Origin: a virus | IMG/VR virus record: IMGVR_UViG_3300020190_000007 | Location: 96,001-160,000 of that record | Reading direction: 5' to 3' (one strand) | DNA: 64,000 bases | Shown here: positions 1-64,000 of the stretch, one piece after another | Numbering within the stretch: the first letter of the stretch is position 1 | Layout of the letters: every line of letters starts with the position of its first letter | Notes under the pieces: model-generated | The model's input: only the letters and a program-made list of their open reading frames with translations | Databases searched by the model: none | What the model was told of the DNA's origin: nothing | Made by a program: the position numbers and the translations under genes

Positions 1-210
1 AGAAAAGATTCAAGAAAAAAAGCCGATGAAATCACATCAATAACAGGAGAAAGAAAAAATAGTCATCTCAAAACTCATAAAAAAAGATTTGGTTTTAAAA
101 TTCCAACCAATTTAGTTAAAAGTAATTCTCATAAAACAAGTGTATCTCCACTCACATCAATGAAATTATTTGAAGAAATAGACAAAATAAAAAAATTAAT
201 TAGTTATTAA
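1..210 (+). CDS. Partial CDS (C-terminus), hypothetical protein
   Basis: Frame 1 is open from the window edge to TAA at 208-210 and ends ...LFEEIDKIKKLISY, like the C-terminal motif of the 874 ORF. Confidence 0.7.
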   Translation, partial: RKDSRKKADEITSITGERKNSHLKTHKKRFGFKIPTNLVKSNSHKTSVSPLTSMKLFEEIDKIKKLISY

Positions 211-211
211 T

Positions 212-874
212 ATGCCAACACAATTAGAAATAATCGGAGATAGAGAAAGAAATATTCTCATGTCTAAAAATGAGTACAATCTTGGAGATTTGTATAGTTC
301 AAATAATACTGGAGCGCTGTCAGATGGCGATGAAAGAGGTAAAGGAGAATTAAATAATAGTATTGGTTCTAAAACAGATATTGTAGAAAGAACTTCTTTA
401 GTTGCAAAAAATCTTTACGGCCCAACAAATGAATACAGTTCAAATAATGCCGGCGCGTTATCAGATGGCGATGAAAGAGGTAAAGGAGAGTTAAATAATA
501 GTGTTGGTTCTAAAACAGATATTGTAGAAAGAACTTCTTTAGTTGCAAAAAATCTTTACGGCCCAACAAATGAATACAGTAGTGGTAACCCCAATGCACT
601 ATCAGATGGCGATGAAAGAGGTAAAGGAGAATTAAATAATAGTATTGGTTCTAAAACAGATATTGTAGAAAGAAACGGTCTTTTGTCTAAAAACATTTAT
701 AATAATTCTTTTGAATATTCTTCGGGCAACCCTAACGCCTTATCAGATGGCGACGAGAAAGGTAGAGGAGAAAACAATACGGGTGGAGTTGGTACCTTAA
801 CAGATATTAACGAAAGAACGACTTTAGGCGCTAAAAACAAATACGGTAGTACAAAAACTTACCCCGATTTTTAA
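212..874 (+). CDS. Tandem-repeat protein (four 47-aa units), probable virion protein
   Basis: Repeated ALSDGDERGKGELNNSIGSKTDIVER. Confidence 0.75.
   Translation: MPTQLEIIGDRERNILMSKNEYNLGDLYSSNNTGALSDGDERGKGELNNSIGSKTDIVERTSLVAKNLYGPTNEYSSNNAGALSDGDERGKGELNNSVGSKTDIVERTSLVAKNLYGPTNEYSSGNPNALSDGDERGKGELNNSIGSKTDIVERNGLLSKNIYNNSFEYSSGNPNALSDGDEKGRGENNTGGVGTLTDINERTTLGAKNKYGSTKTYPDF
290..850 (+). repeat. 141-bp coding tandem repeat, about 4 copies
   Basis: TCAGATGGCG recurs at 320, 461, 602 and 743. Confidence 0.95.
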
Positions 875-1728
875 TGATAAAATTTCAATCAATATTAACA
901 AACATTTTATCCGAAGCGCCTACAAGAAGTACACAAAAAACCCTTGAAAACGCAATCAAAAATAGAATGCCTGTGTCTTTTGATTATAGAGGACCCAAAG
1001 GAGAGGTTCAACCTGGTAGAAGAATCAAAACGGAATTAGTTGCATCGGGATTAACAAAAAAAGGAAATTTAGCGGTAAGGGGTTATGTTAAACCACCATC
1101 AGTATCTAAAAAAGGATTTAGAAAACATGGATGGAGAACATTTATTATAGATAGAATATCGTCAGGTTCAATCCAAGTTTATGAGGATGAACAATTCAAT
1201 CAGAAAAGACCCGGATATAAAGAAGGTGATGATAATAGTTTTTCTACAACATATGTTACAAGTGATTGGGGAGCAATGAAACAACCCCAACAAACAAAAC
1301 CAACACCATCACCAGAACCAAAAAGAAAAGAAGAACCCAAAAAACAAGAACTACCACAACCAAAACCAAAAGAAAAACCATCCACTGTCCCTGTTGAAAC
1401 ACCAAAAAGAGAAGTTGAGGTTTTCAATGATTTAAAAACAAAGGTTAAAGTTGTTGACAATATCAAACAAATTAGTCCTGAAGAATTTAAAACCGCCATT
1501 GAAGATTTATACAAAAAGAAAATGGACGATTGGAAAAAATCTCAAGTAGATATTGGGGGAAATTTAAACGCTGGCGAAGGTACGAGAAGAAGAATTGAAA
1601 AAGACTCGGAATTAGATTTAGATAGATTATTAAAACAAGATAACATTAAAGTTATTGAACCCCCATCAGAAGAAACTGTTGAGTTACAAGAACAATTAAA
1701 AAGAATCAAGACTTTAATTTTGTTTTAA
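874..1728 (+). CDS. WYL-like domain protein with Pro/Lys-rich linker
   Basis: AIKNRMPVSFDY...GRRI...GWRTFIIDRI resembles the WYL domain pattern. Confidence 0.6.
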   Translation: MIKFQSILTNILSEAPTRSTQKTLENAIKNRMPVSFDYRGPKGEVQPGRRIKTELVASGLTKKGNLAVRGYVKPPSVSKKGFRKHGWRTFIIDRISSGSIQVYEDEQFNQKRPGYKEGDDNSFSTTYVTSDWGAMKQPQQTKPTPSPEPKRKEEPKKQELPQPKPKEKPSTVPVETPKREVEVFNDLKTKVKVVDNIKQISPEEFKTAIEDLYKKKMDDWKKSQVDIGGNLNAGEGTRRRIEKDSELDLDRLLKQDNIKVIEPPSEETVELQEQLKRIKTLILF

Positions 1729-1755
1729 AAATACTTATTTTATAAAAAAATCAAT

Positions 1756-2337
1756 ATGGAAAAAACAGGACAAGGCGTAATATCACAAAATGATTTAATG
1801 CAAAGATTAGTGCAAGCCAAAAAAGTGTTGAACAAAGTTGAGACTGGTGACTTTGAAACAGGTAATGTTAATGAAGAAATACTAAGAAGTAACCCTGAAG
1901 ATATTTTATCGTCAACAACTCAAAACCTACAAGTAAGACAACCACAACAACCAAATTTACAAAAAATACAAGAATCTAAATTACCCGAAGTAATCAAAAG
2001 AGCGATGATTGAAAATCCAATACCACAAATTAGTTTATCGGATTCTTTAGATTTAAACTTTGTCGAAAAAACAAAAAAACTAATGGAATCAGAGGGTGTT
2101 GTCACAAAAAAATCTACACAACAAAGGAGTTCACAAGTAGATAGTTCAGATTTGGTTAAACAACTTACACCAATAATTGAAAACATTGTAAGAAAAACTG
2201 TAGTCGAAATAATGGATTCCAAACTTAATCAAATTTTAACAGCGCAACAAACCATGAGTATTAATGAAAATTTAGTATTAAAGGTTGGTGATTCCGTCTT
2301 TAAAGGTAAAATTACAGGGGTAAATAAATCTAAGTAA
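1756..2337 (+). CDS. Hypothetical protein
   Basis: ORF in the same operon. Confidence 0.7.
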   Translation: MEKTGQGVISQNDLMQRLVQAKKVLNKVETGDFETGNVNEEILRSNPEDILSSTTQNLQVRQPQQPNLQKIQESKLPEVIKRAMIENPIPQISLSDSLDLNFVEKTKKLMESEGVVTKKSTQQRSSQVDSSDLVKQLTPIIENIVRKTVVEIMDSKLNQILTAQQTMSINENLVLKVGDSVFKGKITGVNKSK

Positions 2338-2389
2338 GTTTGACTTTTTCAATTTCTTTTCTTATAATTTATAAAAAGAAAAGATTTGA

Positions 2390-3610
2390 ATGTCAAAAAT
2401 TAAAATTTTAGCAATACCCCCCGATACACATGGTGTAGGTAAATATAGAATATTAGACCCATATAAATTTATTGGAGACCATTATAGTGACGAATTTCAT
2501 GTCGACATTACATTCTCTGCTGAAAACAACGATAATTTCTTTAAGAACTACGATATTGTGGTCTTCCACAGTTTTATCCATCAAACGAGTCACGAAGAAA
2601 ATATTTCAAGAATTAAGTGGTTAAAATCTCAGGGTATTAAAACCGTAATGGATATTGATGACCATTGGTCTCCCGACCACAGACACCCAATGTATTTTCA
2701 CATTAGAGAAAGTGAGCTACCAAAGAAAAAAGCTGACATGATGAAAGAGTCGGACTACGTTACGTGTACGACTGAATATTTTGCCGATACTTTAAGAAAA
2801 AGATTAAATTTAAAAAATGTTTTAGTATTCCCTAACGCAATCGACCCAAATGAGAGCCAATTTAAACCTAAACCCACACAATCAGATAGACTTAGATTTG
2901 GGTGGCTTGGAGGTTCAACCCACTTACATGATTTAGAACAAATTAGAGGTGGAATTTCAATGATTAATAATGAATACGATAATATTCAATTTGTCTTGTG
3001 TGGTTACGATTTAAGGGGTTCTATTACTGAGGTAAATCAACAAACAGGTGAAAAAAAAACACGACAAATTCAACCCACGGAAACGGTTTGGTACAAATAC
3101 GAACAAATATTTACGGACAATTACAAAACAATTGACTCTGAGTATAAATCATATTTAATGAATTTTACACAAACACCAGAAATTGACGATAGTGATAAAA
3201 AATATAGAAGAGTTTGGACACAACCAATTGGAAAATATGGTTATAATTATAACTTATTTGATGTATCTTTAGCACCAATTATACCCTCACAATTCAACTC
3301 CTGTAAATCACAGTTAAAAATAATCGAGGCGGGTTTCCATAAAAAACCTATTATTGCAAGTGAAACATTGCCCTATACGATTGATTTAAAAACAGCATAC
3401 AAAGAAGGTAAGTTGTTAGATAACGGTAACGCTTTATTAGTACATGAAAACAAAAACCATAAACTGTGGTCAAAGTATATGAAATTATTAATAAATAATC
3501 CAAATATGGTTGAAGATTTGGGTAATAGATTATACGAGACAGTGAAAGACAAATACTCTTTAGTAACAGTTTCAAAAAACAGAACAGAATTTTTCAAATC
3601 AATAATTTAA
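2390..3610 (+). CDS. Glycosyltransferase (GT-B fold)
   Basis: DIDDHW, FGWLGGSTH, DVSLAP...FNSCKSQLKIIEAG. Confidence 0.8.
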   Translation: MSKIKILAIPPDTHGVGKYRILDPYKFIGDHYSDEFHVDITFSAENNDNFFKNYDIVVFHSFIHQTSHEENISRIKWLKSQGIKTVMDIDDHWSPDHRHPMYFHIRESELPKKKADMMKESDYVTCTTEYFADTLRKRLNLKNVLVFPNAIDPNESQFKPKPTQSDRLRFGWLGGSTHLHDLEQIRGGISMINNEYDNIQFVLCGYDLRGSITEVNQQTGEKKTRQIQPTETVWYKYEQIFTDNYKTIDSEYKSYLMNFTQTPEIDDSDKKYRRVWTQPIGKYGYNYNLFDVSLAPIIPSQFNSCKSQLKIIEAGFHKKPIIASETLPYTIDLKTAYKEGKLLDNGNALLVHENKNHKLWSKYMKLLINNPNMVEDLGNRLYETVKDKYSLVTVSKNRTEFFKSII

Positions 3611-3622
3611 AAACAAAAAACC

Positions 3623-3856
3623 ATGCATTATTTAGTAACAGTAGGTTATGAAACCGAAAATTTAGACAGAAACGGTAATTCAAGATTGCAAAAAGTTAAG
3701 TACATTGTAGAAGCTGAGTCGGTTGAAGAAGCAACTTTGGTTGTTTCAAAGTACAGAGCCGGAGACACGAGGTCTTCAGAAAGTTTGGCGATTGTAAAGA
3801 TGCCAATCGAATGTATTATTGACCCACAAAATACTCCTGAGTACTTTAAAAAATAA
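3623..3856 (+). CDS. Small protein, DUF4494-like
   Basis: KVKYIVEAESVEEA resembles the Bacteroidota DUF4494 pattern. Confidence 0.45.
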   Translation: MHYLVTVGYETENLDRNGNSRLQKVKYIVEAESVEEATLVVSKYRAGDTRSSESLAIVKMPIECIIDPQNTPEYFKK

Positions 3857-3861
3857 TTAAA

Positions 3862-4428
3862 ATGTTAACCGCAGAGCAAATAGAGTCAAACAAGAAAAAG
3901 TTTCTTGAAACAAACTCGAAATATAAAATTTTTACAGAAGAGTTGTTAGACTTTTTGGGTAATGACTTTTTTTTAGCACCAGCTTCCACATCTTTAGACA
4001 TGTATGGGTGTTTTCCAGGTGGATTATTGGGTCATTGTTTTAAAGCCGCGAAGTATTCGGTTAAAACCAATGAACTACTCCCTGAAACAATGAGGGTAGA
4101 AACGTCTTCTATTTTGAAGTGTATATTTTTATCACAGATTGGTAAAACTTTTATGTTTAAACCAAACCCAAGTGAATGGCATAGAAAAAACCTTGGTAAA
4201 ATGTACGAATTCAACGAACAGGAAGTTTCAATGAAATCAGGTGAAAGGGCAATATATTATGCGGTAAACAACGGGGTAAAATTATCAGAAGACGAATTCC
4301 AATCAATCATGAACTCGGATAAAGAATCGGATGATAAAATGGCTAAGTATCGTTCTGGTACTTTATCTAATGTAATAAGAGTCGGTTTTGAACTATCAAT
4401 ATTAGAAGAAAAAAATGGACAAAAATGA
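3862..4428 (+). CDS. HD-fold hydrolase-like protein (YhaM-like), HD motif degenerate
   Basis: APAS...GGLLGH present; LSQIGK where LHDIGK is expected. Confidence 0.55.
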   Translation: MLTAEQIESNKKKFLETNSKYKIFTEELLDFLGNDFFLAPASTSLDMYGCFPGGLLGHCFKAAKYSVKTNELLPETMRVETSSILKCIFLSQIGKTFMFKPNPSEWHRKNLGKMYEFNEQEVSMKSGERAIYYAVNNGVKLSEDEFQSIMNSDKESDDKMAKYRSGTLSNVIRVGFELSILEEKNGQK

Positions 4429-5014
4429 AATTGAGTCGTATATTAAACGACTCCAAGAATTAGAAAAAGAAATCCTTAACGATAACTCCGATGATACGTC
4501 AATTATGGGAGACTTAAATAATTTGTTATTTAGTCTTGGTGATGATATCAAAAATCAAGTTGAGGAACAAGTTAATCGATTTGAAGTAAAAGTTAAAAAA
4601 TTACATCCTGACGCAGTGATTCCCAAATACGCAAAAGATGGAGACGCGGGAATGGATTTAGTTGCAACATCAATCTTATCGGAAACCACAACTCATGTTA
4701 CTTATGGTACAGGAATCTCTATTGAAATTCCAAAAGGTTTTGTTGGGTTAATATTTCCTCGCTCATCTATTAGAAAATATGATTTATCATTAACAAATTG
4801 TGTCGGTGTAGTTGATAGTGGATATAGGGGGGAATTACAAGCAACATTCAAAAAATCTAATTGGTTAAAAGGAAATGAATCTGAAAAATATCAAATCGGT
4901 GATAGGATTGTTCAAATAATGATAATTCCATATCCTTCAGTCACTTTTGTTTGGGTAGACGAATTATCTCAAACAGACAGGGGGGAAGGGGGGTTTGGTT
5001 CTACGGGTTCATAA
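4415..5014 (+). CDS. dut: dUTPase with N-terminal extension
   Basis: DAGMDL, PRSS, GVVDSGYRGE, RGEGGFGSTG. Confidence 0.95.
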   Translation: MDKNEIESYIKRLQELEKEILNDNSDDTSIMGDLNNLLFSLGDDIKNQVEEQVNRFEVKVKKLHPDAVIPKYAKDGDAGMDLVATSILSETTTHVTYGTGISIEIPKGFVGLIFPRSSIRKYDLSLTNCVGVVDSGYRGELQATFKKSNWLKGNESEKYQIGDRIVQIMIIPYPSVTFVWVDELSQTDRGEGGFGSTGS

Positions 5015-5037
5015 TAATTTTATTAAAAAAAACTGAA

Positions 5038-5754
5038 TTGAGAAAATCAACAATAAAAACCGTAAATGTAGTGGAAGATAAAAAAACATCTAAAAAAGAT
5101 AGAATTAGGCAAATTATAAAACAACCTAAAGAAAAATTTCTTAACAAAAATCAAGAAAATTATTGGAAAACTTTAGGTGAAAATGAAATAACATTTTGTT
5201 TTGGACCCGCCGGTGTTGGTAAATCTTATATTGCAATGAAAAGGGCTGTTGATTTACTTTGGGACGAAAATAATAAATATGAAAAAATTATTATCGTTAG
5301 GCCAGCGGTCGAAGCGGAGGAAAAATTAGGTTCACTACCCGGTGGATTAGAAGAAAAACTAGACCCATACATCTATCCTTCATACTATTTACTAAATAAA
5401 ATAATAGGTAAAGAGGCAAGAGAAAAATTAAAAGATGAAGGGTTTATTGAAATTGCCGCATTGGCTTATATGAGAGGATGGAATGTTGACAATACAATTT
5501 TAGTCTTCGAAGAGGCTCAAAACACAACCCCGTCCCAAATGAAACTTTTATTGACCCGTATTGGGTTTAATTCAAAATTTTTTATTTCGGGAGATTTAGA
5601 ACAATCAGACAAATTTAAAGACAAAACAAAAACCGGATTATACGACGCAAAAGTAAGACTTGGTGATTTAAAAAACATCGGTGTATTTGAATTTAGTAAT
5701 GAGGATATTGTTAGAAATCCAATTATTACTCAAATCTTAAAAATGTACGATTAA
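5038..5754 (+). CDS. phoH: PhoH-family ATPase (probable TTG start)
   Basis: GPAGVGKS, RPAVEAEEKLGSLPG, YMRG, EEAQN, GDLEQSD. Confidence 0.92.
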   Translation: MRKSTIKTVNVVEDKKTSKKDRIRQIIKQPKEKFLNKNQENYWKTLGENEITFCFGPAGVGKSYIAMKRAVDLLWDENNKYEKIIIVRPAVEAEEKLGSLPGGLEEKLDPYIYPSYYLLNKIIGKEAREKLKDEGFIEIAALAYMRGWNVDNTILVFEEAQNTTPSQMKLLLTRIGFNSKFFISGDLEQSDKFKDKTKTGLYDAKVRLGDLKNIGVFEFSNEDIVRNPIITQILKMYD

Positions 5755-5791
5755 ACTTTACTTATAAAATTTTATAAATTATATTTCCTAT

Positions 5792-6472
5792 ATGGAAATA
5801 TTTGTTGGTATTGATGGTGTTTTAAGAAATACAATACAGAAATTTGATTACCATTATAGAGATTATTTTTTAAACACCGAAACATGTGAGGAAGAAAAGT
5901 TTGATTATGGTGTAAATGGTGTGCCAATATCTATTGAAAATTTGTTAAGTACCTACAATTTTCAATCAATCGATGAATTTAATAAATTTTTATATTTTGA
6001 TTTCCCAATTGAAATATATGGACACGCCGGTTTGAGTTATAATCAAGCAGCCACTGAATTAAACAAATTAATTTTTGAAAATAAAAACCACAAAATAACC
6101 TTAGTTGGTTTAAGCGAAAAGGGTAAAGCAAAACCCGCCACACTCTTTTTTCTTTCAAAAAATGGTATTATATGTGATAATATCATTTTTTCAACGACTG
6201 GAGAAATAAAAAAATTATGGAAAAAATGTGATTTATGGATAACGGATGATATAAATGTTGTTTCACAATGTCCAATACACAAAAAAGTTATAAAATTTAA
6301 TACCTTTTATAATAATAACTTTACAAATAAACTACAAATAAATAAATTATCAGAAATAAATAAAACATGGTTGAAATTTTCGGTAAAAACTATTATATCG
6401 ATGTTGATAGAATCAGTGACAAATGTCAAACGGGTAATCAAATTCAAAATGAGGACGGAATCACAACATTAG
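5792..6472 (+). CDS. HAD-superfamily nucleotidase-like protein
   Basis: N-terminal GIDGVL and later WITDD. Confidence 0.55.
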   Translation: MEIFVGIDGVLRNTIQKFDYHYRDYFLNTETCEEEKFDYGVNGVPISIENLLSTYNFQSIDEFNKFLYFDFPIEIYGHAGLSYNQAATELNKLIFENKNHKITLVGLSEKGKAKPATLFFLSKNGIICDNIIFSTTGEIKKLWKKCDLWITDDINVVSQCPIHKKVIKFNTFYNNNFTNKLQINKLSEINKTWLKFSVKTIISMLIESVTNVKRVIKFKMRTESQH

Positions 6473-6648
6473 AAATAAACCTATTTAAATATGAGATTAT
6501 TAAAAGTTGTATTGAGAGAATACTAAATGAGTTTGATGAAGTAGATGAAGAATTGGGTGAATTTGGCCAAAGTAGTTTATCAACATCTTTTAAAATTGCT
6601 TTTAATACTCTAATAAAATATGACATACTAATATCAGAAGATGAATAA
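6367..6648 (+). CDS. Hypothetical protein
   Basis: ORF overlapping its neighbours in the operon. Confidence 0.65.
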   Translation: MVEIFGKNYYIDVDRISDKCQTGNQIQNEDGITTLEINLFKYEIIKSCIERILNEFDEVDEELGEFGQSSLSTSFKIAFNTLIKYDILISEDE

Positions 6649-7726
6649 CAAAGAAAATATAGAAAAATTATCGGTTGCTTTAGAAAAACTAAAAACCAAA
6701 ACCAACACCATATATTTTTTGGTGTACGATACAAAAAAGAATCCAAGAGCGTCAGTAAAGCATATTTACGACATCGCTTTAACTTTAAAACAAAGTGGGT
6801 ATAATTCAAAATTACTTGTTGAAGATAAAACATATTCAGGAGTGAATTCTTGGTTGGGTGACAATTACTCCGAATTAGAAATTGTAACAATTAAAGACGA
6901 CCGAGTTGAAATCAAAATTGAAGATGTTATTATTGTTCCTGAGTACTATTCGAACGTGTTGGAATCTATGACCAATATTAGATGTGTAAAAGTCATGTTA
7001 GTTCAACAAAAAGAATACATTTTTGAAACATTACCAATTGGTAGTAGATGGTCCGATTACGGATTTGATAGGGTAATCACAACTACTAAATTTTCTAAAA
7101 AATATATTAGTGAGATTTTTCCCGAGTCTCTGGTGCATATTATTCCTCCAATTATAGGTGATGAATTTAAGGTTAATGATAAAAATACAAAACCAATTAT
7201 TTCTATAATGTGCAAAGACAGGTCAACAAACAAGAGAATTATATCTGAATTTTATATTAGATACCCACACTTGAGGTGGTTGACGTTTAGAGACATGGTT
7301 AATATGTCTTATCAAGAATTTGCTGATAACCTGAGAGAGTGTATTGTTTCAGTATGGGTAGATGAAGATTCCACATTTGGGACCTTCCCATTAGAATCGA
7401 TGAAATCGGGAGTACCCGTAATCGGTAAGATACCAAAGAATGAACCAGATTGGTTAAGTGAAAATGGTATGTGGACATATGACGATTCAAAAATTGTTGA
7501 AATCCTCGGAACATATATTAACGCTTGGTTGGAGGGTGTTGAAATTAATGATGATATCAAAAATAAAATGAAAGACACGTTGTTGCCATATGAATCAGAT
7601 ATTACAAAAAGTAACATATTAAATATTTTTGATTCATTTATAAATAAAAGAATTGATGTAATAGAACAAGCAATAAATAAAATAAAAGAAGAATTTAATA
7701 AATCAACTAAAGAAGAGGTATCATGA
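6641..7726 (+). CDS. Glycosyltransferase (GT-B-like)
   Basis: FGTFPLESMKSGVPVIG donor-binding-like motif. Confidence 0.7.
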   Translation: MNNKENIEKLSVALEKLKTKTNTIYFLVYDTKKNPRASVKHIYDIALTLKQSGYNSKLLVEDKTYSGVNSWLGDNYSELEIVTIKDDRVEIKIEDVIIVPEYYSNVLESMTNIRCVKVMLVQQKEYIFETLPIGSRWSDYGFDRVITTTKFSKKYISEIFPESLVHIIPPIIGDEFKVNDKNTKPIISIMCKDRSTNKRIISEFYIRYPHLRWLTFRDMVNMSYQEFADNLRECIVSVWVDEDSTFGTFPLESMKSGVPVIGKIPKNEPDWLSENGMWTYDDSKIVEILGTYINAWLEGVEINDDIKNKMKDTLLPYESDITKSNILNIFDSFINKRIDVIEQAINKIKEEFNKSTKEEVS

Positions 7727-8502
7727 AAGACATATCAATAATTTTACCCATTCATAAATGGGATGAGGAATATGAAACGATGTTTAGAAACGCGTTCAGT
7801 TCAGCCGAACAATTTTATAACGATGTAAAGTTGATAATTGTTGGGCCACCAAGTGTTGTTTCAAAAATAAACATTGAACAATCTAATTTGGAGTATAAAA
7901 TAATGGAAAACAGTGGTGAACAAGATTTTTGTTCACAGATTAATCTAGGTATCACAAATTGTGACACAGAGTGGTTTTCTATTTTGGAAGTTGATGATGA
8001 ATATCACAAAAATTGGTTAACATTAGTAAACTCATACAGAAAAGAAAACCCTGAAGTTGGGGCTTTTTTAAGTTTAGTAAAAGATATCAATGTTGAAGGA
8101 AAGTTTTTAAGTTACACCAATGAATCAACTTGGGCCTATGGATTTACAGATAAACAGGGATTCTTAGATAATGAAGCTTTATTAGAATACCAAAACTTTC
8201 AAATTAATGGTGGCCTATACAAAACATCTGTTATAACAGAGTATGGTAAATTAAAATCAAACATCAAACTAACATTTGGTTATGAATTTTTATTAAGGTT
8301 AACACATAACAATGTGAATGTCATGACGATTCCGAGATTAGGATACCAACACGTAAACTTTAGAGAGGATTCTTTATTTTGGAATTATAAAAATTCAGAA
8401 AAAATGAGACTTTCACAAGAAGAGGTTAAATTTTGGTTAAACACAGCAAAAAAAGAGTTTTTCTTCAAAAACGTAAGAGATATAAATTATGTAGAAAATT
8501 AA
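7723..8502 (+). CDS. Glycosyltransferase family 2-like
   Basis: ISIILPIH, INLGI, EVDD. Confidence 0.75.
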   Translation: MKDISIILPIHKWDEEYETMFRNAFSSAEQFYNDVKLIIVGPPSVVSKINIEQSNLEYKIMENSGEQDFCSQINLGITNCDTEWFSILEVDDEYHKNWLTLVNSYRKENPEVGAFLSLVKDINVEGKFLSYTNESTWAYGFTDKQGFLDNEALLEYQNFQINGGLYKTSVITEYGKLKSNIKLTFGYEFLLRLTHNNVNVMTIPRLGYQHVNFREDSLFWNYKNSEKMRLSQEEVKFWLNTAKKEFFFKNVRDINYVEN

Positions 8503-8505
8503 TAT

Positions 8506-9204
8506 ATGCCGCGTAAACGAACCCAAAAAATATATTTTGGGGAGGAACAAGAAAAAGCGGTTGTAAGATACTTAGAATCCGAATCCGAAACAGAAAAGAA
8601 TAAGATATTCAACGAATATTTAAGAGAACCTCTCACAATAATGGTCGAAAGCATAATTCGACGTTATAAATTATATAGAAAAGATTTTGAATTTGTGGAC
8701 ATACACGCAGATACAATGTCTTTTTTAATGACGAAGATTAATAAATTTGACCATACAAAAAACCATAAAGCTTATTCTTATTTTGGTACTATTTGTAAAA
8801 ACTACTTAATGGGTGCAATTCAAAGGGACGCTAAAGAAATGAATCGAAGCGTTTCTTACGATGATATCTCATCCGATTTAGAGGAAAGTGCAGAGCATTC
8901 TTATTACATTGATGAATATCATATTGATTACAAAGATGTTATAATAAAATTTATAATTGAATTAGAAACCTTTATAGAGACAGAAGAATTGAATGATAAT
9001 GAACAGAAAATAGGGTATGCTTTAATTGAGATTTTTAGCAACTTTGAAAAAATATTCCAAATAGGTGAAGGAAATAAATTCAATAAAAATTTAATTCTAT
9101 TATCATTAAGAGAAATGACATCATTATCAACAAAAGAAATCAGAATCTCTCTAAAGAGATATAAAAAAGTTTACGAAGGAATCATGGTAAGATTCGTAAA
9201 TTAA
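8506..9204 (+). CDS. Phage late-transcription sigma factor (T4 gp55-like)
   Basis: KFDHTKNHKAYSYFGTICKNYL resembles sigma region 2 of gp55-like proteins. Confidence 0.7.
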   Translation: MPRKRTQKIYFGEEQEKAVVRYLESESETEKNKIFNEYLREPLTIMVESIIRRYKLYRKDFEFVDIHADTMSFLMTKINKFDHTKNHKAYSYFGTICKNYLMGAIQRDAKEMNRSVSYDDISSDLEESAEHSYYIDEYHIDYKDVIIKFIIELETFIETEELNDNEQKIGYALIEIFSNFEKIFQIGEGNKFNKNLILLSLREMTSLSTKEIRISLKRYKKVYEGIMVRFVN

Positions 9205-9225
9205 CTATTTCTCTATTTATATATT

Positions 9226-9600
9226 ATGAGGGAAAAGAAAAATATAATATCATTAGACACAGATTCAGCGTTAGCGTTGATGCAAGAAATCTACAACGAT
9301 ATTGTTGAACAAAAAAATACTGCGTCAATGATAACTAAAAAAATGTTAACATTCATGAAAGACGCTGAGGATATGAGCGTCATTGGTCCCGTCATTAAAG
9401 AACAACAAAAAATATTAAACGATTGTACCGAAAAAAAGATTTCATTAGTTAAACTTCAAGGAGCCTTATTAAAACAAACCCAAGGAAGTGGCCCAAATTC
9501 AAGTGGTGGTAAATTACAACTTACTGATGAAGATAGAGTCATATTGGAAAAACTGATGAATGATACTGAAGGAGAGTCGTCAGGAACATATACAGACTAA
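9226..9600 (+). CDS. Hypothetical protein
   Basis: ORF preceded by TATTTATA. Confidence 0.7.
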   Translation: MREKKNIISLDTDSALALMQEIYNDIVEQKNTASMITKKMLTFMKDAEDMSVIGPVIKEQQKILNDCTEKKISLVKLQGALLKQTQGSGPNSSGGKLQLTDEDRVILEKLMNDTEGESSGTYTD

Positions 9601-11558
9601 TGGCTAATTCAAAAGAACCCAAAAAAAAACTTCAAGCTTCGATTGAAGCAATAAAAAAAATTAATGACGACCCAAAGGGTTCATTGGGTTCTATTGCCGA
9701 CTCTTATCAAAAAAACATACCGGACCCAAACGAGTTATTTTCTAAAAAAAGTGCCGATTTAAAAAATAAATTAAAATCTAAGGTAGAAAATAATAAAGAC
9801 ATCTTTAAAGAATTGTTAGAAATTACAGAACAATTCATTACCAGTAACAAAAAAACAAAAACCGATACTACACCAACAAAAAGTGACAGTGTACCTGTCA
9901 ATGTTGACAAGAATCTCGTAAAAGGAAAAATAAAACGTTATGCGGTTTCTTCCTCAAAAACAACTCTAAAATCTGCAAAACAAATTGCAATTAAACATTT
10001 TTCAGAAGCTCTTTTTATGGGTGACGGAATTTGTGGTAGTCAGTCCGTTTTTAATATAGATTCAATAGTCCTAAAACCTGACGAATTTGACTTCTTAGAT
10101 ATTTTTACAATTGACCCCGATTCAGATTGTGGTCAATTAATTTACGAGAAAAAGTCACCTGATAAAAACAAACAAAAGGCGAATAGAAAATTTTATGATT
10201 TAATGTCTTCAGGAGGTTTATACACTTACTCATCAAACAATGGTAAAAACCTATTTAGTACCCAATGGAGTGCTTCAACACAACAATTTTTAATTACAGG
10301 ATTAACTCAAGGTACAACAGGTACAACCAAAGTGCAAGACTTCATCAAAGACTATTATGAGTCTTTGGAATTTCCTGATATTGAAGATATCATGAAGACC
10401 GCTATGATGTTAACCATACAAGGCGGTTCAAGTTGTAGTGACTCAAGTAAATTTACAGTATCATTAAATAAATCTCTAAGATTAATTGATAAATTATTCA
10501 AAGTATGTGGTTCCAATACTCAAAAAGATGAATTAAAAAATCAGACACCTGTTGATATGTTTAGTGAAAACGACCAAGACATTGAATTCTATTTTGATTT
10601 CGATGATGTGGAAGGTATTGACTTAGACGATGAACAAAATAGATTTAAAAGAGTATTAAAGTTTAAAGACTGTTATAATTTTGAAATACCAGTAGACGAC
10701 ATGCATGTGGAGGATTTTATCTACTTAACAAATAATCAGAGCGTAGAGAGTGCGGTAGACAACACTTTAGAAAATTTAGCTAAAGATGCTTTATCACAAT
10801 CAGACTCCTCTTTTGATATTAGCGCATTTTTAAATAACCTATTAAATAATTTCATCATCAATTTACCAAAAGCTTTGGTTATGTCGATTTTGTCGGCTAA
10901 AATATTCTTACCAATTATAGTATTATATAAAATATTTAAAACAGGTTTAACCAATGTGTATTTAAACAGTAAAGAATTAGCCAAGAAATTTTACAAGGCT
11001 ATCGGTGCGATAATTAAAGATTTATTTTGGTTATTCATAAGAGAATTTTATAGATTAATAAAAGTAGATTTATTGGCGTTTATCCAAAGTATTGTACAGA
11101 GAATTATTAAAAATAAGTACAAAAGGTATCTATTAATTATTACATCGTTAATTGCTTTATTGAGGAAAGCTTTAGAGACAGAGATAAATAATTGTTATGA
11201 TTTATTCCAAACAATACTATCAACAATTGAGGCCGCATTATCACAAAAAGCACCTATAACAATACCTTCAATTCTTTTACTATTTTCAGATTCATTACCG
11301 GGTTTCAGTCAAGATAGGGCATTTATGAATATCATGAATAAATTAGAAGCGTCAGGTGTACCTACCGGACCTTTATTTGGTGAATCAAATGACATAGGTA
11401 GTTTGGTAAAATCCGTTGTTGATGGGTATACCGAAGAAGAGGATGCAAATTCATTTGTAAAAATTGTATTGAAAGGTGGAACACTACCCGGTCCACCACT
11501 CGCTGGTGGCGCGGTAATACCACCTGGATTTATTACGGGCGTAGGTAAAAAACAATAA
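9600..11558 (+). CDS. Large hypothetical protein, possibly structural
   Basis: 652-aa ORF next to a baseplate-like gene. Confidence 0.6.
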   Translation: MANSKEPKKKLQASIEAIKKINDDPKGSLGSIADSYQKNIPDPNELFSKKSADLKNKLKSKVENNKDIFKELLEITEQFITSNKKTKTDTTPTKSDSVPVNVDKNLVKGKIKRYAVSSSKTTLKSAKQIAIKHFSEALFMGDGICGSQSVFNIDSIVLKPDEFDFLDIFTIDPDSDCGQLIYEKKSPDKNKQKANRKFYDLMSSGGLYTYSSNNGKNLFSTQWSASTQQFLITGLTQGTTGTTKVQDFIKDYYESLEFPDIEDIMKTAMMLTIQGGSSCSDSSKFTVSLNKSLRLIDKLFKVCGSNTQKDELKNQTPVDMFSENDQDIEFYFDFDDVEGIDLDDEQNRFKRVLKFKDCYNFEIPVDDMHVEDFIYLTNNQSVESAVDNTLENLAKDALSQSDSSFDISAFLNNLLNNFIINLPKALVMSILSAKIFLPIIVLYKIFKTGLTNVYLNSKELAKKFYKAIGAIIKDLFWLFIREFYRLIKVDLLAFIQSIVQRIIKNKYKRYLLIITSLIALLRKALETEINNCYDLFQTILSTIEAALSQKAPITIPSILLLFSDSLPGFSQDRAFMNIMNKLEASGVPTGPLFGESNDIGSLVKSVVDGYTEEEDANSFVKIVLKGGTLPGPPLAGGAVIPPGFITGVGKKQ

Positions 11559-11559
11559 T

Positions 11560-11760
11560 ATGAATATTGAAAAATTACAAAATATTGTAGAAAATGCAAA
11601 AGATAAATCAAATAAGGATTTATTTGATGCTGAAGAATTTTTATTTAAACAACACGAAGAATTAAAACTGTACATTGTTGAATTAACAAAAAAATTAGAG
11701 TTCATTGAAAATCTACATGGGACAATAATTACTGAAATTGAAAATAGAAAAATACAATGA
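11560..11760 (+). CDS. Small coiled-coil protein
   Basis: ORF overlapping the start of the next gene. Confidence 0.6.
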   Translation: MNIEKLQNIVENAKDKSNKDLFDAEEFLFKQHEELKLYIVELTKKLEFIENLHGTIITEIENRKIQ

Positions 11761-13316
11761 AAATAGTTGATATAGGTGTATGTTTAGACAACAATGACCC
11801 TAAAGGTTTAGGACGTATTCGTGTTGTTGATTATGATGATTACATTGGGGGTAAATCGAATATAAAAGAAGGTATTCAAAATTGGAGTAAAGATGACCCA
11901 TTTGTAGCATCTCCATTTTTACCCAATAATATAAATTTTATACCTGAAAATAAACAAGCGGTTAAAATCATTAGATACGATACCGAAAAAACAACAGTAA
12001 ACCAAGAATACATTGCAGGTCCGTTTTCAACAAGATATGATTTTAACTCACAAGAATTTAATACACAAATATCTCAAACATCTTATGGTGTTTCTGTTGA
12101 GGATAAGGTAGATATTATAAAAAATGAAGAAGGAACTCTTCCCGAGAATTGTAAAAACGCCTTATCGAAATATAGAGACTATTCTGTAGGTGGAAAGTAT
12201 GGTTCTGATGCTTTATTTACACAAGACGGATTAGTTTTAAGAGGTGGTAAGTTAATTCAAAAGGAGGTTGCTAGTAATCAAAACAGAGAACTTCTAACAA
12301 AAGGATTCCCAATAGTTTCTGATAAGGTTGCTAAATTACATTTAAAAAAATTCGGACCTAAACAATTTATATCAGAAGAAATAAAAACGGAAAATGTAAC
12401 AGAGAATTCAAATTTAAAGTTCATAATTGAGTATGATGTTGACAACCTGACAAACCCAACTTATGTAAATTTTTATTTATATCAAATAAAACCTAATGTA
12501 ACTGAAAAATATAATTCAAGTAATTTTACGGAGTCGACGCAAATATTAGCGGGAGAATCTGTTTTTCTATCTGAATCCGGTAACACTTATACGTTTAGGA
12601 TTGATTTAAATTCAATTTTTTTATATAACGTAGCGTCACTAAACAAAAAAATTAAATTAATATATCAAGAAATTAGAAATAAACTAAAAACAATACAAAG
12701 TAATGGATTCGAGGATATTGTTCCTTTTAAAATACTCACAGATTTAATAGTAACTCAATCAGATTCAAACATATATCCTTTTTTCTTTAGACCGACAAAT
12801 GAGTTTGAAAACAGGTCAACAACAAGTACTGAAAAAAATAACAGATTAACTCTGTTTAATAACATAAAAATACCCGGGTCTACTTCAAAATCAAGTTTAG
12901 TTTATAATAGAGATAAGGTTACACCAAACACGAAGACAGTTGAAAAAGTCATAAAAGTTTTAAAAACGGATTCTACGTCTTTTGAACAAACTTTTGGAAA
13001 CGTGACCGCCGATAAAATTTACTTACTTTCTACGGACACAAATTTTACGGATAAAAAAATTGATTTTCCTGTTTTAAACACTTATGAATATGACCAATCT
13101 GACTATATTGAAAAGATAGAACCAAATACATATTCTTTAGTGAGAGGTGAAATATTATTAGATTTTATTGATGCTCTTTACACCGTTTTAACTAGTCACG
13201 TACACAATATCAATAAAGAGTATGTTAAGAATGGATACTCCCCTCACGCAAAATTGGAAATACTGTATAAAAAATTAAGGGACGAGTTGATAAATAAATC
13301 TATTAAAATCAACTAA
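11757..13316 (+). CDS. Baseplate hub/spike-like protein (gp5/VgrG OB-fold N-terminus)
   Basis: GVCLDNNDPKGLGRIRV and C-terminal SHVH. Confidence 0.65.
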   Translation: MKIVDIGVCLDNNDPKGLGRIRVVDYDDYIGGKSNIKEGIQNWSKDDPFVASPFLPNNINFIPENKQAVKIIRYDTEKTTVNQEYIAGPFSTRYDFNSQEFNTQISQTSYGVSVEDKVDIIKNEEGTLPENCKNALSKYRDYSVGGKYGSDALFTQDGLVLRGGKLIQKEVASNQNRELLTKGFPIVSDKVAKLHLKKFGPKQFISEEIKTENVTENSNLKFIIEYDVDNLTNPTYVNFYLYQIKPNVTEKYNSSNFTESTQILAGESVFLSESGNTYTFRIDLNSIFLYNVASLNKKIKLIYQEIRNKLKTIQSNGFEDIVPFKILTDLIVTQSDSNIYPFFFRPTNEFENRSTTSTEKNNRLTLFNNIKIPGSTSKSSLVYNRDKVTPNTKTVEKVIKVLKTDSTSFEQTFGNVTADKIYLLSTDTNFTDKKIDFPVLNTYEYDQSDYIEKIEPNTYSLVRGEILLDFIDALYTVLTSHVHNINKEYVKNGYSPHAKLEILYKKLRDELINKSIKIN

Positions 13317-13340
13317 AACGATATTTATACTATAAAGGGA

Positions 13341-14714
13341 ATGTCGTACTATCGCTCATATTTTTCTAAAAACAATACTATCATCGAAGACAGTAGAGTT
13401 AACACCGCAAAAAATCCAACAACTGAGATTTATTATGGGGACGGATATTCGAGATTCATATTTAAAGTTGATTTTACAGATTTACAATCAAAAATTGACA
13501 GTGGTGATTTAGTTATAACCACAGGAACAACTCACTACTTGAAAATGACTAATACGGTCATTGGTGACGCTAAATTAGTTGGAGACAGTAAGTCCAATGG
13601 TAAAGACCGAGCAACATCATTCGATTTAATATTATTTTCAATACCACAATCATGGGATGAAGGTGTTGGATATGATTATGAATTTACCACTTATGATGAC
13701 AGTTCAGGTAACAAAATATATGACACACGAGCTTCTAATTGGTACGATAGAACTACAACATCGGGATGGACTCATCCAGGTGTGTATACAGGTGCGACCG
13801 TAATAAGTACAATACACTTTGACAATGGTAATGAAAATATCAATGTTAACATTACAAATTATGTAAATGGTATATTACTATCAGGTAACACTGACCATGG
13901 ATTAGGGTTGGCTTTCACATCAGCATTTGAATCCATAACTACGGGTGAAACACAACAATCGGTATCGTTTTTCTCAAAATACACTCAAACATTCTTTGAG
14001 CCATTTGTTGAGACGACTTTGTACGATAGAATATATGATAACAGACATAATTTTATTGAAAAGAGATATAATAATCTTTATCTATATGTAACGAAAGGTT
14101 CTAATTTCTATGATTTAGAAAGTAACCCCACTGTTGATATACTTAATTCAAGTAGTGTTGCTATTTCTGGATTAACAGGTCTTACAACAACAAAAATTAG
14201 AAAAGGTGTCTACAAAGTGAGATTCGGTTTAACAGGACAACTATGTGATGGTAAAAGATTTTTCTATGATAGATGGAAAAATCTAACACTTGATGGTGTG
14301 TCTATAGGTAACGCCACTCAAAAGTTTGTACCAAAACCGTATACATCGGGGTATAGTGTTGGTTCAAACCCAACCGAGACTCAAAACTATAAAATTCAAT
14401 TTTCAGGAATAAAACAGAATGAAAAAATAATTAGGGGTGAATTAAAAAAGATTGTACTTTATTTGAAATCAATTGAACAATCAAGAACAATATTATTTGA
14501 CGATGTTTATTATAGAATTTTCATAAAAGAAGGAAAAACAAATGTAATTGTTTACGATTGGACTAATGTAGATGTTACAAATGAGAATTCTTTTTATTTA
14601 GATACATCGTTTATGATTCCAAGGGAGTATTTTATGGAATTTAAAGCTAAAACATATACTGAGGAAATATTTTACAACGACTATGTCAAGTTTGAAATAT
14701 TATCAGAAATTTAA
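13341..14714 (+). CDS. Putative virion structural protein
   Basis: Thr/Gly-rich, WDEGVGYD, late-promoter motif upstream. Confidence 0.55.
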   Translation: MSYYRSYFSKNNTIIEDSRVNTAKNPTTEIYYGDGYSRFIFKVDFTDLQSKIDSGDLVITTGTTHYLKMTNTVIGDAKLVGDSKSNGKDRATSFDLILFSIPQSWDEGVGYDYEFTTYDDSSGNKIYDTRASNWYDRTTTSGWTHPGVYTGATVISTIHFDNGNENINVNITNYVNGILLSGNTDHGLGLAFTSAFESITTGETQQSVSFFSKYTQTFFEPFVETTLYDRIYDNRHNFIEKRYNNLYLYVTKGSNFYDLESNPTVDILNSSSVAISGLTGLTTTKIRKGVYKVRFGLTGQLCDGKRFFYDRWKNLTLDGVSIGNATQKFVPKPYTSGYSVGSNPTETQNYKIQFSGIKQNEKIIRGELKKIVLYLKSIEQSRTILFDDVYYRIFIKEGKTNVIVYDWTNVDVTNENSFYLDTSFMIPREYFMEFKAKTYTEEIFYNDYVKFEILSEI

Positions 14715-14727
14715 AATATTTATTATT

Positions 14728-15159
14728 ATGGATAACTTAGAAGGAATTATTAAAAATCAACTTGACAATTACAAGAATGAAAATATAACTGAAAACTACA
14801 TGTTTTTCAGTAATCTTAAACAACTTCACAGACAATGTCAAATGTTGTTACAATTAGACCCATCTATCGTTGAAGACATTTTACAAAATGGTCATGATTG
14901 GGCTGATGACCATGTTGCTGTCGCTAAAGAAAATGTTGACCAAGTTTTTGATTTTATGATGAATATAACGAAAGAATCATTAAACGAGGCCAAATCAAAT
15001 AAACTTTGTGCACGAGGAAAATCAGCAGCAAAATCAAAATTTAAAGTCTATCCAAGCGCGTACGCTAATGGATATGCGATTCAAGTTTGTAAAGGTAAAA
15101 TAAAAGGTTTAGATGGGGTAAGAAAGTGCTCGGGGTCATATTGCTCGGGTAAAAAATAA
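14728..15159 (+). CDS. Hypothetical protein (probable start 14728)
   Basis: YPSAYANG motif and Cys pairs. Confidence 0.6.
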   Translation: MDNLEGIIKNQLDNYKNENITENYMFFSNLKQLHRQCQMLLQLDPSIVEDILQNGHDWADDHVAVAKENVDQVFDFMMNITKESLNEAKSNKLCARGKSAAKSKFKVYPSAYANGYAIQVCKGKIKGLDGVRKCSGSYCSGKK

Positions 15160-16187
15160 TGGATAAAAAAATTGTCTGTCAATGCGGTTGGAATTGGTCT
15201 TTATATGATGGTGGAGATGACCCGTATACGTGTCATAAATGTGGTCATGATAATACAGATAAGTACACAATGAAGATTTATATTAGTGAAGAAGATTTAT
15301 CTTATGTAAATGAATCTATTGAATCTGGAGAGGTTTTAAAAGAAGACTTGGCAAGATGGTTTAAAGAAAAATGGGTTGACGTTTCTCGTAAGATTGACGG
15401 TAAACACCCCCCCTGTGGTAGAAAATCGGCTGATGGTGAAGAAGGTAGAAAGGGTTATCCAAAATGTAGACCATCAAAAAAAGTATCAAAAGACACTCCA
15501 AAAACCGCTGGTAGTTATAGTAAAAAAGAAAAAAAATCTATGACTTCTCAAAAAAGAAGAGCAGAAAAGAAAGAACCGAAGATAGGCAAGGGTAACAAAC
15601 CTACAATGACAAAATTTAATGAAAATATGGAAAATATAATTAAATTAGATACAACTACAATTCAAAATACAATTAAACATCCAAAATTGGTTACTGAAAA
15701 TATGGAAATTTCTAACGCTCTCCAATATCATATTATTTATAAAAAATCATTATTAGAAAATGTATACAAATTAGGTACTGATAATTTTTTTAAATTATTA
15801 GAAGAATGTAAAGAACTATATTTGACTGGTCACTTAGATTTATCGGATGAGGATATTACATTCATTTATCAAAATGAATACGGCCCAATTGAAGAAACTA
15901 ATTATGAAATTACAGACCTTTTAAATGAAGCCGAATATCAGGGAAGAAAGGTACAACTTGGAAAAATTATGCAGGGTGATATTAAGAAATTTAAAGTTTA
16001 TGTTAAGAATGATAAAGGAAAAGTAGTAAAAGTAAATTTTGGGTTTGGTGGTAAATCTGCAAAGGGTAAAGTAATGAAAATTAAAAAGAATAATCCCGAA
16101 AGAAGAAAATCATTTAGAGCTAGACACAATTGTGATAATCCAGGTCCACGTTGGAAACCAAGATATTGGGCTTGTAGAACTTGGTAA
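15159..16187 (+). CDS. Multi-module basic Cys-rich protein
   Basis: CQCGW..CHKC; WFKEKWVD; ERRKSFRARHNC...YWAC. Confidence 0.6.
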   Translation: MDKKIVCQCGWNWSLYDGGDDPYTCHKCGHDNTDKYTMKIYISEEDLSYVNESIESGEVLKEDLARWFKEKWVDVSRKIDGKHPPCGRKSADGEEGRKGYPKCRPSKKVSKDTPKTAGSYSKKEKKSMTSQKRRAEKKEPKIGKGNKPTMTKFNENMENIIKLDTTTIQNTIKHPKLVTENMEISNALQYHIIYKKSLLENVYKLGTDNFFKLLEECKELYLTGHLDLSDEDITFIYQNEYGPIEETNYEITDLLNEAEYQGRKVQLGKIMQGDIKKFKVYVKNDKGKVVKVNFGFGGKSAKGKVMKIKKNNPERRKSFRARHNCDNPGPRWKPRYWACRTW

Positions 16188-16628
16188 TTAATAATAATTA
16201 ACAACAACCCCACATTCAAGGAGGAGTTGGAGGGATTTCTTTTGAGATTCATCCCACTTCTCCTTATTTTTTGTGGTACATACCTCTTTACAGTAAACAG
16301 TTTTAATTCCACTATTTACTATACCTCTAGCACAGTCCATACATGGTAATCCCGACGTAAGATATATTGTGGAACCTTTTAATGGTGTTCCTACACGAGC
16401 GGCGTTATAAATTGCATTACGTTCCGCATGTTCAAACCAGAAGTATTTTTCAGGTCTTTCCTGACGTTCTAATTTAGAATCGTCCATTCCCCTTGGGAAA
16501 GAATTATAACCCGTAGAAAGTACCTCATTGTCACCCCCAACGATTACCGCACCTATCTGTGTGAATTGGTCTTTTGATTTAAGTTTTACTTGTTCCGCTA
16601 ATCCTAAAAAATATTCCGTCCAATTCAT
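16188..16628 (-). CDS. dCMP deaminase
   Basis: STGYN, HAERNA and PCMDC zinc motifs. Confidence 0.92.
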   Translation of the reverse strand: MNWTEYFLGLAEQVKLKSKDQFTQIGAVIVGGDNEVLSTGYNSFPRGMDDSKLERQERPEKYFWFEHAERNAIYNAARVGTPLKGSTIYLTSGLPCMDCARGIVNSGIKTVYCKEVCTTKNKEKWDESQKKSLQLLLECGVVVNYY

Positions 16629-16978
16629 ATTAATTTTTGGTTTGAAATAAAATGTACTCTATTATTGTAATATAATCTAAGATTTTCGGCAAGACCTTTT
16701 TCCATTAATTTACTCATCTCTCTACAATTGTCCGAATCACTAATATCAATACCGACTATGAATCTACCATCATATTGTTTTTGATAAGTAATTGGTCGAA
16801 TATATTTTCCTTGGTCTTCCATCTTAAGATATTTCACCATTTCATCTTTAGTCTGTTTACACTCAATATTCCTACTTTCTATCAAACCTTTTAATACGTC
16901 TAATCTTAATTTCTCATAATCAAAGGGTTCGTCGGACATAATTGCTTTTTGTATATTTTTTTTTGATATTTTACCCAT
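16625..16978 (-). CDS. Hypothetical protein
   Basis: ORF with TATATTTG on the minus strand at 16990-16983. Confidence 0.6.
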   Translation of the reverse strand: MGKISKKNIQKAIMSDEPFDYEKLRLDVLKGLIESRNIECKQTKDEMVKYLKMEDQGKYIRPITYQKQYDGRFIVGIDISDSDNCREMSKLMEKGLAENLRLYYNNRVHFISNQKLI

Positions 16979-17010
16979 ATTACAAATATACTGAAAAATT
17001 GTACAATAAA

Positions 17011-17034
17011 AAAGGGGGACTAATGTCCCCCTTT
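17011..17034 (-). terminator. Intrinsic terminator after the major capsid gene
   Basis: AAAGGGGGAC-TAAT-GTCCCCCTTT hairpin; the A-run gives a minus-strand U-tract. Confidence 0.85.
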
Positions 17035-17054
17035 CTATTATGAGATAGTTATGA

Positions 17055-18818
17055 TTATCTCAAGGTGTCAAGACTAAATGTAGACAAACCACTTACGTTT
17101 ACCACACCAAAATAACGGTTGTTAACCATTTTCTTAGCGTATCTGGTCATAATACCTTTGATTGGTGTAAAGTTGAATGGATTGTACATTGTAGGTGTTA
17201 ATTGTAATGGAACGTATGGTGCGTAAATATAACCAGCGTCCAACAATGATTTACCTTTGTGACCGATAACAACCTTACCAGCTGGTAAGTATGGGTCACG
17301 GTACACTTGATAACGACCTGCTAAAGAACCGATTTTCTCGATACCCATGTTATATTGGTCTTGCTCAGGAGCCGCGTTTGAAACGTGGAAGTATTCCAAG
17401 TCGTCAAATACTGCAGATACCTCAGAAGATACAACAATCCAGTTAGCTCCACCTCTTAAGGTAGTTTTATGGATTTGAGCTGAGATTTGGTTAATTTTGG
17501 TAACCAATGTTTGGTTCCAGTCTTTTTGAGTGTAACCAGCGAATGATGAACCATCGTTACCGTATCTCCATTCGTTGTAGTCCCACTTAGATGTCCAAGC
17601 GGCACCTTTACGAATGTCACGAAGGATTTCACGGTCGATTTCTGCTGCGATTTGCTCAGACAATAAAGCTGTCAATTCAGCTTCAGCATCGATGTTGTGG
17701 AATGCACTTACGTCTTGTGCTAATTCAGGAGACCAGCTAGCTCTCAATTTTCTTTCAGTTACAGAAACTGTTACTGACTCAAGGTCGAAAGATACTTCAC
17801 CGATTTCTTCTTCGAATTCTAATGAATTGTATTCTCTCCAACTTACCTTAATGTCACTCGCCGCTAATGATGAACCAGCAACTGTGTAATCTGTAAAACC
17901 TGTTGTTACACCGTTGTACTTTTGTAAGTCGATAGATAAGTAAATAACTCCATCAGCGTCACAAACGTTTGTGAATTTACCTGTTCTACCACTGTCTTTA
18001 GAACCGTACTCTACAATGCCTTTACCGTATTTTTGAGTTACTACGCTGAAAGGAATATTAGCGGCTGCAGTAGCACCTAAGTGAGTATATAACGAACTAT
18101 CAAGACCTGATAAAGTGTAAACAGTTAATGATGCTAAGAACTCTTCAGTATCCATGACATGACCATTAGGGCCGGAAAGTTTACTAGCACCTTCGTAAGT
18201 TGTAAAACCTGAAATTTTAGCAATTACACTTGATACTGTGTTACCTGTAGCAATAGCCGCTTGAGTTGAAGCTACGCCGTTACTAAATGTAACAAATTCA
18301 ATTGTTGAGCCAGTAATTGTTGCAAAAGTACCTTTTGAGTAGTCAAACAAACCAGAATCAACTGAATCACTCGCTTCGTAGAAACGGTCATACAAGTTGT
18401 TACCAGTGTAACCAACGGCTGGGTCGGTATCGGTTGTGTTTGGGAAACCGAATGGTTGACGGTGTGCGTTTGCCGATGTTCTATCTTGAATTTTAGGTAC
18501 AAAGTAGAACAATTTACCGATAGGTAAGTTCATTGCTTGTACGGATACGATGTCGTTCGCTAACAATTTAGAGAAAACACGACGGATAATAGGGAATACT
18601 ACAGTTTCAAATGAACCTGAAGCATCGGCTACAGCCGCTTCGTTGATTAGGTATGAAGCTTGGTTTTCATACAATTGTGCGATGTTGTCTTTTTGGTGAC
18701 CGTTAAGACCCTCAAGGAATCCTAAGTCATCCCATTTTTTAATGGTATCTTCTTTGATAACACGGAGGTGTTTTAATCCAATGTTACCAACCATACCAGA
18801 TTCTAATAATGCTCCCAT
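17055..18818 (-). CDS. Major capsid protein (T4 gp23-like)
   Basis: VQAMNLPIG, RKLRASWSPELAQD, AELTALLSEQIAAEIDREI, YAPYVPL, GIMTRY. Confidence 0.97.
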   Translation of the reverse strand: MGALLESGMVGNIGLKHLRVIKEDTIKKWDDLGFLEGLNGHQKDNIAQLYENQASYLINEAAVADASGSFETVVFPIIRRVFSKLLANDIVSVQAMNLPIGKLFYFVPKIQDRTSANAHRQPFGFPNTTDTDPAVGYTGNNLYDRFYEASDSVDSGLFDYSKGTFATITGSTIEFVTFSNGVASTQAAIATGNTVSSVIAKISGFTTYEGASKLSGPNGHVMDTEEFLASLTVYTLSGLDSSLYTHLGATAAANIPFSVVTQKYGKGIVEYGSKDSGRTGKFTNVCDADGVIYLSIDLQKYNGVTTGFTDYTVAGSSLAASDIKVSWREYNSLEFEEEIGEVSFDLESVTVSVTERKLRASWSPELAQDVSAFHNIDAEAELTALLSEQIAAEIDREILRDIRKGAAWTSKWDYNEWRYGNDGSSFAGYTQKDWNQTLVTKINQISAQIHKTTLRGGANWIVVSSEVSAVFDDLEYFHVSNAAPEQDQYNMGIEKIGSLAGRYQVYRDPYLPAGKVVIGHKGKSLLDAGYIYAPYVPLQLTPTMYNPFNFTPIKGIMTRYAKKMVNNRYFGVVNVSGLSTFSLDTLR

Positions 18819-18845
18819 TTTAGTATTAATTTTTAATTTTTAAGT

Positions 18846-20201
18846 TTATTTTATTTTTGCCATTAAATCTTTCATTCTTCTGAATTGTGGATTCTCATAT
18901 GCTTTTGATTCCGACAATACTTTTGAAGAAGAAGATGTTTGTGACGTTGTTATTTTATCAACCACTGATTCAGTTACAGGTTTTTTTGTATCTAATTCAG
19001 TTTTTATAGAACTATATAAGTTCTTAGACTCTTTCAAGGTTGAGATTGAATCGAATCTTTTTAAGATGTTTAACTTCTCTTGTTTGGTGGTCGAGTGTTC
19101 AGTAAACAAACGGGTAGCGTAAGCCAAGTTAGCGTTGAATACAGCAACTTCATTTAACTTTTCTTTGAATAAGACTAAAGCCTTTTTATATTCATCGTTT
19201 TGTTTTTTGAGTTTACTAACTTCTTCGTTGATTGAACCCGAACCAGCTTTATATTTTGTTTTGCCTTTAATACCGGCTCTATTCATACCACCTTTATCTC
19301 CGTGAAGATTTGATGTAGTTCTTGATGCTTCATCAACGTCACCCATCTTGGGGTCTTGGTCTTCGTCATCTTCGCACATCTTTTCGTCCTCGTACATCTT
19401 GGGGTCTATTTCATATTCGCACAACTCGTCGTCCTCGGGCATCATCATAGGGTCCATCATGTCTTCATCAACATCATCAAGTTCGATTTCGTAAACTGTT
19501 TGTTCAGAATCATCCATCATTTCTTTCAATTCATTTGAATATTCCGACTCATAACCCATGCCCATGTCTTCATCATCCATTTCCATGTCTTCATCATCCA
19601 TTTCCATGTCTTCATCATCCATTTCCATGTCTTCATCATCCATTTCCATGTCTTCATCATCCATTTCCATGTCTTCATCATCCATTTCCATGTCTGCACC
19701 TAACTTAATGATATACTCGTCATCACCATCAGACAATTCGATGTGGTCATCATCTTTCTTAACGATTACTCCATCTTCAGGACTCATTGCTTTAAAAACT
19801 TTTAAAATTTCGTCTTCGTCAGCACCAGTCATATCAACCACATCGTCATCATCCATGTCTCCAAAGTCGTTCATGTTATCCATGTCGCCAAAGTCGTCAT
19901 CAGATGAATCTTTTGAGTCGATGTCTTTAGATAGTTCATCAGATGAGTTGTCATCATCTTCGTCTGATTTATCGTCCCCAGTGTTATCGTCAGCACCTGC
20001 TGATACATCGTCTGCGGGGTCTTCTTCAGGATTAGGTTGTTCTTTAACAACTTTTTCCTCATCTTCCATGGATTCTTTCAACAAATCGCCGATTTCTTGT
20101 TTCATAGTTGAAGCAAGTATACCTTTTGCGTTTGCCCTTACCGCCTCCTCAAGGGTCTGTACTTGAAGCAATGCTTGTTCTAGAATGGATTTTTCGCTCA
20201 T
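18846..20201 (-). CDS. Prohead core/scaffolding protein, highly acidic
   Basis: Lies between protease and capsid genes; acidic centre and coiled-coil C-terminus. Confidence 0.75.
   Translation of the reverse strand: MSEKSILEQALLQVQTLEEAVRANAKGILASTMKQEIGDLLKESMEDEEKVVKEQPNPEEDPADDVSAGADDNTGDDKSDEDDDNSSDELSKDIDSKDSSDDDFGDMDNMNDFGDMDDDDVVDMTGADEDEILKVFKAMSPEDGVIVKKDDDHIELSDGDDEYIIKLGADMEMDDEDMEMDDEDMEMDDEDMEMDDEDMEMDDEDMEMDDEDMGMGYESEYSNELKEMMDDSEQTVYEIELDDVDEDMMDPMMMPEDDELCEYEIDPKMYEDEKMCEDDEDQDPKMGDVDEASRTTSNLHGDKGGMNRAGIKGKTKYKAGSGSINEEVSKLKKQNDEYKKALVLFKEKLNEVAVFNANLAYATRLFTEHSTTKQEKLNILKRFDSISTLKESKNLYSSIKTELDTKKPVTESVVDKITTSQTSSSSKVLSESKAYENPQFRRMKDLMAKIK
19562..19695 (-). repeat. Perfect 21-bp tandem repeat x6 encoding DMEMDDE
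   Basis: (CCATGTCTTCATCATCCATTT)6 on the plus strand. Confidence 0.95.
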
Positions 20202-20281
20202 ATTATTAAATATATTTACCTATAAATATGCTGATAATGTAAAAAAATACCGATTATAGTTTGATAACCTATAATAAATTA

Positions 20282-20965
20282 TTATTTACCTAAATAACTA
20301 TCCAACTTTGACATCAAATTTTTCATTCTATTTGAGTCTGATGGATTTTCTTGAATTGATTCTTGATATTGGTCCCTGTCTTTTAAGTCTGAGAATACAT
20401 ATGCACCTGGTGTACTTGGGGATGACACTAAATCAAAACACACTAATTCAAAATCTTCTTGAACAATGTTTTGACCTTTAATATTTTTTAAAGAACCAAC
20501 ACCTCTTGATGATATACCAAGTGTTGCACCATTCATTAATAACATGGCAGCTTGGTCACCTTTAGTACTAACTATTCCCATTTTTTTCCAAGCGGGAGAA
20601 GTAAATAATTTTATTTTACCCATAAGGATTTTACCATCCCACCATGTTTCTAAAATCGAATGTGAAACTCTGTCTAAATCTATTAGTGAAGATGTTGGGT
20701 GATTTAGTTCGTTTAATGCACCACCTTTATTTATAATAGATTGATATTTTTCATTTTCTCTCTTAAGAATGTCTTCAGGGTAGATTCTACCATTTTTATT
20801 TGGTGTATCATATTTTTGTAAAACAGCGTAAAGGACCACATCATCAGAATAGTCCACATCTTTCATTTCAGAAATAATTTTCTGATTTTCTTTTGGTGAT
20901 ATATAACCAGCGTCGTATTCTATTAGTATACCTTTACCGGTTTCATTTGGGCCGAGTATTTTCAT
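20282..20965 (-). CDS. Prohead protease (T4 gp21-like)
   Basis: NKNGRIYP, ELNHP, GISSRGVGS, DLVSSPSTPGA. Confidence 0.95.
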   Translation of the reverse strand: MKILGPNETGKGILIEYDAGYISPKENQKIISEMKDVDYSDDVVLYAVLQKYDTPNKNGRIYPEDILKRENEKYQSIINKGGALNELNHPTSSLIDLDRVSHSILETWWDGKILMGKIKLFTSPAWKKMGIVSTKGDQAAMLLMNGATLGISSRGVGSLKNIKGQNIVQEDFELVCFDLVSSPSTPGAYVFSDLKDRDQYQESIQENPSDSNRMKNLMSKLDSYLGK

Positions 20966-20995
20966 CCAACTTTTTATAATAAATACCTCAGATAC

Positions 20996-21424
20996 TTAAT
21001 TAATTTTTTTTTCAAAGAAATTAAATAAAGTTTCGTTCGTCAAAACGGTGTCTATTATAGTTTCTGATAAGTTGGTAATAATATTTTCAACTTCTTTAGA
21101 ACGCACATCAAAAAATTTATCGACATACAATGTAATTTCAAGGTCCATGAAAGACCTTTTATTTGTTTTTATGGCACTAGTTTTAATATCCAAATCAACA
21201 ATTGATTCTCTTTTAAATAAATCAGAATTTAAACAATAAACTTTTTCTTTTATTTGTCTTCTTGTTTTTGAAATTAATTTTTCAAAATCGTGGTCGTTTA
21301 TTGTTGGTTGAGTCCATGAATTTAATTGTACGTAGATTGTTTTTAAGTTTTTACAATCAACCGTTCCGTATCCAATTTTTACATTATTGTGAACACCAAT
21401 TGAAATAAACTTTCCTTTTTTCAT
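20996..21424 (-). CDS. Hypothetical protein
   Basis: ORF. Confidence 0.7.
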   Translation of the reverse strand: MKKGKFISIGVHNNVKIGYGTVDCKNLKTIYVQLNSWTQPTINDHDFEKLISKTRRQIKEKVYCLNSDLFKRESIVDLDIKTSAIKTNKRSFMDLEITLYVDKFFDVRSKEVENIITNLSETIIDTVLTNETLFNFFEKKIN

Positions 21425-21521
21425 TTAATAATATCATACTTATGTACTTTATGGTGTATTTAAAATATACAAAATAAACTTAATAAATCAAAACTTTTTA
21501 TTTATATTTCAAAAAAAGATT

Positions 21522-21722
21522 ATGATAATCGTAAACGTCAACAAAGAAAAAAACCTTGAATCAGCATTAAAAAAATACAAATACAAGGTTCAAAAAACTA
21601 AACAAATCGAAAAACTTAGAAAAAAACAAGAATATGTTAAACCATCGGTTGAAAAAAGAGATAAAAAATTAAAGGCGATTTATAAGCAGCAATTGTTTAC
21701 CGATAAAGAAAAATCAAATTAA
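21522..21722 (+). CDS. rpsU: Ribosomal protein bS21
   Basis: LESALKKYK...LRKKQEYVKPSVEKR...KAIYKQ, 66 aa, Bacteroidota type. Confidence 0.92.
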   Translation: MIIVNVNKEKNLESALKKYKYKVQKTKQIEKLRKKQEYVKPSVEKRDKKLKAIYKQQLFTDKEKSN

Positions 21723-22454
21723 ACCATTTTTTAATTCAATTAGTTTATAGTAATTGAATTTTGAAATTTCCGATTTTTCAACTTCTAATTTTACATTAGT
21801 AAGTTTACTAACTACAGAATCTTCGGTAGATTCTTTTAATAGTGAATCTAATTTGTTATTAAGTTCTTTTTTTACAGAGTTCATTTCATTAATCAATTCC
21901 TCATCAGTCATTGATACAATCTTATTGAAAGTTTCTTTTTGTTCCTCATTCAAAAAATCACTATACTTAATATTAAAATTATTTACCAACACCGCATTCA
22001 ATAAAGAATGATTTTCTATTTGAACTGAAGGTTTTTCAAAAATTTCTTTTTTCTTTTCTTGAATCAAATGAAATATTAAGTTTTCTCTAGCGTCAATCTT
22101 AGATGCGATATTGTGCATATTGGTTTCCTCCGAAAGAATATCCAAATCGTTATAAAGTAAATTTGATTCCGCTACAACGCCTTTGATTGATTTATCAAAC
22201 TCTTTTATTTCTTTTTTCAAAGATTTAGTTTTTTCTACTAAAATAGGTTCAATAGATTCCACATATAATTTGGCTTTATCTTTTGATGAAATGTTCAAGT
22301 TTTCAATATTTTCATAAAACATATACATTTCAGATAAAGATTTATTTGATTTTAGTTTATTTACTAAATCTTTAATTTCACCTTTATTATTAGAGGCGTA
22401 AGATTCGGTAAGTTTTGTTAATAGTTTTATTTTTAATTTACCAAAGTTTGTCAT
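21714..22454 (-). CDS. Hypothetical head-module protein
   Basis: ORF directly downstream of the portal gene. Confidence 0.7.
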   Translation of the reverse strand: MTNFGKLKIKLLTKLTESYASNNKGEIKDLVNKLKSNKSLSEMYMFYENIENLNISSKDKAKLYVESIEPILVEKTKSLKKEIKEFDKSIKGVVAESNLLYNDLDILSEETNMHNIASKIDARENLIFHLIQEKKKEIFEKPSVQIENHSLLNAVLVNNFNIKYSDFLNEEQKETFNKIVSMTDEELINEMNSVKKELNNKLDSLLKESTEDSVVSKLTNVKLEVEKSEISKFNYYKLIELKNGLI

Positions 22455-22459
22455 TTTTG

Positions 22460-24274
22460 TTATTCGTTTAAGAAGTTTTTAAGTTTATTTTCTATTTCAT
22501 AAATATTATCTTGAGCTTTATTCATATCAAACAAATCTTCTAATTTGTCATTTTCGTTCAACATACTCAATATATTGTGTTTTTTTGTTTCGTTCTCACT
22601 CAAAGGAGCGTCTCCACCCCCCGCTGGTGGCGGTGGTGGTGGGGTACCTCCGCCCGTACCCATATTCATACCGCCAGCATCGCCGCCAGCCGCATCTCCA
22701 CCTTCTTGTCTTTCCTCTTCGGGAACCCCATATTTTGAATCAACATCATCAAATACACCACTTCGTTTGATAACGTTTTGTGTGTTAGTTAATTCGAAAC
22801 CAATTGCTCTTTCAATTCTTTGTTGTTGTAAATCAAGAATCACTTCACTGTCACTCATACCAAGAATATTTTTCTTAGCCCAAGTATGTGAAACAGGTAG
22901 GATTCCAATTTGAGATTGGTCAGATGTTGCATCTTTATACAATACAATTTTTTCTTTCCATTGTTCAATTCTCAACAAATCAGATTGTGCTGACGGGTTT
23001 GTTAATGATAATGTGAAATTATCTAATTCATCTTCCAAACCCAATAAGTAAAGATGAATTAATGCTATTTTATTTAATTCTTGAATTACCGATTTTTGAA
23101 TTCTGTTGATTGTTCTTGCAAAACGAATATCCATCAACGCGAGAGTTTTACCGTCACCAACAACTTCTTCAAAACCTAAGAAAGCTTTTGGAATACGAAG
23201 TGCCGCCAACATTTTCTTTTGGATATATTCAATGTCGGCAATTTCACCTAAGTTTTGTGCCCCTGCTAATGTTTCAATAGGATTTGTTTGAGCTGGGTCA
23301 CGAACAGGGATGAAATAATCTTGGTCAACCGCCATTTGATTATATCTCATATCAACTTGACCGTTTCTTGAATCAACCACTTGGTCTCTTTTAAATTTAT
23401 TAGCCACACGTTGTACATAAGCCTCGATGTCTTTGTCATCCATGTTACCAACAAATATTTTAAAAACCCTTCTTTCAGGTGCTCTTGTTGTTCTATAAAT
23501 CAACATAGCATCCTCTGCTAAAAGTAATTGTTTCCAAATTCTTCTAATTTTATCCAACATAGAGGTACCATAAGGAAGTTTTCTATCATCACCCAATAAT
23601 CTAAAATGGGCTATTTCCCAAGCTTGAAATTCTAAATCTTTATTTTTCCATTGAAATCTTAACTCTCTTGTTGGAAGTTGCATTGAGTTTTGTTGATTTG
23701 GTGTTTTGCTTTCTTTACCTTCATGTCTTTCAATTTCAATATTAGGTAATTGTTGACACCCAATAATACCTCTTTCAGGGTCTATTTTAAGGTAAACAAA
23801 GTTATCGCCGTACTTACAAGTACCCCTTGTCCACATTTGTAAGTTAGTGTTCAAATCTAACCTATTCATAAACAAATCATCAAGAATAATTTTGACTCTT
23901 GATGATTCTGAAAAAATAGTTAATATTTCACCTTTTTCAGATAATGTTGTTGATTCTTCGGCGTATATATCTAAAGCGGCAGAAATTTCAGGAGTAAATT
24001 CCATCGATTCATAATCGTAATATGCTGACAACCTATTTGGTTCGTAATATACCGATTGATTATAAAGAGATTGGTCAAGTTTTGTCCACTTGTCTGCAAT
24101 GTATTGACTCTGCTGAGCTTGTAGCATCGATTTTTCATACTCCTCCCTACTATTTGTTTTTAGTATTTGTTCTTTATCAAAATTGAAAGACGGAGCCTCC
24201 TCAGGAGTTACCCTACCAGGGAACCCAAACATTTTTGTTAATCTCTGAAATACCGTTAAATTACTTTCCGCCAT
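22460..24274 (-). CDS. Portal protein (T4 gp20-like)
   Basis: PYGTSML, EDAMLIYRTTRAPERRVF, DYFIP, DIEYIQKK...LRIP. Confidence 0.96.
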   Translation of the reverse strand: MAESNLTVFQRLTKMFGFPGRVTPEEAPSFNFDKEQILKTNSREEYEKSMLQAQQSQYIADKWTKLDQSLYNQSVYYEPNRLSAYYDYESMEFTPEISAALDIYAEESTTLSEKGEILTIFSESSRVKIILDDLFMNRLDLNTNLQMWTRGTCKYGDNFVYLKIDPERGIIGCQQLPNIEIERHEGKESKTPNQQNSMQLPTRELRFQWKNKDLEFQAWEIAHFRLLGDDRKLPYGTSMLDKIRRIWKQLLLAEDAMLIYRTTRAPERRVFKIFVGNMDDKDIEAYVQRVANKFKRDQVVDSRNGQVDMRYNQMAVDQDYFIPVRDPAQTNPIETLAGAQNLGEIADIEYIQKKMLAALRIPKAFLGFEEVVGDGKTLALMDIRFARTINRIQKSVIQELNKIALIHLYLLGLEDELDNFTLSLTNPSAQSDLLRIEQWKEKIVLYKDATSDQSQIGILPVSHTWAKKNILGMSDSEVILDLQQQRIERAIGFELTNTQNVIKRSGVFDDVDSKYGVPEEERQEGGDAAGGDAGGMNMGTGGGTPPPPPPAGGGDAPLSENETKKHNILSMLNENDKLEDLFDMNKAQDNIYEIENKLKNFLNE

Positions 24275-24326
24275 GTATATAAATAGTTTAAGAGAATATA
24301 ATTAATTTTATTATTATAATAAAGGA

Positions 24327-26102
24327 TTATCTTTTTTTATTAAACAACCAAGAGTACCGAGAGTATTGTTCTTTTGTTGCGTTGTTATTATGTCTTGGAA
24401 TATTGGGGTCATTATCCACTGACATTGAACCTATTTGGTCAAACGCTGTTCCGTATGAATAAAATGATTTATTTGGTTCATATGTTCTTTCGGACAATGT
24501 CCAAGATTCTAACATCGCTTTATTAGCATTCTCGTTTTTAGTTAGTTGTGCAAATGAAATATCACCAACATATAATGCCATTGACATACTCATAATCGCA
24601 TCATCGTGAGCCCCTTTCATGTGGTCAGGTCTACCATTTATATAAACAAATGTGTTTAATTCATTCATTAATCTCGCAGACCTAACTTGAAACCCTTTTC
24701 TTAATTGTTCTTCAAAAGCAGCAACAATTTGTGTCCTTTTATTGTTAAAGTTAATACCTGGAATTTTTTCCAACGCTTTAGAGTTGTACTCCCAAATATT
24801 TTTGGTATTAATTCCATCTATATAAAGATTTTTATAATTTAACTCTTGTAGTTTTCTTGATGTTGCAACACCCATACCACCGGTAATATCAACCACAATA
24901 AAAGCTTCATAAAGTATCCCCCATTTATATGCGACCGAAGCCAAATCATCAGGTGGTATTTTACCAACATATTCCGCCACTTGTTCTCTTTCATCAAAAT
25001 CTATGATACTAATTGCAGAAAAGTCCTCACTATCACCTCTTGAAACGTCTACACCCATAATATATTTATGACCCTGTACGGGTTCTTTCCATTGCCAAAA
25101 AGTACCATGCATATACTTTTCTTTTGGGTCCCTCAGCATGTTTTTAACAATATTATCTTGTACTTCAGTTGGAATTACACCGTCCCCTGAACCAAGAAAA
25201 TCACATTCTAATTCTTGGGATATTTTTCTTCTATCAAACTTGAATTTTTTACACATTGATTCAAACCAAGAAGATAAAGGTTTAAAACCTTCTTCTTCGT
25301 ATTGTTTGTAATTTTCAATATCAAAATCAGTCATTACAATATCATCATCGTTATATTGTTCTCTATTCAACATGTAATGAACAATATCATTACATTTAAC
25401 CCATCTCAAATCTTTTGTGTAACGAGGGTCTTTGAACCATCTAAGGTCGGTAATGTGAAAATCATTTACAGCTCTAATTGCTTGGTCATAAACACCATAA
25501 TAAATCGGGTCAAAACCGTTTGGGGTAGAAATAAGAATAATCTTACCACCCGTAGATAATGACGCCATAGACGCTGCCCAAAAGTCTTCACCCGCCTCAA
25601 TATACGCAGCTTCGTCAAATATAAGAATTGTAGGTGTATAACCACGTAAAGCATCCGCAGAAGTTGCAACTGCTTTCACTTCGCAACCATTGTTTAACCT
25701 AAATCTACTTTCTGAGTTTTTATCGGGTGAAAATCCTACATTAATCCAATCAGGCCACTGGTCTAAAAAATGTCTAATCTTGTTAGCCATTTCAACCGCG
25801 GTGTCTTTTTTGTTTGCGATAATAAGAACTCTTTCAGGGTTCTCGGGTTTTGCTAATTGTAATTTTTTAGAAATCCAAGCGGCAGTAACCGTGGTCACAC
25901 CCGCTTGTCTATACTTTCTTGTGATATTTTCATTGTAATCCTCGTAATCTTTTAATAATTGAATTTGGTCAGGAAAAAGTTTTAATGGAACAAATCTTTT
26001 TTGAGTATTATCGTAAGTCTGTAGGTATGTTCTCAAAGCATATGGTGTATCTTTTAAAATACGGGCATACTCTTTTAATTGTTCTATTTTTTGATTACTC
26101 AT
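24327..26102 (-). CDS. Terminase large subunit
   Basis: KYRQAGVTT, FDEAA, STPNG, GVDVSRG, HDD. Confidence 0.95.
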   Translation of the reverse strand: MSNQKIEQLKEYARILKDTPYALRTYLQTYDNTQKRFVPLKLFPDQIQLLKDYEDYNENITRKYRQAGVTTVTAAWISKKLQLAKPENPERVLIIANKKDTAVEMANKIRHFLDQWPDWINVGFSPDKNSESRFRLNNGCEVKAVATSADALRGYTPTILIFDEAAYIEAGEDFWAASMASLSTGGKIILISTPNGFDPIYYGVYDQAIRAVNDFHITDLRWFKDPRYTKDLRWVKCNDIVHYMLNREQYNDDDIVMTDFDIENYKQYEEEGFKPLSSWFESMCKKFKFDRRKISQELECDFLGSGDGVIPTEVQDNIVKNMLRDPKEKYMHGTFWQWKEPVQGHKYIMGVDVSRGDSEDFSAISIIDFDEREQVAEYVGKIPPDDLASVAYKWGILYEAFIVVDITGGMGVATSRKLQELNYKNLYIDGINTKNIWEYNSKALEKIPGINFNNKRTQIVAAFEEQLRKGFQVRSARLMNELNTFVYINGRPDHMKGAHDDAIMSMSMALYVGDISFAQLTKNENANKAMLESWTLSERTYEPNKSFYSYGTAFDQIGSMSVDNDPNIPRHNNNATKEQYSRYSWLFNKKR

Positions 26103-26118
26103 ATATATAAATATGAAA

Positions 26119-26141
26119 AAGGGTGGTTAAAAACCACCCTT
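26119..26141 (-). terminator. Intrinsic terminator
   Basis: AAGGGTGGTT-AAA-AACCACCCTT hairpin with flanking A-run. Confidence 0.7.
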
Positions 26142-26148
26142 CGAACTT

Positions 26149-27591
26149 TTATACTATGGGACCTTGTGGGTCATCATCGTCATCTGTTAATCGTATACCA
26201 AGACCACCCAAGAAGTTTCCCAAATCATCATCATCTGTTTTATCTGTGATTCGTTCCAATTCTTGGTTAAATCTATTAATTGCGTCATTGTAATTTTTAT
26301 CTCTTAACATTTGACCGATACCTTGAAGTAGTACCCCCATCAATCTTTTACCTTCACCAGAACCTGAAACAACTTCTTTTGTGAATACTAAAAATTCTTT
26401 CGCCGGTAATCTAAAGATACTGGTAACTAGGTAATTTTGAAGATAATATGATTCTTCTTCATTAAAAATTTCATCAGGGAATTGTTGTCTGATTCTATCA
26501 TAAATTGCTGGTCCTAATCTTAAATCCCATACCTCTTTTTCTAACGTATCTTCTGATTGTTCAATTTCAGCGAATCTTGGGTCTTCTTTACCTTCATCAT
26601 CTTTTGGTCTTCCTTGTATACCAAATAACTCATATGTACCTTTAATTAATTCGTGCACTAAAATTGGGAAATTTACCGCTTCTACATAAACTGTTGGTGG
26701 TGTTGTACTACGTTTTACTTGTTCTTTTCCACCCATACCAGCACCTCCCATCATACCTTTCATTTGGTTATCACTTAATTGCCAGTATAATGTATCATTT
26801 ATTGACATTAAAATACCGTAGTTAGCAACCAAATTGTTAGAACCTGTAATTTCAGCAAGTTTGTCCGCAACATACGAATACATGTAGTGACCCTTTTTAG
26901 AGACACCTTGTATCATTGCGTTAATCATTCTTCTTTTAGCTCTTTCAAAATCCATTTTTTCCAAATCAGTGGCTAAGTCTTTTTCAACATCAACAGGGTC
27001 AATATTTTGTTGTTGTTGCATTTCTCGATTGAAACCCTCAGGATTTACTTGACCTTGACCGACAAGTTTTGCATCATATTGTATTTTGTACTTTTTACTA
27101 CCATCTGGTAATCTATAAAAAACTTTATAAATTCCATTATCGAATTCAATTCCACCATTATCACCCTCACTTAAAGTTGATTTTTCCTTTCTACTTAAAA
27201 CAGGAATTTCATCAACAGCCAACCTAATACCTAACGCAATCAATTCCGGTCTATGATTTTCTTCTGCTTGTACAATTTCATTATGTGCAGTCATCATCAT
27301 TTGTACCAACGGCATTATCCCACTCTCATCATCTGTTAATCTAACGTTTGAACCAGTAAGTTCCCTCAATCTTGCAACAACTTGTCTGTATCTTTCAGAT
27401 GCTAATAATTCTTGGAAATTTTTATTTGGTTCATCACCCGTTTTGGGTAGAGGGACTTTTTTAAGTGGAGTATCACCCGTAGAAAGAGTTCTCTGTATGT
27501 CTATGTTCGGTCTATCTTCCGAATCAAAATCCATTGGCATTTCGTTTATATCTTCCAGTAAAGATACTAAATCTTTTTTCTTGAATTTCAT
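26149..27591 (-). CDS. Hypothetical virion-associated protein
   Basis: 480-aa ORF in the head region containing HELIKG. Confidence 0.65.
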   Translation of the reverse strand: MKFKKKDLVSLLEDINEMPMDFDSEDRPNIDIQRTLSTGDTPLKKVPLPKTGDEPNKNFQELLASERYRQVVARLRELTGSNVRLTDDESGIMPLVQMMMTAHNEIVQAEENHRPELIALGIRLAVDEIPVLSRKEKSTLSEGDNGGIEFDNGIYKVFYRLPDGSKKYKIQYDAKLVGQGQVNPEGFNREMQQQQNIDPVDVEKDLATDLEKMDFERAKRRMINAMIQGVSKKGHYMYSYVADKLAEITGSNNLVANYGILMSINDTLYWQLSDNQMKGMMGGAGMGGKEQVKRSTTPPTVYVEAVNFPILVHELIKGTYELFGIQGRPKDDEGKEDPRFAEIEQSEDTLEKEVWDLRLGPAIYDRIRQQFPDEIFNEEESYYLQNYLVTSIFRLPAKEFLVFTKEVVSGSGEGKRLMGVLLQGIGQMLRDKNYNDAINRFNQELERITDKTDDDDLGNFLGGLGIRLTDDDDDPQGPIV

Positions 27592-28394
27592 TTTTTAATT
27601 TTTTTCTTTTCGGCTAACGCCTTTGGTTTAGTATCAGGACCTGGTTGTGGTTCAAACGGGTCAAACGGTTCGTCTTCTTGTGGTCTTGTTGGTGTTTTTG
27701 GTTTGGTTGGTGTTTCTGTTGGTGTTTCAACAGGTGCTGGTTGGGCTGCAGCCATGATTGCATCATAAGTCATAAACTCAGGTACACCATTGTGACCTTT
27801 TTTCGCTCTTGTTGCCGGCATTGGTTGAAACGTCGCTTCCATTTTTTCACTAATAATATTCATGATGTCATTTTTAGATGTAAAATTACTGTATTTTGAT
27901 TCAGTCAAATCTAACACCCATTCTTCAACTTCTGAAACACTTTCGTTCATTTTTTTCTTCCAACCTTGTTTTGCTCTAATAGCAAATTTTATTTCGGCTT
28001 CTTGGTCTATAATTTTTTTAGGTACTTTTTTACCTTCGTCTTGATATTTCTTACTTTTTTCTTTTAAAGAATTAAGTTCTTTTTTTAGTTCTACAACTGA
28101 CTTACCAGCGTGTTCACCGGTTTTTTTAACCTTGGTATCACCCTCCCATTTTTCATTTACACCCCCATGTTTTTTGTCCTTACATTTAGGACATACTTTA
28201 GATTCGTAAGTTTCAATGGTTTTACCATCGGCTTTAGCTGCTTCGATATCTTTTAAATTATTCGCTTTAATCATAACAGCTTCTTTAAGAACTGTTTTAG
28301 ATAAAGTTATAAGTTCGTTATCACTTAAACGAGAAAGAGTTCTCTCTGAAAACCCTTCCATTATTAATTCTTCAATGACTAATCTTCTATTCAT
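27588..28394 (-). CDS. Hypothetical protein with Pro/Thr-rich C-terminus
   Basis: PAPVETPTETPTKPKTPT. Confidence 0.65.
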   Translation of the reverse strand: MNRRLVIEELIMEGFSERTLSRLSDNELITLSKTVLKEAVMIKANNLKDIEAAKADGKTIETYESKVCPKCKDKKHGGVNEKWEGDTKVKKTGEHAGKSVVELKKELNSLKEKSKKYQDEGKKVPKKIIDQEAEIKFAIRAKQGWKKKMNESVSEVEEWVLDLTESKYSNFTSKNDIMNIISEKMEATFQPMPATRAKKGHNGVPEFMTYDAIMAAAQPAPVETPTETPTKPKTPTRPQEDEPFDPFEPQPGPDTKPKALAEKKKIKK

Positions 28395-28792
28395 GATTCT
28401 TTGAATTTTATTGATTTTTTTTCAAGGGAGATATTCCTTTCTTTTAATTTTTTTGAAACATTTTCATATGACTCACCAAAACGGAAAAATAACCTATCTT
28501 CTTCTAAATCAAAATTAGATTTTTCCCACGCCATAGCAATTATACCATCTACAGCATCAATAACACCGAAATAGTCTGAATTTTGTATTAATTCAAAAAC
28601 TATTTCGGTGTCTTTCAGTAGACCAACTTGGTCTATATATTCAATGTTTGGTGATTTTGGTGTGGATGTTGATGATGCGGGTATGTCAAACCATTCGTCC
28701 ATGTCTATCTCAGTTGATTCACTAAAAATGAATTCATACTGTTTTTGACCCTTATAATCGGTTCCAATTTCGTTGACATATATAAGTCGCAT
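28391..28792 (-). CDS. Hypothetical protein
   Basis: ORF. Confidence 0.7.
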   Translation of the reverse strand: MRLIYVNEIGTDYKGQKQYEFIFSESTEIDMDEWFDIPASSTSTPKSPNIEYIDQVGLLKDTEIVFELIQNSDYFGVIDAVDGIIAMAWEKSNFDLEEDRLFFRFGESYENVSKKLKERNISLEKKSIKFKES

Positions 28793-28793
28793 T

Positions 28794-29855
28794 TTACTTA
28801 AAGTATTTACCTAAAGTATTAGATATTGTTTTGTTAATTTCTTTTTTGATTTCGTCCAAATCGATTTCCTTAACATCATCACCACCTAAATCAGCGTATT
28901 TTGATAAATCAATTTCTTCTTCCGTTGACATTGGTGTGTTTATAAAACTTTCCAATTTGTCCATTGCGTGCATTTCACCTAAATCAGCGTCAGCAGTTGG
29001 TTCAGCTGGTGTAGTATCGTCATCAGCAGGAACGTCAGACATATCATCAGATGGTTCGTCAGATAACTCTACATCATCCTCAATATCCCTATCGAATTTT
29101 TTACCAATCTCTTCGATATCATCATCCTCCAACTTATCTAAATCTACTGCCGAAATAACCATGTTAAGGACATATTTGATATCGTCACTTTCCATTTTAT
29201 CTTTTTGGTCTCTTAGTTCTTGTCCTAATTTTCCTGCAAATTTTTGGATTTCAGTCATATAGTCAGATGGTTTACCTGATTCATCAGATGGTAAATCATC
29301 ACCCATTTCGTCCCCTTCAGGTGCCATTGGAGTATTACTTTCGGGAGCCATTGGGACATCACTTTCGGGAGCCATTGGGACATCACCACCCATTTCAGGT
29401 GATGGTGGTACGTCACCCTCAGGAGCTACGGGAGCTGGCGGAACCTCACCCATTTCTGGTGATGAAACAGGAGCTTCGTTAGCGGGTTCTGAAGTTGGTT
29501 TTTGTTTTAAAACGTACTTAGTTGCTTCATTTAATTCACGTCCAGATAATAACTCTAATCTTTTTAGTGCTTCCGCATATGAATTAAATTTATTTTTATT
29601 TTTCATGAATAGACCACCGATGTAGTCTAATGAATTTTCGTTTAAACCTTTTTTAACGTAGTATCCATCTTTTTCTCTTACAATACCAAATCTGAAACCA
29701 CTTACGGATTCAGAAAGATATTCAGTTTTAGATACTGGTGATTGGTTAGGGGTAGATGATTTTTTATCATTACCGTAATAGGTCAACTCGAGGATACGTC
29801 TTAGTTTGTCGTCTCCGTTAAGTTTTTCGCTTCCTAATGGTTTTAAATCTGCCAT
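28794..29855 (-). CDS. Acidic Pro-rich protein, probable head component
   Basis: DVPMAPES short repeats; TATTTATA upstream. Confidence 0.65.
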   Translation of the reverse strand: MADLKPLGSEKLNGDDKLRRILELTYYGNDKKSSTPNQSPVSKTEYLSESVSGFRFGIVREKDGYYVKKGLNENSLDYIGGLFMKNKNKFNSYAEALKRLELLSGRELNEATKYVLKQKPTSEPANEAPVSSPEMGEVPPAPVAPEGDVPPSPEMGGDVPMAPESDVPMAPESNTPMAPEGDEMGDDLPSDESGKPSDYMTEIQKFAGKLGQELRDQKDKMESDDIKYVLNMVISAVDLDKLEDDDIEEIGKKFDRDIEDDVELSDEPSDDMSDVPADDDTTPAEPTADADLGEMHAMDKLESFINTPMSTEEEIDLSKYADLGGDDVKEIDLDEIKKEINKTISNTLGKYFK

Positions 29856-29929
29856 TGCTTTAAATGTTGATAATTATATTATTCTTGTATCCTATAAATA
29901 CATGCATATAGATAAAAAATTTACTGTTT

Positions 29930-30718
29930 CTATTGCGGTAAGGACAATTTTTTATTTCGTATTGAACTTTTGATATTAAAAAGTTTTTCGATAAATCCAT
30001 TTCTTCTTAATAATTTGAAGGTTAAATTTTCATAGGAATATTCACCTCCTTTTTCTAATCCTGATTGTCTGAATTTTTTTAGCTTGTCTTTTAGGGTTTT
30101 TATTTCTTTTGAAACATCTCGACCTTTATTGTTTAAATCTTCTAAACGTTCTACTTCTTTTGCGTATTCCTCGGATTTTTCTAAAATTTTCTTCTCATCG
30201 ATTTCAAAAGCTGATTCAAATTTTTTAGGTTCAATAACCCAATCATTATTCAAAACCGAGTAAACACCTGTTGCAAAATACTTGTCATCCACGTCTTGAA
30301 CATACATCTCCACTTCATATCCTTTAATTTTAATATCGGTGGTCTCGTTCCACAATCTTCGTTTTACATCAAAAAATTCTTGTACGATTTGGTGATAAAC
30401 AACTAAATCTTTAGACTCTGATTCATCAAATTCGTCATAATCAATTAATATGTGGATATCAACGTCTGAATATTCAGACCAATTATAGTTTGCTAATGAA
30501 CCAATAAAAATAATATCATAGATGAAAAAATTAACCCCAACAAAGTCGATAAATTCTTCTGTTATTTCTAACATTTTTTTTCGAACTTCTGAATTTAAAA
30601 CAGATTTACCATTATTAATATCAAAGATATCGTTAGGCAATGAATCCTTTGGAACAAAAGATTTTACAATCTCTTTGTTCTTTTCCATGTCTTCAATTAT
30701 TTCGTCAATTACACTCAT
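29930..30718 (-). CDS. Pol-beta superfamily nucleotidyltransferase
   Basis: GSLANYNWSEYSDVDIH (GS...DxD). Confidence 0.8.
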   Translation of the reverse strand: MSVIDEIIEDMEKNKEIVKSFVPKDSLPNDIFDINNGKSVLNSEVRKKMLEITEEFIDFVGVNFFIYDIIFIGSLANYNWSEYSDVDIHILIDYDEFDESESKDLVVYHQIVQEFFDVKRRLWNETTDIKIKGYEVEMYVQDVDDKYFATGVYSVLNNDWVIEPKKFESAFEIDEKKILEKSEEYAKEVERLEDLNNKGRDVSKEIKTLKDKLKKFRQSGLEKGGEYSYENLTFKLLRRNGFIEKLFNIKSSIRNKKLSLPQ

Positions 30719-30960
30719 TTGATTTTTTTATATTTATACGTTCTCGATATATTCGAATTAAAAAATTTACCTTGAGATTCTGATTTTTTAAAATTTTCAA
30801 AAATCTCTAGTGGCACATTTTCATATTCATAAATAGAACCATTATTAAATTCAATCGATAAATGGTTTTCAGATGAATTATAAATCGCTCGATTCAGATT
30901 TGATGATGAAACCACAACCTCTGTAATGTTACCTTCTGTTTTTTCTAAAATAATTGACAT
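30715..30960 (-). CDS. KTSC domain protein
   Basis: SSNL..AIYN...LSIEFNNGSIYEYENVP...SQGKFFN. Confidence 0.88.
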   Translation of the reverse strand: MSIILEKTEGNITEVVVSSSNLNRAIYNSSENHLSIEFNNGSIYEYENVPLEIFENFKKSESQGKFFNSNISRTYKYKKIK

Positions 30961-31132
30961 AATTTTTTTTTTAGATATTAGTATACATAATAAATATCAA
31001 ATAAAAAACCCCTTGTAGGGGTGTCATTTTTTATTTATGTTTGTGGAAACAGGTATTCCTAAAAACAACTTCTCGGAGTCAACATTTGTTTTTACGGGAT
31101 TCTTTTTGTATACTTAAAGAAAATTATTTCGT

Positions 31133-33151
31133 ATGTCAGTAGATTTTTTCGAAGAAGGAAACACAACCAACCCAAAGAAAACAAGAAAGGGTTCAACCAC
31201 CCCTATCCTTGATAACTTTTCAAGGGATTTAAACAAAATGGTAGAAGAGGGTAAAATTGACCCAATAATTGGGAGAGATGGTGAGGTTAAAAGAATTGCA
31301 CAGATATTATCTAGAAAAAAGAAAAACAACGTAGTGATAATTGGTGACGCGGGTGTGGGTAAATCGGCTTTAGTTGAGAAACTCGCTCAGATGATTGTAA
31401 AAGGAGATTGTCCATCAAATCTTTTAGACAAACGAGTTGTATCATTAGATTTAACATCTTTGGTGGCTGGTACAAAATACAGAGGTCAGTTTGAAGAACG
31501 TATTAAAGCAGTTCTAAACGAAATACAGAATGAACCTAATGTAATTGTGTTTATTGATGAAATACACACAATGGTTGGTGCTGGCAACGCTAGCGGGTCA
31601 ATGGACGCCGCTAATATTATGAAACCCGCATTAGCTCGAGGAGAAATTCAATGTATTGGGGCGACAACATTTGATGAATTTAAAAAACACATCGAGAAAG
31701 ATGGTGCATTAGTTAGAAGATTTCAAAAAATAATTTTGAAAGAACCAAGTAAGGAAGAAACAGTTCAAATTTTAAAAAATTTAAAAGATTCATATCAAAA
31801 TTTTCACAAAGTATTTTATGAACCGGAGGTTTTTGAAACTATCGTGAATTTGTCATCAAGATTTATCACAGACCGTCAGTTTCCCGATAAAGCAATTGAC
31901 GTGATGGATGAATTGGGTTCAGAAAAAAAAATAAATACCAAAATTCCTGAGATTATTGAAAAACTAAAAAAGGAATCTGATGATTTAAAAAATAGGAAGA
32001 TAGAAGTTGTAAAAAGTCAAAACTATGAACAAGCGGCTAAATTAAGAGATGAAGAAAGAAAATTACTGAGTAAATTAAATGATGAAAAAAAGAAGTGGTT
32101 AGACAAACAAAAAGACAATAAAACACCCGTAACGGTTGCAGATGTATATGAAATGATTTCACAAATTACAGGTGTACCTCTCTCTAAGATTGATGATACA
32201 GAGACCGCAAATCTTTTGAACTTAGAAGAAAAATTAAAATCTAAAGTAATTGGTCAAGACGAGGCTATTTCAATAATTTCCAAATCAATTAGAAGAAATA
32301 GGGTTGGTATTAAAGATACAAATAAACCAATAGGTTCTTTTATATTTTTAGGTTCAACTGGTGTTGGTAAAACATATCTCGCAAAATCGATTGCTGAACT
32401 ACTTTTCGGAGACTCCGAAAAAGTAATTCGTGTTGATATGAGTGAATACATGGAAAAACACAACGTGGCAAAATTAATTGGTTCACCTCCAGGTTATGTT
32501 GGTTATGATGAAGGAGGCCAACTTACTGAGAAGATTAAAAATAATCCATTTTCTGTGGTATTGTTCGATGAGGTTGAAAAAGCACACAAAGACGTTTTCA
32601 ATATCTTACTTCAAATTTTGGATGAAGGACATTTAACCGATTCGTTTGGAAGAAAAGTAAACTTTACAAACACTATAGTAATCATGACATCCAATATTGG
32701 TGCAAAAAAAGTATCTGAATTTGGTAAGGGTGTTGGTTTTAGTTCATCATCTTCAGAATCACAAAACTTTGAGGTTAAAAAATCAATCGTTCAAAAATCA
32801 TTAAAACAACACTTTAACCCTGAGTTTTTGAATCGAGTAGACGACATAATCAGTTTTAATTCGTTAGATAAAGATGTAATTAAAAAGATTATTGAAATTG
32901 AATTAAATAAGTTGTCTGTTAGATTAAAAGAAAAAAATTATAAAGTTTCTTTTGATAAGACAATTGTGGAGAGAATATCGGAACTTAATATTCAAGAAGA
33001 TTTTGGTGCAAGACCAGTTAAAAGAATCATCCAAAATATGTGTGAAGATTATTTAAGTGATTCAATCTTAAAAGGCGAAATTAAGGAGAATGATTCCATT
33101 AATTTAAAATTTAAAGACGGTGAAATAAAAATTTTTAAAAAAAGGGTGTAA
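31133..33151 (+). CDS. ClpC-like AAA+ unfoldase lacking the N-terminal domain
   Basis: Two Walker A motifs (GDAGVGKS, GSTGVGKT), UVR-like QNYEQAAKLRD, GSPPGYVGY, VGF loop. Confidence 0.92.
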   Translation: MSVDFFEEGNTTNPKKTRKGSTTPILDNFSRDLNKMVEEGKIDPIIGRDGEVKRIAQILSRKKKNNVVIIGDAGVGKSALVEKLAQMIVKGDCPSNLLDKRVVSLDLTSLVAGTKYRGQFEERIKAVLNEIQNEPNVIVFIDEIHTMVGAGNASGSMDAANIMKPALARGEIQCIGATTFDEFKKHIEKDGALVRRFQKIILKEPSKEETVQILKNLKDSYQNFHKVFYEPEVFETIVNLSSRFITDRQFPDKAIDVMDELGSEKKINTKIPEIIEKLKKESDDLKNRKIEVVKSQNYEQAAKLRDEERKLLSKLNDEKKKWLDKQKDNKTPVTVADVYEMISQITGVPLSKIDDTETANLLNLEEKLKSKVIGQDEAISIISKSIRRNRVGIKDTNKPIGSFIFLGSTGVGKTYLAKSIAELLFGDSEKVIRVDMSEYMEKHNVAKLIGSPPGYVGYDEGGQLTEKIKNNPFSVVLFDEVEKAHKDVFNILLQILDEGHLTDSFGRKVNFTNTIVIMTSNIGAKKVSEFGKGVGFSSSSSESQNFEVKKSIVQKSLKQHFNPEFLNRVDDIISFNSLDKDVIKKIIEIELNKLSVRLKEKNYKVSFDKTIVERISELNIQEDFGARPVKRIIQNMCEDYLSDSILKGEIKENDSINLKFKDGEIKIFKKRV

Positions 33152-33189
33152 ATATTCATACTTTTTAAAAAAACATATATATTTATATT

Positions 33190-33290
33190 CACACAGGATA
33201 TCTTTGCCGATTTCCTTTCGTTTTATAGTCTGTGGTGTTGAAACCACAAAATGACCACAAACCCCCGACTCTCTGTTGGGGGTTTTTATT
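33190..33290 (+). ncRNA. Candidate small RNA A
   Basis: ORF-free unit between TATTTATA (33180-33187) and a terminator; complementary to candidate RNA B. Confidence 0.55.
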
Positions 33291-33295
33291 TTTTT
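33259..33295 (+). terminator. Intrinsic terminator
   Basis: AAACCCCCGAC-TCTCT-GTTGGGGGTTT followed by a T-run. Confidence 0.85.
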
Positions 33296-33324
33296 GGTAT
33301 TCTAAAAATTATTATTTATATTTG
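33293..33324 (+). promoter_or_regulatory. Bacteroidota sigma70-type promoter
   Basis: TTTG-N20-TATATTTG. Confidence 0.65.
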
Positions 33325-33342
33325 CGATAAATCTATTTTACC

Positions 33343-33756
33343 ATGGAATATACAAAAGATTTGATATTAGTTAGGGGTTTACCCGGCTCGGGTAAATCCA
33401 CTTTAGGTGAGGTCATTCTTTATACCCCAAATAATCCAATGAAACCATTGTCGGCGGATGATTTCTTTACAGACAAGGAAGGTAACTACAATTTTGACCC
33501 AATAAAATTAAGGGAAGCTCATAACGACTGCCAACAAAGGTGTGCAAATTTGATGATGAATAGCGTCGTAAGAGTTGTTGTGTCAAATACGTTTACCCAA
33601 GAATGGGAAATGGAACCATATTTTGAAATGGCGAAAAGATACGGATATCGAATTCACACTATTGTTGTTGAAAACAGACACGGTGGTGAAAATGTCCACG
33701 GAGTACCCTCTGACAAATTAGAGATTATGAAAAATCGTTTTGAAGTAAAACTGTGA
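33343..33756 (+). CDS. P-loop kinase (polynucleotide kinase/AAA_33-like)
   Basis: RGLPGSGKST, SADDFF, VSNTF, HGVP. Confidence 0.85.
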   Translation: MEYTKDLILVRGLPGSGKSTLGEVILYTPNNPMKPLSADDFFTDKEGNYNFDPIKLREAHNDCQQRCANLMMNSVVRVVVSNTFTQEWEMEPYFEMAKRYGYRIHTIVVENRHGGENVHGVPSDKLEIMKNRFEVKL

Positions 33757-34091
33757 TAGTTAGGTTACAAAAATACCATGAGGATGGTTTAGATAATGTT
33801 GAGTTGATTTCTTTAGACCACGACTTGGGTGATAGCGCAATGAAAGAATGGTTACACGGTGTAGTTAAAAACTACGAAATCAACTACGACAATATCACCG
33901 AGAAAACAGGTATGGACTGTACCAAATGGTTAGTTAATCAGTGGTTGGATGGAAAACCTGTTGTTGATGTGGTTGTACATTCAGCCAACGCGGTTGGGAG
34001 TGCTAATATGATGGGGTACATCAATAATTATAGACATATCCACAGATTACCCCAAAACTGTGTGAGAGTTCAGTGGGACCATACGGTTTAA
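33753..34091 (+). CDS. Cyclic-phosphate-processing receiver-like protein, N-terminally truncated or chimeric
   Basis: ISLDHDLG, TGMDCTKWL, VHSANAVG; the usual N-terminal LDD motif is absent. Confidence 0.6.
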   Translation: MIVRLQKYHEDGLDNVELISLDHDLGDSAMKEWLHGVVKNYEINYDNITEKTGMDCTKWLVNQWLDGKPVVDVVVHSANAVGSANMMGYINNYRHIHRLPQNCVRVQWDHTV

Positions 34092-34174
34092 ACTTTTTTT
34101 AAACAATTTATTCATTTATTTGTATAGGTCGATTTTTTTGGTCAAATTTGTGATGAACCAAAAATTAAATCGAC

Positions 34175-34519
34175 ATGCCACCAAAACTACCTAAAAAACC
34201 AAACGATACCGTAATCAAAAAGTTAATACTCCAACAGGACTATAATAGCTTTGGTGATTTTTACAATGTTAACAAAGAACTAATTTATCTGACGTTAGTC
34301 AACCTCTTTAAAAGTCTTAAAAGAAAAGATAAAAACAATGTAATTTTAGTGTTAGGCGCTAAGATAAATGGTTTACAATGGGAAACTGAGTTAAAATTTA
34401 AAAGAAAAGAATCAATTGTTTTAGTAAGGGATATTCTACCATTCTTTGAAGGTAACGAAGATTATGAAACTTGTGCTGAAATAACCGATACGTACAATAA
34501 AATACTTCAGATTCAATAA
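34175..34519 (+). CDS. Hypothetical protein
   Basis: ORF ending in a UVR-like EDYETCAEI. Confidence 0.6.
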   Translation: MPPKLPKKPNDTVIKKLILQQDYNSFGDFYNVNKELIYLTLVNLFKSLKRKDKNNVILVLGAKINGLQWETELKFKRKESIVLVRDILPFFEGNEDYETCAEITDTYNKILQIQ

Positions 34520-34573
34520 TAAGATGATGATTGATTGATATCACCTAAACGGGTTATATCACTCCGTAATCAC

Positions 34574-34828
34574 TTACTCAGATACTGAGTCGTCTGATTT
34601 CTTTTTATGTGAGAACTTGTCTACAGTATCTGCACCCATTCCAATTGCAGTAATAACCATAACTGCGTTTACTAATTCTTCAGATGGTTTAATGTCACCA
34701 TGAGAAAAAGAATTTACAGCCATGGTACCACAAAGGAATAATGCGCCTAATAGAGCAATTACCGGTTTGATTGAAGTTGACCCTCTTTCATCTTTGAATA
34801 GGTCAATAATCCATTTTTTAAAGTTCAT
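34574..34828 (-). CDS. Small two-TM membrane protein (holin candidate)
   Basis: Two hydrophobic segments, charged tail, late motif upstream. Confidence 0.5.
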   Translation of the reverse strand: MNFKKWIIDLFKDERGSTSIKPVIALLGALFLCGTMAVNSFSHGDIKPSEELVNAVMVITAIGMGADTVDKFSHKKKSDDSVSE

Positions 34829-34963
34829 AGTTGTAATTTAGTTTAGTTTTATTTATTTGGTTTACTATAAATACCTCGGCAATGAAGATTGTTATATATA
34901 TTTTTTTAAACATTTTGAAATATGAAATTTACTTGTTATAATTTATAATAAAAGTTAACAGAT

Positions 34964-35049
34964 GAATAAGAAGCGAAGTTGGTCGATTACATCTGACTTG
35001 AAATTAGGTGTACTACAAAGTATCGTAGGTTCAAATTTTACTCTCTCCG
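34964..35049 (+). pseudogene. Degenerate tRNA-Ser(TGA)
   Basis: Anticodon arm TCTGA-CTTGAAA-TTAGG, long variable arm, GTAGG-TTCAAAT-TTTAC and 3' TCTCTCCG; 5' acceptor strand missing. Confidence 0.6.
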
Positions 35050-35104
35050 ACACAGATGAAAGAGTGGTTCGATTTCCTATAGGGATACAACTAAAAAAGA
35101 CAAT

Positions 35105-35347
35105 ATGTTAGAAAAAATTTTAGAACAATATGCAGATGAGGAAATTTTAATAGCGGATGGATTTGATTCCGCGGTATTAGGAATTGATGAAAACTCTATG
35201 AGATTGATTTACTCGGTTGAAAAGTGTTTAAAGATTCTCATGGACCAAGGTATGGACATGACTGAAGCGGTTGAATATTTTGATTTTAACGTGTCAGGTT
35301 CATACATGGGAGAGAAGACACCAATATGGTGTGATGATTTATTTTAA
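35105..35347 (+). CDS. Hypothetical phage protein
   Basis: ADGFDSAVLG...EAVEYFDFNV.GSYMGEKTP. Confidence 0.7.
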   Translation: MLEKILEQYADEEILIADGFDSAVLGIDENSMRLIYSVEKCLKILMDQGMDMTEAVEYFDFNVSGSYMGEKTPIWCDDLF

Positions 35348-35384
35348 AAAAACTTTTTGTATATTTGTATATACTTATTAAACA

Positions 35385-35550
35385 ATGATGAACTTGGTAC
35401 ACATACAACAAACGTCAAACAACCCGCTAAGTGGTAATGGGAGAGGTTTGTATTTAAGTAACCCAAGTTCGGATTTTAAGTTGTAAGTTATACTGAGAGT
35501 AAACTCTAACTAATTGAACCCGAACTTTTATTTTTGAAGTTCGGGTTTTT
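35385..35550 (+). promoter_or_regulatory. Putative leader-peptide attenuator (33-aa ORF 35385-35486 plus terminator 35517-35550)
   Basis: TATATTTG at 35360; mutually exclusive pairings 1:2, 2:3 and 3:4 with a U-tract. Confidence 0.55.
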
Positions 35551-35604
35551 TATTTTAAGTCTTTTTTTTGTATAATTGTACAATAGTTCAGATTGAACTG
35601 AATT

Positions 35605-35616
35605 TGTTCTTTGACA
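35605..35616 (+). promoter_or_regulatory. boxA-like antitermination element
   Basis: TGTTCTTTGACA just before tRNA-Leu. Confidence 0.6.
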
Positions 35617-35632
35617 TGTTGGTGAAATTGAT

Positions 35633-35718
35633 GCCGCTGTGTTGAAACAGGTAGACAAGAGAGACTTAAAATTTCTTGGACAGTAATGTCCGTGCCGGTT
35701 CGATTCCGGCCAGCGGTA
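35633..35718 (+). tRNA. tRNA-Leu(TAA)
   Basis: GCCGCTG/CAGCGGT acceptor, AGAGA-CTTAAAA-TTTCT, long variable arm, GGTTCGATTCC. Confidence 0.92.
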
Positions 35719-35782
35719 CAAAAATGGAAAACTCCTCAAATCTACAACTACGGTTATCGTAGAAGGAAATTTCCATTTTAAT

Positions 35783-35854
35783 GGGCCCATAGGTAAAGGG
35801 ATATACCCTCTCACTTCTAATGAGATATTCCAAGTTCGAATCTTGGTGGGCCTA
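35783..35854 (+). tRNA. tRNA-Arg(TCT)
   Basis: GGGCCCA/TGGGCCT, TCTCA-CTTCTAA-TGAGA, CCAAG-TTCGAAT-CTTGG. Confidence 0.9.
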
Positions 35855-36091
35855 CGAATTTAAATGATGTCTCTTTCTATGACAATTTGAACATAAAAGA
35901 ACACATTTATTAAGTTCATTTTTGATTGATTCATCAGACTTCAATCTGAGTTTTGACCAATCAACATCTTTTTCAGAAGGATTTAAATGGTGAAAATCAA
36001 AAATGACATATGAACGATTGAACTTTTGTTCGTACAGATTGTGGTAATTGGACATGTCATATGAATCCCTCGGGACATAAAAAGGTGGCAA
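35852..36091 (-). pseudogene. HNH endonuclease remnant
   Basis: FDFHHLNP...KCVLLCSNCHRKRH; N-terminal CxxC half missing. Confidence 0.65.
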
Positions 36092-36181
36092 ATGCTGTTA
36101 TCACACAGATGAAATTCAAAGTAAAAAACTAATATCGCCGATTTAAACGATAATTCATTTTATCGGTTATTTCGACGATAC

Positions 36182-36255
36182 GGTCCCTTAGCTCAGTTGG
36201 TCAGAGCACCCGACTCATAATCGGTAGGTCCACGGTTCAAGCCCGTGAGGGACCA
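36182..36255 (+). tRNA. tRNA with CAT anticodon, probably Ile2 (lysidine)
   Basis: GGTCCCTTAGCTCAG...GACTCATAATCG...GGTTCAAGCC...AGGGACCA, Ile2-type body. Confidence 0.9.
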
Positions 36256-36281
36256 CGAGATATTTATATAATAAAAAAATC

Positions 36282-36734
36282 ATGGGAATTGAATTAAAAA
36301 AGAAAAAACAACTTATCGAAAGATTAAACAAAAGACTCCTATCCGAAGCGGAAATGGAATGTCCTAAAGCAACTCAAGATTTAGAGTTAAATACCAATAA
36401 TAGAGACAAGTCAATAAAAGCGGATTATATAAAATATGGTCCACTTAATATTGACGAACCCGGTGATTATTGGGAAATGGTTGCATCTGATTGGAACACC
36501 ACTGTTGAAGCTGCTAAAAAATCACTATGTGGTAATTGTGTAGCATTTGATATATCACCAAGAATGGATGAGTGTATGCCAGGTTCGGTTTCTGATGATA
36601 GTGGTAGATTAGGGTACTGTTGGATGCATCACTTTAAATGTCACTCCGCAAGAACATGTAAAACATGGGCAAAAGGTGGTCCAATTACCGAAGATACGGT
36701 GTCCTATGAGTGGCAACAAAAAAATCAAAAATAA
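36282..36734 (+). CDS. Cys-rich hypothetical protein
   Basis: CGNC, GYCWMHHFKC, RTCKTW; late motif upstream. Confidence 0.7.
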   Translation: MGIELKKKKQLIERLNKRLLSEAEMECPKATQDLELNTNNRDKSIKADYIKYGPLNIDEPGDYWEMVASDWNTTVEAAKKSLCGNCVAFDISPRMDECMPGSVSDDSGRLGYCWMHHFKCHSARTCKTWAKGGPITEDTVSYEWQQKNQK

Positions 36735-36803
36735 TATCAACATGTGGTCGTACCCTTAACTCCAAAACCTATTAAGGAAATCGTTATGGGAAGACCACTC
36801 CAA

Positions 36804-36878
36804 GCGGGAGTAGCTCAGTGGTAGAGCATCGCCTTGCCAAGGCGAGGGCCGTGGGTTCAAATCCCATTTCCCGCTCCA
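36804..36878 (+). tRNA. tRNA-Gly(GCC) with encoded CCA
   Basis: GCGGGAG/TTCCCGC-T-CCA, TCGCC-TTGCCAA-GGCGA. Confidence 0.95.
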
Positions 36879-37123
36879 AGTAGACCTTAAAAAGGGCCCT
36901 TCCGTTGCGTACGAAAACGGCTTGTTGGGCCCGGGTCTACCTTTTAAGCGAATATCGTATAACCGACATTATCGGTTATATTAAAGACTACTTGGTAGTT
37001 ATGTGTAATAATTTTCACCAACCCACATCAACCCCACAAAATTACTACACATAACAAGGTGTTACAGTCGCAAGGGTTCGAGCCCCTCACCTTCCGCGGA
37101 GTACTTATATATTATAAAATGGT

Positions 37124-37585
37124 ATGAAAAAATTTAGAACATTGCACGGAACACTCATAACCGACGTTATAGGTTACATCAAAGATTATTTGGTGGATAA
37201 AAACGATATTGAAATATTGATTGGTTCGGATTCACAATCATTTAGTAATTCTAAAACAGTTTACGGGGTGGTTATTGCTCTTTACACAAAAGGTAAGGGT
37301 GCTCACGTATTGTGTACTAAAGACACAATACCATTTGAAAAAGATACGTCAAGTAGACTAATGACTGAAGTGTGGAAGGCGGTTGAAGTTGCTGAACACT
37401 TGAGAAACAATGGTTTACCAAAAGTCACTTGGATTGATATTGACCTTAATCCTGACCCAAAATACAAATCAAATAAGGTTTTAAGACAAGCCGTTGGTTT
37501 GGTTGAGGGTATGGGGTATAAAGTGAGATACAAACACGCGGGGGCTATGATGACCTACAGCGCGAATCATTTGGTGAGGATTTAA
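37124..37585 (+). CDS. YkuK-family RNase H-like protein
   Basis: IGSDSQ, RLMTEVWKAVEVA, DIDLN. Confidence 0.8.
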   Translation: MKKFRTLHGTLITDVIGYIKDYLVDKNDIEILIGSDSQSFSNSKTVYGVVIALYTKGKGAHVLCTKDTIPFEKDTSSRLMTEVWKAVEVAEHLRNNGLPKVTWIDIDLNPDPKYKSNKVLRQAVGLVEGMGYKVRYKHAGAMMTYSANHLVRI

Positions 37586-37615
37586 AAATTTTTTTTAATT
37601 TTTTTTAAAAAAAAC

Positions 37616-37646
37616 TTTGTTTTTACAAAAAGTTTATATATCTTTG
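37616..37646 (+). promoter_or_regulatory. Bacteroidota sigma70-type promoter for the TROVE-like/TerD operon
   Basis: TTTG-N19-TATCTTTG. Confidence 0.75.
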
Positions 37647-37682
37647 TACCATTACAATAAATTACAACATTAATACGACATT

Positions 37683-39755
37683 ATGACAACAAGGAATTTA
37701 GTTGCGTTTCAAAAAGGTTTGGTCTGTTCACCAAACGACGGTCAAGATAATAGAATCGCGGTAGCAACCGTTCAATCCCACTTAATGCAATGGGGTTACA
37801 TGTTAGACGAAGATGCTTTCTTCGCGTTGTCCAAATCAGAATTATCGTTTATTCAAAACTTCAATCATGAAGTATTGAATCATTTGAAAAATGTAATGGG
37901 TGGTAATCGTAATTACCAACCCCTATATAAGAATTTCCCACAAGAAGTGATGGTTATGTCCGACTTCGAATTATACATGAACGCAATCTTGCATTATTGG
38001 AGTAATGGTCAATGGGAACCATCAACCCACACTTACGAAAAAGAAATCAAGTTTGAAAAAATTAAATACAACTTGATTAAGTATGGTACCTCTGATAGAT
38101 TCTCAAAAATTTTCACTGACTTAGTGTCAATCAACACATCATTAACCCCCCAAGACCTTGAGATTGTTAAGTGGTTTGTATCAAGTGGTGAAACATTGAT
38201 TTTCCCTGACACAATTCCTTTCAAAGAGAATTTGTGTACACTTGCGGGAATGGGAATCGAGGGACTTCCAGTAAAGACTTCAACCGACGTGTTAAGAATA
38301 GCCGTTCATCTTTCAGGTGGAGACATTAGTTTACCTAAAGTTCCTGAAAAGGAAATTAGACTAAACAGATGGTCTACCGATAAAGGAGTAAATCCCGAAA
38401 GAGAAAAGTTTAAATTCAAGAAATTCACTCGTAAAGAGAGGAAGTACATCTTGAATTTACTTGAGAACACAAACTGTGACCCAAGAGAAATGGTTTTAAG
38501 AGACCAACGATGGGTTCGTTTAGGTGAAATCTTACACCCGGGTGAGTATAAAAACCAATTCCCTAAATCTTTTGATGCGTTCAACAAGATTAGAAACGAG
38601 AAAGTAAAATCTTGGTTCTCCCTTGTAGATGAGGGATTCAAAAAAAGTTTGGAGAATGGTTTGAGAGTATTGTCTCAAAGACCCGGTGAATTCTCTCGTC
38701 GATTAGATTGGTTGGTTCGTACATATCCACAAGATATTGAAACAATTATGAAATTATTCGGAGAAGCGGTAAAAGGTACATCAAACAAAGTATTGTTTGA
38801 GGTTTACACTCACTTTGAAGGTCGTACTGAACCTAAAACAAATAGGTCAGTTATGATTAAAGGAGCGAGAAAACGTACCGAATTACCATCACTACAAGCA
38901 ATCCCTAAAGAGATTGTGGAAACCATCCACTCTAAATTATTCGAAACTCTTAGAGATAAGTTTTCGGTAATGGATTCTTTAGGTAACTGTTGGATTGATG
39001 AGGAATTAAAAAAGATTCCTTTACCAACCAACATGAGAAGTATGAACTTCTCAACTAAACCTACCATCAGAGGTCAACGAGTTCCGCTCGATAACCCCGA
39101 TGCAAAAGTTATCAGACCATTTATTCATTGGATGGATAAACGTGGTTCTGAAGACTTGGATTTAAGTGTTACGTTTGTTGGTGAAAAAGTGTCAGAAGTA
39201 CTATCTTTCAGTAACTTGAGAGTTGGTAACTCTGTTCACTCGGGGGACGTGAGACATAGACAGGGTCCTTGTGCGGAGTACATCGACATCGATATTCAAG
39301 ATGGATTAAATCGTGGATTCAAGTACGCGGTTATTGACGTAAGAAACTTCAATGGCGGTAGTTTAAGTTCACTTGAAACATCCTTTGGTATCATGGAGAG
39401 AGAACATCCTGAATCAAACACGACATGGTTACCTGAGACAATTTCAAATTGTCAATCATTAGAATCTGAGTCGTCAAACACTTTGATTGCAATTATTGAC
39501 TTAGAAACCAAAGAGTACATCATGTTGGACATTGATTCAAGTGGTTTTGTAACCGCGAGGAGCGACTTCAATAACACCTTTAAAGTAATTCAACAATACG
39601 CTGAATTACCAAAAGTAAGTGTTTATGACCTTATTCTTCTACACGTAGAAGGTCGAGGAAAACAAGTTACCCTTGACGAGAATGTGGATACACATTTCAA
39701 GTACGAGGACTTCTGTTACTCTTATGAAGAGACAGGTAAATTGATGGGTGTCTAA
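37683..39755 (+). CDS. Helical TROVE/Ro-like protein with C-terminal TerD-like domain
   Basis: PLYKNFP, TSTDVLR, LHPGEY, RPGEFSRRLD, C-terminal DLDLS...HSGD...AEYIDID; recalls the Prok-RING_4 family architecture without the RING finger. Confidence 0.65.
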   Translation: MTTRNLVAFQKGLVCSPNDGQDNRIAVATVQSHLMQWGYMLDEDAFFALSKSELSFIQNFNHEVLNHLKNVMGGNRNYQPLYKNFPQEVMVMSDFELYMNAILHYWSNGQWEPSTHTYEKEIKFEKIKYNLIKYGTSDRFSKIFTDLVSINTSLTPQDLEIVKWFVSSGETLIFPDTIPFKENLCTLAGMGIEGLPVKTSTDVLRIAVHLSGGDISLPKVPEKEIRLNRWSTDKGVNPEREKFKFKKFTRKERKYILNLLENTNCDPREMVLRDQRWVRLGEILHPGEYKNQFPKSFDAFNKIRNEKVKSWFSLVDEGFKKSLENGLRVLSQRPGEFSRRLDWLVRTYPQDIETIMKLFGEAVKGTSNKVLFEVYTHFEGRTEPKTNRSVMIKGARKRTELPSLQAIPKEIVETIHSKLFETLRDKFSVMDSLGNCWIDEELKKIPLPTNMRSMNFSTKPTIRGQRVPLDNPDAKVIRPFIHWMDKRGSEDLDLSVTFVGEKVSEVLSFSNLRVGNSVHSGDVRHRQGPCAEYIDIDIQDGLNRGFKYAVIDVRNFNGGSLSSLETSFGIMEREHPESNTTWLPETISNCQSLESESSNTLIAIIDLETKEYIMLDIDSSGFVTARSDFNNTFKVIQQYAELPKVSVYDLILLHVEGRGKQVTLDENVDTHFKYEDFCYSYEETGKLMGV

Positions 39756-39766
39756 ACTCACCCATT

Positions 39767-39778
39767 AGTTCTTTGAAA
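39767..39778 (+). promoter_or_regulatory. boxA-like element
   Basis: AGTTCTTTGAAA just before the RNA array. Confidence 0.55.
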
Positions 39779-39783
39779 TATTA

Positions 39784-40202
39784 TATGTGGCTATGTGAGC
39801 CATTGAGAGGATAGTCAACTGACCATCACATCAAACCACGGAGTGGTTCTGTTTTGGTCCTTAGCGGTGACAAAAGTATCAATGCAAACGTCTTACTTCT
39901 AACAAACAACTATCAGATACGAAAACCAGACACACAATTTCCACATAACTTCTTAGACGGCTATGTATTGGGTTACTTCTGCTAGGGGACTAATGTCCCC
40001 CCTTCTATAACAATTATATGTTACATTACCCGTACTTTTTCCGTCAATCATATTGAGTGGCTATCTATCAACTTACTTCTAAATTTTAAGCAAAAAATCA
40101 AAAATTAGTTGTAGTCTTTCCACTTTTAAAACACACATGGATATGTGTTCAGTTATTTCTACTTTGACCGATAATCAAAACAATTATTGACACAGTTTCC
40201 AT
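39784..40202 (+). ncRNA. Array of four structured RNAs (39784-39947, 39956-40045, 40056-40124, 40137-40202)
   Basis: Each unit has GG(C/A)TAT...TTA(C/T)TTCT...TTTCC with three stems that show compensatory changes between units. Confidence 0.8.
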
Positions 40203-40243
40203 TTTTTAAAAACAACAAAATAAATAACATAAAAACAACAATT

Positions 40244-40690
40244 ATGGCAACAAAAACAACTGACCAGAAAGTAAAAGAACTATTCGATTTAGTTCAAAGT
40301 AAAAAATTAGCAATTGAAAAAGCTGAAAGACCTTGTTGGAAAACCAGCGGTAACTTTGGTTATTCAGCGAATTCCGCACATGACAGGACATCAATTCCAA
40401 CTATCACAGATGTACGTAAAATCGTAGAGATGTACGCATTTCTGATGGAAAGAAAAGATAAATCCGAAACCGCAGCCAAAGAACTTGGCGTAAACTACAA
40501 ATTCACATGGTTAGGATTTACTGTCGATGAATGGAAAGATGATTTTCAAACAAGAGTAAATCAAATTTTAATTCAAGAAAAACGTAAAGAACTTTCTGAA
40601 ATTGAATCTCGTTTGAATTCATTAATTTCACCCGAGATAAGAGTACAAATGGAATTGGAAGCAATCACGGAGTTACTTAACGAAAAGTAA
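40244..40690 (+). CDS. Hypothetical coiled-coil protein (probable start 40244)
   Basis: A-rich leader before ATG; the longer ORF call overlaps RNA unit 4. Confidence 0.7.
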   Translation: MATKTTDQKVKELFDLVQSKKLAIEKAERPCWKTSGNFGYSANSAHDRTSIPTITDVRKIVEMYAFLMERKDKSETAAKELGVNYKFTWLGFTVDEWKDDFQTRVNQILIQEKRKELSEIESRLNSLISPEIRVQMELEAITELLNEK

Positions 40691-40747
40691 TTTCTTGGTT
40701 TTTTAAACCAAGTGGTGGAGTCGAACCGAGAAACCGGTCGTCCTAAA

Positions 40748-40778
40748 AAGGGGTTGGGTGACTAACCCCTTCTTTTTT
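40748..40778 (+). terminator. Intrinsic terminator
   Basis: AAGGGGTTGG-GTGA-CTAACCCCTT followed by a T-run. Confidence 0.8.
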
Positions 40779-40806
40779 AAACATATTTTTTGATATATTT
40801 ACAAAT

Positions 40807-41526
40807 ATGAGAATAGTATGTATTTCTGACACCCACTCTTTACACAATGGTATGTTGTATAACATACCACAGGGAGATATTTTGATACACTCAGGAGATT
40901 GCACAAATGTCGGACGACAAAATGATGTTCGTGATTTTATTAATTGGTTTCAAAATATACAAGGATTTACCCATAAAATTTTCATTGCAGGTAACCACGA
41001 TTTTGCGTTTCAAAGAAAACCAACATGGTTAAATCTTTACATAGACCCATCAATTCTCACAGAAAATAATGTTACTTATTTGGAAGATGGTGAGTTGGAA
41101 ATTATTAGTTCAGAATTCTCAAGACCAATAAAAATTTATGGTTCTCCATGGCAACCTGAATTTTTTGATTGGGCATTTAATTTACCAAGAAACGGTGAGG
41201 TGTTAAAAGAAAAATGGGACTCAATCCCAAATAATACCGATATCTTAATAACACATGGTCCACCACATGGAATTAGAGATTTTACACCCAATAATTTACA
41301 GGTCGGATGTGAACTTTTAAGAGAGCGTGTTGAAGTTTTAAAACCACTTTTACATGTTTTTGGTCACATACATGGTGCATATGGTGTTGCAATGATTGGC
41401 GATACAGTATTTGCTAACGCATCAACTTGTACAGAAAGGTATCGACCAATAAATAAACCATTAGTTTTTGATTTAATCGAAAATGATGGTATATTTACAA
41501 TAAATTATATAGACGAAGAAAATTAA
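40807..41526 (+). CDS. Calcineurin-like metallophosphoesterase
   Basis: ISDTH, HSGD, AGNHD, THGPP, FGHIH. Confidence 0.92.
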   Translation: MRIVCISDTHSLHNGMLYNIPQGDILIHSGDCTNVGRQNDVRDFINWFQNIQGFTHKIFIAGNHDFAFQRKPTWLNLYIDPSILTENNVTYLEDGELEIISSEFSRPIKIYGSPWQPEFFDWAFNLPRNGEVLKEKWDSIPNNTDILITHGPPHGIRDFTPNNLQVGCELLRERVEVLKPLLHVFGHIHGAYGVAMIGDTVFANASTCTERYRPINKPLVFDLIENDGIFTINYIDEEN

Positions 41527-41527
41527 C

Positions 41528-41550
41528 TATCTTTGTCTTGTTCTTTGACT
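41528..41550 (+). promoter_or_regulatory. TAnnTTTG promoter element plus boxA-like element before tmRNA
   Basis: TATCTTTG at 41528; TGTTCTTTGACT at 41539. Confidence 0.6.
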
Positions 41551-41553
41551 TAT

Positions 41554-42129
41554 GGGGGTGTATGGAATTGATTGGCGTTGATATGGTAAATGGGCACGTA
41601 GTCGGATGTCATCTACGACTTTAATCCACGGTGGTAAATTTTAAACGGCAACGTTTATAACCAAATGGAAGTAGCAGGTCTTCTTGCGACTTCTAAAGTT
41701 GCAGCCTAATTGGTTGTAACTAACGGGTCGACGGACAGATAACCTTGGAACAGAAGTCCTTGTAGGGTGTGGTTTCTATCCTAAAAGAAACAAAGTGGAA
41801 GATTAGTTCTCAGTAAACCGAACCACTTTAAAATAAGGGAATTGTGAATTTCGGAGTATTAGAAAATACTGTCCTAAACGTGTAGTCCATTTATTGTATT
41901 GCGAGCAAGACGCGGGTTTTTAATCGAGCCCCTTCATATCGTGAGATATGTCGAAAATCGGATGAACTCAGGGGAAGTCTTTTAGATAATCCTGAGCCAA
42001 GCCTGATAGGAACAGGAAGGTGCAGAGACTAGTGGGTGATAGACGCTTCTATCGTAATACCACATTAGCGTCCGACATCTCGTTGAGATGATGATATAGT
42101 CCAATAATTGTCGAAACCCGCCACCTCCA
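41554..42129 (+). ncRNA. ssrA: tmRNA, intron-containing
   Basis: GGGGGTG/CACCTCC-A acceptor with G3-U70; tag ORF 41647-41709 GNVYNQMEVAGLLATSKVAA*; T-arm GCGGG-TTCGAAA-CCCGC after splicing. Confidence 0.93.
41918..42110 (+). mobile_element. Group I intron (193 nt, IC3-like) in the tmRNA T-loop
   Basis: AATCCTGAGCCAA, GTGCAGAGACT and GATATAGTCC core elements; 5' exon ends in U, intron ends in G; internal guide TCGA-GCCC pairs with both exons. Confidence 0.9.
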
Positions 42130-42133
42130 CATT

Positions 42134-42168
42134 AAAGGGAACCTCAAAAGGGTTCCCTTTTATTTTTA
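42134..42168. terminator. Terminator between tmRNA and the convergent HNH gene
   Basis: AAAGGGAACC-TCAAAAG-GGTTCCCTTT plus T-run. Confidence 0.8.
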
Positions 42169-42665
42169 ATTAAAATACTAATTAATTCATGAATATACGC
42201 ATCATCCATTTCATTTTTCATCCAATTAATTGCCCTTGAAACCCATCTAACATTTCCTTTAACATAACCTAATTTATTATCTATCCTATCTAAAGACGCA
42301 GAATATATTGGATTCTTTTTTATTTTGGTATATGATGACAACTCTAATTTTATACCACTGAATGGACAAATTCCATTTTGTAAAACCCATTGATTAGACA
42401 AATCTTCAATAGTTAAATCAATAATTTGATTTCTTTTTTTAATATTTCTAAAATGATATTTGAATTTTGAATATTCCCCACCTCTATTATTTGAGTGTCT
42501 TTGTATATCGTATCGATTTTTAACGTTTAATAAATTTTTAGTATTGTTAATACCAACACAATTTCTTGAACAAAAATTAGGTCTATTTAATTTTTTATTA
42601 CGATTTAATTCAGAATTTGATTTTTCAAATTCAATCCCACAGCTTGAACAAATACATTTTCCCAT
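42144..42665 (-). CDS. Free-standing HNH-type endonuclease with N-terminal zinc finger
   Basis: CSSC, FCSRNC, CPFSG, SLDRIDNKLGYVKGNVRWV...N.MK. Confidence 0.8.
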   Translation of the reverse strand: MGKCICSSCGIEFEKSNSELNRNKKLNRPNFCSRNCVGINNTKNLLNVKNRYDIQRHSNNRGGEYSKFKYHFRNIKKRNQIIDLTIEDLSNQWVLQNGICPFSGIKLELSSYTKIKKNPIYSASLDRIDNKLGYVKGNVRWVSRAINWMKNEMDDAYIHELISILIKNKREPF

Positions 42666-42730
42666 TTTATTACTTTATTATAAATATGGAGATAATGGGA
42701 AAAGTATGGAGGTGTTACTAATTAAATAAT

Positions 42731-42900
42731 AAACCCACCAATTGGTGGGTTTTTTGTTTTAAGGACACTTTGTCCTCGATATTGTCTTTGAGAGGTATAT
42801 AACGAACAAAGAGGTCAATTCAGACCCCTTTGCCGAGATGTGGAATACCTCCTTTCGTTTTTAGTCTAATTATCATCTCATGGCGACCAAACCATTTGAT
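42731..42900 (-). ncRNA. Candidate small RNA B displaying an extended SD sequence
   Basis: TATTTATA on the minus strand at 42914-42907, terminator hairpin 42731-42752, stem GAGAUG/CAUCUC around a loop containing GAAAGGAGGUAUUCCA, then a 12-bp hairpin. Confidence 0.6.
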
Positions 42901-42929
42901 TCTAATTATAAATATCTTGTAATCTTAAT

Positions 42930-43892
42930 TTAGACGTATTTTTTTGCTAAAGTTTTTAATAAACCTATACCTAAAATTCCAGCTAAGGGGTTCACAGATT
43001 CCCCTCCTTGATTTGTGTTTGAATCACCTTCAATTTGACTTAAATCATCGGGAGTCGTGTTTTGTGCAATGTATTGACTAACTGTTGGGTCATTAGCTAA
43101 AGCATTTTTAAATCTATCATCAAGCATCGCTCTATCGAGTTGGTTCATACTTAAATTGGGTAAGCCAAACATTTTTGCAACTTGACTTGATATGACAATT
43201 GACCTAAACATGTCTTTTCTTGATTGTCTTCCTGCTCTTGTTATATTCCACCATTTACTCAACCAATTGCTAGGTTCCATACCTTTTTTCGCAATATACT
43301 GAGCTAATTTTTCTTCTCTAAAGAATGCTTTCATACCTGTTGCCACAGGTCCTCTACCTGACATCATTTTAAGATAACCAGCCGAAGGTTGTGTTGCAAT
43401 CTCTTTACCAATTCTTTGAGTCATTTGTACAGGTCTTAATTTAGATGCTGTGGTTTTTAGAGAACTAAGACCATCAGTCATTTTTTGACCCCAACCCTTG
43501 TTTATATTTGATACTGAATTTATTGTTTGTTTTACACCAGCATCGTCAAAGTGTTTTGACATCTTTAAGAATTGTTCTTTCGCACTTGGATTTTGCATCA
43601 AGTATTTAGCTAAATCATCACTACTCCTAAGAGCTGTTTTACCAGCAATACCTGCGCTCTTTAATACTCGAATAAATGGTTTAACTATAAAGTCACCCAC
43701 TGTAGGTATAAGCGCGACTAACATCAATGCTGCGTATAGATATTCTTTTTTATAGATATATCTAATAATCAATATAATGTCAGCGATTTCACCAATTACA
43801 GGTACAAATCCCGCTACCATTAGAATATTTTCTAATGTATCTTCTTTTAATACTTTTTTATTTTCTATTATTTGTTTTTTAGTGAATTCCAT
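42930..43892 (-). CDS. Putative virion protein with pre-toxin TG-like hydrophobic motif
   Basis: AGFVPVIGEIAD...AALMLVALIPTVGD. Confidence 0.6.
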   Translation of the reverse strand: MEFTKKQIIENKKVLKEDTLENILMVAGFVPVIGEIADIILIIRYIYKKEYLYAALMLVALIPTVGDFIVKPFIRVLKSAGIAGKTALRSSDDLAKYLMQNPSAKEQFLKMSKHFDDAGVKQTINSVSNINKGWGQKMTDGLSSLKTTASKLRPVQMTQRIGKEIATQPSAGYLKMMSGRGPVATGMKAFFREEKLAQYIAKKGMEPSNWLSKWWNITRAGRQSRKDMFRSIVISSQVAKMFGLPNLSMNQLDRAMLDDRFKNALANDPTVSQYIAQNTTPDDLSQIEGDSNTNQGGESVNPLAGILGIGLLKTLAKKYV

Positions 43893-44494
43893 TAGTGAAT
43901 AAATTTACATATTTTGTCTGATATGGTTTCACCTATATTAGAATCTTTTATTACTTCACCAAATATATTTCCAGCAAAACCTGAAGATAAACCTCCTAAA
44001 TTTAATCCGTAATTATTCCTATCTACACCAACAGCAGAACCTGCCACATATCTTGATAAAGCTTCTAATACCCCATCAACCATTTTTGGCATATGAGACA
44101 TACAATTCGGTTCATCTTTAAAAGGTTTAAGTATGTCTCTAACATCATAATCAGCAAAAACCACTGAGATGGTTGTAATCATTCCTTGATTCTTACCACC
44201 AAAAATAAATGTTAATAATAGATTGATTGCGTACTCTTTCAATTGCGAACCACCCGCACTTAATAAATCATCACCAGTTAAGTCAAGACCCGATAATGGA
44301 TTTTCAACTTCATTAAGTACAGACTCAACTTCTTCAAAGGAATATCCTTCATTTAAAAGACCAGAGGTTATAACAAAGTATCTTTCAAGAAAATACTCCT
44401 TATCTCTGATGTCATTTAATTCATCATAAGATTCGTACAACTTTCTTTCTCTTTCTTCGAGTAGAGTTTCTTTAATGTATTTCCTTAATTCCAT
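43892..44494 (-). CDS. Hypothetical protein
   Basis: ORF in the operon. Confidence 0.7.
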   Translation of the reverse strand: MELRKYIKETLLEERERKLYESYDELNDIRDKEYFLERYFVITSGLLNEGYSFEEVESVLNEVENPLSGLDLTGDDLLSAGGSQLKEYAINLLLTFIFGGKNQGMITTISVVFADYDVRDILKPFKDEPNCMSHMPKMVDGVLEALSRYVAGSAVGVDRNNYGLNLGGLSSGFAGNIFGEVIKDSNIGETISDKICKFIH

Positions 44495-44505
44495 TGTCTA
44501 TATTT

Positions 44506-46599
44506 TTATCTTATTCCTCTGTCTCCACCTGAAGATGTTAGTCCATATCTTCTCTTCATTCTAGTTACACCACTTCCAACACCAAAGTTGTACTGTTGCA
44601 TACAGAATTTAAGTTGTTGTTTTTCTTTATCCGTAGCAGTTGCTTTACCCGCGGATTGGTCTCTATCGTTAATTGTGTCAAACAAATTTTTACAAGTTCT
44701 TCTATTTAAAGAGGCTTCAGGTTTAACAGTTGTGTCTCCACCTGATGTTGGTTTTGGTGAAACAGTTCCACCACCCTGTACAGGTGGTGTTACGGTTGTT
44801 CCAGTACTAGCAATTGTAGTTCCTGTATTAACCGTGGTACCTGTTTGTGATACTTTTTTACATTTACTGATAATTCCATTATATGTGATTTCATCAATAA
44901 CATCCATACCAAATTTATTTCTCATTTGAGATAAAGTTAATGGCCCAAAATTACCCGTTTGGTATTTCGATTCCATCCCTAAACATCTTTGTACTTCTCT
45001 AATTTTTTCATTCTTACAACCAAATCTGAATGGGAACGCATCACATTGATAATATTTTATTGGTTGAGGCACTGGTATTGGTTTATCACCGTCACCGCCT
45101 CCACCTTCTTCTTTTTTCTTTTCACCATCCCATGTAATTTCAATACCAGATAAATCTGCGGTTTGATTACCTCCTTGATTTTCACCACCACCTGTTTTAC
45201 CAGATTCGATTTGTTTAATAAGTTCATACATTTTATTTTTAGATAAAACTGAACTTGCTTGGAATGTTGCGATGTAATCTAATGATTTTTTTAACGAACC
45301 ACTTCCTAATCCTGAGTCTTTATATAATTGTAAGAAATCTTTTCCTTTTGGACTTTTTGCATATTTTGCCAATAATGTTCTTGCCTGTACCAAGTCACCA
45401 CCCGAAACCGGAAAGTCTAACAAATCAATCATTGTCTCAACGTCGTTTGTCATTTCGGTTTCGGATTGTTCATTAATTACAAATGATTCAGGAATTGTTT
45501 GAATTTTACCTTGTTTACATTTCCAATTACCTCTTTTAGATGCATCATCACTAATAACTCTACCATTCATGTAGAAATTTAACCCACCTAAACTATCGTA
45601 TTCTGAGTTACCTGTGTTTTTAACATAAACTATTGGGGAACCGTCAGATGATTCTTCAATTTGTGCAGAACCATTATCAATAAGGTTTCTTAAACATTCT
45701 GCCATTCCATCGATTAAATTTGGGTCAACTTTTTTACCCTCCTCATCAACAACAACAACGTCACTTCCGTCTGAATCGGTTAATAAAGAGTAAATGAAGT
45801 ATGCACCACCGGCCAATAATGCCCATTGTAATAATTTTTTAGTAACGGTAACTTTTTTAATACCATCTTCGATAACAGTTTTTTTCTTACCGAATTTTTC
45901 CCACATTTTTTTCAACCACTCGTGGTATTTTTTACCACCACCAGCAATCATAACTTCTTTACCTTTTGAGATTTTAGAAGCTTCCTCAGCCGTCTTAGCA
46001 GCATCTTTACCCGCTCCTGTGGCTTTTTTGGTGGTATCACCAGCCCTTTTTGCGACTGCCTTGTCTACAGCTTTCGCGGTAACTTTAGTAGAACCACCCG
46101 CATCTTGTGCTGCTTTTTTCAACATAGCCTCAGCTTCTTTACCCTCAATACCAAATTTAGCCATTGTTTCTTGTGCTAACTTTAGTTTAGACGCATCTGC
46201 AGCCATTTGTGTTCCTTTTGGAAATACTTGTTTTGCAATTTCCTTAAATTCAGGTTGAGTTCTTAAAAGTCCTTTCATTTTAATTGCAACTTCAGGAACA
46301 TTCTTGATTGCATATTTTACAATTTCTGCAGACTCAACAGAGGTAATTTTACCAGCCTCAGCGGCTGCTTTAAATTCTGCGGCACTTTTAAATTTATTTC
46401 CAATTGCTGGAATTTCAGTTTTAAGTGTTTGCCATAACGCTTTTTCCACTTCAACTGTTCTTGCTAAGGTTTTTACCAAATCTTGGAACATTCTTAACTG
46501 TTCATTAAGAGGTTCTTCTGTTTTTGATTTAACTTTATTATCAATTGACTCCATTAGAGTCAGATACTTTCTTATTAGGATTGCGTCTTTGTTTTCCAT
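44506..46599 (-). CDS. Large protein with TM segment, peptidoglycan-binding-like motif and Thr-rich linker
   Basis: WALLAGGAYFIYSLL; GCKNEKIREVQRCLG...GNFGPLT. Confidence 0.6.
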   Translation of the reverse strand: MENKDAILIRKYLTLMESIDNKVKSKTEEPLNEQLRMFQDLVKTLARTVEVEKALWQTLKTEIPAIGNKFKSAAEFKAAAEAGKITSVESAEIVKYAIKNVPEVAIKMKGLLRTQPEFKEIAKQVFPKGTQMAADASKLKLAQETMAKFGIEGKEAEAMLKKAAQDAGGSTKVTAKAVDKAVAKRAGDTTKKATGAGKDAAKTAEEASKISKGKEVMIAGGGKKYHEWLKKMWEKFGKKKTVIEDGIKKVTVTKKLLQWALLAGGAYFIYSLLTDSDGSDVVVVDEEGKKVDPNLIDGMAECLRNLIDNGSAQIEESSDGSPIVYVKNTGNSEYDSLGGLNFYMNGRVISDDASKRGNWKCKQGKIQTIPESFVINEQSETEMTNDVETMIDLLDFPVSGGDLVQARTLLAKYAKSPKGKDFLQLYKDSGLGSGSLKKSLDYIATFQASSVLSKNKMYELIKQIESGKTGGGENQGGNQTADLSGIEITWDGEKKKEEGGGGDGDKPIPVPQPIKYYQCDAFPFRFGCKNEKIREVQRCLGMESKYQTGNFGPLTLSQMRNKFGMDVIDEITYNGIISKCKKVSQTGTTVNTGTTIASTGTTVTPPVQGGGTVSPKPTSGGDTTVKPEASLNRRTCKNLFDTINDRDQSAGKATATDKEKQQLKFCMQQYNFGVGSGVTRMKRRYGLTSSGGDRGIR

Positions 46600-46614
46600 T
46601 TTTTTATTTTTAAT

Positions 46615-47916
46615 TTATTGATTATCCATTTGTTTAAATTTATTGATTAAAGCCTGCATATCGGTTTGTGCCGCCTGTTTTAAGGTTTCGTCATTACTTG
46701 CGTATTGGGCAATTGCTTGGTCAGCTTTTGCTTTCTCTTGTTTTAATTTATTTTCATCTTCTTTAGCCTTACTTTCCGCATATTTCTCCACACCTTTCAT
46801 ACCAAGAGCAAATGCGGTACCTGTTTTAGCACCTTTAAATGCTGCCCTCTCTAATTCCGCTGCGGTTTTAGTTTTTAGTGCGGTTTTTAATGGATTAACA
46901 ACATCAGTTTTAACACCTTGAACTATTGTTTTACCAAGACCTGGCCCCTCTGCAGCTTTACTAAAGGCATTTTGTAGTTTTTTAACAACCTCACCAATTT
47001 TATTCTTAGCGATGTTTATCATTTCTGTTACCTTAGAACCACCCAAAGTTTTTGCCAACCATTCAATTGGTTTTAAAATCATATTACTAATGAAACTAAC
47101 ACCCTTTCCTAAAAGTTGTAATAATTGTTTGATACCAGGTAATTTTGCTAATTTAGCAATACTTCTACCTGTTGCTTTTATTGCACCACCTAAGGCCTTT
47201 GCAGCGCCACCTGTTAAAAGTAAACCAAGAAGACAAACACCAATATCAAGATAAGACCATATGCTATTTTCAATTTTACCTGTGAACAGTTGATATATTT
47301 TCCATATTCCAAGAGCGCCCCATAAGATTGCTCCCGCGATTTTACCCACACCTATTGCCATTAATGCAACTTCAATACCAATGGTTACGGGATTCAATAA
47401 AAATGCTTCGAGTTTTTCAAAAAACCAAGGAAGTCCTTTATTTAAAATCCAAGAACCAGCTTGTTTGACTTTATCCCAAACATATGAAGCCCCTTGTTTG
47501 ACTTTTCCCCACGTATCATCCAACCATCCTTCCAACAATTCTGAAGGTGTGACAGGGAATACTTCTAACATTTTTGTTTTGACAAAATCCCAAGATTCCT
47601 CAATTGTTCTATATGTAGTCAGACTAAATTCTTCGGTTGATTCATAAATGAGATGCATACCAAATCTTATTTCATATTCCGAAACAATACCTCTATCGTG
47701 TGTGATTAGTGGGTATATTAATTGTTTCATCTTTGAAAACAAATCAGTAGATTCCATTAATTTATATTTGTAACTGTGTGTAAACTGATTTTTGAACATT
47801 TCACAAACAACGGATGGGTGGGCGTGATTTAAATCAAATTTTATTCCCGTTTCTAAATCTACAACCATAGTTTCTAGTTGTACATATCTTCTATCTTTAC
47901 TAACAGTAAAATCCAT
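46615..47916 (-). CDS. Putative membrane-inserting virion protein
   Basis: Central Gly/Ala-rich hydrophobic helices. Confidence 0.6.
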   Translation of the reverse strand: MDFTVSKDRRYVQLETMVVDLETGIKFDLNHAHPSVVCEMFKNQFTHSYKYKLMESTDLFSKMKQLIYPLITHDRGIVSEYEIRFGMHLIYESTEEFSLTTYRTIEESWDFVKTKMLEVFPVTPSELLEGWLDDTWGKVKQGASYVWDKVKQAGSWILNKGLPWFFEKLEAFLLNPVTIGIEVALMAIGVGKIAGAILWGALGIWKIYQLFTGKIENSIWSYLDIGVCLLGLLLTGGAAKALGGAIKATGRSIAKLAKLPGIKQLLQLLGKGVSFISNMILKPIEWLAKTLGGSKVTEMINIAKNKIGEVVKKLQNAFSKAAEGPGLGKTIVQGVKTDVVNPLKTALKTKTAAELERAAFKGAKTGTAFALGMKGVEKYAESKAKEDENKLKQEKAKADQAIAQYASNDETLKQAAQTDMQALINKFKQMDNQ

Positions 47917-47957
47917 TTTTTTGTGTTTCTATATAATAAATATCATATAAATATCAT

Positions 47958-48212
47958 TTATTTGAGTGGATTTCCATGACCTCTTTTTAAAACTGAACCA
48001 ACCACGTCCGACCATTTGGTCACACCAATTTGATTGCCAGGCCCTCTAGTTACACCGCTTTCCCATTTTCCAACCTCAGGATAACCTTGTTTGCTACCTG
48101 AACTACCAACACCACTGGACGGTTGTGCCGCGGATGGGTCATTACCTTGCTCATCTAATTGAGCACTATCTACAATTTTTTTATATTGTTTTTCTGAGAT
48201 TATAATCTTCAT
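47958..48212 (-). CDS. Small phage protein
   Basis: MKIIISEKQYKK N-terminus; late motif upstream. Confidence 0.65.
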   Translation of the reverse strand: MKIIISEKQYKKIVDSAQLDEQGNDPSAAQPSSGVGSSGSKQGYPEVGKWESGVTRGPGNQIGVTKWSDVVGSVLKRGHGNPLK

Positions 48213-48296
48213 ATCCTTATAAATAGTAAAAAAAATCTTTAAAAATTTATTGTATAGTATAAAAATATACCTATTTTAGCTGAAATTTTAAATATC

Positions 48297-48887
48297 ATGA
48301 AAAATTTATTTTATGTTTTTATTTTACTATTACTTACAAGTTGTCAGAAATATGAAGAAGTAAGTGAACCAATTTTGTACATGGGTGGTGGTAAATGGAC
48401 TTTTGTTGATTATGATGTTGTTGTAATAAGTTCCCAAAGTCAAGTTGAGCTTATAAAAAACGACACCATTTGTATCAATTCGTTTAATCAACAAAGTTTT
48501 ATTAGTGGAGGGACTTTAATGTCACAAAATTATAAAAACACCGCGTTGTCACGTAGGTTTATTAAGAATAAAACGATGTGGGAGTTTGATGGATATAATT
48601 TGTATTGTGATTGGTCGTTTCAACCAGGAGGTCAAAAACCCTCTCATGAACCATTTTGGGTTACTTACCCATCAAATGGTTTGTACACAAACTACACAAG
48701 GATGTCAATTTTAGACCATACTCTTGGTTTAAAAACCGATTACACTTTTAAAACGAATAATGTTGGGGTTGCACCACCAAATGAATTAATTTTAATGAGC
48801 CCTGAAATAATTACGGATTTATATCTTTCAGATGGGACAAGAGAAAGGGCGGTTACTGTGAAAGTAATTTTAACCTTTTTAAGATAA
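48297..48887 (+). CDS. Lipoprotein
   Basis: Signal peptide with lipobox LLLTSC. Confidence 0.75.
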   Translation: MKNLFYVFILLLLTSCQKYEEVSEPILYMGGGKWTFVDYDVVVISSQSQVELIKNDTICINSFNQQSFISGGTLMSQNYKNTALSRRFIKNKTMWEFDGYNLYCDWSFQPGGQKPSHEPFWVTYPSNGLYTNYTRMSILDHTLGLKTDYTFKTNNVGVAPPNELILMSPEIITDLYLSDGTRERAVTVKVILTFLR

Positions 48888-48888
48888 T

Positions 48889-49257
48889 TTACTCATCATA
48901 TATTGTATTATCTTTCTTGGAAAACATCTTTATGTATTGTCCAGCTTTAGAATTGGCTTCATCTTCAATTTCACCCCCTATGTCAGGTGGTTGTACTTTT
49001 AGTCTACCTTGTTCATATTGTTTATGGTGAATCATTTCGTGAGCGATACTTCTTAACACGTCAACCAAAGCTCTATTTTTAACATTAACTCGAATTATTT
49101 TTGGGTCCTTTAAATAATTGTAACTCGCTGTGGTTTTTAGTTCACCTCTACCATTTTGTAAAATAACAACAGGGCACTTCTCTAAGTTTAGTTCGATTTT
49201 AACAAACTTAACAAACTCACTAATTTTATCTTTTTTTTTGTCACTTAAAAAATCCAT
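48889..49257 (-). CDS. Zincin-like metallopeptidase
   Basis: AHEMIHHKQ...EDEAN. Confidence 0.7.
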   Translation of the reverse strand: MDFLSDKKKDKISEFVKFVKIELNLEKCPVVILQNGRGELKTTASYNYLKDPKIIRVNVKNRALVDVLRSIAHEMIHHKQYEQGRLKVQPPDIGGEIEDEANSKAGQYIKMFSKKDNTIYDE

Positions 49258-49337
49258 ATTAATAAATATTGTTGGTATGGTAATTTATCATTGAAAAAAA
49301 AAATTGAATTAATATCTTATTTCAAATAATTACTGAT

Positions 49338-49673
49338 ATGATGGATTGGTATACCATTAAATATTTATATCCGAGAGCGTTAAACATCTTTTCTAAAATG
49401 ATGTTTCCTAACGTTGGTTTACCATGCTTATCGGTTCTTCGATATTACGACATTAAGAAATTGTACAAATTTTTTGATAAAAACGGTATCTATCTTACTG
49501 TAGAAATGATGACAAGGAATAATTGGGTTTATAGTTTGTCATTAAATGATGGCAAGATATTTTTTCCTTGTCAAGACTCTCAATCAAATAGAGAATTGAT
49601 TGAAGTAGAGGGTTTTTATGAATGTTTTAGATTATTAGAATCAAAACTGAAAGATGTCAATTATCCTTTTTAG
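49338..49673 (+). CDS. Hypothetical protein
   Basis: ORF. Confidence 0.6.
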   Translation: MMDWYTIKYLYPRALNIFSKMMFPNVGLPCLSVLRYYDIKKLYKFFDKNGIYLTVEMMTRNNWVYSLSLNDGKIFFPCQDSQSNRELIEVEGFYECFRLLESKLKDVNYPF

Positions 49674-49887
49674 AAGATAATGTTCGAGTAAAAAATATAT
49701 ACGATAACCAAAAACATCCTGAAATAAAGTAAAAAATTATATCTGCAACCCAATACGAGCCAGTGACCTCCATCAACAACTTGAATGAAGCGTCGTACCC
49801 AAATGGGAGAAAGAACATCGCTAACATTAGAGATGTATCTCGATAAAGGGTCAATCTTGTCTCCTTGTGTTTCAGTTTGTGTATCAC
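49657..49887 (-). CDS. Small membrane protein
   Basis: Two hydrophobic segments. Confidence 0.5.
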   Translation of the reverse strand: MIHKLKHKETRLTLYRDTSLMLAMFFLPFGYDASFKLLMEVTGSYWVADIIFYFISGCFWLSYIFFTRTLSSKKDN

Positions 49888-49943
49888 TATCGGGGTCCAT
49901 ATAGGTGTATTAAAATACTTATGACTATTAGTCGGGGTTTATA

Positions 49944-50876
49944 TTAAATATTCGGATAATCTAACATTTTTTTAATACCATCTTTTAATTGTATAAAATT
50001 ATTATAATTTGTACAATTTTTTAATTCATCTAAATCAGGTTTTCTCCATTTAGTATCGTTCTTCCAACCTTCTTTATAGATAACGTTGAACTCAATACCC
50101 ATGATTTCGTGAATTACTTTTGATAATTCATTTATTGTCACCTCTTCGTCAAAACCAATATTTAAAATTTTATCATTAACATTTTCAATCAATTGATTCA
50201 TTATGTCGGTATGGTTTGTAACATAACAAAAAGAACGAGTTTGTTTACCATCACCAAACAAGTAAAATTGTTCGCTCGATTTAATTCTTTCTATAAATTC
50301 AGGTATAACTTGTCCGTAACCGTTTGTTGCCATTCTTGGTCCATAGGTATTGAATGGTCTAACGATTAGATAATTTTTTTGATTTTCCCTAGCCCATAAT
50401 CTAACCAAATACTCACCTATTGCTTTTGATGACGCATAAGAATCTCTATCGGATAATGAATCTAAAATTATATATTCAGTTTCTTTTGTTGGGACTTTAG
50501 GTTCGGGACCATATACTTCAGAAGACGACGCATAAACAACTTTTCTAACTGACTTTCCACAGGATTCTAAAATGTTTTGTGTTAAAAGAATATTATCATT
50601 ACAAACTTTGTACGGTATGTCATAAAAATACTTTGTTCCGTTGATTGCTGCATAGTGTACAACAATTTCAGGATACTCGGTATTCATCATAATCTTTGTT
50701 TGACTTAAATTCCTTAAATCAATTTCGTAAAACCTAAAATTATCATGAATCGGTAAATTTGATTTTTTACCTCTGAAAAAATTATCAACACCAATAACTT
50801 GATGTCCATTACTTAAAAGAGAATCACATAAATGTGAACCTAAAAATCCAGCGGCTCCTGTGACTAAAATTCTCAC
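49944..50876 (-). CDS. NAD-dependent epimerase/dehydratase (UDP-glucuronate decarboxylase-like)
   Basis: GAAGFLG, SSSEVYG, YASSK, FNTYGPRM, QTRSFCYV. Confidence 0.88.
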   Translation of the reverse strand: MRILVTGAAGFLGSHLCDSLLSNGHQVIGVDNFFRGKKSNLPIHDNFRFYEIDLRNLSQTKIMMNTEYPEIVVHYAAINGTKYFYDIPYKVCNDNILLTQNILESCGKSVRKVVYASSSEVYGPEPKVPTKETEYIILDSLSDRDSYASSKAIGEYLVRLWARENQKNYLIVRPFNTYGPRMATNGYGQVIPEFIERIKSSEQFYLFGDGKQTRSFCYVTNHTDIMNQLIENVNDKILNIGFDEEVTINELSKVIHEIMGIEFNVIYKEGWKNDTKWRKPDLDELKNCTNYNNFIQLKDGIKKMLDYPNI

Positions 50877-51674
50877 TTATTTTCTCATCCCTTTTGGGAC
50901 CTTTTTTATAAATTTATCATTTTCCTCATCAATAAATTTGAAAATGTCAACATCGATATTATATTTTTTACAAAGAACTTTCATAGCTTTGGTGTCCTTA
51001 GGTAAACAAGGGCCCGCGTATCCACCAAACTCTTCATTTACGTTCAAATAATGACTTTCACCCACTCCGTGAAATAAAAACGCATCTTTAATCGCGCCAT
51101 AATTAGCTCCAAAATGTTGACAAACTTTGTGGAATGAATTCGCAAATGTAATTTTTGTTGCTTTATAAGTGTTTGAAAAATACTTCATTAATTCAGCTTC
51201 AACAATTTTCATTTTTACCCTATGAATAGGTAAATTACCATGACTTTCAACAATTAAGTTATAATCGATATCATTTTCAGTCCCAACTACAAGTATGTTA
51301 TTATTAAATACAAAATCATTATATGCGCATCTTTCTTTTAAAAATTCCGGTACAAAAACAAATCTACAATTTGGATAAACTAATTTTAATTTATTAGTTG
51401 TTCCAGGTTCTACCGTGCTTTTTATTGCAATTAAACCGTTATAGTTTAATTCATCTAATTGACTCACCACACTGCTTACCGCGGATAAATCACATTCTTC
51501 ATTTAAACCAATTATCGTACTAACCGTTAAGTATACGATTTCACAACCTAAAACATCCTCTATTTTTGTCTCAGGCATTTTTATATCGTAAATAGATACT
51601 TCGTGTCCAATATATTCAAACCCATCTTTAATTGCTTGACCCACAACACCAATACCAATGACTCCAATTTTCAT
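50877..51674 (-). CDS. UDP-glucose/GDP-mannose dehydrogenase family protein
   Basis: GIGVVG, KSTVEPGT, PEFL, GYAGPCLPKD. Confidence 0.9.
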   Translation of the reverse strand: MKIGVIGIGVVGQAIKDGFEYIGHEVSIYDIKMPETKIEDVLGCEIVYLTVSTIIGLNEECDLSAVSSVVSQLDELNYNGLIAIKSTVEPGTTNKLKLVYPNCRFVFVPEFLKERCAYNDFVFNNNILVVGTENDIDYNLIVESHGNLPIHRVKMKIVEAELMKYFSNTYKATKITFANSFHKVCQHFGANYGAIKDAFLFHGVGESHYLNVNEEFGGYAGPCLPKDTKAMKVLCKKYNIDVDIFKFIDEENDKFIKKVPKGMRK

Positions 51675-51679
51675 AAAAT

Positions 51680-53389
51680 TTAATTTTCTCTTCTTTCGTC
51701 GGGTTGATAGTGTTTAATTCTATCATGCCAAATCGGTGACGCTAATAATACCGCAGGTCTTAGTTTATTTTCTTTTGTTAATTGATACATATATGACATC
51801 CACGTTTGTTCAAATGGATGTGCCCATTTTGTTTCTATGAACATTTTATAATTACCTTCTTTACTAACAATCATTGGCCAATTTGCATAATAAATTTCAC
51901 CGTCGATATAAGATAATCCATCCATACTTTTAATATTCTTAAAATTAGTTAATGGTACATTTGGGTCTAAACCTGTCACAGGTAATTTATCATAGTTGGG
52001 CCAATCTCTTGTTCTAATTGTTTGTGGCACATTGTACCAAGAACATTGTTTGTCGTTATCAAAATATACTTCAGTAAATGACAATTTAAGAAAATCAAAT
52101 TGTTCTTTTAACATTATTCTGTGAACCAAATTGTAAAGATTGGGGATGTATTTTCTAAATCCGTTTCTACAAAATTGACCTTCAATTTCAGGAGGATTAA
52201 CGGTCATATCGTCTTCAAAAAAGAACATAAAATCAGCATCAGAATTATGAAAATGTTCTGACGCCGCTTGTCTACCTCCACAAATACCGGTGTTACCCCC
52301 TAAACTAACATATTCAAATTTAAAACTTTCAGCGATTTCCCTATTTTTATCTCGAGATTCTTGGGTTGTTGAATTATCGAGTAAAACTAAATGCGGTCTA
52401 TTTAACCAATCGGGCGTTTTTTCCATTGATGTAATGGTGTGTAAAACCTGCTCAGCGAAATTAAATGTTAAGACGTATAAATTTGTTTTAACCTTTTCAA
52501 CATCCCTATCTGTGTACTTAATAAATTTTTGGGATTGGGTTATTTTAGGTGCAACGATATCTACTTTTTTATCAATAATCGCTTGGGTAAATTTCACAAT
52601 CAAACCATTACCATCTAATTCAAATCTTTTGTACAAGTGAGGTTCATTGTATGACATCAAAGTAAAGACACTTTCCTCTGTTCCCATGTAACCCGTATTC
52701 AATGTGTTAGTCAAGATTGAATAATATGTTGCATTTGCTTCGTGTATTTGTTGTTTGTGTCCACCGAACAAACCACCTCGACAAACATATTCTACCTTCG
52801 TTCGTGCAATCTTATTCATTTCAGTAAAAGTGAAACCATGAATTTCATTTTCGGCTTGATATGGATAACTTAAAAATAAAAATGGATTACCATATTCAGG
52901 TAATTTATTTAAGATGTTATTTTCAGTTATATGTGTGTGAGGCACAGTATTTGTAATTCCCGCATCTAACCAAAAGAAATACTCAGTGTCAAATGGATTC
53001 CAAATTGACGCGTCATTTAACATAAACATTTTAGATTGAACTATTGGGTTATAGTATTCCAAAACTGCTTGTGGTGAACCCGATAACCAACCAGCTTGAT
53101 TTAACCAATCAGGACATGTCCTTATTTCTTGAGTTTTATTCCAAAAAGGGTCGTATAATCTTTTTATATCTTCCAATTCGGTTATTCGTACATATGTATT
53201 CTCTCTACTTCGTTTTTCCCAAACCAAATATTCATATTCCGCTGGTATATAAATGAATAAATTTTGTGGAATATCTAAGAACATTTTGAAGTGTTCAATA
53301 TAATGTGTAAAATCCCTCCCCGGTCTACCAATATTCCATAAACCAGTAACAATAGTTAAATTTTTATTAATCTCTTGATTCATCACCAA
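51680..53389 (-). CDS. Two-domain glycosyltransferase (HtrL/YibB-like plus GT2-like)
   Basis: TIVTGLWNIGR, FFWLDAG, GGLFGG; second domain FFEDD. Confidence 0.7.
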   Translation of the reverse strand: MVMNQEINKNLTIVTGLWNIGRPGRDFTHYIEHFKMFLDIPQNLFIYIPAEYEYLVWEKRSRENTYVRITELEDIKRLYDPFWNKTQEIRTCPDWLNQAGWLSGSPQAVLEYYNPIVQSKMFMLNDASIWNPFDTEYFFWLDAGITNTVPHTHITENNILNKLPEYGNPFLFLSYPYQAENEIHGFTFTEMNKIARTKVEYVCRGGLFGGHKQQIHEANATYYSILTNTLNTGYMGTEESVFTLMSYNEPHLYKRFELDGNGLIVKFTQAIIDKKVDIVAPKITQSQKFIKYTDRDVEKVKTNLYVLTFNFAEQVLHTITSMEKTPDWLNRPHLVLLDNSTTQESRDKNREIAESFKFEYVSLGGNTGICGGRQAASEHFHNSDADFMFFFEDDMTVNPPEIEGQFCRNGFRKYIPNLYNLVHRIMLKEQFDFLKLSFTEVYFDNDKQCSWYNVPQTIRTRDWPNYDKLPVTGLDPNVPLTNFKNIKSMDGLSYIDGEIYYANWPMIVSKEGNYKMFIETKWAHPFEQTWMSYMYQLTKENKLRPAVLLASPIWHDRIKHYQPDERREN

Positions 53390-53402
53390 CTCTTTATTTA
53401 TT

Positions 53403-54179
53403 TCATTTGTTTCGTAATCTGTTATACGTGTTTTTTATTCCTTGTTCTAATCCAACATACTCAATTCCTAAATCAATAAAATTTCCGCAATATTTTTTAC
53501 CTATTATAGAGTCGTTAAGGGTTGGTGATTTGAACTCACCTAAATTATTTATCATCTGTAGAATTTCTATAGTTTTAAAGGTTTTATTGTAAGTACATTC
53601 ATGAATTTTTGGTAGAATATCTTTATCACTAAAGATAAAATATTTTACCAACCTTGTAAAGTCTTCCATATAAAAAAAATCCATTTCTTTATTTTCATAT
53701 AAAACAAATGGCTCCTCCTTGATGTATCTTACTATATTCGACTTTATAAATCTTGTGTCAATCTCGTTTTCATCAAAAACTGCAAACAATCTTATATTAA
53801 AAAAATTATCTTTTTCTAAAATGGAATTATGGATAACTTTTTTACTTAAACCATATGGTGACTCACTATTGAAAATTTCTGCACCCGAACCCAAATTAAT
53901 AAATCTATCAAACCGATTTTTACAACCTAAAAGATTAAAATACATCTTCAAATTCTCATCCATTATTTGAAAATCATCTTTTTTTAGTCTACTTCCTCCA
54001 ATTACTGCGCAATGTAAAACAACATCGAAATATTTGTCTGAAAAAAATTTCAAAGTTTCAAAAGAGTCGGTTAAATCAAAATCTTTTCTCGATATCCCAA
54101 CAACATTAAATTGATTTTTTAAACTTTCAAACAATGATTTACCTATGTATCCATTTGCTCCTGTAATTAGTATTCTCAT
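53403..54179 (-). CDS. NAD-dependent sugar epimerase/reductase
   Basis: GANGYIG, YGLSK. Confidence 0.85.
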   Translation of the reverse strand: MRILITGANGYIGKSLFESLKNQFNVVGISRKDFDLTDSFETLKFFSDKYFDVVLHCAVIGGSRLKKDDFQIMDENLKMYFNLLGCKNRFDRFINLGSGAEIFNSESPYGLSKKVIHNSILEKDNFFNIRLFAVFDENEIDTRFIKSNIVRYIKEEPFVLYENKEMDFFYMEDFTRLVKYFIFSDKDILPKIHECTYNKTFKTIEILQMINNLGEFKSPTLNDSIIGKKYCGNFIDLGIEYVGLEQGIKNTYNRLRNK

Positions 54180-54652
54180 TTTTTTAAATTAATATAAACA
54201 GGAGAATTATTATTAACAGCAAAATTAAAATCATTTTCTAATTCATCCTGAGTATGTGGTTTAAATAATTTAAGATTTTCAAATATGCTTAGAGCAGCTA
54301 AATCTTCACTAGCCCAATGTGAGAATCCTAAATAACCATAATCTTCATTTCTACCACCACCTAATATCTTTACAGGAATATTTTCATGATTAACGTAATT
54401 TCTAATCATTTCAAATGGTCTATAAATAGCAAACGGTGTAATTGAATATACAAATGGTATTTTATTTTCCATCGCTAGTCCAATAGCTATGCCCATCATA
54501 GCCATTTCAGATGACCCCACATTAAAAAATCTATCAGGAAATATATTCATAATGTCATCCCATAAACCATAACCTAAATCACCTGTAATAAGATAAATAT
54601 CAGGATTAGATTTCATTTCATTAAGCAATAATTTAGCAAATTCTCGTCTCAT
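54176..54652 (-). CDS. Transketolase-like pyrimidine-binding subunit
   Basis: GDLGYG, FFNVGSSE, RPFEMIR. Confidence 0.88.
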   Translation of the reverse strand: MRREFAKLLLNEMKSNPDIYLITGDLGYGLWDDIMNIFPDRFFNVGSSEMAMMGIAIGLAMENKIPFVYSITPFAIYRPFEMIRNYVNHENIPVKILGGGRNEDYGYLGFSHWASEDLAALSIFENLKLFKPHTQDELENDFNFAVNNNSPVYINLKK

Positions 54653-55272
54653 AATAATTGTTCTAATGCTGTTTGGTAATCATTTTCTTTCATTATATGG
54701 TAGTGAGCATTTAATCCTTTAAGAAATGAAAAATGTTCTACTGTAGTGTAATGGATATTAATATTAGATAGAAATGATTTTAATCTATTTGTCAAATATT
54801 CAACGTCTACTTCTCTATAAGCTGCATATCCATTTACGTTAACATGTACCTCAATGTTTGTAATGTTTTGTTCAACTATGGTTTTAAGAGATTCCCAAAC
54901 ACTACCTTCAGCACACTCACCATCACTTAATAACACATATACTTTTCTATTTAGATTAGCAATTGCTCTTCCTAGGGCAATAGTAATACCTAAACCCAAA
55001 CTACCTGTTGAGCAACATATACCCGCTTCTTCATCCCAATGTGGGTGTCCACCATGTTTTAAAAATAATGCTTCAGCATCTTGTCCTCTATATTTTTCCA
55101 AGCAAACGTATAATGCTAATGCGGCATGGCCTGATGATAAGATGAATATATCATCTTTATTCATTTTTTGATAGATACTATCAATTATTTCTAGTGCTGA
55201 GAAATAACTACCAAGATGACCTAATTTATGTTTATAGGCGATTTCAACTATTCGTTTCTTTAGCTCTACCAT
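54649..55272 (-). CDS. Transketolase-like ThDP-binding subunit
   Basis: GHLGS, LSSGH, STGSLG.G, SDGECAEGSVWE. Confidence 0.88.
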   Translation of the reverse strand: MVELKKRIVEIAYKHKLGHLGSYFSALEIIDSIYQKMNKDDIFILSSGHAALALYVCLEKYRGQDAEALFLKHGGHPHWDEEAGICCSTGSLGLGITIALGRAIANLNRKVYVLLSDGECAEGSVWESLKTIVEQNITNIEVHVNVNGYAAYREVDVEYLTNRLKSFLSNINIHYTTVEHFSFLKGLNAHYHIMKENDYQTALEQLL

Positions 55273-56213
55273 ATAAATTTATTTTTATAATATTCTACTA
55301 TTTTTATTATTTCATCATCAAAATTTTTCAATGGTGTCCAACCTAATGACCTCATTTTAGAATCGTTTAATGAATATCTCATATCCATACCGGGTCTGGA
55401 ATATGTTAAATCAATAAAATCATTTGGGTCGTCTTTACCATGGTAAATTTTCACTATTTTACTCACGGTTTCGTAATTTGTCTGTTCGTAATTTGATGAG
55501 ATATTAAAAATCTCATTTACTCTATTTGAATTTATTATTGTTATTACGGCCCTTGCAGTATCTTCAGCGTGTAACCAATTTCTAATTGGGAAACCATTGT
55601 TATGTAAAGGTATTTTTCTACCTAATATTAGATATTTGCAAGTTTTTGGTATAAGTTTTTCAACGTATTGACCAACACCATAATTGTTTGTTGGTCGAAT
55701 AATTACATATGGTAAGTTATACGTCCTACCCCACGCAACTATTAATTGGTCTGCGGCTGATTTGGTTGCAGAATAAGGATTACTTGGTTTTAAGATATCA
55801 TCTTCATTGTGTTCACCATTAAGTATATCACCATATACCTCATCGGTACTAAAATGTAATAAAACAGGTGTCTTTGACGTTTCTAAACGATATGTTCTAA
55901 TTAATTCCAATAAATTATGGACACCATTAATATTACTTGAGACAAATTCATTACTATTTGATATTGAATTACCAACGTGGGTTTCTGCTGCGGTATTAAT
56001 CACATAGTCACAATCATATAAAAATTTTAAATCATTAATATCACTTTTAACAAATGTGAAATTTTTATATTCATTAAATTCTTTTAATAATTCTTTATTT
56101 GATGCATATGTCATTTTATCAACACCCATAACATACCACCCTAAATTCAGACATTCTCTTGTAATATGAGAACCAATAAAACCTAAACAACCTGTTATGT
56201 AAACTACCTTCAT
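55266..56213 (-). CDS. NDP-glucose 4,6-dehydratase (RmlB-like)
   Basis: AAETHV, STDEVYG, PYSATK, NNYG. Confidence 0.9.
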   Translation of the reverse strand: MKVVYITGCLGFIGSHITRECLNLGWYVMGVDKMTYASNKELLKEFNEYKNFTFVKSDINDLKFLYDCDYVINTAAETHVGNSISNSNEFVSSNINGVHNLLELIRTYRLETSKTPVLLHFSTDEVYGDILNGEHNEDDILKPSNPYSATKSAADQLIVAWGRTYNLPYVIIRPTNNYGVGQYVEKLIPKTCKYLILGRKIPLHNNGFPIRNWLHAEDTARAVITIINSNRVNEIFNISSNYEQTNYETVSKIVKIYHGKDDPNDFIDLTYSRPGMDMRYSLNDSKMRSLGWTPLKNFDDEIIKIVEYYKNKFIW

Positions 56214-57352
56214 TAATTAAAAAATTTTATAATTTTATCTGTCACGTAATCAACATCATCAATATTCATCCCATGGTGTGCACCAAGTAAAAACCCATTT
56301 CTCATAATCATGTCTGAGTTTTTAAATGACTTTAAATAATTTCTATACGCTGGATGTCTTGTAACATTACCAGCAAAAGTTACTCTTGTTTGTATATTAT
56401 TTTCCTCTAAGAAATGAAGTAAATCGTACCTGTACTCACTTTGTAGTGGGATAGCCAACCAATTGGGTTTTATTGAATCATCGGGTAAAATAATGTCACC
56501 AACACCTCTTAAATTATTAATGTATCTTTCTATATTATTTCGTCTTATTTGTTCAAAATTTTTAAATCTATCTAATTGTACTAAACCAAATGCCGCATTC
56601 ATTTCCGAACTTTTAAAATTATAACCCAACACCGAATACAAGAATTTGTGGTCGTAAGGAATTCCGTCAACAGAATGGTTAAATCTGTCAGACATTATTT
56701 CAGAATTATCTCCTAACCTTCCCCAATCTCTGTATTGTAAGCATACGTCTCTTAATTTGGTGTCATTGAACATAACCATACCCCCCGAACCACCAGCTGT
56801 AATCACATGACTAGCGTAAAAACTTGTTGTTGAGATGTCCGATTCTAATGTGTGAGTTATAGTGTCAGCAGAATCCTCAATTAAAATAATATCCCCTCTA
56901 CCAATTTCGATTAAACATTCTTTTAATAATTTCCAATTGGGTTTGTTACCAATAAGATTTGGTAGCATAATGACTTTAACTTCATTATCAACCAAAGAAA
57001 TTATTTCACTTACAGTTGGTACATAAGAGTTTATACCAACATCACAAAATACAGGTATTAAACCTAATTGAATTATAGGTGCTAAAGTTGTTGAAAATGT
57101 ACAAGAGGGTGTAATCACCTTAGTTCCCTTGTTTAATTGTAAACAAGCTAATGATAATAAACAGGCGGACGAACCGCTGTTCACAAAAACACCGAATTTT
57201 TTACCAAAAAAACGACTAATTCTTTCTTCAAATTCAATCGTTTTAGGTCCAAATCCGGCAATCCAACCATCTCTTAAACAATTAACAACCGCTTGTATTT
57301 CCTCCTCACCATATGACTCAAACTTATTAGGTGCGTACCATATTTTTTTCAT
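56213..57352 (-). CDS. DegT/DnrJ-family PLP enzyme, RfbH/ColD-like 3-dehydratase
   Basis: VNSGSSA, IEDSAD, SFYASHVIT with His at the catalytic Lys position, RDWGR. Confidence 0.8.
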   Translation of the reverse strand: MKKIWYAPNKFESYGEEEIQAVVNCLRDGWIAGFGPKTIEFEERISRFFGKKFGVFVNSGSSACLLSLACLQLNKGTKVITPSCTFSTTLAPIIQLGLIPVFCDVGINSYVPTVSEIISLVDNEVKVIMLPNLIGNKPNWKLLKECLIEIGRGDIILIEDSADTITHTLESDISTTSFYASHVITAGGSGGMVMFNDTKLRDVCLQYRDWGRLGDNSEIMSDRFNHSVDGIPYDHKFLYSVLGYNFKSSEMNAAFGLVQLDRFKNFEQIRRNNIERYINNLRGVGDIILPDDSIKPNWLAIPLQSEYRYDLLHFLEENNIQTRVTFAGNVTRHPAYRNYLKSFKNSDMIMRNGFLLGAHHGMNIDDVDYVTDKIIKFFN

Positions 57353-57361
57353 AATGTTTTT

Positions 57362-58207
57362 TTACATCCAACCTAATTGAATAAATCTCATGTGGTTGTC
57401 GTCAATATTTTGATTCCTGTGTATGTTACAACCCTCGATACCTTCGTGTGTTGTATGTCTGATTACTGGAAATGTGGTGACACCACCTTTTTCTCTCCAT
57501 TGTTCAATGGTGATAAGTGGTTCTTCGTCACTGTAAAATCTAACCAATTTCTTAAATCCATGTTTACCCATGTATGCAGAAAATGATACGTCATCATTCC
57601 ATGATACGTCCATAAACTCCTTATATAAATCATCTTGGAAAAAATATCTTTGATAAGAAATTGTTTTATAGTGTTGTAAAAATTTTACATACACGTCTTT
57701 ATAAACGGAAACAACAAAAGTGTTTCTAACATCATCAAAATCACTCGGGTTCTCACATCTACTTCCATCATATCCACAAGCGGTGTCAGTATAGGTTTCT
57801 TGATTTTTAACTTGTTCTTCAACCATCTTGGGGTGATAAACTAAATCATCATCACATACAATCAAAATAGCGTCTCTTTCGGTAACTCTTTTTAAGGTGG
57901 GAACTAACTTTGTCATAGTACCTAAATCATCTAAACCTTCAAAAATTTTAAATTTAGGATGTTGTTGTGACAACTCTTTCATCCATTCTGGTATAACGTA
58001 AGGTTCACCGGTTAATTTACTTACAGACGGTACGTTTAAATGTATTTCATATTCACCATTATATTCTTGTTCTATTAATGATTTAATATTACTTTTTATC
58101 CCTGTATCATATTCCGCCGAAAGTCTTGATGGGATTGTTGTTAATGTTACGATAACTCTTCTCTTATGTTTCATAATTAAATTTTTAATTGTATTCAGAA
58201 TTGACAT
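57362..58207 (-). CDS. Glycosyltransferase (GT-A-like)
   Basis: VTLTTIPSR, VCDDD. Confidence 0.75.
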   Translation of the reverse strand: MSILNTIKNLIMKHKRRVIVTLTTIPSRLSAEYDTGIKSNIKSLIEQEYNGEYEIHLNVPSVSKLTGEPYVIPEWMKELSQQHPKFKIFEGLDDLGTMTKLVPTLKRVTERDAILIVCDDDLVYHPKMVEEQVKNQETYTDTACGYDGSRCENPSDFDDVRNTFVVSVYKDVYVKFLQHYKTISYQRYFFQDDLYKEFMDVSWNDDVSFSAYMGKHGFKKLVRFYSDEEPLITIEQWREKGGVTTFPVIRHTTHEGIEGCNIHRNQNIDDNHMRFIQLGWM

Positions 58208-58210
58208 AAT

Positions 58211-59062
58211 TTATTTTTGAGTGTAAATTTTATTGTTATTTTGGGTAAATTCATCAAAAATTCTATCATGCATATAACCCATATGGTGACCGCATTGAGC
58301 TCTAAACTCATTAAATCCCGAATCAGGAAATAATATCTGTCTTACGATTGGGAAAGAATGTGAACCTCTTCCATTATTGTTTACAGACCTCCAGTCCGTC
58401 TCATTTTCCCAAGTTGCAACAATATATGGTCTTTCCCTTAATCTAAAATAATAACCTGTTAATACATCATCATTTGTTGCCATGGATAAAAATGATTCAT
58501 CCATAAAATCATCACTAAAGTAATTTCTTAGATAAGATACCGAATGCCAATGACCGGGTTGAATAACTTGACCATCGTATTTTATTGGGAAATAAAAATG
58601 TGTAGGACTTAAGGTATATTTAACAATACCATCACTGTCTAACCACTCTCTTTTTTCAATACAATTATCACCCCTGAAACAAATCATAGCTTCAGGGTAT
58701 TGAGACATCTTTTTTAAATGGTATTCTAACATGTCTTCGTGGTAAACATGGTCATCATCACAAACAATCATTATGTCGTCGGGATTTGTGATATAGAGTA
58801 ACGCTCCTGTAATTTTAACCACGGGACCATAATCTTTCTCAACGCGATTAATTATTAATTTAGAATTTTTATTTACAAAATCAATTAAGTCATTTGAGAT
58901 GATGTATTCTTCATCGTTATTATTTTTATACTTGTATGGTATATTTAACAATACTTTGTAATCTTTATCTGTCTTCTGATTCAAAAGAGAGGTCAGATTT
59001 TCTTTAAATGAATCCCAAAGATTTATTCTTTTAGGTACTGTTGTAAGTGAAATGTAAATCAT
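58211..59062 (-). CDS. Glycosyltransferase (GT-A-like), paralog of the preceding gene
   Basis: ISLTTVPKR, DYGP, VCDDD. Confidence 0.75.
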   Translation of the reverse strand: MIYISLTTVPKRINLWDSFKENLTSLLNQKTDKDYKVLLNIPYKYKNNNDEEYIISNDLIDFVNKNSKLIINRVEKDYGPVVKITGALLYITNPDDIMIVCDDDHVYHEDMLEYHLKKMSQYPEAMICFRGDNCIEKREWLDSDGIVKYTLSPTHFYFPIKYDGQVIQPGHWHSVSYLRNYFSDDFMDESFLSMATNDDVLTGYYFRLRERPYIVATWENETDWRSVNNNGRGSHSFPIVRQILFPDSGFNEFRAQCGHHMGYMHDRIFDEFTQNNNKIYTQK

Positions 59063-59063
59063 G

Positions 59064-59849
59064 TTATAGTTTGTTTATTAATTTTATAAAATCTAAAGAA
59101 TGTTCGGGTCTATTTAAATCGTTTTTTCTATCATATTCGGGATTTGGGTAATTGTTCATATCTAAATCAACTTTTTTACCACTTTTAAAAGTGTCTAAAA
59201 ATCTACTTAGAGTCGACTTATTATTCGCGACCAGTGTTTTATTTATGAACGTCATTTCCAATATGTGTGGTAAAGTAATATCAAGTCCATATTCTGAGTA
59301 TGGAGATGAACCCGCATAATTGTTACAATGAATATGACAATGATAAAAATATTCGTTAATTTTTTTAAGTACGTCAAAATACTCTTGTAGTAATCTTGGG
59401 TTGTCAATTGGGTGAAACTCCACAACAATTCCCGTTACGATTTCTGATAATCTTTTTATATCAGAATTTAAAAAGAAGGGGAATTCTGCACCCTCAATAT
59501 CCATTTTTAAAAAAACTTGTTCTTTAATGCCACTCTGTTCATAGTGAGCAAAGAATGTATCTAAATCGGTTTCTTTTTGGTAAGACAAACCCTCTTTTTT
59601 AAACACCATTAGGTGTTGTAAATCATGAGGAATACCCGCACCTTCCACTGTGTGGTCATATGAGAATGAAGGTTTATTAGTTTTTCTTACGTAATCAATT
59701 TCAAATGAAATATCAGAACCAACTCCATAAGAGAATAATGCTGCACTTGAATCTAATATTATTTGGGGAGCAACATAACCACCATCCCATTCATTTCCCA
59801 ATCTAACTTTGGGTGACTTAACGTCGTATAATTTTAATTGCTCAATCAT
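59064..59849 (-). CDS. FkbM-like methyltransferase
   Basis: RLGNEWDGGY, SYGVGSDISFE, LKMDIEGAE. Confidence 0.8.
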   Translation of the reverse strand: MIEQLKLYDVKSPKVRLGNEWDGGYVAPQIILDSSAALFSYGVGSDISFEIDYVRKTNKPSFSYDHTVEGAGIPHDLQHLMVFKKEGLSYQKETDLDTFFAHYEQSGIKEQVFLKMDIEGAEFPFFLNSDIKRLSEIVTGIVVEFHPIDNPRLLQEYFDVLKKINEYFYHCHIHCNNYAGSSPYSEYGLDITLPHILEMTFINKTLVANNKSTLSRFLDTFKSGKKVDLDMNNYPNPEYDRKNDLNRPEHSLDFIKLINKL

Positions 59850-59866
59850 TTTTTCTTTATCTTTAA

Positions 59867-60496
59867 TTATAGTAATCCCATTTTTTCAAAAAAATCAAAT
59901 AGTCTATCTCTATCAGTTATATGTACTTCACCATCTGACCATTCTTTTACCATGTAACCTTCGTTATCACAGTATAATGAATGTACATCAATGTATGGGT
60001 AGTTATTTTCTTTACATTTTTCTTTTAATAAATCATTTATTTTTTGAACGTAACGTAATCTATCACTGTCTAATCCAATTACAGGGTATTGTTCTTGGAA
60101 TCGACTATGGTCATAATTACCTGTGAGATACCTTATTGTGGGAACGACACTCATTATTGCAATTTCATGATAATTTGCGTTTTTAATTGATTCAAAATAG
60201 TTTGAAACTAATGTGTTTATTACTTCATCTTCATTTCTACCGTTCACATTAATCTGATTCCATAAATGACATCGACAATCTATTTCACCAAACGCCAACA
60301 CCCACAAACCTTCTCTTGAAACTTCACCTCTCGGAATGTAATAGTTATCAAAGTTTTCTTCTAAACCATCTCTACCAACTCTATGCATGGTTATTGGTCC
60401 AACGTTTAGTGTCCCTATTTTTGGGTGACCAATATGAAAAGTGTTTGAATGCGAATCACCGATTACCCATATTTTTTCATATTTTTTATAATTCAC
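59867..60496 (-). CDS. SGNH hydrolase-like protein
   Basis: IGDSH, GEIDCR, DGEVH. Confidence 0.7.
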   Translation of the reverse strand: MNYKKYEKIWVIGDSHSNTFHIGHPKIGTLNVGPITMHRVGRDGLEENFDNYYIPRGEVSREGLWVLAFGEIDCRCHLWNQINVNGRNEDEVINTLVSNYFESIKNANYHEIAIMSVVPTIRYLTGNYDHSRFQEQYPVIGLDSDRLRYVQKINDLLKEKCKENNYPYIDVHSLYCDNEGYMVKEWSDGEVHITDRDRLFDFFEKMGLL

Positions 60497-61530
60497 TATA
60501 AAAGTTTATCTAAGTTTATTAATTCATCAACAAATAGTTTTGAATAAGAATCTAATCTTGAATTTTCCTCATACCATTTTCTACCATTTTGACCAATAAA
60601 TTCTACCAATTTCGGTTTGTTTTTTAATTCTTCAAATTTTTCAATATAAGCGTTCGCTAATCTGGGAAAATCAGACAAATCATCACAATCAACTTTAGCA
60701 TAATGATAATTAGGAATCAATTTATTATGATATTGAATAGCTAATTCAGGTCTTATAACCGCACAACCCAAACCCATACCGTCAATTAAACGACCTGATA
60801 TTTCTACCACTGAGTTTACGTCCATAATGATAGAATATTGTGAAAGTTCTATCATAAATTCATCACCCGTTAACCTATCGGGATAAAAAATGTTAAACCT
60901 ATCATCAAAATGTCTCAAGTATTCCCTAAACGGGGCATTACCACCTCTTAAAAACAATTTTTCGGGTATTTTCCTATCGACCCTATTGTATAACTTTTCA
61001 ATTTCAATCATACCACTTTTAAAATATGTTGACATGGTACACGGTGTGTAGACATATTCCAAACAATTTTTTTTATACCCCTCTTCATCGGTACAATCAA
61101 ATGGTATCATTGGTTTATAATGTACGACATCAAAATTAATGCCCACAGGTTGAAACACATCAACACAATTATCTAAATCCCAACCCCAAGGCGATTCGCC
61201 CTTTGTTATATAATACCCCCTATCGCAATACGATATTATCATAAACTTTCCCGTTTTTGGATTTTTTATGACAGGTGTGGCAATACCATATGCGGGGCAA
61301 CAACAATCTTTGTTTATTAATCTTGTATTAATTGGTATGAATTCAATTTCTGGATATTTTTTAATTAAACTTCTAAGAATTTCTATGGGACATATTTGAT
61401 GCATATATTCTACACCATCGTATGTAATGTCGGGATTTTTAATATCGTCTGCGTCGAATTCACTAAACCCGTCAACCCCCGTAACTTGAGGAAAATCTAA
61501 ATAAAATTCTATTTTTTTGATTGACGACAT
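60496..61530 (-). CDS. Putative glycosyltransferase
   Basis: LFLRG, LIPNYHY, IGQNGRKWY; cluster context. Confidence 0.55.
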   Translation of the reverse strand: MSSIKKIEFYLDFPQVTGVDGFSEFDADDIKNPDITYDGVEYMHQICPIEILRSLIKKYPEIEFIPINTRLINKDCCCPAYGIATPVIKNPKTGKFMIISYCDRGYYITKGESPWGWDLDNCVDVFQPVGINFDVVHYKPMIPFDCTDEEGYKKNCLEYVYTPCTMSTYFKSGMIEIEKLYNRVDRKIPEKLFLRGGNAPFREYLRHFDDRFNIFYPDRLTGDEFMIELSQYSIIMDVNSVVEISGRLIDGMGLGCAVIRPELAIQYHNKLIPNYHYAKVDCDDLSDFPRLANAYIEKFEELKNKPKLVEFIGQNGRKWYEENSRLDSYSKLFVDELINLDKLL

Positions 61531-62273
61531 TAATTACCAAATAATTTAGAAAAAAGACCCGTTTTATTATTTTCTAAATCAGAATTTTTTACAAAAACAG
61601 TTTGTCTACCCCATAGAACTTTGATATATCCGTTTTCTAATAGATATGGTGTAAGGTATTTGTCTTTTCCACCTAAATCCGTATCAAAATCGGTGTCATC
61701 AATTGAAATCAGATGATTGTCAGCCAATTTATCTTTCGCGGCCATAAACGCCTCTAAATGTTTCTCAGCAAAATTATCAGTACCCACATCCCAACCATCT
61801 AAAAATAATAAATCAATTTTCTTATTGAAATTTTTCAAAAACTCAATACCATCATGTGGAATGTGCATATGTAAATTACTTGGTATTGGTTCTTTAATGT
61901 GATGTTCATAAGAACTCTCAATTTCTTGTTTACACATTTGGTCGATATCAACCGTATGTACTTCAAAACCTTCTCTAACCCAAAAATAAGTTGAATGACC
62001 ATCTTGACAACATGGGGGAGCGTCTTTACTTTCCAATTTCATTGAGTTATTATGATAAGAAATACAACTCTGAGTCAATTCTCTTCTTGTTGAACCAATT
62101 TCAACGATAACATTACCTTCAATTATTTTCAATAACTCTACGGTTTTTGTAATCCAAGGTGCGGGGTAATTTCTAATACTATTTTCCTCGTGCGTTAAAA
62201 TATTGTGGTCCCAATAGTATGTTGTTTTTTTAAAATTACTACATGCTTTTAATACTTCTGTAAATTTGCTCAT
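61530..62273 (-). CDS. Class I SAM-dependent methyltransferase
   Basis: IVEIGS, TVDID, IDLLFLDG, IDD. Confidence 0.75.
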   Translation of the reverse strand: MSKFTEVLKACSNFKKTTYYWDHNILTHEENSIRNYPAPWITKTVELLKIIEGNVIVEIGSTRRELTQSCISYHNNSMKLESKDAPPCCQDGHSTYFWVREGFEVHTVDIDQMCKQEIESSYEHHIKEPIPSNLHMHIPHDGIEFLKNFNKKIDLLFLDGWDVGTDNFAEKHLEAFMAAKDKLADNHLISIDDTDFDTDLGGKDKYLTPYLLENGYIKVLWGRQTVFVKNSDLENNKTGLFSKLFGN

Positions 62274-62277
62274 TTTT

Positions 62278-63546
62278 TTAATTATTTAAATTTATTTCTT
62301 TTCTTTCTACCCATCCTCTTTCAGGTGAGTGAGCCCAATAAACGACTCTTTTTGGTTCTTTTTCAATCAAAAACATTTCTTCGTAGTGAATTGGTCCATC
62401 ACCATTTAAAAATTTTTGTAAATTATGACCATCAATGTACTTGTTAAATATTGATAACCCATTTTCATCATCATACGCTACCAATATAAAATCATAATCA
62501 TTTTCAGGTAGGTCATTTCTATCAATATTAACTAAATAGTAAAATGATTTCATAAATGATTCCTCCCACTCTTCCTCTGTATCAAATTGTGGATTAGGTG
62601 GGAATTTATCGTCAATTGTCCACTTTTGAAACGCTCTTTTCTTGAAATGAATACCCGCATATTTTTCATAGTCACGAATAGTCCTATCAGTTCCCAACCC
62701 ATATGGTCCTAAATCGTGACCATTATCCTCAGTGCACAATAGTTGTCTAATTCTTGAACGAGCAACGTCATTACCTTTCCACCACATACTTTCACCCCGT
62801 TTATGTTGGTCATCCCATACCAATTTACCAGCGCGTTCTTCTCTCATGGTTGCGTGCCATATAACAACTTGATGTGGGTGAAACAAATCGTATCCATGTG
62901 TAAAACTCCGAACCGAAAGATTGATTTCTTCACCAGCAAAAAAGATATTTGGGTCGTGCCTAACTTCTTTAGCCCATTTATTAGGACCAAAACAAAAATG
63001 ACCACTTAAGAATCTGGCGGGATATGGTTTTGTCAAGTCTTGCCAACCACCACGAACACCGGCAGGTCTTATGAATATTGTACCATGTGGGTAAAAACAT
63101 TCAGCTCTTGAGAACCAAGGTTCGTGAACTCTTTTTTCAGGGTCATTAAACGGGTCATAGTAAGGTAAATAACCACAAATAAGTGGATTATGTCCATCCT
63201 CCTTTAATTCGTGATACCAACCAATCAATTTAGAATCCCAATTCTCAGAAAATCTATGATGAGAGTCTAATTGACAAACAAAATCTTCATCGGTTAACAA
63301 TTCTTCATTAATGACAGAACGTGCATACGCTAAACCTTTTGCTTCGGTATAATGAATGTCTTTTATTTTAAATCGTGGGTCATCTCTATACTCATCAACA
63401 TTATCAAAACCATCCTCGGGGTTAAATTGTCGACAAATACCAAAGTGAATTCTTTCGGGAAACTGGGCGTTTTCTAACGCACTTTTTATTGTAGGTAATA
63501 ACTCAGGTTCCCTATATGCTGGTAAATGAACTAATATTTTTTCCAT
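62278..63546 (-). CDS. GT60-like polypeptide GlcNAc transferase (Skp1 hydroxyproline GlcNAcT family)
   Basis: AYREPEL..TI, GICRQ, AKGLAYAR, QLDSHHRF...WD, FFAGEE. Confidence 0.75.
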   Translation of the reverse strand: MEKILVHLPAYREPELLPTIKSALENAQFPERIHFGICRQFNPEDGFDNVDEYRDDPRFKIKDIHYTEAKGLAYARSVINEELLTDEDFVCQLDSHHRFSENWDSKLIGWYHELKEDGHNPLICGYLPYYDPFNDPEKRVHEPWFSRAECFYPHGTIFIRPAGVRGGWQDLTKPYPARFLSGHFCFGPNKWAKEVRHDPNIFFAGEEINLSVRSFTHGYDLFHPHQVVIWHATMREERAGKLVWDDQHKRGESMWWKGNDVARSRIRQLLCTEDNGHDLGPYGLGTDRTIRDYEKYAGIHFKKRAFQKWTIDDKFPPNPQFDTEEEWEESFMKSFYYLVNIDRNDLPENDYDFILVAYDDENGLSIFNKYIDGHNLQKFLNGDGPIHYEEMFLIEKEPKRVVYWAHSPERGWVERKEINLNN

Positions 63547-63554
63547 ATATTTTA

Positions 63555-64000
63555 TTAAATTACACCCTCTAGTCTATTACCCCAACCATGTTTTTCTGAA
63601 TGTGGCCAAACATACCATTTAGCGGGTTTACTTACCGTTTCAAAACTTCTCCATAGTTTACAGTAACCGTCCACATCTCTTTTCATCATTCGAATTTCTT
63701 CAGGTGAGGCGTCTTGTCTGTAAATTTCATTACCATTTTCATCATTAAAAGACACCGCCCAAAACGTGTAGTCGTCATGAGGTACATCATGGTAACCAAT
63801 ATCTATACAATGTTTAAAATGTGAAGTAAATGAATTATCATATTCGATTTGGTCTTCAATATATGGATTTGGTGGGTGGTTGTAATCTAATGTATATCTT
63901 TGTGTCGCTCTTTTTTTAAAAGAGATACCCGAATATCTTTCGTATTGTTCAAGAGTTCTATTTGGACCAAAACCAAAATCACCAAAATCAATTTCTTTAC
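63555..64000 (-). CDS. Partial CDS, C-terminus of a second GT60-like paralog
   Basis: Minus frame reads RTLEQYERYSGISFKKR...HPPNP...WPHSEKHGW, parallel to the C-terminus of the 62278 ORF. Confidence 0.7.
   Translation of the reverse strand, partial: KEIDFGDFGFGPNRTLEQYERYSGISFKKRATQRYTLDYNHPPNPYIEDQIEYDNSFTSHFKHCIDIGYHDVPHDDYTFWAVSFNDENGNEIYRQDASPEEIRMMKRDVDGYCKLWRSFETVSKPAKWYVWPHSEKHGWGNRLEGVI

Follow-up and report, generated by a model that had tools for sequence, protein, structure and literature searches.

AgvB, which is encoded by a prophage of enterohaemorrhagic E. coli, and SroC both act on GcvB and are anti-sRNA sponges. The c4 antisense RNA of phages P1 and P7 acts on the icd-ant mRNA, and tisB/istR-1 and zorO/orzO are trans-acting type I toxin-antitoxin pairs. 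Ribosomes of Bacteroidia normally ignore Shine-Dalgarno (SD) sequences (PMC9976891); in Flavobacteriales, rpsU is about the only gene with a strong SD, and the ribosomes that translate it are devoid of bS21 (PMC9976891). The 13-bp helix formed by the rpsU SD and the anti-SD displaces bS21 from the 30S subunit (PMC13000457), and this extended SD serves in the autoregulation of bS21, both in Flavobacteriales and elsewhere among the Bacteroidia (PMC7797042, PMC9976891, PMC13000457). Lake phages that infect Bacteroidetes and encode bS21 were described by Chen et al. 2022 (PMC9723584), in the text of which small RNAs are absent, and the existence of unknown phage products helping bS21 exchange is an explicit speculation in PMC9976891. 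The open question addressed here is how bS21-encoding phages take over the ribosomes of Bacteroidia.

The window, i.e. the whole stretch of 64,000 nucleotides that was analysed, corresponds to bases 96001-160000 of a 170.9-kb virus record (32.7% G+C). Its relatives are found in IMG/VR as large contigs from fresh water, the longest of which reaches 334 kb, and the genome type matches the lake phages, bS21-encoding and Bacteroidetes-infecting, that Chen et al. 2022 described (PMC9723584). Two short loci of the window, RNA A and RNA B (Table 1), probably represent independently transcribed, non-coding phage sRNAs that form a duplex kept by selection, B serving as a decoy or as a device dislodging bS21 and A neutralising B. 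Within this reading, expression, ribosome binding and which of the two RNAs is the effector are points that we infer.

The RNA A and RNA B loci and their genomic setting

Homologues of A, collected by pattern scans and with covariance model R1, comprise 22 distinct sequences, and R1 matches the window at 33187-33295 with 123 bits. In the relatives, the A locus is always located between a ClpB-like ATPase gene, whose stop codon is overlapped by the promoter region of A, and an AAA_33 kinase-like gene. A block upstream of A, TAAATA..TTGAC..N19..TATATATATTTAT, is conserved in 14 diverged relatives, its elements TAAATA, TTGAC and TATATATATTTAT being common to all the A sequences, and conservation is much higher in the spacer that contains A than in the coding sequence on either side. 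In the A model alignment, 98.8% of the structure cells are paired and 10 of the 19 pairs display compensatory changes; sliding the partners lowers the paired support to 32-57%. The first ca. 45 nt of A are conserved in sequence and predicted to be unpaired within A except for a short 5' stem. This stem, P0, does not belong to the structure of model R1; its apical part holds seed 1, CUUUGCCGA (33202-10), and its columns 12/29 are A-U in 9 sequences and U-A in 12. One pair of the A terminator occurs as G-U (13 sequences) or A-U (8), so that the terminator works on the plus strand only, and A was assigned to that strand because of this pair and of the U tail.

Model R1 also gave weak second matches of ca. 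82 nt in three relatives (L258-L260; E 7e-5 to 5e-4), at G026:C1:33189-33270, G018:C1:73219-73300 and G024:C1:46853-46934. In each case the true A lies ca. 3 kb away on the other strand, and the second match may correspond to a further related small RNA or simply to a similar terminator. Directly 3' of A, positions 33343-34091 carry the AAA_33 kinase-like gene together with a gene for a cREC_REC (cyclic-phosphate processing receiver) domain, a combination that suggests RNA repair, and four tRNA genes are found beyond these, at 35633-36878.

For B, 39 distinct homologues were obtained, all of which have GATATTTAT at a fixed distance upstream, and covariance model R2 matches the window at 42906-42799 with 106.5 bits. 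From 5' to 3', the homologues consist of hairpin P1, GAUAA, a variable linker, AAACGAAA(A)GGAGGU, a small GAGGU/AUCUC helix and a G-U-rich 12-bp terminator stem. The P1 stem covaries, one of its pairs being U-A in 26 sequences and C-G in 9, among others. In the window, the terminator hairpin occupies 42834-42805 and is followed, as in the homologues, by UUUGUUCGUU; its G-U pairs and the G-U to A-U switches seen at 6 positions imply that it pairs only as minus-strand RNA. Since the similarity of the B region to relative G005 ends at ca. 42789, just past this hairpin, B most likely ends near 42797. Two structural proposals of the earlier note had to be given up. The hairpin at 42731-42752, taken there for the terminator of B, is missing in G005, the conserved terminator being that at 42834-42805, and the stem GAGAUG/CAUCUC, thought to close a loop presenting the SD, is broken in the close relative L178; the sole conserved local pairing predicted at the SD of B is the GAGGU/AUCUC helix, which is invariant.

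No AUG, GUG or UUG occurs in B at SD spacing. An invariant AUC is found 6-8 nt downstream of the SD, and the frame that starts from it comprises 26, 12 or 6 codons in relatives and crosses the terminator stem, the loop length of which shifts that frame. In at least 8 relatives, B is located directly downstream of a 320-aa gene. On its other side the window carries a group I intron at 41908-42120 (+; Rfam, 68.8 bits), adjoined by a Cys-rich 173-aa ORF at 42144-42665 (-) without Pfam match. This ORF is 81-85% identical in L179 and L232, whereas G005 lacks it downstream of B; it has the look of a mobile insertion of the homing-endonuclease-like kind, and such an insertion would explain why the similarity ends right after the terminator of B.

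When whole records were searched with the A model, A was found in 16 of the 18 long B-bearing contigs (E <= 6e-11), the two contigs without A being 39% and 54% complete. Both RNAs are present in 25 records (21 distinct), counting nine pattern-found pairs, which bears out that A and B co-occur in relatives. The two genes are convergent and 9.6-27 kb apart, and their synteny is kept despite the divergence of the flanking proteins, which share only 37-73% identity (taken singly, 60-85% for the ClpB-like protein and 31-80% for the 320-aa protein). The earlier note had placed A on the plus and B on the minus strand; the terminators, U tails, promoter motifs and strand-specific G-U pairs all agree with this arrangement. 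Promoter motifs at fixed distance, covarying terminators, U tails and opposite strands are the sequence marks of two independent transcription units, and at this level A and B are conserved, syntenic, ORF-less units, each with a promoter motif, covarying hairpins and an intrinsic terminator.

The phage bS21 gene is the functional context of the A/B pair. It is encoded in 24 of 30 related records, including all 4 records that are at least 90% complete, and lies ca. 12 kb from A in related records. In the window, no SD was detected for this gene, and TATTTATATT, the same motif as for A and B, occurs at 21499 upstream of its start. Because A, B and bS21 all carry one type of promoter motif (TATTTATA-type), different timing, of the kind implied by the timer for ribosome capture proposed in the earlier note, is not evident and a simple temporal switch is disfavoured. 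A 5-mer SD was found for 0 of the 157 ORFs of at least 100 aa of the window genome, and no strong intergenic SD other than that of B occurs elsewhere in this genome.

Neither A nor B reaches any gathering threshold of Rfam release 15, E-value thresholds also yielded no family, and their best sub-threshold matches (27.4 bits for A, threshold 55; 25.3 bits for B, threshold 37) are driven by the terminators. DNA searches of a phage GenBank collection with both loci gave no match, the relatives all coming from IMG/VR, and no description of these RNAs was found in full-text literature searches. In riverine metatranscriptomes (n=24), 7-12% of the 9.9-kb stretch was covered, with contigs mainly on a 690-aa gene and on the intron-bearing region; neither A nor B is resolved by them. 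These contigs pile up at 38400-39720 (690-aa gene) and 41375-42036, with summed depths in the hundreds, and many of them are likely to derive from relatives since they differ by 5-10%.

Table 1. Position of the features of RNA A, RNA B and the phage bS21 gene in the window
Feature	Position	Strand	Remarks
Phage bS21 gene, 66 aa	21522..21722	+	PF01165, 43.7 bits
RNA A promoter region	33155..33189	+	-10-like TATTTATATT at 33180-89; weak -35-like TTCATA at 33155-60
RNA A, ca. 100 nt	33193..33292	+	ends estimated from promoter spacing and terminator
A 5' stem-loop P0	33196..33216	+	MFE fold; AGGA (33196-99) pairs with UCCU (33213-16)
A seed 2, UUUCCUUUCGUUUUAUAGUCUG	33211..33232	+	pairs with B 42868-42847: linker, ACGAAAGG, GGAGG
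A internal hairpin GUGGU-GUUGAA-ACCAC	33232..33247	+	invariant loop; 4/5 pairs with compensatory changes
A intrinsic terminator and U run	33259..33295	+	hairpin 33259-33285, T run after; 5/10 pairs compensatory
RNA B promoter motif TATTTATAAT	42905..42914	-	at 42914-42905
RNA B, ca. 100-105 nt	42797..42900	-	ends estimated
B hairpin P1	42875..42898	-	invariant loop GGUUUGGUCRCC; covarying stem
B extended SD-like element ACGAAAGGAGGUAUUCC	42842..42858	-	complementary to Bacteroidia 16S tail GGAACACCUCCUUUC
Target of A seed 1, UCGGCAAAG	42828..42836	-	also 5' arm of B's own terminator stem
B terminator-like hairpin GGCAAAGGGGUC / GACCUCUUUGUU	42797..42834	-	followed by CGUUAU; conserved

Predicted pairing between A and B

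Two blocks had been described as shared between the A and B loci, and both occur exactly as claimed and on the same DNA strand: block 1, CTTTGCCGA, at 33202-33210 and 42828-42836, and block 2, TCCTTTCGTTTT(A)TAGTCT, at 33213-31 and 42850-67. A 9-mer and a 12-mer within 30 nt of each other are expected to recur by chance ca. 7 times per AT-rich 64-kb window, and this part means nothing alone. The full composite, defined as a 9-mer, a gap of up to 30 nt, a 12-mer, an indel of up to 1 nt and a 6-mer, was found in 4 of 300 order-2 Markov windows, that is 0.013 expected per window; in one genome, such a repeat is suggestive, being moderately unlikely by chance, and is not decisive. The sole other locus pair of the window that passes the composite-repeat filter belongs to a tandem repeat with a period of ca. 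141 nt located at 200-600 (e.g. TCAGATGGCGAT at 320, 461 and 602). At the level of sequence, it is the comparative data described below that settle the question beyond the single-genome repeat.

The two-helix duplex predicted earlier, with two G-U pairs extending over GGAGG, was reproduced, with -43.6 kcal/mol for the A:B duplex of the window versus -19.9 ± 3.4 for shuffled B (RNAduplex ignores accessibility). In a scan of the whole 171-kb genome, the best non-self target of A is B. In the reverse direction A is only narrowly the best partner of B (-37.9 versus -37.5 for the runner-up, a GC-rich stretch antisense to a coding gene). The same duplex architecture is predicted by RNAduplex in every genome. 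Helix 1 joins the loop segment CUUUGYCGA of A to UCGRCAAAG of B, and helix 2 joins CCU(n)CGUUU.. of A and the segment that follows to the linker and ACGA(n)GG of B; in the window, seed 2 of A also reaches GGAGG through two U-G pairs. The 10-16 nt of B around GGAGGU..AUC are looped out or are partly covered via U-G pairs.

Compensatory changes between the two RNAs, which the earlier note had listed as a check in related phages, were found in the seed states, the run lengths, the linkers and a comparison of cognate with permuted pairs. One position of seed 1 is variable: A and B carry C/G there in 12 pairs, U/A in 8, U/G in 5 and C/A in 0, and the pair type has changed at least 6 times on a tree of the flanking protein. 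Because the variable seed-1 positions of B are also constrained by B's own terminator stem, only the C/U changes of A discriminate at this seed. Run lengths match as well, CCU(3 or 4)CG of A occurring with CGA(3 or 4)GG of B (UUU/AAA or UUUU/AAAA), and one 3/3 pair (L246/L169) is nested among 4/4 relatives; in L252/L158, an A to G change of B is taken up by a wobble pair. Within each genome, the variable linker of B finds its complement in the corresponding variable part of A, for instance AAAAUU/AAUUUU, AUAAGUA/UACUUAU, UUUUAUCA/UGAUAAAA and UUCAU/AUGAA.

Overall, permuting the partners costs stability (cognate -37.5 versus permuted -31.8 ± 0.95 kcal/mol, p<5e-5), both in clade I (p=0.004) and in clade II (p<5e-5). 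For helix 2 and the linker alone, with segments cut at alignment columns, p is 2e-5 overall and 6e-5 in clade II, and clade I is not significant (0.08). An exception to the matching is seen in most clade-I A sequences (L001-L012, L090 etc.), in which CCUCUCG faces CGAAAGG of B and leaves an uncompensated C-A mismatch in helix 2; the A of the window reads CCUUUCG, with a U matching its B. A kissing contact between UGGUCR of B and UGACCA of A is possible; it would comprise 6 bp in clade I and only 4 in clade II, and shows no covariation. The A:B pairing does not account for the invariant loops of the two RNAs, GGUUUGGUCRCC in B and GUUGAA in A, which may be contact sites for a protein or the ribosome.

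These data make it very probable that the A:B pairing is real and selected. They uphold the proposal of a trans-encoded RNA pair on opposite strands, the compensatory pairing being kept in at least 21 distinct phage genomes.

The 16S rRNA tail, rpsU and alternative readings

The 3' tail of 16S rRNA was read in 15 Bacteroidia genomes, 12 of which have CTGGAACACCTCCTTTCT with the gene end GGAACACCUCCUUUCU. The pattern match L289, in a Bacteroidota MAG, was rejected as a 16S end, being a gene start. The genomes searched included an unpublished one, G131, on which none of the claims depends. The B of the window is complementary to this tail over 10 contiguous nt and, after one mismatch, over 4 more; clade-II B matches 13-14 contiguous nt that include GUGUUC beyond the purine tract. 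The predicted tail:B duplex amounts to -23.3 kcal/mol for the window B and -22.6 for clade-II B, at or beyond the range of -8.8 to -22.8 obtained for the tail pairing of real rpsU sites. A strong SD was found in 12 of 29 sampled Bacteroidia rpsU genes, and searching with the phage bS21 protein gave three Bacteroidota rpsU loci, two of them SD-less; several of the sampled leaders read ACGA(A/G)AGGAGGU(A/G)UU, nearly identical to B, which has ACGAAAGGAGGU, or AAAAACGA.AGGAGGUAUU, in common with sampled rpsU leaders. B thus has the complementarity of an rpsU-type extended SD, although it has no start codon and no bS21 ORF, and is regarded as a mimic of such a site rather than a member because a start codon and a conserved frame are lacking. 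The suggestion that A is a partial anti-SD mimic was also supported, its CCUUUC core resembling the 16S tail and its C to U changes still forming wobble pairs with B.

In the proposed mechanism, A and B would be transcribed independently and would form a long, interrupted intermolecular duplex kept by selection. B, a start-less copy of the extended SD that Bacteroidia use only for rpsU, would most likely bind the normally hidden 3' tail of the host 16S rRNA and act as a decoy or as a device dislodging host bS21. The single-stranded 5' half of A, a partial mimic of the 16S tail, would pair with the same nucleotides of B as the tail does, and its pairing would extend to the linker of B and to the 5' arm of the terminator stem, thereby neutralising or releasing B. 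With perfect Watson-Crick pairing, A competes with the 3' arm of B itself (CUUUGUU), and the A:B duplex (-33 to -44 kcal/mol) should outcompete both tail:B (ca. -23) and the internal fold of B because its pairing is stronger and overlapping. That the function consists of a decoy and an anti-decoy on the ribosome is put forward tentatively, with a little less than even confidence.

A bolder version, which we consider quite unlikely, has the pair work as an RNA machine that exchanges a ribosomal protein and reprograms the ribosome without proteolysis. B would anneal to the sequestered 16S tail and force host bS21 off the 30S subunit, as the rpsU mRNA does, and A, binding B more strongly than the tail, would strip it off so that the tail could re-dock with phage bS21.

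Among the alternatives to the decoy and anti-decoy reading, the one that survives best, unlikely as it is, reverses the roles: A would be the effector, an anti-SD-like antisense RNA masking the SD of host rpsU, and B would be a look-alike of the rpsU leader that sponges or buffers A. Resynthesis of host bS21 would then be blocked during supply of the phage's own, and the SD-less phage bS21 gene would escape masking. The A variant CCUCUCG exactly complements CGAGAGG of several rpsU leaders (L290, L310, L316), and the predicted duplexes of A variants average -14.5 to -16.6 kcal/mol when the rpsU leader bears an SD, the best value being -29.1, and -5.9 to -7.2 when it does not, the leaders compared being those of sampled Bacteroidia, which may not be those of the host. 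Against these roles, rpsU could engage only ca. 12 nt of A, while selection keeps ca. 35-45 nt complementary to B, including the genome-specific linkers, and seed 1 has no evident counterpart in rpsU.

It is decidedly improbable that the A:B duplex is itself the functional unit, independent of the ribosome, as a two-piece RNA or RNP scaffold or as an RNase III-type substrate, with the SD-like run being no more than a purine tract. Such a role would give a place to the invariant hairpin loop that each RNA has outside the pairing model, and would suit a region rich in RNA-handling genes (AAA_33 kinase-like, cREC_REC, tRNAs, group I intron); however, a purine tract leaves unexplained the unbroken clade-II complement to the 16S tail, with its GUGUUC, as well as the tight association with phage bS21 and the absence of SD motifs from the rest of the genome.

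The earlier analogy with an RNA toxin-antitoxin system is not supported. In a type I-like version, B would be the mRNA of a small toxic peptide with a non-AUG start and A the antisense antitoxin lying over its ribosome-binding site. The strong SD, the invariant AUC 6-8 nt downstream and the coverage of the SD by A are of the kind expected, but the lack of AUG, GUG and UUG at the right spacing, a frame from AUC that varies from 6 to 26 codons between relatives (26, 12 or 6) and runs through the terminator stem, and ribosomes that normally ignore SDs in Bacteroidia (PMC9976891) leave this reading, on sequence grounds, close to refuted and extremely improbable. Finally, it is barely credible that no RNA pairing is involved and that the repeat arose by chance, reflects paralogues on one strand or marks a DNA-binding site common to both loci: the single-genome repeat alone has p of ca. 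0.013 per window and another site of the genome pairs by chance almost as well with the core of B, but the terminators, U tails and G-U pairs of A and B run in opposite directions, all A/B discordances at the seed position are wobble-compatible, and the gain in stability is specific to cognate partners as compared with permuted ones.

Comparison with known systems

Under the favoured reading of B as a decoy or bS21 dislodger and A as its antagonist, A and B are two small, conserved RNAs that are easy to synthesise and show genetic linkage to phage bS21; B would be a start-less mimic of the host's only strong SD and A its co-evolved antagonist. With the Flavobacterium johnsoniae reporters already at hand, toeprinting and cryo-EM, they open the question of bS21 takeover to direct testing.

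Of the trans-acting toxin-antitoxin pairs, tisB/istR-1 and zorO/orzO resemble A/B in being separate small RNAs that are complementary over at least ca. 20 nt around the region bound by the ribosome, and differ in that B has no conserved toxin ORF. Like A, c4 is a small phage RNA in which two short segments pair with two segments of the target over a ribosome-binding site; it is, however, processed from the operon transcript of its own target and represses a real ORF, whereas the gene for A lies 9.6-27 kb from the separate gene for B, which is ORF-less. The extended SD of rpsU resembles B in pairing 10-14 contiguous bases with the 16S tail, through ACGA(A/G)AGGAGGU(A/G)UU and with similar predicted energy. 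Unlike the rpsU leader, B has neither start codon nor bS21 ORF, is a terminated, phage-encoded RNA of ca. 100 nt, and comes with an additional conserved hairpin and an antisense partner of its own.

AgvB/GcvB and SroC/GcvB share with A/B a trans-acting sRNA that pairs with, and presumably neutralises, another sRNA by mimicking its natural target, and AgvB/GcvB shares the phage origin as well. In contrast to these sponges, both partners of A/B are phage-encoded and co-inherited, their predicted duplex is far longer (ca. 30-40 bp in two helices), B appears to target rRNA and not mRNAs, and no Hfq-type system is implied. The pair would represent a rare case of one virus carrying an sRNA together with a dedicated anti-sRNA, and B possibly the first small RNA aimed at the anti-SD tail of 16S rRNA as a decoy.

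Follow-up and report, generated by a model that had tools for sequence, protein, structure and literature searches.

Four tRNA genes were found in this virus record, and all of them lie immediately 3' of a short element in which a small open reading frame (ORF) is followed by a terminator, which raises the question of what such an element does to the genes behind it. The window analyzed here, a stretch of 64,000 nucleotides with a GC content of about 31%, corresponds to bases 96001–160000 of the 170,860-bp IMG/VR virus record IMGVR_UViG_3300020190_000007, the completeness of which was estimated at 55% by CheckV. No close relative of the window could be found in the INPHARED phage set, where the matches were to tRNA and HNH fragments only. 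A first-pass annotation, made from the letters of the sequence, had proposed that the element is a leader-peptide attenuator that could switch on the tRNA genes when translation stalls. The analysis described below leads to a similar answer, in that the element is probably a ribosome-mediated (leader-peptide) transcription attenuator, one of a class that heads the tRNA blocks of Bacteroidota phages.

The features of the element are listed in Table 1. The leader transcript is predicted to start at about 35372–35376, downstream of the P1 box, and the second ATG of the leader ORF (35388) is the start that is kept in all relatives. Near the beginning of the ORF, GAACTTGG (35390–35397) is complementary over 8 bp to CCAAGTTC (35463–35470), and the resulting 1:2 protector helix encloses most of the ORF. 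The overlapping stretch AAGTTCGG (35465–35472) is complementary, also over 8 bp, to CCGAACTT (35520–35527) in the 5' arm of an intrinsic terminator. This terminator (35516–35548; 13 pairs, a 7-nt loop, and a T-run) stands between the leader ORF and the tRNA genes, with 30 nt from the leader stop codon to its 5' arm. The positions given in the first-pass annotation for the ORF, the boxes, and the segments of the 1:2, 2:3, and 3:4 pairings were all borne out on the sequence, as was the U-tract, and the codons that it had picked out are all present in the leader (TTG three times, GGT twice, TTA, ATA, and AGA). These codons are dispersed, mostly occurring one to three times each, and no tandem runs of a regulatory codon were seen in the window leader. 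The name Ile2, which had been given to the tRNA with the CAT anticodon, is reasonable, the gene being closest to E. coli genes annotated as tRNA-Ile (81–84% over the full length).

Table 1. Features of the leader/terminator element and the tRNA genes behind it, in window coordinates
Feature	Position	Strand	Basis or remark
P1, Bacteroidota-type -7 promoter box (TAnnTTTG), TATATTTG	35360..35367	+	Invariant in 9 aligned relatives
Leader ORF, ATG start, 33 codons	35385..35486	+	Start/stop columns, 3-nt indels, third-position changes
Segment 1, GAACTTGG, 5' strand of 1:2 protector helix	35390..35397	+	92.3% of cells paired, covariation
Segment 2, alternates between segment 1 and the terminator 5' arm (antiterminator) as partner; codons 27–30	35463..35472	+	
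Segment 3, 5' arm of intrinsic terminator	35516..35528	+	96% paired in 13 family members
Segment 4 (3' arm, 35536–35548) and T-run	35536..35556	+	
P2, second -7-like box, TATAATTG, one mismatch to TAnnTTTG	35571..35578	+	Conserved in window-type relatives
BoxA-like 17-mer, GTTCTTTGACATGTTGG, at or near 5' end of P2 transcript	35606..35622	+	Invariant in relatives
tRNA-Leu(taa)	35633..35719	+	
tRNA-Arg(tct)	35783..35855	+	
tRNA with CAT anticodon, Ile2-like	36182..36256	+	Similarity to E. coli tRNA-Ile
tRNA-Gly(gcc)	36804..36878	+	

The leader folds better than shuffled versions of itself (z = -3.29), with 1 of 200 shuffles equally good. In the nascent RNA, before segment 4, the folds with 1:2 enforced (-29.6 kcal/mol) and with 2:3 enforced (-30.2 kcal/mol) are isoenergetic, and in the full leader RNA the state combining 1:2 with 3:4 is favored (-47.7 versus -36.2 kcal/mol). 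An Rfam search of 33000–39000 at E ≤ 5 returned no match in 35360–35616, to a T-box or otherwise. Segment 2 resembles a T-loop, and a degenerate tRNA- or tmRNA-like identity was considered for the element; this was dropped because no cloverleaf fits and the reading frame is conserved.

To identify related units, searches were carried out using two flanking proteins together with a degenerate pattern, which gave 12 further distinct copies of the window-type unit, with DNA identities of 73–85% where blastn aligned and lower values in three more distant copies. A scan with a degenerate-codon pattern contributed only two added family members and two chance matches inside a large protein. All 12 of these related phage contigs retain the 33-codon ORF together with the terminator and both the 1:2 and the 2:3 pairing. 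Two alignments were used, one of 9 aligned relatives for the P1 box and one of 13 family members for the ORF and the pair counts. In the latter, the start and stop columns of the ORF are kept, indels occur in threes only, and several substitutions fall in third positions. For the 1:2 helix the paired fraction is 92%, 3 of the 8 pairs carry compensatory changes on both sides, and none of 500 shuffles reached the covariation score, the slid controls being far lower. The terminator and the 2:3 helix are 96 and 94% paired, respectively; the latter is nearly invariant, and its covariation within the family, where the pairing barely varies, is not significant (113 of 500 shuffles scored as high). 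The first-pass annotation had suggested that its reading be checked by conservation in relatives, and the ORF, both alternative helices, and the terminator are indeed retained in all 13 family members.

The tRNA genes of the relatives form an array of about 18–25, divided into two blocks, each of which has its own leader ORF and terminator. The window-type unit is located between tRNA-Glu plus a gene for an 80-aa protein on one side and tRNA-Leu(taa) on the other. An nhmmer profile of this unit gave a weaker second match in the same relatives, and this match heads the first tRNA block. The first-block unit contains a TAnnTTTG box and a conserved ORF of 29–31 codons, the peptide of which is unrelated to that of the window-type leader. 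Its terminator has a different stem sequence, and toward its 3' end the ORF contains 8 nt that are complementary to the 5' arm of that terminator. That the same geometry recurs with another sequence supports the predicted 2:3 alternative better than any other result. A tRNA-Ala-like gene comes directly after the first-block unit, with no promoter box in between, followed by a boxA-like 17-mer (see below) and tRNA-Phe. The order of unit, tRNA-Ala(tgc)-like gene, and boxA copy can be seen at L083:1310-1600 and at equivalent places in L082, L085, L086, L094, L170, and L172, and it mimics the host rRNA spacer, in which tRNA-Ala is followed by boxA. The tRNA-Ala(tgc)-like gene was missed by ARAGORN at some of these loci.

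The codons of the leaders were compared with the tRNAs behind them. The amino acids encoded by the first-unit ORF are those of the 14 tRNAs that follow it, with almost none of the others, and the window-type ORF in the relatives uses the amino acids of the 12 tRNAs that follow it. This distinction holds at the level of codons (AGA and not CGN, ATA and not ATY, AGT plus TCN, and TTR plus CTN). For a wider comparison, viral contigs were scanned for the 17-mer, and a detector was applied that asked for a TAnnTTTG-like box, an ATG-initiated ORF of 15–60 codons, a stop codon 5–60 nt before an intrinsic terminator, and a tRNA within 220 nt, criteria that ignore codon content but may bias the set of units. 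This yielded 50 distinct leaders in 22 sequence families. Against their own blocks the leaders showed a precision of 0.61 and a coverage of 0.94, compared with 0.29 and 0.55 when each was matched to the other block of its phage, and the own block scored higher in 7 of the 7 families that allowed both comparisons (sign test, p = 0.008). When random codons drawn from the codon usage of the phage served as the reference, p < 0.05 was obtained at 15 of 26 loci for precision and at 12 of 26 for coverage. The ORF frame also exceeded the other two frames, in precision (0.61 versus 0.34 and 0.34) as well as in coverage (0.90 versus 0.58 and 0.54), with p about 1e-8, a value that, like all those computed over 46–50 leaders, is too optimistic because the leaders are phylogenetically related (22 families). 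The sign test at the family level is the honest significance figure for the codon match.

The leader in the window departs from this picture when it is compared with the four tRNAs left behind it, for which neither precision (0.25 versus a background of 0.15, p = 0.09) nor coverage (4 of 4, p = 0.19) is significant. Compared with the 12-tRNA second block of the relatives, the same leader has a precision of 0.75 versus 0.38 (p < 5e-5) and a coverage of 12 of 12 (p = 0.001), and it is depleted for codons of the first block. The earlier claim that the leader codons are cognate to the downstream tRNAs is upheld for the blocks of the relatives, where the match is to the own block and in the own frame only, and falls short of significance for the four tRNAs of the window taken alone.

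Two further features lie between the terminator and the first tRNA. The first is P2, and a TAnnTTTG box is present after the terminator in every relative of the window-type unit. In this AT-rich genome TAnnTTTG occurs in 255 copies and is only slightly enriched in noncoding DNA; the motif was set aside as stand-alone promoter evidence, and because it is so frequent by chance, the case for both P1 and P2 is built on conservation and not on the motif. The second is the boxA-like 17-mer, which lies just before tRNA-Leu in all aligned window-type copies. Of 122 genome hits to the exact 17-mer (A-variant), 70 lie in the Bacteroidota 16S–23S spacer downstream of tRNA-Ile/Ala, and 9 further genome hits adjoin tRNA-Ile/Ala on short contigs. 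This location corresponds to that of boxA in the spacer, and the motif is similar to the boxA consensus of E. coli. A boxA-like 17-mer is present at more than 115 phage loci, mostly ahead of tRNAs. Identical or near-identical copies are also seen in the window at 39768–39784, before a putative structured-RNA array, and at 41540–41555, before a tmRNA-like gene. We read the 17-mer as a copied antitermination signal, which may render polymerases processive through the hairpin-rich tRNA block.

The first-pass annotation had held that its reading would fail if the tRNAs were transcribed from a promoter downstream of the terminator. This objection applies in part, as the P2 box is conserved in all window-type relatives and may act as a promoter. 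Because the P2 box and boxA follow the terminator, the switch probably modulates tRNA transcription rather than controlling it alone; the tRNAs of this phage probably also receive attenuator-independent transcription from P2, and the switch would add to this basal supply. That the leader still tracks its block despite P2 argues that read-through matters.

The same arrangement would allow another reading, in which the leader is an independent small gene that has P1 and a terminator of its own and yields either a small RNA or a 33-aa peptide, and in which the tRNAs are transcribed solely from P2 and neither the pairing nor the codons are regulatory. P1 and the terminator are self-contained, P2 and then boxA are conserved right behind them, and the peptide is well conserved within the window-type family. 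In phage T4, too, small stable RNAs with no assigned role are encoded in the tRNA region. We nonetheless regard this reading as improbable on several grounds. The leader is found only where tRNA blocks follow, and it is missing from all of the approximately 65 tRNA-free loci at which a homologue of the upstream 80-aa gene is present. In 22 families this position is taken by unrelated peptides, and the codons of each fit the block behind it in the ORF frame only. Only 19 of the 50 units, the entire window-type family among them, have a promoter-like box between the terminator and the first tRNA; the other 31 have none, and in 15 of these 31 the tRNA begins 8–19 nt past the stem. The peptide matched no PHROG or Pfam family. 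Finally, the Ser codon in segment 2 is TCG in all 13 family members, and the invariance of this codon, which accounts for 7.9% of the Ser codons of the phage, suggests a constraint at the RNA level besides coding.

The strength of the terminator (13 pairs), its place between two transcription units in the relatives, and the presence of P2 behind it would also suit an insulator, that is, an untranslated structured leader that ends transcription from upstream (the first block and the 80-aa gene) before P2. This is very unlikely, however, because it leaves unexplained the conserved P1 box, the conserved frame with its 3-nt indels, the frame-specific match of codons to anticodons, and the placement of a partner of the terminator arm exactly where a terminating ribosome would sit.

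The effect of ribosome position was modeled by placing a ribosome footprint at each codon and folding the RNA before segment 4, an equilibrium proxy for a kinetic process. In the window, the pairing probability of segment 3 was 0.60 with no ribosome, 0.8–0.87 for stalls at codons 2–23, and 0.14 once the ribosome stood at the stop codon. Averaged over the 50 leaders, it was 0.68 with no ribosome, 0.75 for early positions, 0.69 in mid-ORF, and 0.38 at the stop codon. Dinucleotide-shuffled leaders gave 0.50 with no ribosome and 0.47 at the stop codon, and a Wilcoxon test on the difference gave p = 8e-11, a value that is too optimistic because the 50 leaders are related. In all 50 leaders the stop codon lies 17–37 nt ahead of the 5' arm of the terminator, so that a terminating ribosome masks segment 2 and not the terminator. 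According to the model, a ribosome at the stop codon would hide the antiterminator partner, and a stalled ribosome would leave that partner free. A reversed logic, in which efficient translation of the leader promotes read-through and tRNA synthesis is positively coupled to translational capacity, could draw on the established suppression of terminators by ribosome–RNAP coupling in pyrBI-type attenuation in enterobacteria and on the ability of the window RNA to form 1:2 plus 3:4 without a ribosome, but it has little to recommend it given this spacing of the stop codon and the modeled pairing of segment 3, which reaches its minimum when the ribosome is on the stop codon.

Leader-peptide attenuation remains the preferred reading, and the trp/his attenuator geometry named in the first-pass annotation draws support from ORF conservation, 1:2 covariation, the second unit, the codon match, and the folding model. 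The mechanism that we propose would run as follows. The host-type promoter P1 would start a short transcript, the 33-codon ORF of which would be translated. A ribosome that reaches the stop codon without delay would mask segment 2, the 3:4 terminator would form, and transcription would end at about 35550. Scarcity of a needed tRNA could instead stall the ribosome at any codon from 2 to about 23, in which case segment 1 would be held and segment 2 would pair with segment 3; with 2:3 paired, no terminator would form, and the polymerase would continue over boxA into the tRNA genes. In the event of no translation, 1:2 and 3:4 could both form, so that termination would be expected too. The leader would in this way serve as a checklist of the codons of its block, with tRNA output governed, through feedback, by how quickly exactly those codons are decoded. 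Such a design would sense slow decoding of the leader codons, whatever the cause; depletion or cleavage of host tRNAs, the trigger suggested in the first-pass annotation, could be one such cause.

In the window the output of this switch has been eroded. Synteny with two relatives shows that the whole first unit and its 13–14 tRNAs are absent, about 2.7 kb being replaced by about 130 nt near 34938–35065. Within the second block, the Pro-Asn-Leu(tag)-Tyr-Ile(tat) stretch has been lost, and about 300 nt with an HNH-like remnant are found instead (35856–36160). The genes for Gly(tcc), Gln, and most of Ser(gct) have also been lost (scar at 36880–37100), the 3' half of Ser(gct) surviving near 37060–37100. 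Overall, the array has shrunk from about 25 tRNAs to four, and the window-type block from about 12 to 4, but none of these losses has touched the leader, its two helices, or the terminator. Judged by its sequence, the leader keeps the ancestral checklist, and the sensor would now report many codons that the phage no longer serves. The window element is a partly vestigial member of its class with an extra downstream promoter-like box. A 79-codon ORF on the minus strand (35852–36091), located between tRNA-Arg and the Ile2-like tRNA, is a likely HNH remnant, as the DNA at 35877–35999 is 72–74% identical to HNH homing-endonuclease genes of Escherichia and Salmonella phages. Farther downstream, the start of an RNaseH-like gene (37124–37585, PF04308) appears partly duplicated about 200 nt upstream, as noted by eye (36957–37000 versus 37157–37200), and this may be a recombination scar.

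The neighborhood of the element contains genes for a ClpB-like ATPase, an AAA_33 polynucleotide-kinase-like protein, a cREC_REC domain protein, and a metallophosphoesterase, together with a tmRNA-like gene. The four protein genes flank the tRNA/tmRNA region (31133–34091 and 40807–41526) and look like an island for RNA repair and translation maintenance. The tmRNA-like gene (41554–42120, plus strand) matched Rfam RF00023 with 35.4 bits, below the gathering score (E 6e-12), and was not called at this position in an ARAGORN run. Its 3' part is split by a group I intron (RF00028, 41908–42120), which at 68.8 bits is above the gathering score, and the gene is preceded by TATCTTTG and a boxA-like motif. 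Between the tRNAs and this gene, behind a gene for a 690-aa protein, an ORF-free region on the plus strand (39780–40186) contains four units that share GGCTAT...TTACTTCT at a spacing of 80–100 nt.

The phage units share with the trpL, hisL, leuL, pheL, and thrL attenuators a short ORF, four segments with mutually exclusive 1:2/2:3/3:4 pairing, and an intrinsic terminator, as well as the masking of segment 2 by a ribosome at the stop codon and regulatory codons that are cognate to the downstream supply. The sensing of several amino acids at once is shared with the multivalent ilvGMEDA and thr leaders. In contrast to these attenuators of amino acid operons, which regulate biosynthetic enzymes, the phage units precede tRNA genes and lie behind Bacteroidota-type promoters; tandem codon runs are replaced by up to 12–18 codon species that occur once or a few times each, and the window-type unit has an extra promoter-like box and a boxA copy before the genes. 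T-box riboswitches likewise establish feedback between tRNA status and terminator read-through, but a T-box binds uncharged tRNA directly, without an ORF, and controls synthetase or amino acid genes. In drug-inducible leader-peptide attenuators (erm-, bmrCD-, vmlR-, and msrD-type), a stall in a short upstream ORF switches between terminator and antiterminator (e.g. PMC4191407 and PMC10314930), as is proposed here. Their stall, however, depends on an antibiotic and a specific nascent peptide, whereas in the phage leaders the peptides vary and the codons match the anticodons, which together point to decoding speed as the signal. As for boxA of rRNA operons, which is NusB/S10-dependent, the phage 17-mer is identical to, or one base off, the spacer motif after tRNA-Ala and likewise lies early in the transcript. 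The phage copy differs in that it heads tRNA blocks; its position and identity suggest that it may recruit NusB/S10 and make the polymerase resistant to termination.

Leader-peptide attenuation has been described for amino acid, synthetase, and resistance genes, and in the full-text literature, as far as it was covered, no description of leader-peptide control of tRNA genes was found. On balance we lean toward the joint reading that checklist attenuators are an undescribed form of tRNA gene control, that boxA makes the polymerases that pass them resistant to termination, and that the checklist outlives its tRNAs. The eroded array of this phage is a natural experiment on how fast a sensor decays relative to its output. 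The analysis also flags dozens of unannotated small ORFs as candidate regulators and offers compact parts for reporting tRNA availability in Bacteroidota. If true, the proposed mechanism would mean that these phages carry natural sensors that monitor decoding speed over many codons and place tRNA supply under feedback control, and it would explain the splitting of the arrays into amino acid-sorted blocks. It would also provide a route by which a phage could respond to codon usage mismatch or to tRNA-cleaving host defenses, and it bears on how phages with large tRNA arrays set the timing and amount of their tRNA.

What the first reader, a model, noticed from the sequence alone, without database searches (positions are those of the whole stretch)
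37616..40778. TROVE-like/TerD protein followed by an array of four covarying Y-RNA-like RNAs
Seen: right after the 690-aa gene and a boxA-like element come four units with one fold but different sequence. Outer stems are TATGTGG/CCACATA, GACGG/CCGTC, AGTGG/CCACT and ATGG/CCAT. Each is followed by an internal loop (C/A)TAT opposite nnTTT, a 3-bp stem (GTG/CAC, GTA/TAC, CTA/TAG, GTG/CAC), a bulge, an upper stem (GTCT/AGAC, GGGT/ACCC, CAACT/AGTTG, TCAGT/ATTGA), a conserved unpaired TA(C/T)TTCT and a unique loop. Known: Ro60/TROVE proteins bind the bulged terminal stem of Y RNAs encoded beside them. Inference: a phage ribonucleoprotein with a constant protein-binding scaffold and exchangeable loop payloads, probably co-transcribed with the 40244 ORF from a host-type promoter.
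Basis: partly seen in the sequence, partly recalled or inferred. Interest (0 to 1): 0.9.

Follow-up and report, generated by a model that had tools for sequence, protein, structure and literature searches.

The report
Phage Ro-like protein with partner RNAs
A large lake phage encodes an unstudied 690-residue protein followed by four small folded RNAs that share one conserved "handle"; the same gene-RNA pair sits together in distant phages and in bacteria of many phyla, so it is probably an undescribed RNA-protein particle built on the plan of Ro60 with its Y RNAs.

Summary
Window 39784-40202 (+) holds four RNA units with one fold: a P1 stem ending GG/CC, an internal loop (C/A)UAU opposite NNUUU, a helix P2, an unpaired UA(C/U)UUCU, and a variable loop.

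A covariance model finds this motif only on the gene's strand, beside homologues of the 690-aa protein. It is present in the IMG/VR relatives that keep DNA 3' of the gene, in 77 of 80 bacterial loci from about ten phyla, and in four deposited phage records, three from cultured phages (XacN1, RpAliso, Weasels2). In four of five complete bacterial genomes the strong matches lie only beside that gene; the fifth has none. On 143 units, 97% of cells pair, and the covariation score is 0.93 against 0.18 in shuffles.

The protein is a helical repeat domain plus a TerD domain (Z 14). It has no Pfam family and no sequence homology to TROVE (hhalign probability 6%). Ro60 structures are nonetheless its nearest long structural matches (Z 5.5-6.4).

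Some related units carry a tRNA T-arm, a YrlA-like permuted tRNA mimic or a whole tRNA.

Best reading: a Ro60/Y-RNA-like particle that is a member of neither family. Binding and function are not shown. I found it in neither Rfam 15 nor the searched literature. This scan has already noted the same system on other DNA.

The parts
37616..37646 (+). Promoter-like site of Bacteroidota type (TTTG, 19 nt, TAtcTTTG), 37 nt before the start codon
   Evidence: Read from the sequence. The pattern is not enriched in the window, so this is position-based inference only. Relatives L004, L005 and L007 carry a similar site between the gene and the array.
37683..39755 (+). 690-aa protein: N-terminal helical-repeat domain (about residues 1-450) plus a C-terminal TerD-fold beta-sandwich (about 473-636) and a short helical tail
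   Evidence: ORF. No Pfam family; phrog_33734 of unknown function. 2410 clusters of relatives at 50% identity. AlphaFold2 model with pLDDT 93.4. TerD match: Foldseek probability 1.0 and VIA Z 14.2, rmsd 2.5, 150 aa. Ro60 structures: Z 5.5-6.4 over 244-265 aa.
39768..39778 (+). boxA-like GTTCTTTGAAA between the stop codon and unit 1
   Evidence: Present in the window and in L001, L002, L003, L006, L009 and L010. Absent in L011-L015. Function not tested.
39784..39947 (+). RNA unit 1 (164 nt): the scaffold with a roughly 90-nt structured insert at the 5' bulge of P2
   Evidence: Descriptor match. The core scores only 18 bits with model R1 because of the insert. In 10 relatives the insert folds as a long hairpin, and 9 pairs show compensatory changes.
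39956..40045 (+). RNA unit 2 (90 nt): the scaffold with an apical loop that has gained a GGGGAC/GUCCCC hairpin
   Evidence: R1 53.2 bits and R2 47.4 bits. Loop segment 39985-40008 matches 23 of 24 bases of the hairpin at 17015-17038. Relatives lack this insert.
40055..40125 (+). RNA unit 3 (71 nt)
   Evidence: R1 69.4 bits, E 6.5e-13; R2 63.4 bits.
40137..40202 (+). RNA unit 4 (66 nt), with AUAU in place of CUAU and UAUUUCU in place of UACUUCU
   Evidence: R1 56.4 bits; R2 50.1 bits.
40244..40690 (+). 148-aa protein of unknown function (phrog_2574), always directly behind the RNA array in the phage lineage
   Evidence: PHROG hit at 1.7e-12. tblastn finds it after the array in L001-L019 and L024 at 55-95% identity, and in none of the other bacterial loci.
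40748..40778 (+). Intrinsic-terminator-like hairpin with a U tract; probable 3' end of the gene-array-ORF148 transcript
   Evidence: 10-bp stem followed by CTTTTTT.

Best explanation
The 690-aa protein and the four RNAs behind it most likely form a ribonucleoprotein. The RNAs are probably transcribed with the gene and then cut out.

Each RNA has a constant 'handle'. It consists of a P1 stem closed by GG/CC, the internal loop CUAU opposite NNUUU, a helix P2, and the single-stranded U(A/C)CUUCUA. I infer that the protein recognises this handle.

Each RNA also has a variable part, placed either in the apical loop or at the 5' bulge of P2. In relatives this part can be a tRNA T-arm, a permuted tRNA mimic like that of YrlA, or a complete tRNA. 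I infer that the variable part brings the protein to other RNA-handling factors or RNAs, as Y RNAs do for Ro60.

In phages the module sits inside tRNA and tmRNA gene clusters. Its likely field of action is therefore surveillance, repair or protection of tRNA-like stable RNAs during infection.

Shown here: the conserved fold, its covariation, and its almost exclusive linkage to this protein family.

Inferred: binding, processing and function.
For: 1. Structure. On 26 short units, 95% of cells pair and 12 of 15 pairs show compensatory changes. The upper stem was not used to pick the units. On 143 units from phages and bacteria, 97% of cells pair, and the covariation score is 0.93 against 0.18 in shuffles and 0.09-0.17 when partners are slid.

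2. Linkage.
- All 90 R1 matches in the window and 20 viral loci are on the gene's strand and directly 3' of the gene.
- R2 gives 133 matches in 80 bacterial loci, 132 of them on the gene's strand. 77 of the 80 loci have at least one unit.
- In four complete genomes of 5-9 Mb the strong matches lie only beside the gene; a fifth genome has none.
- The pair persists at 23-31% protein identity in Xanthomonas phage XacN1, Ruegeria phage RpAliso, Rhodococcus phage Weasels2 and a faecal phage scaffold.
- Other neighbouring genes are not conserved in bacteria.

3. The handle changes with the protein. Protein relatives at 39% identity or more have UUACUUCU; those near 30% have UUCCUUCU.

4. Modular payloads.
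- T-arm-like GGUUCGAAUCC in several phage units.
- L035 5573-5679 matches Rfam YrlA across its T, acceptor-like and D arms, but not its Ro-binding stem. The score is 29.6 bits, below the cut-off of 69.
- A tRNA-Met lies inside a unit in L024.

5. Protein. The model is confident. The three Ro60 structures are the only long alignments to the helical domain, at ranks 2, 10 and 13 of 48,161 chains. The first hit outside the family in BFVD is a TROVE protein, with probability 0.94 and E 0.053.

6. Context. In phages the gene lies among tRNA genes, a tmRNA gene and CCA-adding enzyme genes.
Against: - No experiment or read data show that the RNAs exist as discrete species or bind the protein. The tools for sequencing runs were closed.
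- The protein shows no sequence homology to TROVE, and the fold match to Ro60 is below the level that excludes a generic helical-repeat likeness (Z below 8; Foldseek against PDB found nothing for the helical domain).
- In most bacteria the units lie a median of 53 nt before the start codon, and only 5 of 53 have a terminator in between. That is also what an autoregulatory leader would look like.
- The four window units carry no recognisable tRNA-like module.
- One complete genome (Bacillus toyonensis) has the protein but no detectable unit.
Confidence: 0.7

Rival explanations
1. The units are cis-acting operators in the mRNA of the protein. The protein, or a ligand, binds them to control its own translation or stability, and there is no separate RNA product.
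For: - In 52 of 80 bacterial loci the units lie only upstream, at a median of 53 nt from the start, sometimes about 1-12 nt from it. Terminator-like hairpins between unit and gene occur in only 5 of 53.
- In Priestia megaterium L085 a sigma-A-type promoter would start transcription at the first base of the unit, and the gene follows 88 nt later.
Against: - In all loci of the phage lineage, and in about ten bacterial loci, the units lie 3' of the gene. One lies on the opposite strand (L099).
- Arrays of up to 6-8 sequence-divergent copies are not what an operator needs.
- Neither are payloads such as a whole tRNA, a YrlA-like tRNA mimic or a 90-nt covarying insert.
- Operators usually mimic another cellular target, but no other copy exists in the complete genomes.
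Confidence: 0.12
2. The phage array is a decoy or antidote. The RNAs hold the neighbouring protein, or a host RNA-targeting defence enzyme, inactive. This would resemble type III toxin-antitoxin RNA repeats or anti-defence RNAs.
For: - A tandem RNA array lies beside a single protein gene on one strand.
- Some units display tRNA pieces, which are the usual targets of anticodon nucleases.
- The next gene but one (40807-41526) matches a candidate defence-system phosphoesterase, PADLOC PDC-S10, at 1.6e-81.
Against: - The units are not near-identical repeats; they covary and differ in sequence.
- The protein matches no model of a PADLOC defence system, and no nuclease fold was seen.
- Most bacterial loci have one or two units and no defence-island neighbours.
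Confidence: 0.08
3. The scaffold is a processing or stabilising cassette for stable RNAs, read by host RNases or by the transcription machinery. Its nearness to the protein gene would reflect shared expression only.
For: - It lies within clusters of stable-RNA genes (tRNA, tmRNA) in phages.
- A tRNA is embedded in one unit.
- Three tRNA-shaped RNAs carry part of the motif.
Against: A general processing signal should flank other stable RNAs. In complete genomes the motif occurs only beside this one protein family. It follows that family through at least ten phyla while all other neighbours change.
Confidence: 0.05

Closest known systems
Ro60 (Rsr) with bacterial and phage Y RNAs, especially YrlA/YrlB (Rfam RF02553; Chen et al. 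2014, PMC4201824; Thermus phage phiLo Ro60, PMC12135203)
   Same: - One RNA-binding protein gene has one to several small RNA genes within a few hundred bases on the same strand, apparently co-transcribed.
- Each RNA is closed by a stem made of its 5' and 3' ends that carries the conserved, presumed protein-binding, motif.
- The far end is variable and in some members is a tRNA mimic. One bacterial unit matches the YrlA T/acceptor/D module.
- The helical domain's only long structural matches are Ro60 proteins.
- Phage copies sit among tRNA and RNA-repair-type genes.
   Different: - There is no sequence homology to TROVE.
- The C-terminal domain is a TerD beta-sandwich, not the vWA domain of Ro60.
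- The handle is GGCUAU...U(A/C)CUUCUA...UUUCC. It is neither the GNCGAAN0-1G motif nor the GGUCCGA bulged helix of Y RNAs.
- No Rfam Y-RNA model matches the window.
- Canonical TROVE proteins coexist with this family in two genomes, so the family does not simply replace Ro60.
- Arrays of up to eight units are larger than known Y-RNA sets.
TerD family proteins (Pfam PF02342; structures 2QZ7, 2KXT, 3IBZ)
   Same: Residues 473-636 adopt the TerD beta-sandwich (Z 14.2 and 12.8; Foldseek probability 1.0).
   Different: - Classic TerD proteins are about 190-aa single-domain, calcium-binding proteins of tellurite-resistance operons with no known RNA partner.
- Here the domain is fused behind a 450-aa helical domain.
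- The Pfam model does not match the window protein, and it matches only 1 of 61 relatives at E 0.002.
NCBIfam NF041916, MXAN_6230/SCO0854 family RING domain-containing protein
   Same: It is the only curated model that matches: 236.7 bits over residues 307-671. The C-terminal two thirds are homologous.
   Different: The score is far below the 600-bit cut-off, and the N-terminal RING part of the 842-position model is not matched. I found no paper on that family.
Type III toxin-antitoxin RNA arrays (ToxI/ToxN type; named from my own knowledge)
   Same: A tandem array of small structured RNAs lies next to, and on the strand of, the gene of the protein they are thought to bind.
   Different: Those repeats are near-identical in sequence and the protein is an endoribonuclease. 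Here the units diverge with compensatory changes, and no nuclease fold is present.

Membership tests
Ro60 / TROVE (Pfam PF05731) | Sequence match to the TROVE model, or profile-level homology to TROVE proteins | tested here: not met
   The window protein and 60 relatives have no PF05731 hit. hhalign of the family alignment A1 against a 23-member TROVE alignment A6 gives probability 5.8%.
Ro60 / TROVE (Pfam PF05731) | Ring-shaped HEAT-repeat fold | tested here: inconclusive
   VIA-align on the N-terminal model gives phiLo Ro60 Z 6.4 (244 aa, rmsd 4.9), Xenopus Ro60 Z 5.6 (265 aa) and D. radiodurans Rsr Z 5.5 (259 aa). These are the only long alignments, but all are below Z 8. A BFVD TROVE protein scores E 0.053 with probability 0.94. 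Foldseek against PDB found nothing. I could not inspect the model coordinates for ring closure.
Ro60 / TROVE (Pfam PF05731) | C-terminal von Willebrand factor A domain | tested here: not met
   The C-terminal domain is a TerD beta-sandwich.
Y RNA / YrlA (Rfam RF00019, RF02553) | Score at or above the Rfam gathering cut-off | tested here: not met
   No Y-RNA match in window 39000-41500 even at E up to 10. One bacterial relative (L035) reaches 29.6 bits against a cut-off of 69, through its tRNA-like module only.
Y RNA / YrlA (Rfam RF00019, RF02553) | Ro-binding motif GNCGAAN0-1G (bacteria) or GGUCCGA bulged helix near the 5' end (PMC4201824) | tested here: not met
   The units begin with P1 followed by GG(C/A)UAU. 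Reading 39784-40202 shows no GNCGAA.
Y RNA / YrlA (Rfam RF00019, RF02553) | Stem formed by the 5' and 3' ends plus a variable distal module; genes within 4 kb of the protein gene on the same strand | tested here: met
Y RNA / YrlA (Rfam RF00019, RF02553) | tRNA-like T-arm and D-arm module | tested here: not met
   None of the four window units has a T-loop-like motif. It is present in some related units: L003, L004, L006, L011, L012, L018, L035 and L047.
TerD (Pfam PF02342) | TerD beta-sandwich fold | tested here: met
   2QZ7_B Z 14.2, rmsd 2.5, 150 of 169 residues; 2KXT Z 12.8; Foldseek probability 1.0.
TerD (Pfam PF02342) | Match to the Pfam model above its cut-off | tested here: not met
   No hit for the window protein. 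One of 61 relatives matches at E 0.002.
NCBIfam NF041916 (RING_SCO0854) | Whole-protein score of 600 bits or more, including the N-terminal RING domain | tested here: not met
   236.7 bits; only model positions 385-766 are matched.
Type III toxin-antitoxin RNA array | Near-identical tandem repeats beside an endoribonuclease toxin gene | tested here: not met
   The units share only the handle (mean column identity 54%). There is no nuclease fold and no defence-family hit.
Cis-regulatory 5' leader or riboswitch | Placed between the promoter and the start codon of the regulated gene | tested here: not met
   In the window and in all phage relatives the array lies 3' of the gene. The feature is met in most bacterial loci.

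The most novel reading that the evidence does not exclude
This is an independent and widespread class of modular RNA-protein particle. It would not be a diverged Ro60. A helical+TerD protein holds a universal RNA handle, and the RNAs act as exchangeable display cassettes. Jumbo phages would have expanded them into arrays that present tRNA parts, whole tRNAs or other RNA pieces. These could shield, repair or decoy stable RNAs against host RNA-targeting defences. The invariant pyrimidine strand U(A/C)CUUCUA would be the element read by the protein or by a shared cellular partner.
Probability: 0.2. Interest if true: 0.92.

Novelty: new variant of a known kind. Interest (0 to 1): 0.85.

Why it matters
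If the pair binds as inferred, this is a second RNA-protein particle of the Ro60/Y-RNA type, so far unnamed.

- **Range.** The protein family holds about 2400 clusters at 50% identity. At least 311 species-representative bacterial genomes encode a relative.
- **RNA partner.** It covaries strongly yet is absent from Rfam 15.
- **What it would add.** It would give a function to a large family of 'hypothetical' TerD-fusion proteins. It would add a new structured RNA class with an unusually clear modular design. It would also offer a lead on how jumbo phages manage tRNA-like RNAs.
- **Testability.** Tractable systems exist: Priestia megaterium, Xanthomonas phage XacN1, Ruegeria phage RpAliso and Rhodococcus phage Weasels2.

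Tried and rejected
- **Rfam.** An E-value scan of the window region and of seven related loci, plus gathering-threshold scans of twelve bacterial loci, found no family at the units apart from the sub-threshold YrlA hit in L035.
- **DNA similarity.** blastn of the region against 50,697 phage records found nothing.
- **Protein sequence searches.** PDB searches with the single protein and with a profile found nothing useful. Pfam found nothing for the 690-aa protein.
- **Profile comparison with TROVE.** No homology.
- **Foldseek against PDB, helical domain alone.** No significant match.
- **PADLOC.** No defence family for the protein.
- **Bacterial gene neighbourhood.** Not conserved: L,D-transpeptidase, GNAT, permease, WD40 and others.
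- **Terminator between upstream units and the gene in bacteria.** Found in only 5 of 53 loci, so a transcription-attenuation model was dropped.
- **Bacteroidota promoter pattern.** Not enriched.
- **Two weak model matches about 100 kb from the gene in genome G002.** No paralogue lies beside them, so I treat them as chance.
- **Literature.** Searches for SCO0854/MXAN_6230, TerD with TROVE, TerD with ribonucleoprotein, the motif letters, and recent YrlA work found no description. A 2026 preprint on bacterial tRNA mimics, judged from its abstract and outline only, treats families with other names.
- **16S rRNA likeness.** I noticed that UCCUUCUA resembles the 3' tail of 16S rRNA. An 8-of-11 match between two pyrimidine runs is expected by chance, so I did not pursue it.
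Full report
**What is in the window**

ORF 37683-39755 (+) encodes a 690-aa protein. The next 490 bases hold no credible ORF. An unguided RNA fold of 39756-40243 gives four separate hairpins.

All the stems, loops and the unpaired UA(C/U)UUCU are as described. A plain descriptor was used: GG-N-TAT, three bases, their complement, NN-TTTCC, and an outer stem of at least 4 bp. It finds 5 matches on the + strand (one is a nested pairing) and none on the - strand. Shuffles give 0.08 matches.

ORF 40244-40690 follows, and then a strong terminator-like hairpin at 40748-40778. The only other terminator-like site on the + strand is a weak one inside unit 1.

The record is an IMG/VR virus contig of 170,860 bases, estimated 55% complete, so the phage is probably a jumbo phage of about 300 kb. 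Relatives lie on contigs of up to 310 kb.

**The RNA fold is conserved and covaries**

Twenty IMG/VR loci encode the protein at 67-96% identity. I aligned twenty-six short units from them (A2). On that alignment 95% of cells pair and 12 of 15 pairs carry compensatory changes. The covariation score is 0.62 against 0.19 in shuffles and at most 0.13 when partners are slid. The descriptor had selected for P1 and the 3-bp stem but not for the upper stem, and the upper stem covaries as well.

The covariance model R1 gave 90 matches in the window plus the 20 loci. Every match is on the + strand and directly 3' of the protein gene, and the loci that keep the DNA 3' of the gene hold several units each.

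A second model, R2, was trained on phage and bacterial units. It gave an alignment of 143 units with 97% of cells paired and 673 compensatory cells against 191 in shuffles. The covariation score is 0.93 against 0.18. That alignment is fitted to the model, so these numbers lean towards the structure. The slid controls (0.09-0.17) and the first, MAFFT-made alignment guard against that bias.

**The RNA follows the protein family, not the phage**

The protein family is large: 2410 clusters at 50% identity. A pattern scan of one genome per GTDB species found 311 bacterial loci, and 80 were fetched. They come from Bacillus, Priestia, Paenibacillus, Planctomycetota, Armatimonadota, Acidobacteriota, Verrucomicrobiota, Obscuribacterales, Proteobacteria, Bacteroidota and others. 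Most are about 30% identical to the window protein.

R2 finds 133 units there, 132 of them on the gene's strand, in 77 of the 80 loci. Of the three loci without a unit, one has no upstream DNA.

I scanned five complete genomes of 5-9 Mb. In four of them the strong matches all lie beside the gene. Bacillus toyonensis has none. The only matches elsewhere are two weak ones in a single genome.

Other neighbouring genes are not conserved.

Deposited phage records with 23-31% identical proteins also carry units next to the gene. XacN1 has three and RpAliso one before the gene. Weasels2 has three after it. An unverified faecal phage scaffold has four before it.

In bacteria the units are usually one or two, at a median of 53 nt upstream, and rarely with a terminator in between. 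In P. megaterium a sigma-A-type promoter would start the transcript at the first base of the unit. About ten bacterial loci and all phage relatives have the units 3' of the gene.

The handle tracks the protein subfamily. It reads UUACUUCU where the protein is at least 39% identical to the window's, and UUCCUUCU in the 30% group.

**The variable parts are modules**

There are two insertion sites.

- *The 5' bulge of P2.* Window unit 1 carries a roughly 90-nt insert there. Across ten relatives it folds as a long hairpin with nine compensated pairs.
- *The apical loop.* In relatives it holds a T-arm-like GGUUCGAAUCC hairpin (L003, L004, L006, L011, L012, L018). In L024 it holds a complete tRNA-Met. 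In a Clostridia genome (L035) it holds a permuted tRNA mimic. That mimic matches Rfam YrlA along its T, acceptor-like and D arms but not its Ro-binding stem. It scores 29.6 bits, below the cut-off of 69.

The four window units themselves have no recognisable tRNA piece. The loop of unit 2 has gained a hairpin that matches 23 of 24 bases of the hairpin at 17015-17038. That hairpin reads as a terminator on the minus strand, between two minus-strand ORFs. So the loop tolerates insertions.

**The protein**

No Pfam family matches it. It belongs to phrog_33734, of unknown function. The only curated hit is NCBIfam NF041916, far below its cut-off.

The AlphaFold2 model is confident, with pLDDT 93.4. 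Residues 473-636 are a TerD beta-sandwich (Z 14.2).

For the helical domain modelled alone (pLDDT 91.3), Foldseek against PDB finds nothing. The exhaustive aligner places the three Ro60 structures at ranks 2, 10 and 13 of 48,161 chains. They align over 244-265 residues, while all other hits cover about 90-110 residues of one repeat stretch. The Z scores (5.5-6.4) are below the level at which helical repeats can be trusted. In BFVD the first hit outside the family is a phage TROVE protein (E 0.053).

At the sequence level there is no relation. hhalign of the family against a TROVE alignment gives 5.8% probability. Canonical TROVE proteins coexist with this family in two genomes, and none is found in the 170,860-base record that holds this window.

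I therefore call the protein Ro60-like in plan and possibly in shape, but not a TROVE family member.

**Context in phages**

The order is conserved: tRNA genes, an RNase H-like protein (PF04308), the 690-aa gene, the RNA array, the 148-aa ORF, a metallophosphoesterase, and tmRNA. RpAliso has a tRNA nucleotidyltransferase next to the gene, and XacN1 has a nucleotidyltransferase nearby. This points to tRNA-like stable RNAs as the field of action, but it shows no mechanism.

**Reading and rivals**

The most economical explanation is a dedicated particle. The protein binds the handle and the RNA's variable module provides specificity, as in Ro60 with Y RNAs (PMC4201824).

The main rival is an autoregulatory leader. 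It fits the bacterial upstream position. It does not fit the 3' arrays, the payloads, or the lack of any other target copy in the genomes.

Decoy or antidote readings and a generic processing signal are less likely, for the reasons given in their entries.

Nothing here shows binding, processing or function.

**Novelty**

Rfam 15 has no model for the RNA, Pfam has none for the helical domain, and seven literature searches found no description. Several follow-up reports of this same scan, on other genomes, reached a similar reading. I used them as leads only, and the tests above were run here independently.

Noticed in passing
L006:5705-5827, L018:6049-6185, L024:7180-7301: At the end of three arrays lies a tRNA-shaped RNA of 120-140 nt. 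It has an acceptor stem, D-arm and T-arm. In place of the anticodon arm it has a stretch with UUUC..GGCUAU..UUACUUCUA. That looks like a circularly permuted handle, with P1 capped by a loop. Rfam calls these tRNA at 41-61 bits.
   Followed up: partly
window 39985-40008 and 17015-17038: The loop of unit 2 contains a 24-nt hairpin segment that matches 23 of 24 bases of the hairpin between two minus-strand ORFs (16625-16978 and 17055-18818). On the minus strand that hairpin is a classic terminator. Relatives of unit 2 lack the insert.
   Followed up: partly
window 40807-41526: The calcineurin-like metallophosphoesterase two genes after the array matches PADLOC candidate defence family PDC-S10 at 1.6e-81. 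It is syntenic in most of the related phage loci.
   Followed up: no
window 37124-37585: An RNase H-like protein (PF04308, 1.1e-16) lies upstream of the 690-aa gene, directly in the window and further upstream in some relatives. It is present in the closer phage relatives (L001-L004, L006, L009-L011).
   Followed up: no
L003:2813-2885, L005:702-774, L006:2834-2908, L010:2312-2386, L015:2572-2643, L017:2572-2643: Relatives carry a tRNA with anticodon CUA, which ARAGORN labels 'Pyl', upstream of the gene, in several of them within about 700 nt of its start. This suggests amber suppression or TAG recoding in this phage group. The window's own four tRNAs do not include it.
   Followed up: no
L004:7742-7956: A group I intron match (65.8 bits) lies in the tmRNA region downstream of the module in one relative.
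   Followed up: no
L119 (XacN1 ORF396), L120 (RpAliso gp9), L121 (Weasels2 gp266): These cultured phages carry the protein annotated as 'hypothetical'. Unannotated gaps beside it hold the RNA units. In RpAliso a CCA-adding enzyme gene follows directly. They are ready experimental systems.
   Followed up: partly
L095 (Bacillus toyonensis, genome G004): A complete genome encodes the protein but has no detectable unit anywhere. The RNA is either too diverged to detect or has been lost.
   Followed up: partly

Follow-up and report, generated by a model that had tools for sequence, protein, structure and literature searches.

An intron-split tmRNA gene and the convergent gene of a PacI-like nuclease lie side by side in the 64,000-nt stretch of viral DNA analysed here (the window; positions 96,001 to 160,000 of IMG/VR record IMGVR_UViG_3300020190_000007). 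Together they probably form a module for collaborative homing, with the tmRNA gene as its target; for this module we infer the cleavage, its site, the splicing, and the direction of transfer. The comparison covered about 130 related loci, with more than 100 related phage tmRNA loci, and this set was partly gathered through the nuclease itself.

An Intron-Split tmRNA Gene

When ARAGORN was run on the raw window, no tmRNA was found. Exact excision of positions 41918-42110 (193 nt) yielded an ARAGORN tmRNA of 384 nt (41554..42130, + strand), with the tag GNVYNQMEVAGLLATSKVAA ending in ...ATSKVAA and a tRNA-like domain in which the T-arm was present; among the 49 junction combinations tried, the search succeeded only with that junction and with its sequence-identical U/U shift. 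Exon 1 (41554..41917, +), matched also by the Rfam tmRNA model and by river metatranscriptome contigs, contains the 5' acceptor strand GGGGGUG, the tag reading frame (41647-41709, +, stop included), the pseudoknot body, the 5' strand of the T-stem (GCGGG), and the first U of the T-loop. Exon 2 (42111..42130, +), located by direct reading and by ARAGORN on the spliced sequence, supplies the remainder of the T-loop (UCGAAA), the 3' strand of the T-stem (CCCGC), and the 3' acceptor strand (CACCUCC), and it ends with the discriminator A42129 followed by C42130; CCA is not encoded. Direct reading of the acceptor stem GGGGGUG/CACCUCC revealed a G3.U70 pair. Against the Rfam tmRNA model (RF00023), the unspliced gene reached 35.4 bits (E 1.9e-12; gathering score 47), and intron-less relatives scored 62-87 bits. 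Among intron-bearing relatives, the T-stem covaries (GCGGG/CCCGC, ACGGG/CCCGU, GAGGG/CCCUC, and AUGGG/CCCAU).

The intron (41918..42110, +) is placed directly after the first T-loop nucleotide and belongs to the subgroup IA type, with P7.1/P7.2. Rfam Intron_gpI (RF00028) matched positions 41908-42120 (+) along the full model (1-253) with 68.8 bits (E 2e-15; gathering score 50), and five related loci scored 61.7-72.5 bits. With this match, the ARAGORN result after excision, and the lack of any intron ORF longer than 40 aa, the sequence-only reading of a tmRNA gene holding a 193-nt ORF-less T-loop group I intron between U41917 and U42111 was upheld. Direct reading also bore out the pairings that it had proposed: P1 is formed by GGGU (41914-41917) and GCCC (41928-41931), with a U.G pair at the splice site, and P10 by UCGA (41924-41927) and the 3' exon UCGA (42111-42114), the internal guide at 41924-41931 thus providing UCGA for P10 and GCCC for P1. 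The omega G is G42110, the final intron base, and helices P2, P3, P4, P6, P7, P7.1/7.2, and P8 are present. In two related loci (L007 and L013), the guide is altered to GUUGA and faces the exon sequence UCGAC.

A curated structure of 53 pairs was evaluated on nine homologous introns. In it, 93% of the cells were paired, compared with 35-44% when the partners were slid, and compensatory changes were found at 24 pairs, compared with 2-5 for the slid partners; none of 500 shuffles reached this. P7 is invariant among the aligned introns and so says nothing for or against covariation. The P1 statistics from alignment A2 were meaningless because MAFFT had misaligned the short 5' exon; they were discarded, and P1 was read one sequence at a time. 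Judged by these patterns of pairing and substitution, the intron is a conserved ribozyme. Its description as minimal holds in a relative sense, as 192-197 nt is short beside the mean of 293 nt for tmRNA introns (PMC11915505), but no record is established by it; the label of smallest known group I intron, for which the literature gave no usable support, is not claimed.

River metatranscriptome contigs spanned positions 41538-41918, with a depth of 100-1000 over exon 1 in four runs, and in the same four runs, neither the intron nor the nuclease gene was covered. The contigs pass from 41918 (GGGUU) directly into CGAAUCCCG or CGACUCCCG plus adapter, with no intron sequence. Exon 2 of the window would read CGAAACCCG, from which the contigs differ in one letter; they come, therefore, from relatives, which may or may not have the intron in their DNA, and they were dropped as evidence of splicing, for or against. 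The lake samples that match this phage at 100% (runs X1-X14) are of DNA only. A gene for SmpB adjoins the nuclease gene in related phages and was not found in the 171-kb record of this phage, which is only about 55% complete; the partner of the tmRNA could be the SmpB of the host.

A PacI-Like Nuclease Gene Converging on the tmRNA

The neighbouring gene (42144-42665, - strand) encodes a free-standing protein of 173 aa, with a CxxC...CxxxC zinc finger of the MYM/TRASH type at its N-terminus and a PacI-like His-Me finger at its C-terminus (D126 R127 ... G133 Y134 ... N138 ... N147). It matched PHROG 3322, annotated as endonuclease (E 6.5e-22), and had no match in Pfam, where no HNH family appeared even at E 10. 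In the AlphaFold (AF2) model (pLDDT 86), strands 122-127 and 139-143 and helix 144-150 make up a beta-beta-alpha-metal fold, for which the best Foldseek match was PacI (3ldy_A; probability 1.0, E 0.012, about 18% identity over 104 columns), with further matches to Cas9 HNH, Gme HNH, McrA, and T4 endonuclease VII. All of 51 homologues share residues D126, Y134, N138, and N147, which align with the DR..GY..N..N motif of PacI, its metal-binding Asp and Asn being retained, and the position of the catalytic His at the end of strand 1 holds Arg127, equally invariant in the 51. In PacI, a Tyr stands in for the catalytic His (PMC5714182, PMC3384342). The convergent HNH gene of the sequence-only reading was right in its orientation and spacing, with a qualification as to its class: the model and the alignment assign the protein to the PacI-type Tyr variants of the His-Me finger and not to the canonical HNH enzymes. 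Nuclease activity is predicted as probable from the fold, the PacI motif, the invariant residues, and a dN/dS of 0.08-0.14, which corresponds to purifying selection.

The stop codon of the nuclease gene is located 13-15 nt past the tmRNA, the exact distance varying with the placement of the CCA-less end, and only about 35 bp separate the intron from the gene. Both genes share a bidirectional terminator hairpin (42134-42160, or 42134..42167 for AAAGGGAACC...GGTTCCCTTT and the T run), recognised by direct reading, which contains this stop codon and the final codons and has a counterpart in every convergent relative.

A double box, ACACCTCCAT plus ATTATCTCCAT, followed by ATATTTAT (42686..42716, -), precedes the nuclease gene and is conserved in relatives. 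The boxes are about 20 nt apart, 30-55 nt upstream of the nuclease start, and similar to the 3' acceptor strand of the tmRNA, CACCTCCAC. They are kept in 15 of the 16 relatives examined, and the pattern has one occurrence in the window, where 0.09 would be expected, and two in the 171-kb record. The boxes are candidate ghost tmRNA ends or a candidate operator. A search for ghost second tmRNA 3' ends in bacteria gave an exact 8-mer repeat in 2 of 36 unique loci (L203 and L205), equal to the rate in upstream controls, and a cyanobacterial second box is not claimed, as it was only a 6-mer within a terminator stem.

Linkage of the Nuclease Family to tmRNA Genes

In all 14 relatives on viral contigs found by protein, the nuclease gene abuts the tmRNA 3' end, and the same was seen in all the loci reached through eight further homologues. 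Of about 53 full-length bacterial homologues, about 45 have ssrA no more than 1.5 kb away. The proteins constitute an undescribed PacI-like family found almost exclusively beside tmRNA genes. Presence is sporadic among close relatives, most of the approximately 90 unique phage tmRNA alleles being devoid of the gene, and homologues occur in both orientations, with a co-directional arrangement fixed in many Nostocales. GIY-YIG/NUMOD3 cassettes are alternative occupants of the same tmRNA 3' flank; both these and the nuclease cassettes start at the tmRNA 3' end, and the cassette-bearing alleles have no encoded CCA. A search of metagenome contigs with a 39-nt exon-1 pattern did not recover the closest relatives, only two distant, intron-less marine loci.

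Disruption of the T-Arm beside the Nuclease

The uninterrupted T-arm sequence is written here as GCGGGTTCGAAACCCGC. Intact GGGTTYRA, a criterion picked after seeing the data, was missing in 19 of the 21 nuclease-linked alleles versus 18 of the 63 others (Fisher 1e-6), and the a priori criterion, "intron or aberrant loop", gave the same answer (12/21 versus 7/63, Fisher 5e-5). Over phylogenetically independent pairs, the counts were 10 : 0.3 with GGGTTYRA (p about 0.002) and 8.2 : 0.3 with the a priori criterion (p about 0.008). The T-arms linked to the nuclease were disrupted in at least five different ways, and GGGTTCGA was kept by most nuclease-free relatives. Beside GIY-YIG cassettes inserted at the same flank, the T-arm was intact in 7 of 8 cases, with no disruption effect.

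The sequence-only reading had named the nuclease gene beside an intron-less ssrA as grounds for its own refutation, and, taken literally, this is what was observed: in most nuclease-bearing relatives, the tmRNA next to the nuclease has no intron. In these intron-less copies, the T-arm was almost always changed, with loops of 6 or 8 nt or a T-stem other than GGG; hence, the intron would be one of several immunity solutions and not a necessary partner.

Several observations weigh against targeting of the T-arm. A canonical 7-nt T-loop is present in nine nuclease-linked alleles, two of these (L014 and L017, with a nuclease that is 44% identical) keep GGGTTCGA, and co-directional phage and cyanobacterial homologues are also found beside normal T-arms, so that specificity must differ between subclades or the site must extend elsewhere. 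Aberrant T-loops (GGCRGYA) were also seen in five nuclease-free alleles, and two position-3 introns (L029 and L076) occur without the nuclease. The bare 8-bp site GGGTTCGA cannot be the entire target and was rejected as such: no genome-wide avoidance of it was detected in the nuclease-bearing phage, whose record has four copies, one of them at window position 37074 within a tRNA-like 3' half.

Some of these data would also be expected if an ordinary free-standing homing endonuclease had its target elsewhere than in the T-loop, such as at the CCA end or the cassette flank, with the intron an independent, neutral neighbour linked by chance. The prevalence of intron-less tmRNAs among the nuclease-linked ones, the position-3 introns without nuclease, and the normal T-arms at some linked loci all agree with such a passenger, as does the common start of the HNH-type and GIY-YIG cassettes at a tmRNA 3' end that has lost its encoded CCA. 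However, neither the disruption of T-arms in at least five ways with the nuclease but not with GIY-YIG nor the homologues encoded within T-loop introns would find an account in it, and we regard it as unlikely.

Signs of Mobility

The seven alleles with intron plus nuclease required at least six changes on the tmRNA-body tree, which is approximate because tmRNA genes are recombinant, and their introns are 80-93% identical; the module was thus found on at least six unrelated tmRNA bodies. Comparison of L004 with L063 revealed 100% identity over the 100 nt that precede the T-stem, with divergence exactly at the T-stem. In addition, the exact spliced exons of the window (in L079/L093), of L007 (in L064/L088), and of L005/L006 (in L063/L065) were found in alleles devoid of intron and nuclease, which, by their sequence, are putative sensitive alleles. 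A simple insertion of the nuclease gene was rejected, as in three pairs, the nuclease-free genome carried about 1.5 kb of other genes in the place of the 0.5-kb cassette. The traits of free-standing homing endonucleases are recognisable in an optional gene that is sporadic, placed between conserved neighbours, and located at a recombination boundary.

Intron-encoded endonucleases typically cut at the insertion site of their intron. In the crAss-like phage cr6_1 and in gut MAG contigs (L156-L158), a homologue of the nuclease is encoded antisense within a T-loop intron, in the interval that separates the ribozyme core from the 3' exon. ARAGORN found nothing in these crAss-like RNA genes, either spliced or unspliced, and they are consequently called tRNA-like at the 3' end only, not tmRNA.

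A second alternative is that the nuclease serves mainly as a weapon that destroys the tmRNA genes of competitor phages or of the host, the intron giving self-immunity with no role in gene conversion; its purpose would be the exclusion of rivals or a translation rescue that relies on the phage tmRNA. The T-arm data speak for it as they do for collaborative homing, and so do the purifying selection on the nuclease and the investment of the phage in its own tmRNA, with SmpB beside the nuclease in relatives. Nevertheless, gene conversion produces just such a mosaic of one module across unrelated tmRNA bodies and such a sharp recombination boundary at the T-stem, and exclusion and homing are compatible with each other; as an explanation in its own right, this one appears quite improbable. 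A domesticated, non-selfish partner of the tmRNA, acting in its processing, its regulation, or DNA binding, is very improbable indeed, for adjacency to ssrA across phyla that would reflect function, the fixed arrangement in many Nostocales, strong purifying selection, and conserved tmRNA-end-like boxes in the promoter region are offset by sporadic presence among close relatives, varying orientation, antisense location within introns, an intact nuclease active-site motif, and company with damaged rather than normal T-arms.

Collaborative Homing as the Preferred Explanation

Collaborative homing, also proposed from the sequence alone, survived the analysis through the T-arm association, the different picture at GIY-YIG cassettes, the scattering of the module, the identical-exon alleles, and the intron-encoded homologues, although the intron lost its place as an obligatory partner. 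According to this explanation, the 173-aa protein, a member of a PacI-like (tyrosine-variant) His-Me finger family resident beside ssrA, would act as a free-standing homing endonuclease that recognises the DNA of the tmRNA 3' domain, namely the T-arm around GGGTT|CGA and probably the acceptor strand too. The tmRNA genes of co-infecting relatives without nuclease would be cut, and repair off the nuclease-bearing genome would copy into the victim the nuclease gene along with whatever lies up to a few dozen bases from the cut. A carrier would have to render its own tmRNA gene uncuttable. The 193-nt intron would do so by splitting the site in DNA, and its presumed self-splicing would restore a normal T-loop in RNA, so that immunity would cost tmRNA function nothing; other lineages would have mutated T-loops or T-stems in its place. 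Since the intron is only about 35 bp away from the nuclease gene, both would be co-converted and travel as one module. In the gut-phage relatives, the same nuclease family has come to lie within the intron.

A broader reading, which we put forward tentatively, would see one undescribed PacI-like, tyrosine-type endonuclease family specialised on tmRNA in phages and bacteria, with living examples that keep the whole proposed route of mobile group I intron assembly. In the first stage, the nuclease would stand free by an ssrA that has no intron and that owes its immunity to mutations in the target site; in the second, represented by the window, it would stand free by an ORF-less T-loop intron; in the third, found in the crAss-like and gut contigs, it would lie antisense inside the intron. 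The same reading would include an arms race driving functional tmRNAs to non-canonical T-loops of 6 and 8 nt and would take the paired tmRNA-end-like boxes as the nuclease's own operator, with autorepression in the style of I-TevI.

T-loop tmRNA introns are catalogued by hundreds, and few have a recognisable (LAGLIDADG) endonuclease; if this family targets the T-arm, it would be their missing mobility engine. It would also be a new homing-endonuclease family that Pfam misses, would provide a natural series of stages for the model from collaborative homing to composite intron, which now rests on two phage systems, and would explain the odd T-loops of many phage tmRNAs overlooked by gene finders. 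Furthermore, the protein, compact at 173 aa, would be a candidate for a site-specific nuclease whose tyrosine chemistry is unusual.

Comparison with Known Systems

Intron-form tmRNA genes were reportedly first described by Williams in 2002. The tmRNA database of 2025 catalogues 883 sequences with a group I intron in the T-psi-C loop, treated as bacterial, and found only LAGLIDADG genes, inside 23 of the tmRNA introns, with no mention of an external or antisense PacI-like nuclease (PMC11915505). The intron described here shares with them the T-loop location, the U:G at position -1 in P1, the terminal omega G, P7.1, and a splicing that restores the T-arm, but it resides in a large lake phage. 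Its position after the first loop nucleotide corresponds to the minor subsite 2 of that study if the numbering starts at the stem-loop junction, and introns of related phages are at subsite 3 in the same numbering.

Collaborative homing has been described for MobE and the nrdB intron of T4 (PMC2790892) and, as collaborative (trans) homing, for F-CphI and the ORF-less psbA intron of cyanophage S-PM2 (Zeng et al. 2009, cited through PMC6083498 and PMC3984707). There, the intron is likewise thought to block self-cleavage and the nuclease to give mobility to the intron, and the enzymes belong to other families, Endo VII-like for F-CphI and canonical HNH for MobE, compared with PacI-like here. Unlike both, the target in our case is an RNA gene and not a protein gene, the cleavage is a prediction, and natural relatives offer T-loop mutation as another putative form of immunity, together with a stage in which the intron encodes the nuclease.

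With PacI (PDB 3ldy/3m7k; His-Me finger group 20, PMC5714182), the protein shares the motif D-R-x-D-x3-G-Y-x3-N-x8-N-x2-K and the omega-loop Tyr replacing His. PacI itself is a restriction enzyme that acts as a dimer on an 8-bp site and contains two zinc sites, whereas the window protein carries a MYM/TRASH-type zinc finger at its N-terminus and behaves in genomes like a homing endonuclease. Finally, T4 SegB (PMC2330249, through PMC6582537; PMC2988022) resembles our system as an optional nuclease beside stable-RNA genes, with alternative cassettes and recombination boundaries at the nuclease; it belongs, however, to the GIY-YIG enzymes and acts in a cluster of tRNA genes where no intron takes part, in contrast to the tmRNA-specific family of the window, which is present in both bacteria and phages.

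An intron interrupts the phage tmRNA gene

The IMG/VR record holding the window (170,860 bp) was judged to be ~55% complete, which suggests that it derives from a large phage, and 14 lake-water metagenome runs contain it at 100% identity. The Rfam tmRNA model matched positions 41554-41939 (35.4 bits, E 1.9e-12), with a disturbed 3' end on the unspliced gene, and ARAGORN called four tRNAs at 35.6-36.9 kb and no tmRNA in the raw window. When positions 41918-42110 were cut out by script, a second ARAGORN run returned a tmRNA at 41554..42130, 384 nt long and carrying the tag GNVYNQMEVAGLLATSKVAA; among 49 junction combinations tried, only this removal and its sequence-identical U/U shift gave one. 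As read from the sequence, its acceptor stem is GGGGGUG/CACCUCC, with G3.U70 present, and its T-arm once spliced is GCGGG-UUCGAAA-CCCGC. No SmpB gene was found in the ~55% complete record.

A group I intron was detected by Rfam at 41908-42120 (+), with 68.8 bits over a gathering score of 50. It is inserted after the first T-loop nucleotide (position 2) and ends in G; P1 reads GGGU:GCCC and places a U.G pair at the splice site, and P10 is possible between the guide UCGA, adjoining the P1 strand, and the first four bases of exon 2. The T-loop site, P1, P10 and 193-nt excision had all been proposed correctly in the sequence-only reading. Related contigs yielded eight homologous introns, five of them at the same site (192-197 nt) and three shifted one nucleotide on to position 3 (GGGUU|CGA), with guide GACCC, 224-228 nt and an extra P9 hairpin. 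The homologues were aligned and analyzed with RNAalifold and a hand-curated structure (P1, P2, P3, P4, P6, P7, P7.1/7.2, P8, P10), giving 93% paired cells and 24 pairs with compensatory changes, versus 35-44% and 2-5 with partners slid, values reached by none of 500 shuffles. As judged from this alignment, the window intron is a conserved ribozyme, assigned to a subgroup IA type, like the tmRNA introns of PMC11915505, because a hairpin sits between P7 and P3'. The T-stem halves that it splits covary among phages (GCGGG/CCCGC, ACGGG/CCCGU, GAGGG/CCCUC, AUGGG/CCCAU), which indicates that selection acts on the spliced RNA.

A PacI-like nuclease converges on the tmRNA gene

The neighboring ORF (42144-42665, -; 173 aa) ends inside a terminator hairpin common to the tmRNA. 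Pfam had no family for it even at E 10, PHROG matched it to 3322 ('endonuclease'), and none of 197 homologues of 170-210 aa was named. Residues C9, C32, C36, D126, R127, Y134, N138 and N147 are invariant in 51 homologues, C6 is near-invariant, and at its N-terminus the protein is similar to a MYM-type zinc finger (2das, E 0.05). The AlphaFold model (pLDDT 86) showed the strand-loop-strand-helix of a His-Me finger, with the restriction enzyme PacI as top Foldseek match (probability 1.0, E 0.012); the next matches were Cas9 HNH domains, Gme HNH, McrA and T4 endonuclease VII. Profile alignment set ASLDRIDsskGYvkgNiRWVSRAINfMK against GVDRSDSFEGYSPQNARLACFICNRIK, a shared motif. PacI lacks the catalytic His, whose job is done by a Tyr in the omega loop (PMC5714182, PMC3384342), and the nuclease would likewise be a Tyr variant with a DR..GY..N..N-type motif; the earlier label 'HNH' therefore fits the fold but not the catalytic residue. 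Among intron-linked nuclease genes dN/dS was 0.08-0.14, which shows, from the pattern of substitution, a working protein.

In nearly every relative, the nuclease start is preceded at 25-80 nt, on the same strand, by two boxes ~20 nt apart with the consensus CAYCTCCAY (42686-42716 in the window), after which come ATATTTAT and the start codon. The window contains a single instance of this double pattern, against 0.09 expected, and the whole 171-kb record contains two. The boxes resemble the 3' strand of the tmRNA acceptor; the cassette may have brought them along as remnants of tmRNA ends, or the nuclease may bind them. Clear duplicated tmRNA ends were present in loci L012, L014, L046, L203 and L205. 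A second partial tmRNA 3' end was also seen just past the real one (L046, L082/L129, L100; L012; L014-L017; L203; L205), for example CTACCTCCAG-ACCATTAATTAAT-CTACCTCCAC, often as one arm of the terminator hairpin.

Arrangement in related phages

The tmRNA converged on the nuclease gene in 14/14 viral contigs found via the protein, five with the intron and nine with a full intron-less tmRNA above the Rfam threshold. Co-occurrence of intron and nuclease, named as a check by the sequence-only reading, was seen in five contigs, and the arrangement that it had taken to speak against its proposal, a nuclease gene next to intron-less ssrA, literally occurs in the other nine. Eight more homologues traced to contigs showed the same arrangement, one with a position-3 intron. 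Searching with a DNA pattern taken from the tmRNA body added more than 100 further phage tmRNA loci. Counting unique alleles, intron T-arms were accompanied by the nuclease in six, a GIY-YIG/NUMOD3 cassette in none and neither in two; aberrant loops by three, none and five; and canonical T-arms by nine, eight and 45, respectively. Cassette-free alleles mostly encode ...CCA-CCA, and the encoded CCA is lost with either cassette; therefore, the cassettes abut the tmRNA gene end.

The GIY-YIG/NUMOD3 (Seg-like) cassette begins 38-52 nt past the tmRNA end, downstream on the same strand, in eight unique alleles (L019, L049, L053, L058, L063, L070, L096, L134). In L052 and L116 its left end (CACTTCGACTTTTTTGAGTTTTCGAC) is kept and the ORF is missing, suggesting that the cassette was lost. 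SmpB is encoded directly past the nuclease gene in related phages (L146 966-1397, L148/L149 986-1468, L089), giving the order tmRNA-nuclease-SmpB, so the cassette there lies between both partners of trans-translation. GOLLD RNA (Rfam 298-327 bits), without a match inside the window, was detected on the minus strand ~1.2-1.6 kb upstream of the tmRNA in L008 (6106-6514), L009 (5084-5493) and L010 (3782-4191). A 123-nt tRNA-model match in L005 (7204-7326, -; 41 bits), not called by ARAGORN, may represent a tRNA interrupted by an insertion or intron. Finally, three tandem 57-nt repeats outside the window (G000:C1:12938-13059; L150 1500-1620), each with GGGTTCGATTACCACGGGTTCTTCAACTATAACAGG, are probably a repetitive coding region.

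Nuclease carriers avoid an intact T-arm

No allele of the window's nuclease clade (>50% identity) keeps an uninterrupted GGGTTCGA. These alleles show either a position-2 or position-3 intron, 6-/8-nt loops (CGGGU-UUCGAU-ACCCG, GCGGU-UUCAAU-ACCGC, GNGGC-UUCGAU-GCCNC) or non-GGG T-stems (AGCGG, CGCAG, GCGAG). The comparison was carried out on a tree of the tmRNA body (345 nt upstream of the T-stem, T-arm excluded, 84 unique rows). The site GGGTTYRA was not intact in 19/21 alleles with the convergent nuclease versus 18/63 others (Fisher 1e-6), and 14 phylogenetically independent pairs gave 10.0 in the same direction versus 0.3 opposite (median p 0.002). With the criterion 'intron or aberrant loop', set in advance, the counts were 12/21 versus 7/63 (Fisher 5e-5; pairs 8.2 : 0.3, p 0.008). 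GIY-YIG-linked alleles retained the site in 7/8 cases, so a cassette at the flank alone leaves the T-arm undisturbed. It is thus well supported that nuclease carriers avoid an intact T-arm; the simplest explanation would be that the nuclease recognizes DNA including the T-arm, forcing its carriers to alter it. Among such solutions, only the intron would leave the RNA unchanged.

Strongly non-canonical T-loops (GGCAGUA, GGCGGCA, GGCGGUA, AGUCAGAG, UUAUCGUAUA) were also seen in nuclease-free alleles (L026, L050, L075, L080/L108/L118, L067, L020), and may be either resistant leftovers from an arms race or functional variants. Separately, a tRNA-like 3' half at window 37060-37100 (+), ~200 nt past tRNA-Gly and called by neither ARAGORN nor Rfam, reads AGGG-TTCGAGC-CCCT followed by CACCTTCC, and has an intact GGGTTCGA in a genome that carries the nuclease.

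Probable mobility of intron and nuclease

Seven alleles with intron and nuclease required at least six changes on the tmRNA-body tree, a scatter equal to that of shuffled labels; identity among their introns is 80-93% and follows that of the nucleases. Sister loci L004 (intron and nuclease) and L063 (GIY-YIG) share 84-100% identity across 900 nt, the last 100 nt being 100% identical, part at precisely the first base of the T-stem, and regain homology 123 nt past the nuclease start. Intron-less, nuclease-less alleles with exact spliced exons were found for the window (L079, L093), L007 (L064, L088) and L005/L006 (L063, L065); potential homing sites therefore exist in the population. Plain insertion of the nuclease cassette was rejected, as the corresponding stretch in nuclease-free partners is occupied by ~1.5 kb of other genes.

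The view of the nuclease as a mobile element linked to the 3' end of the tmRNA is well supported. We infer collaborative homing at ssrA, in which the nuclease would cut the T-arm, the intron would splice, and both would then move together. This interpretation, already advanced in the sequence-only reading, is partly supported: the tie of a mobile nuclease to the tmRNA 3' end favors it, and the absence of the intron from most carriers goes against its simple form.

Homologues in other phages and bacteria

Genes 27-47% identical to the nuclease were found by tblastn in 160 phage records. In the crAss-like cr56_1, the RNA gene on which the nuclease converges ends GGAC-GGGGC-UAUCGUAU-GCCCC-UAGCUCCAC, again with an aberrant T-loop. 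The order in cr6_1 is 5' exon GGACACGGGUU|, group I core (Rfam 96.7 bits), nuclease on the opposite strand and CGACUCCCGUAUGCUCCAC, ~871 nt from the 5' splice site; its exact 3' junction is ambiguous because A precedes CGACU. Gut MAG contigs L156-L158 share this design with a clean omega G and 3' exons G|CGACUCCCUCUACCUCCA and G|CGAUUCCGCAUACCUCCA, and their P1 covaries with the T-stem. The protein tree placed the free-standing cr56_1 and intron-internal cr6_1 nucleases as sisters, and showed repeated changes of T-arm state within the window's clade.

The RNA bodies in L154 (cr56_1, 2990-3371) and L155 (cr6_1, 2389-3430), both on the minus strand and without an ARAGORN call, match Rfam RAGATH-20 and RAGATH-7-assoc, and share the end GACUGUUAGGUC...GGAC + T-arm + GCUCCAC, which forms a 3' domain like that of a tRNA. 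Both orphan motifs may belong to tmRNA-like RNAs of phages.

A bacterial search with one genome per species yielded 177 stretches encoding relatives, with ssrA within 1.5 kb for ~45 of ~53 full-length homologues; no tmRNA was found near more distant matches sharing only the catalytic domain. The homologue lies ~80 nt 3' of ssrA, on the same strand, in many Nostocales and Oscillatoriales, and ssrA-linked homologues were also found in Sulfurovum, Legionella, Verrucomicrobiota and Marinimicrobiota contigs and in a Bacteroidetes MAG with permuted tmRNA. Hymenobacter edaphi has ssrA with a position-3 intron, followed by the nuclease. The homologues of many filamentous cyanobacteria (L162-L208: Calothrix, Rivularia, Scytonema, Oscillatoria and others), 33-41% identical and ~80 nt past chromosomal ssrA on its strand, lie in open frames of ~290-350 aa, stop to stop.

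Comparison with known systems

Literature searches returned no paper linking this nuclease family to ssrA and none on intron-form tmRNA in phage, although absence from the searched literature is not proof. T-loop introns are an established form of tmRNA genes: PMC11915505 catalogues 883 unique sequences, covering four subsites, and reports LAGLIDADG genes in 23 of 844 introns. Collaborative homing by an ORF-less intron and a free-standing neighboring endonuclease is known from F-CphI/psbA, and related trans homing from MobE/nrdB (PMC6083498, PMC3984707, PMC2790892). The locus pairs an intron-form tmRNA with probable collaborative homing. To these two known themes it adds an endonuclease family, undescribed and Pfam-invisible, that is specialized on ssrA, as well as a natural series that runs from free-standing to intron-encoded nucleases.
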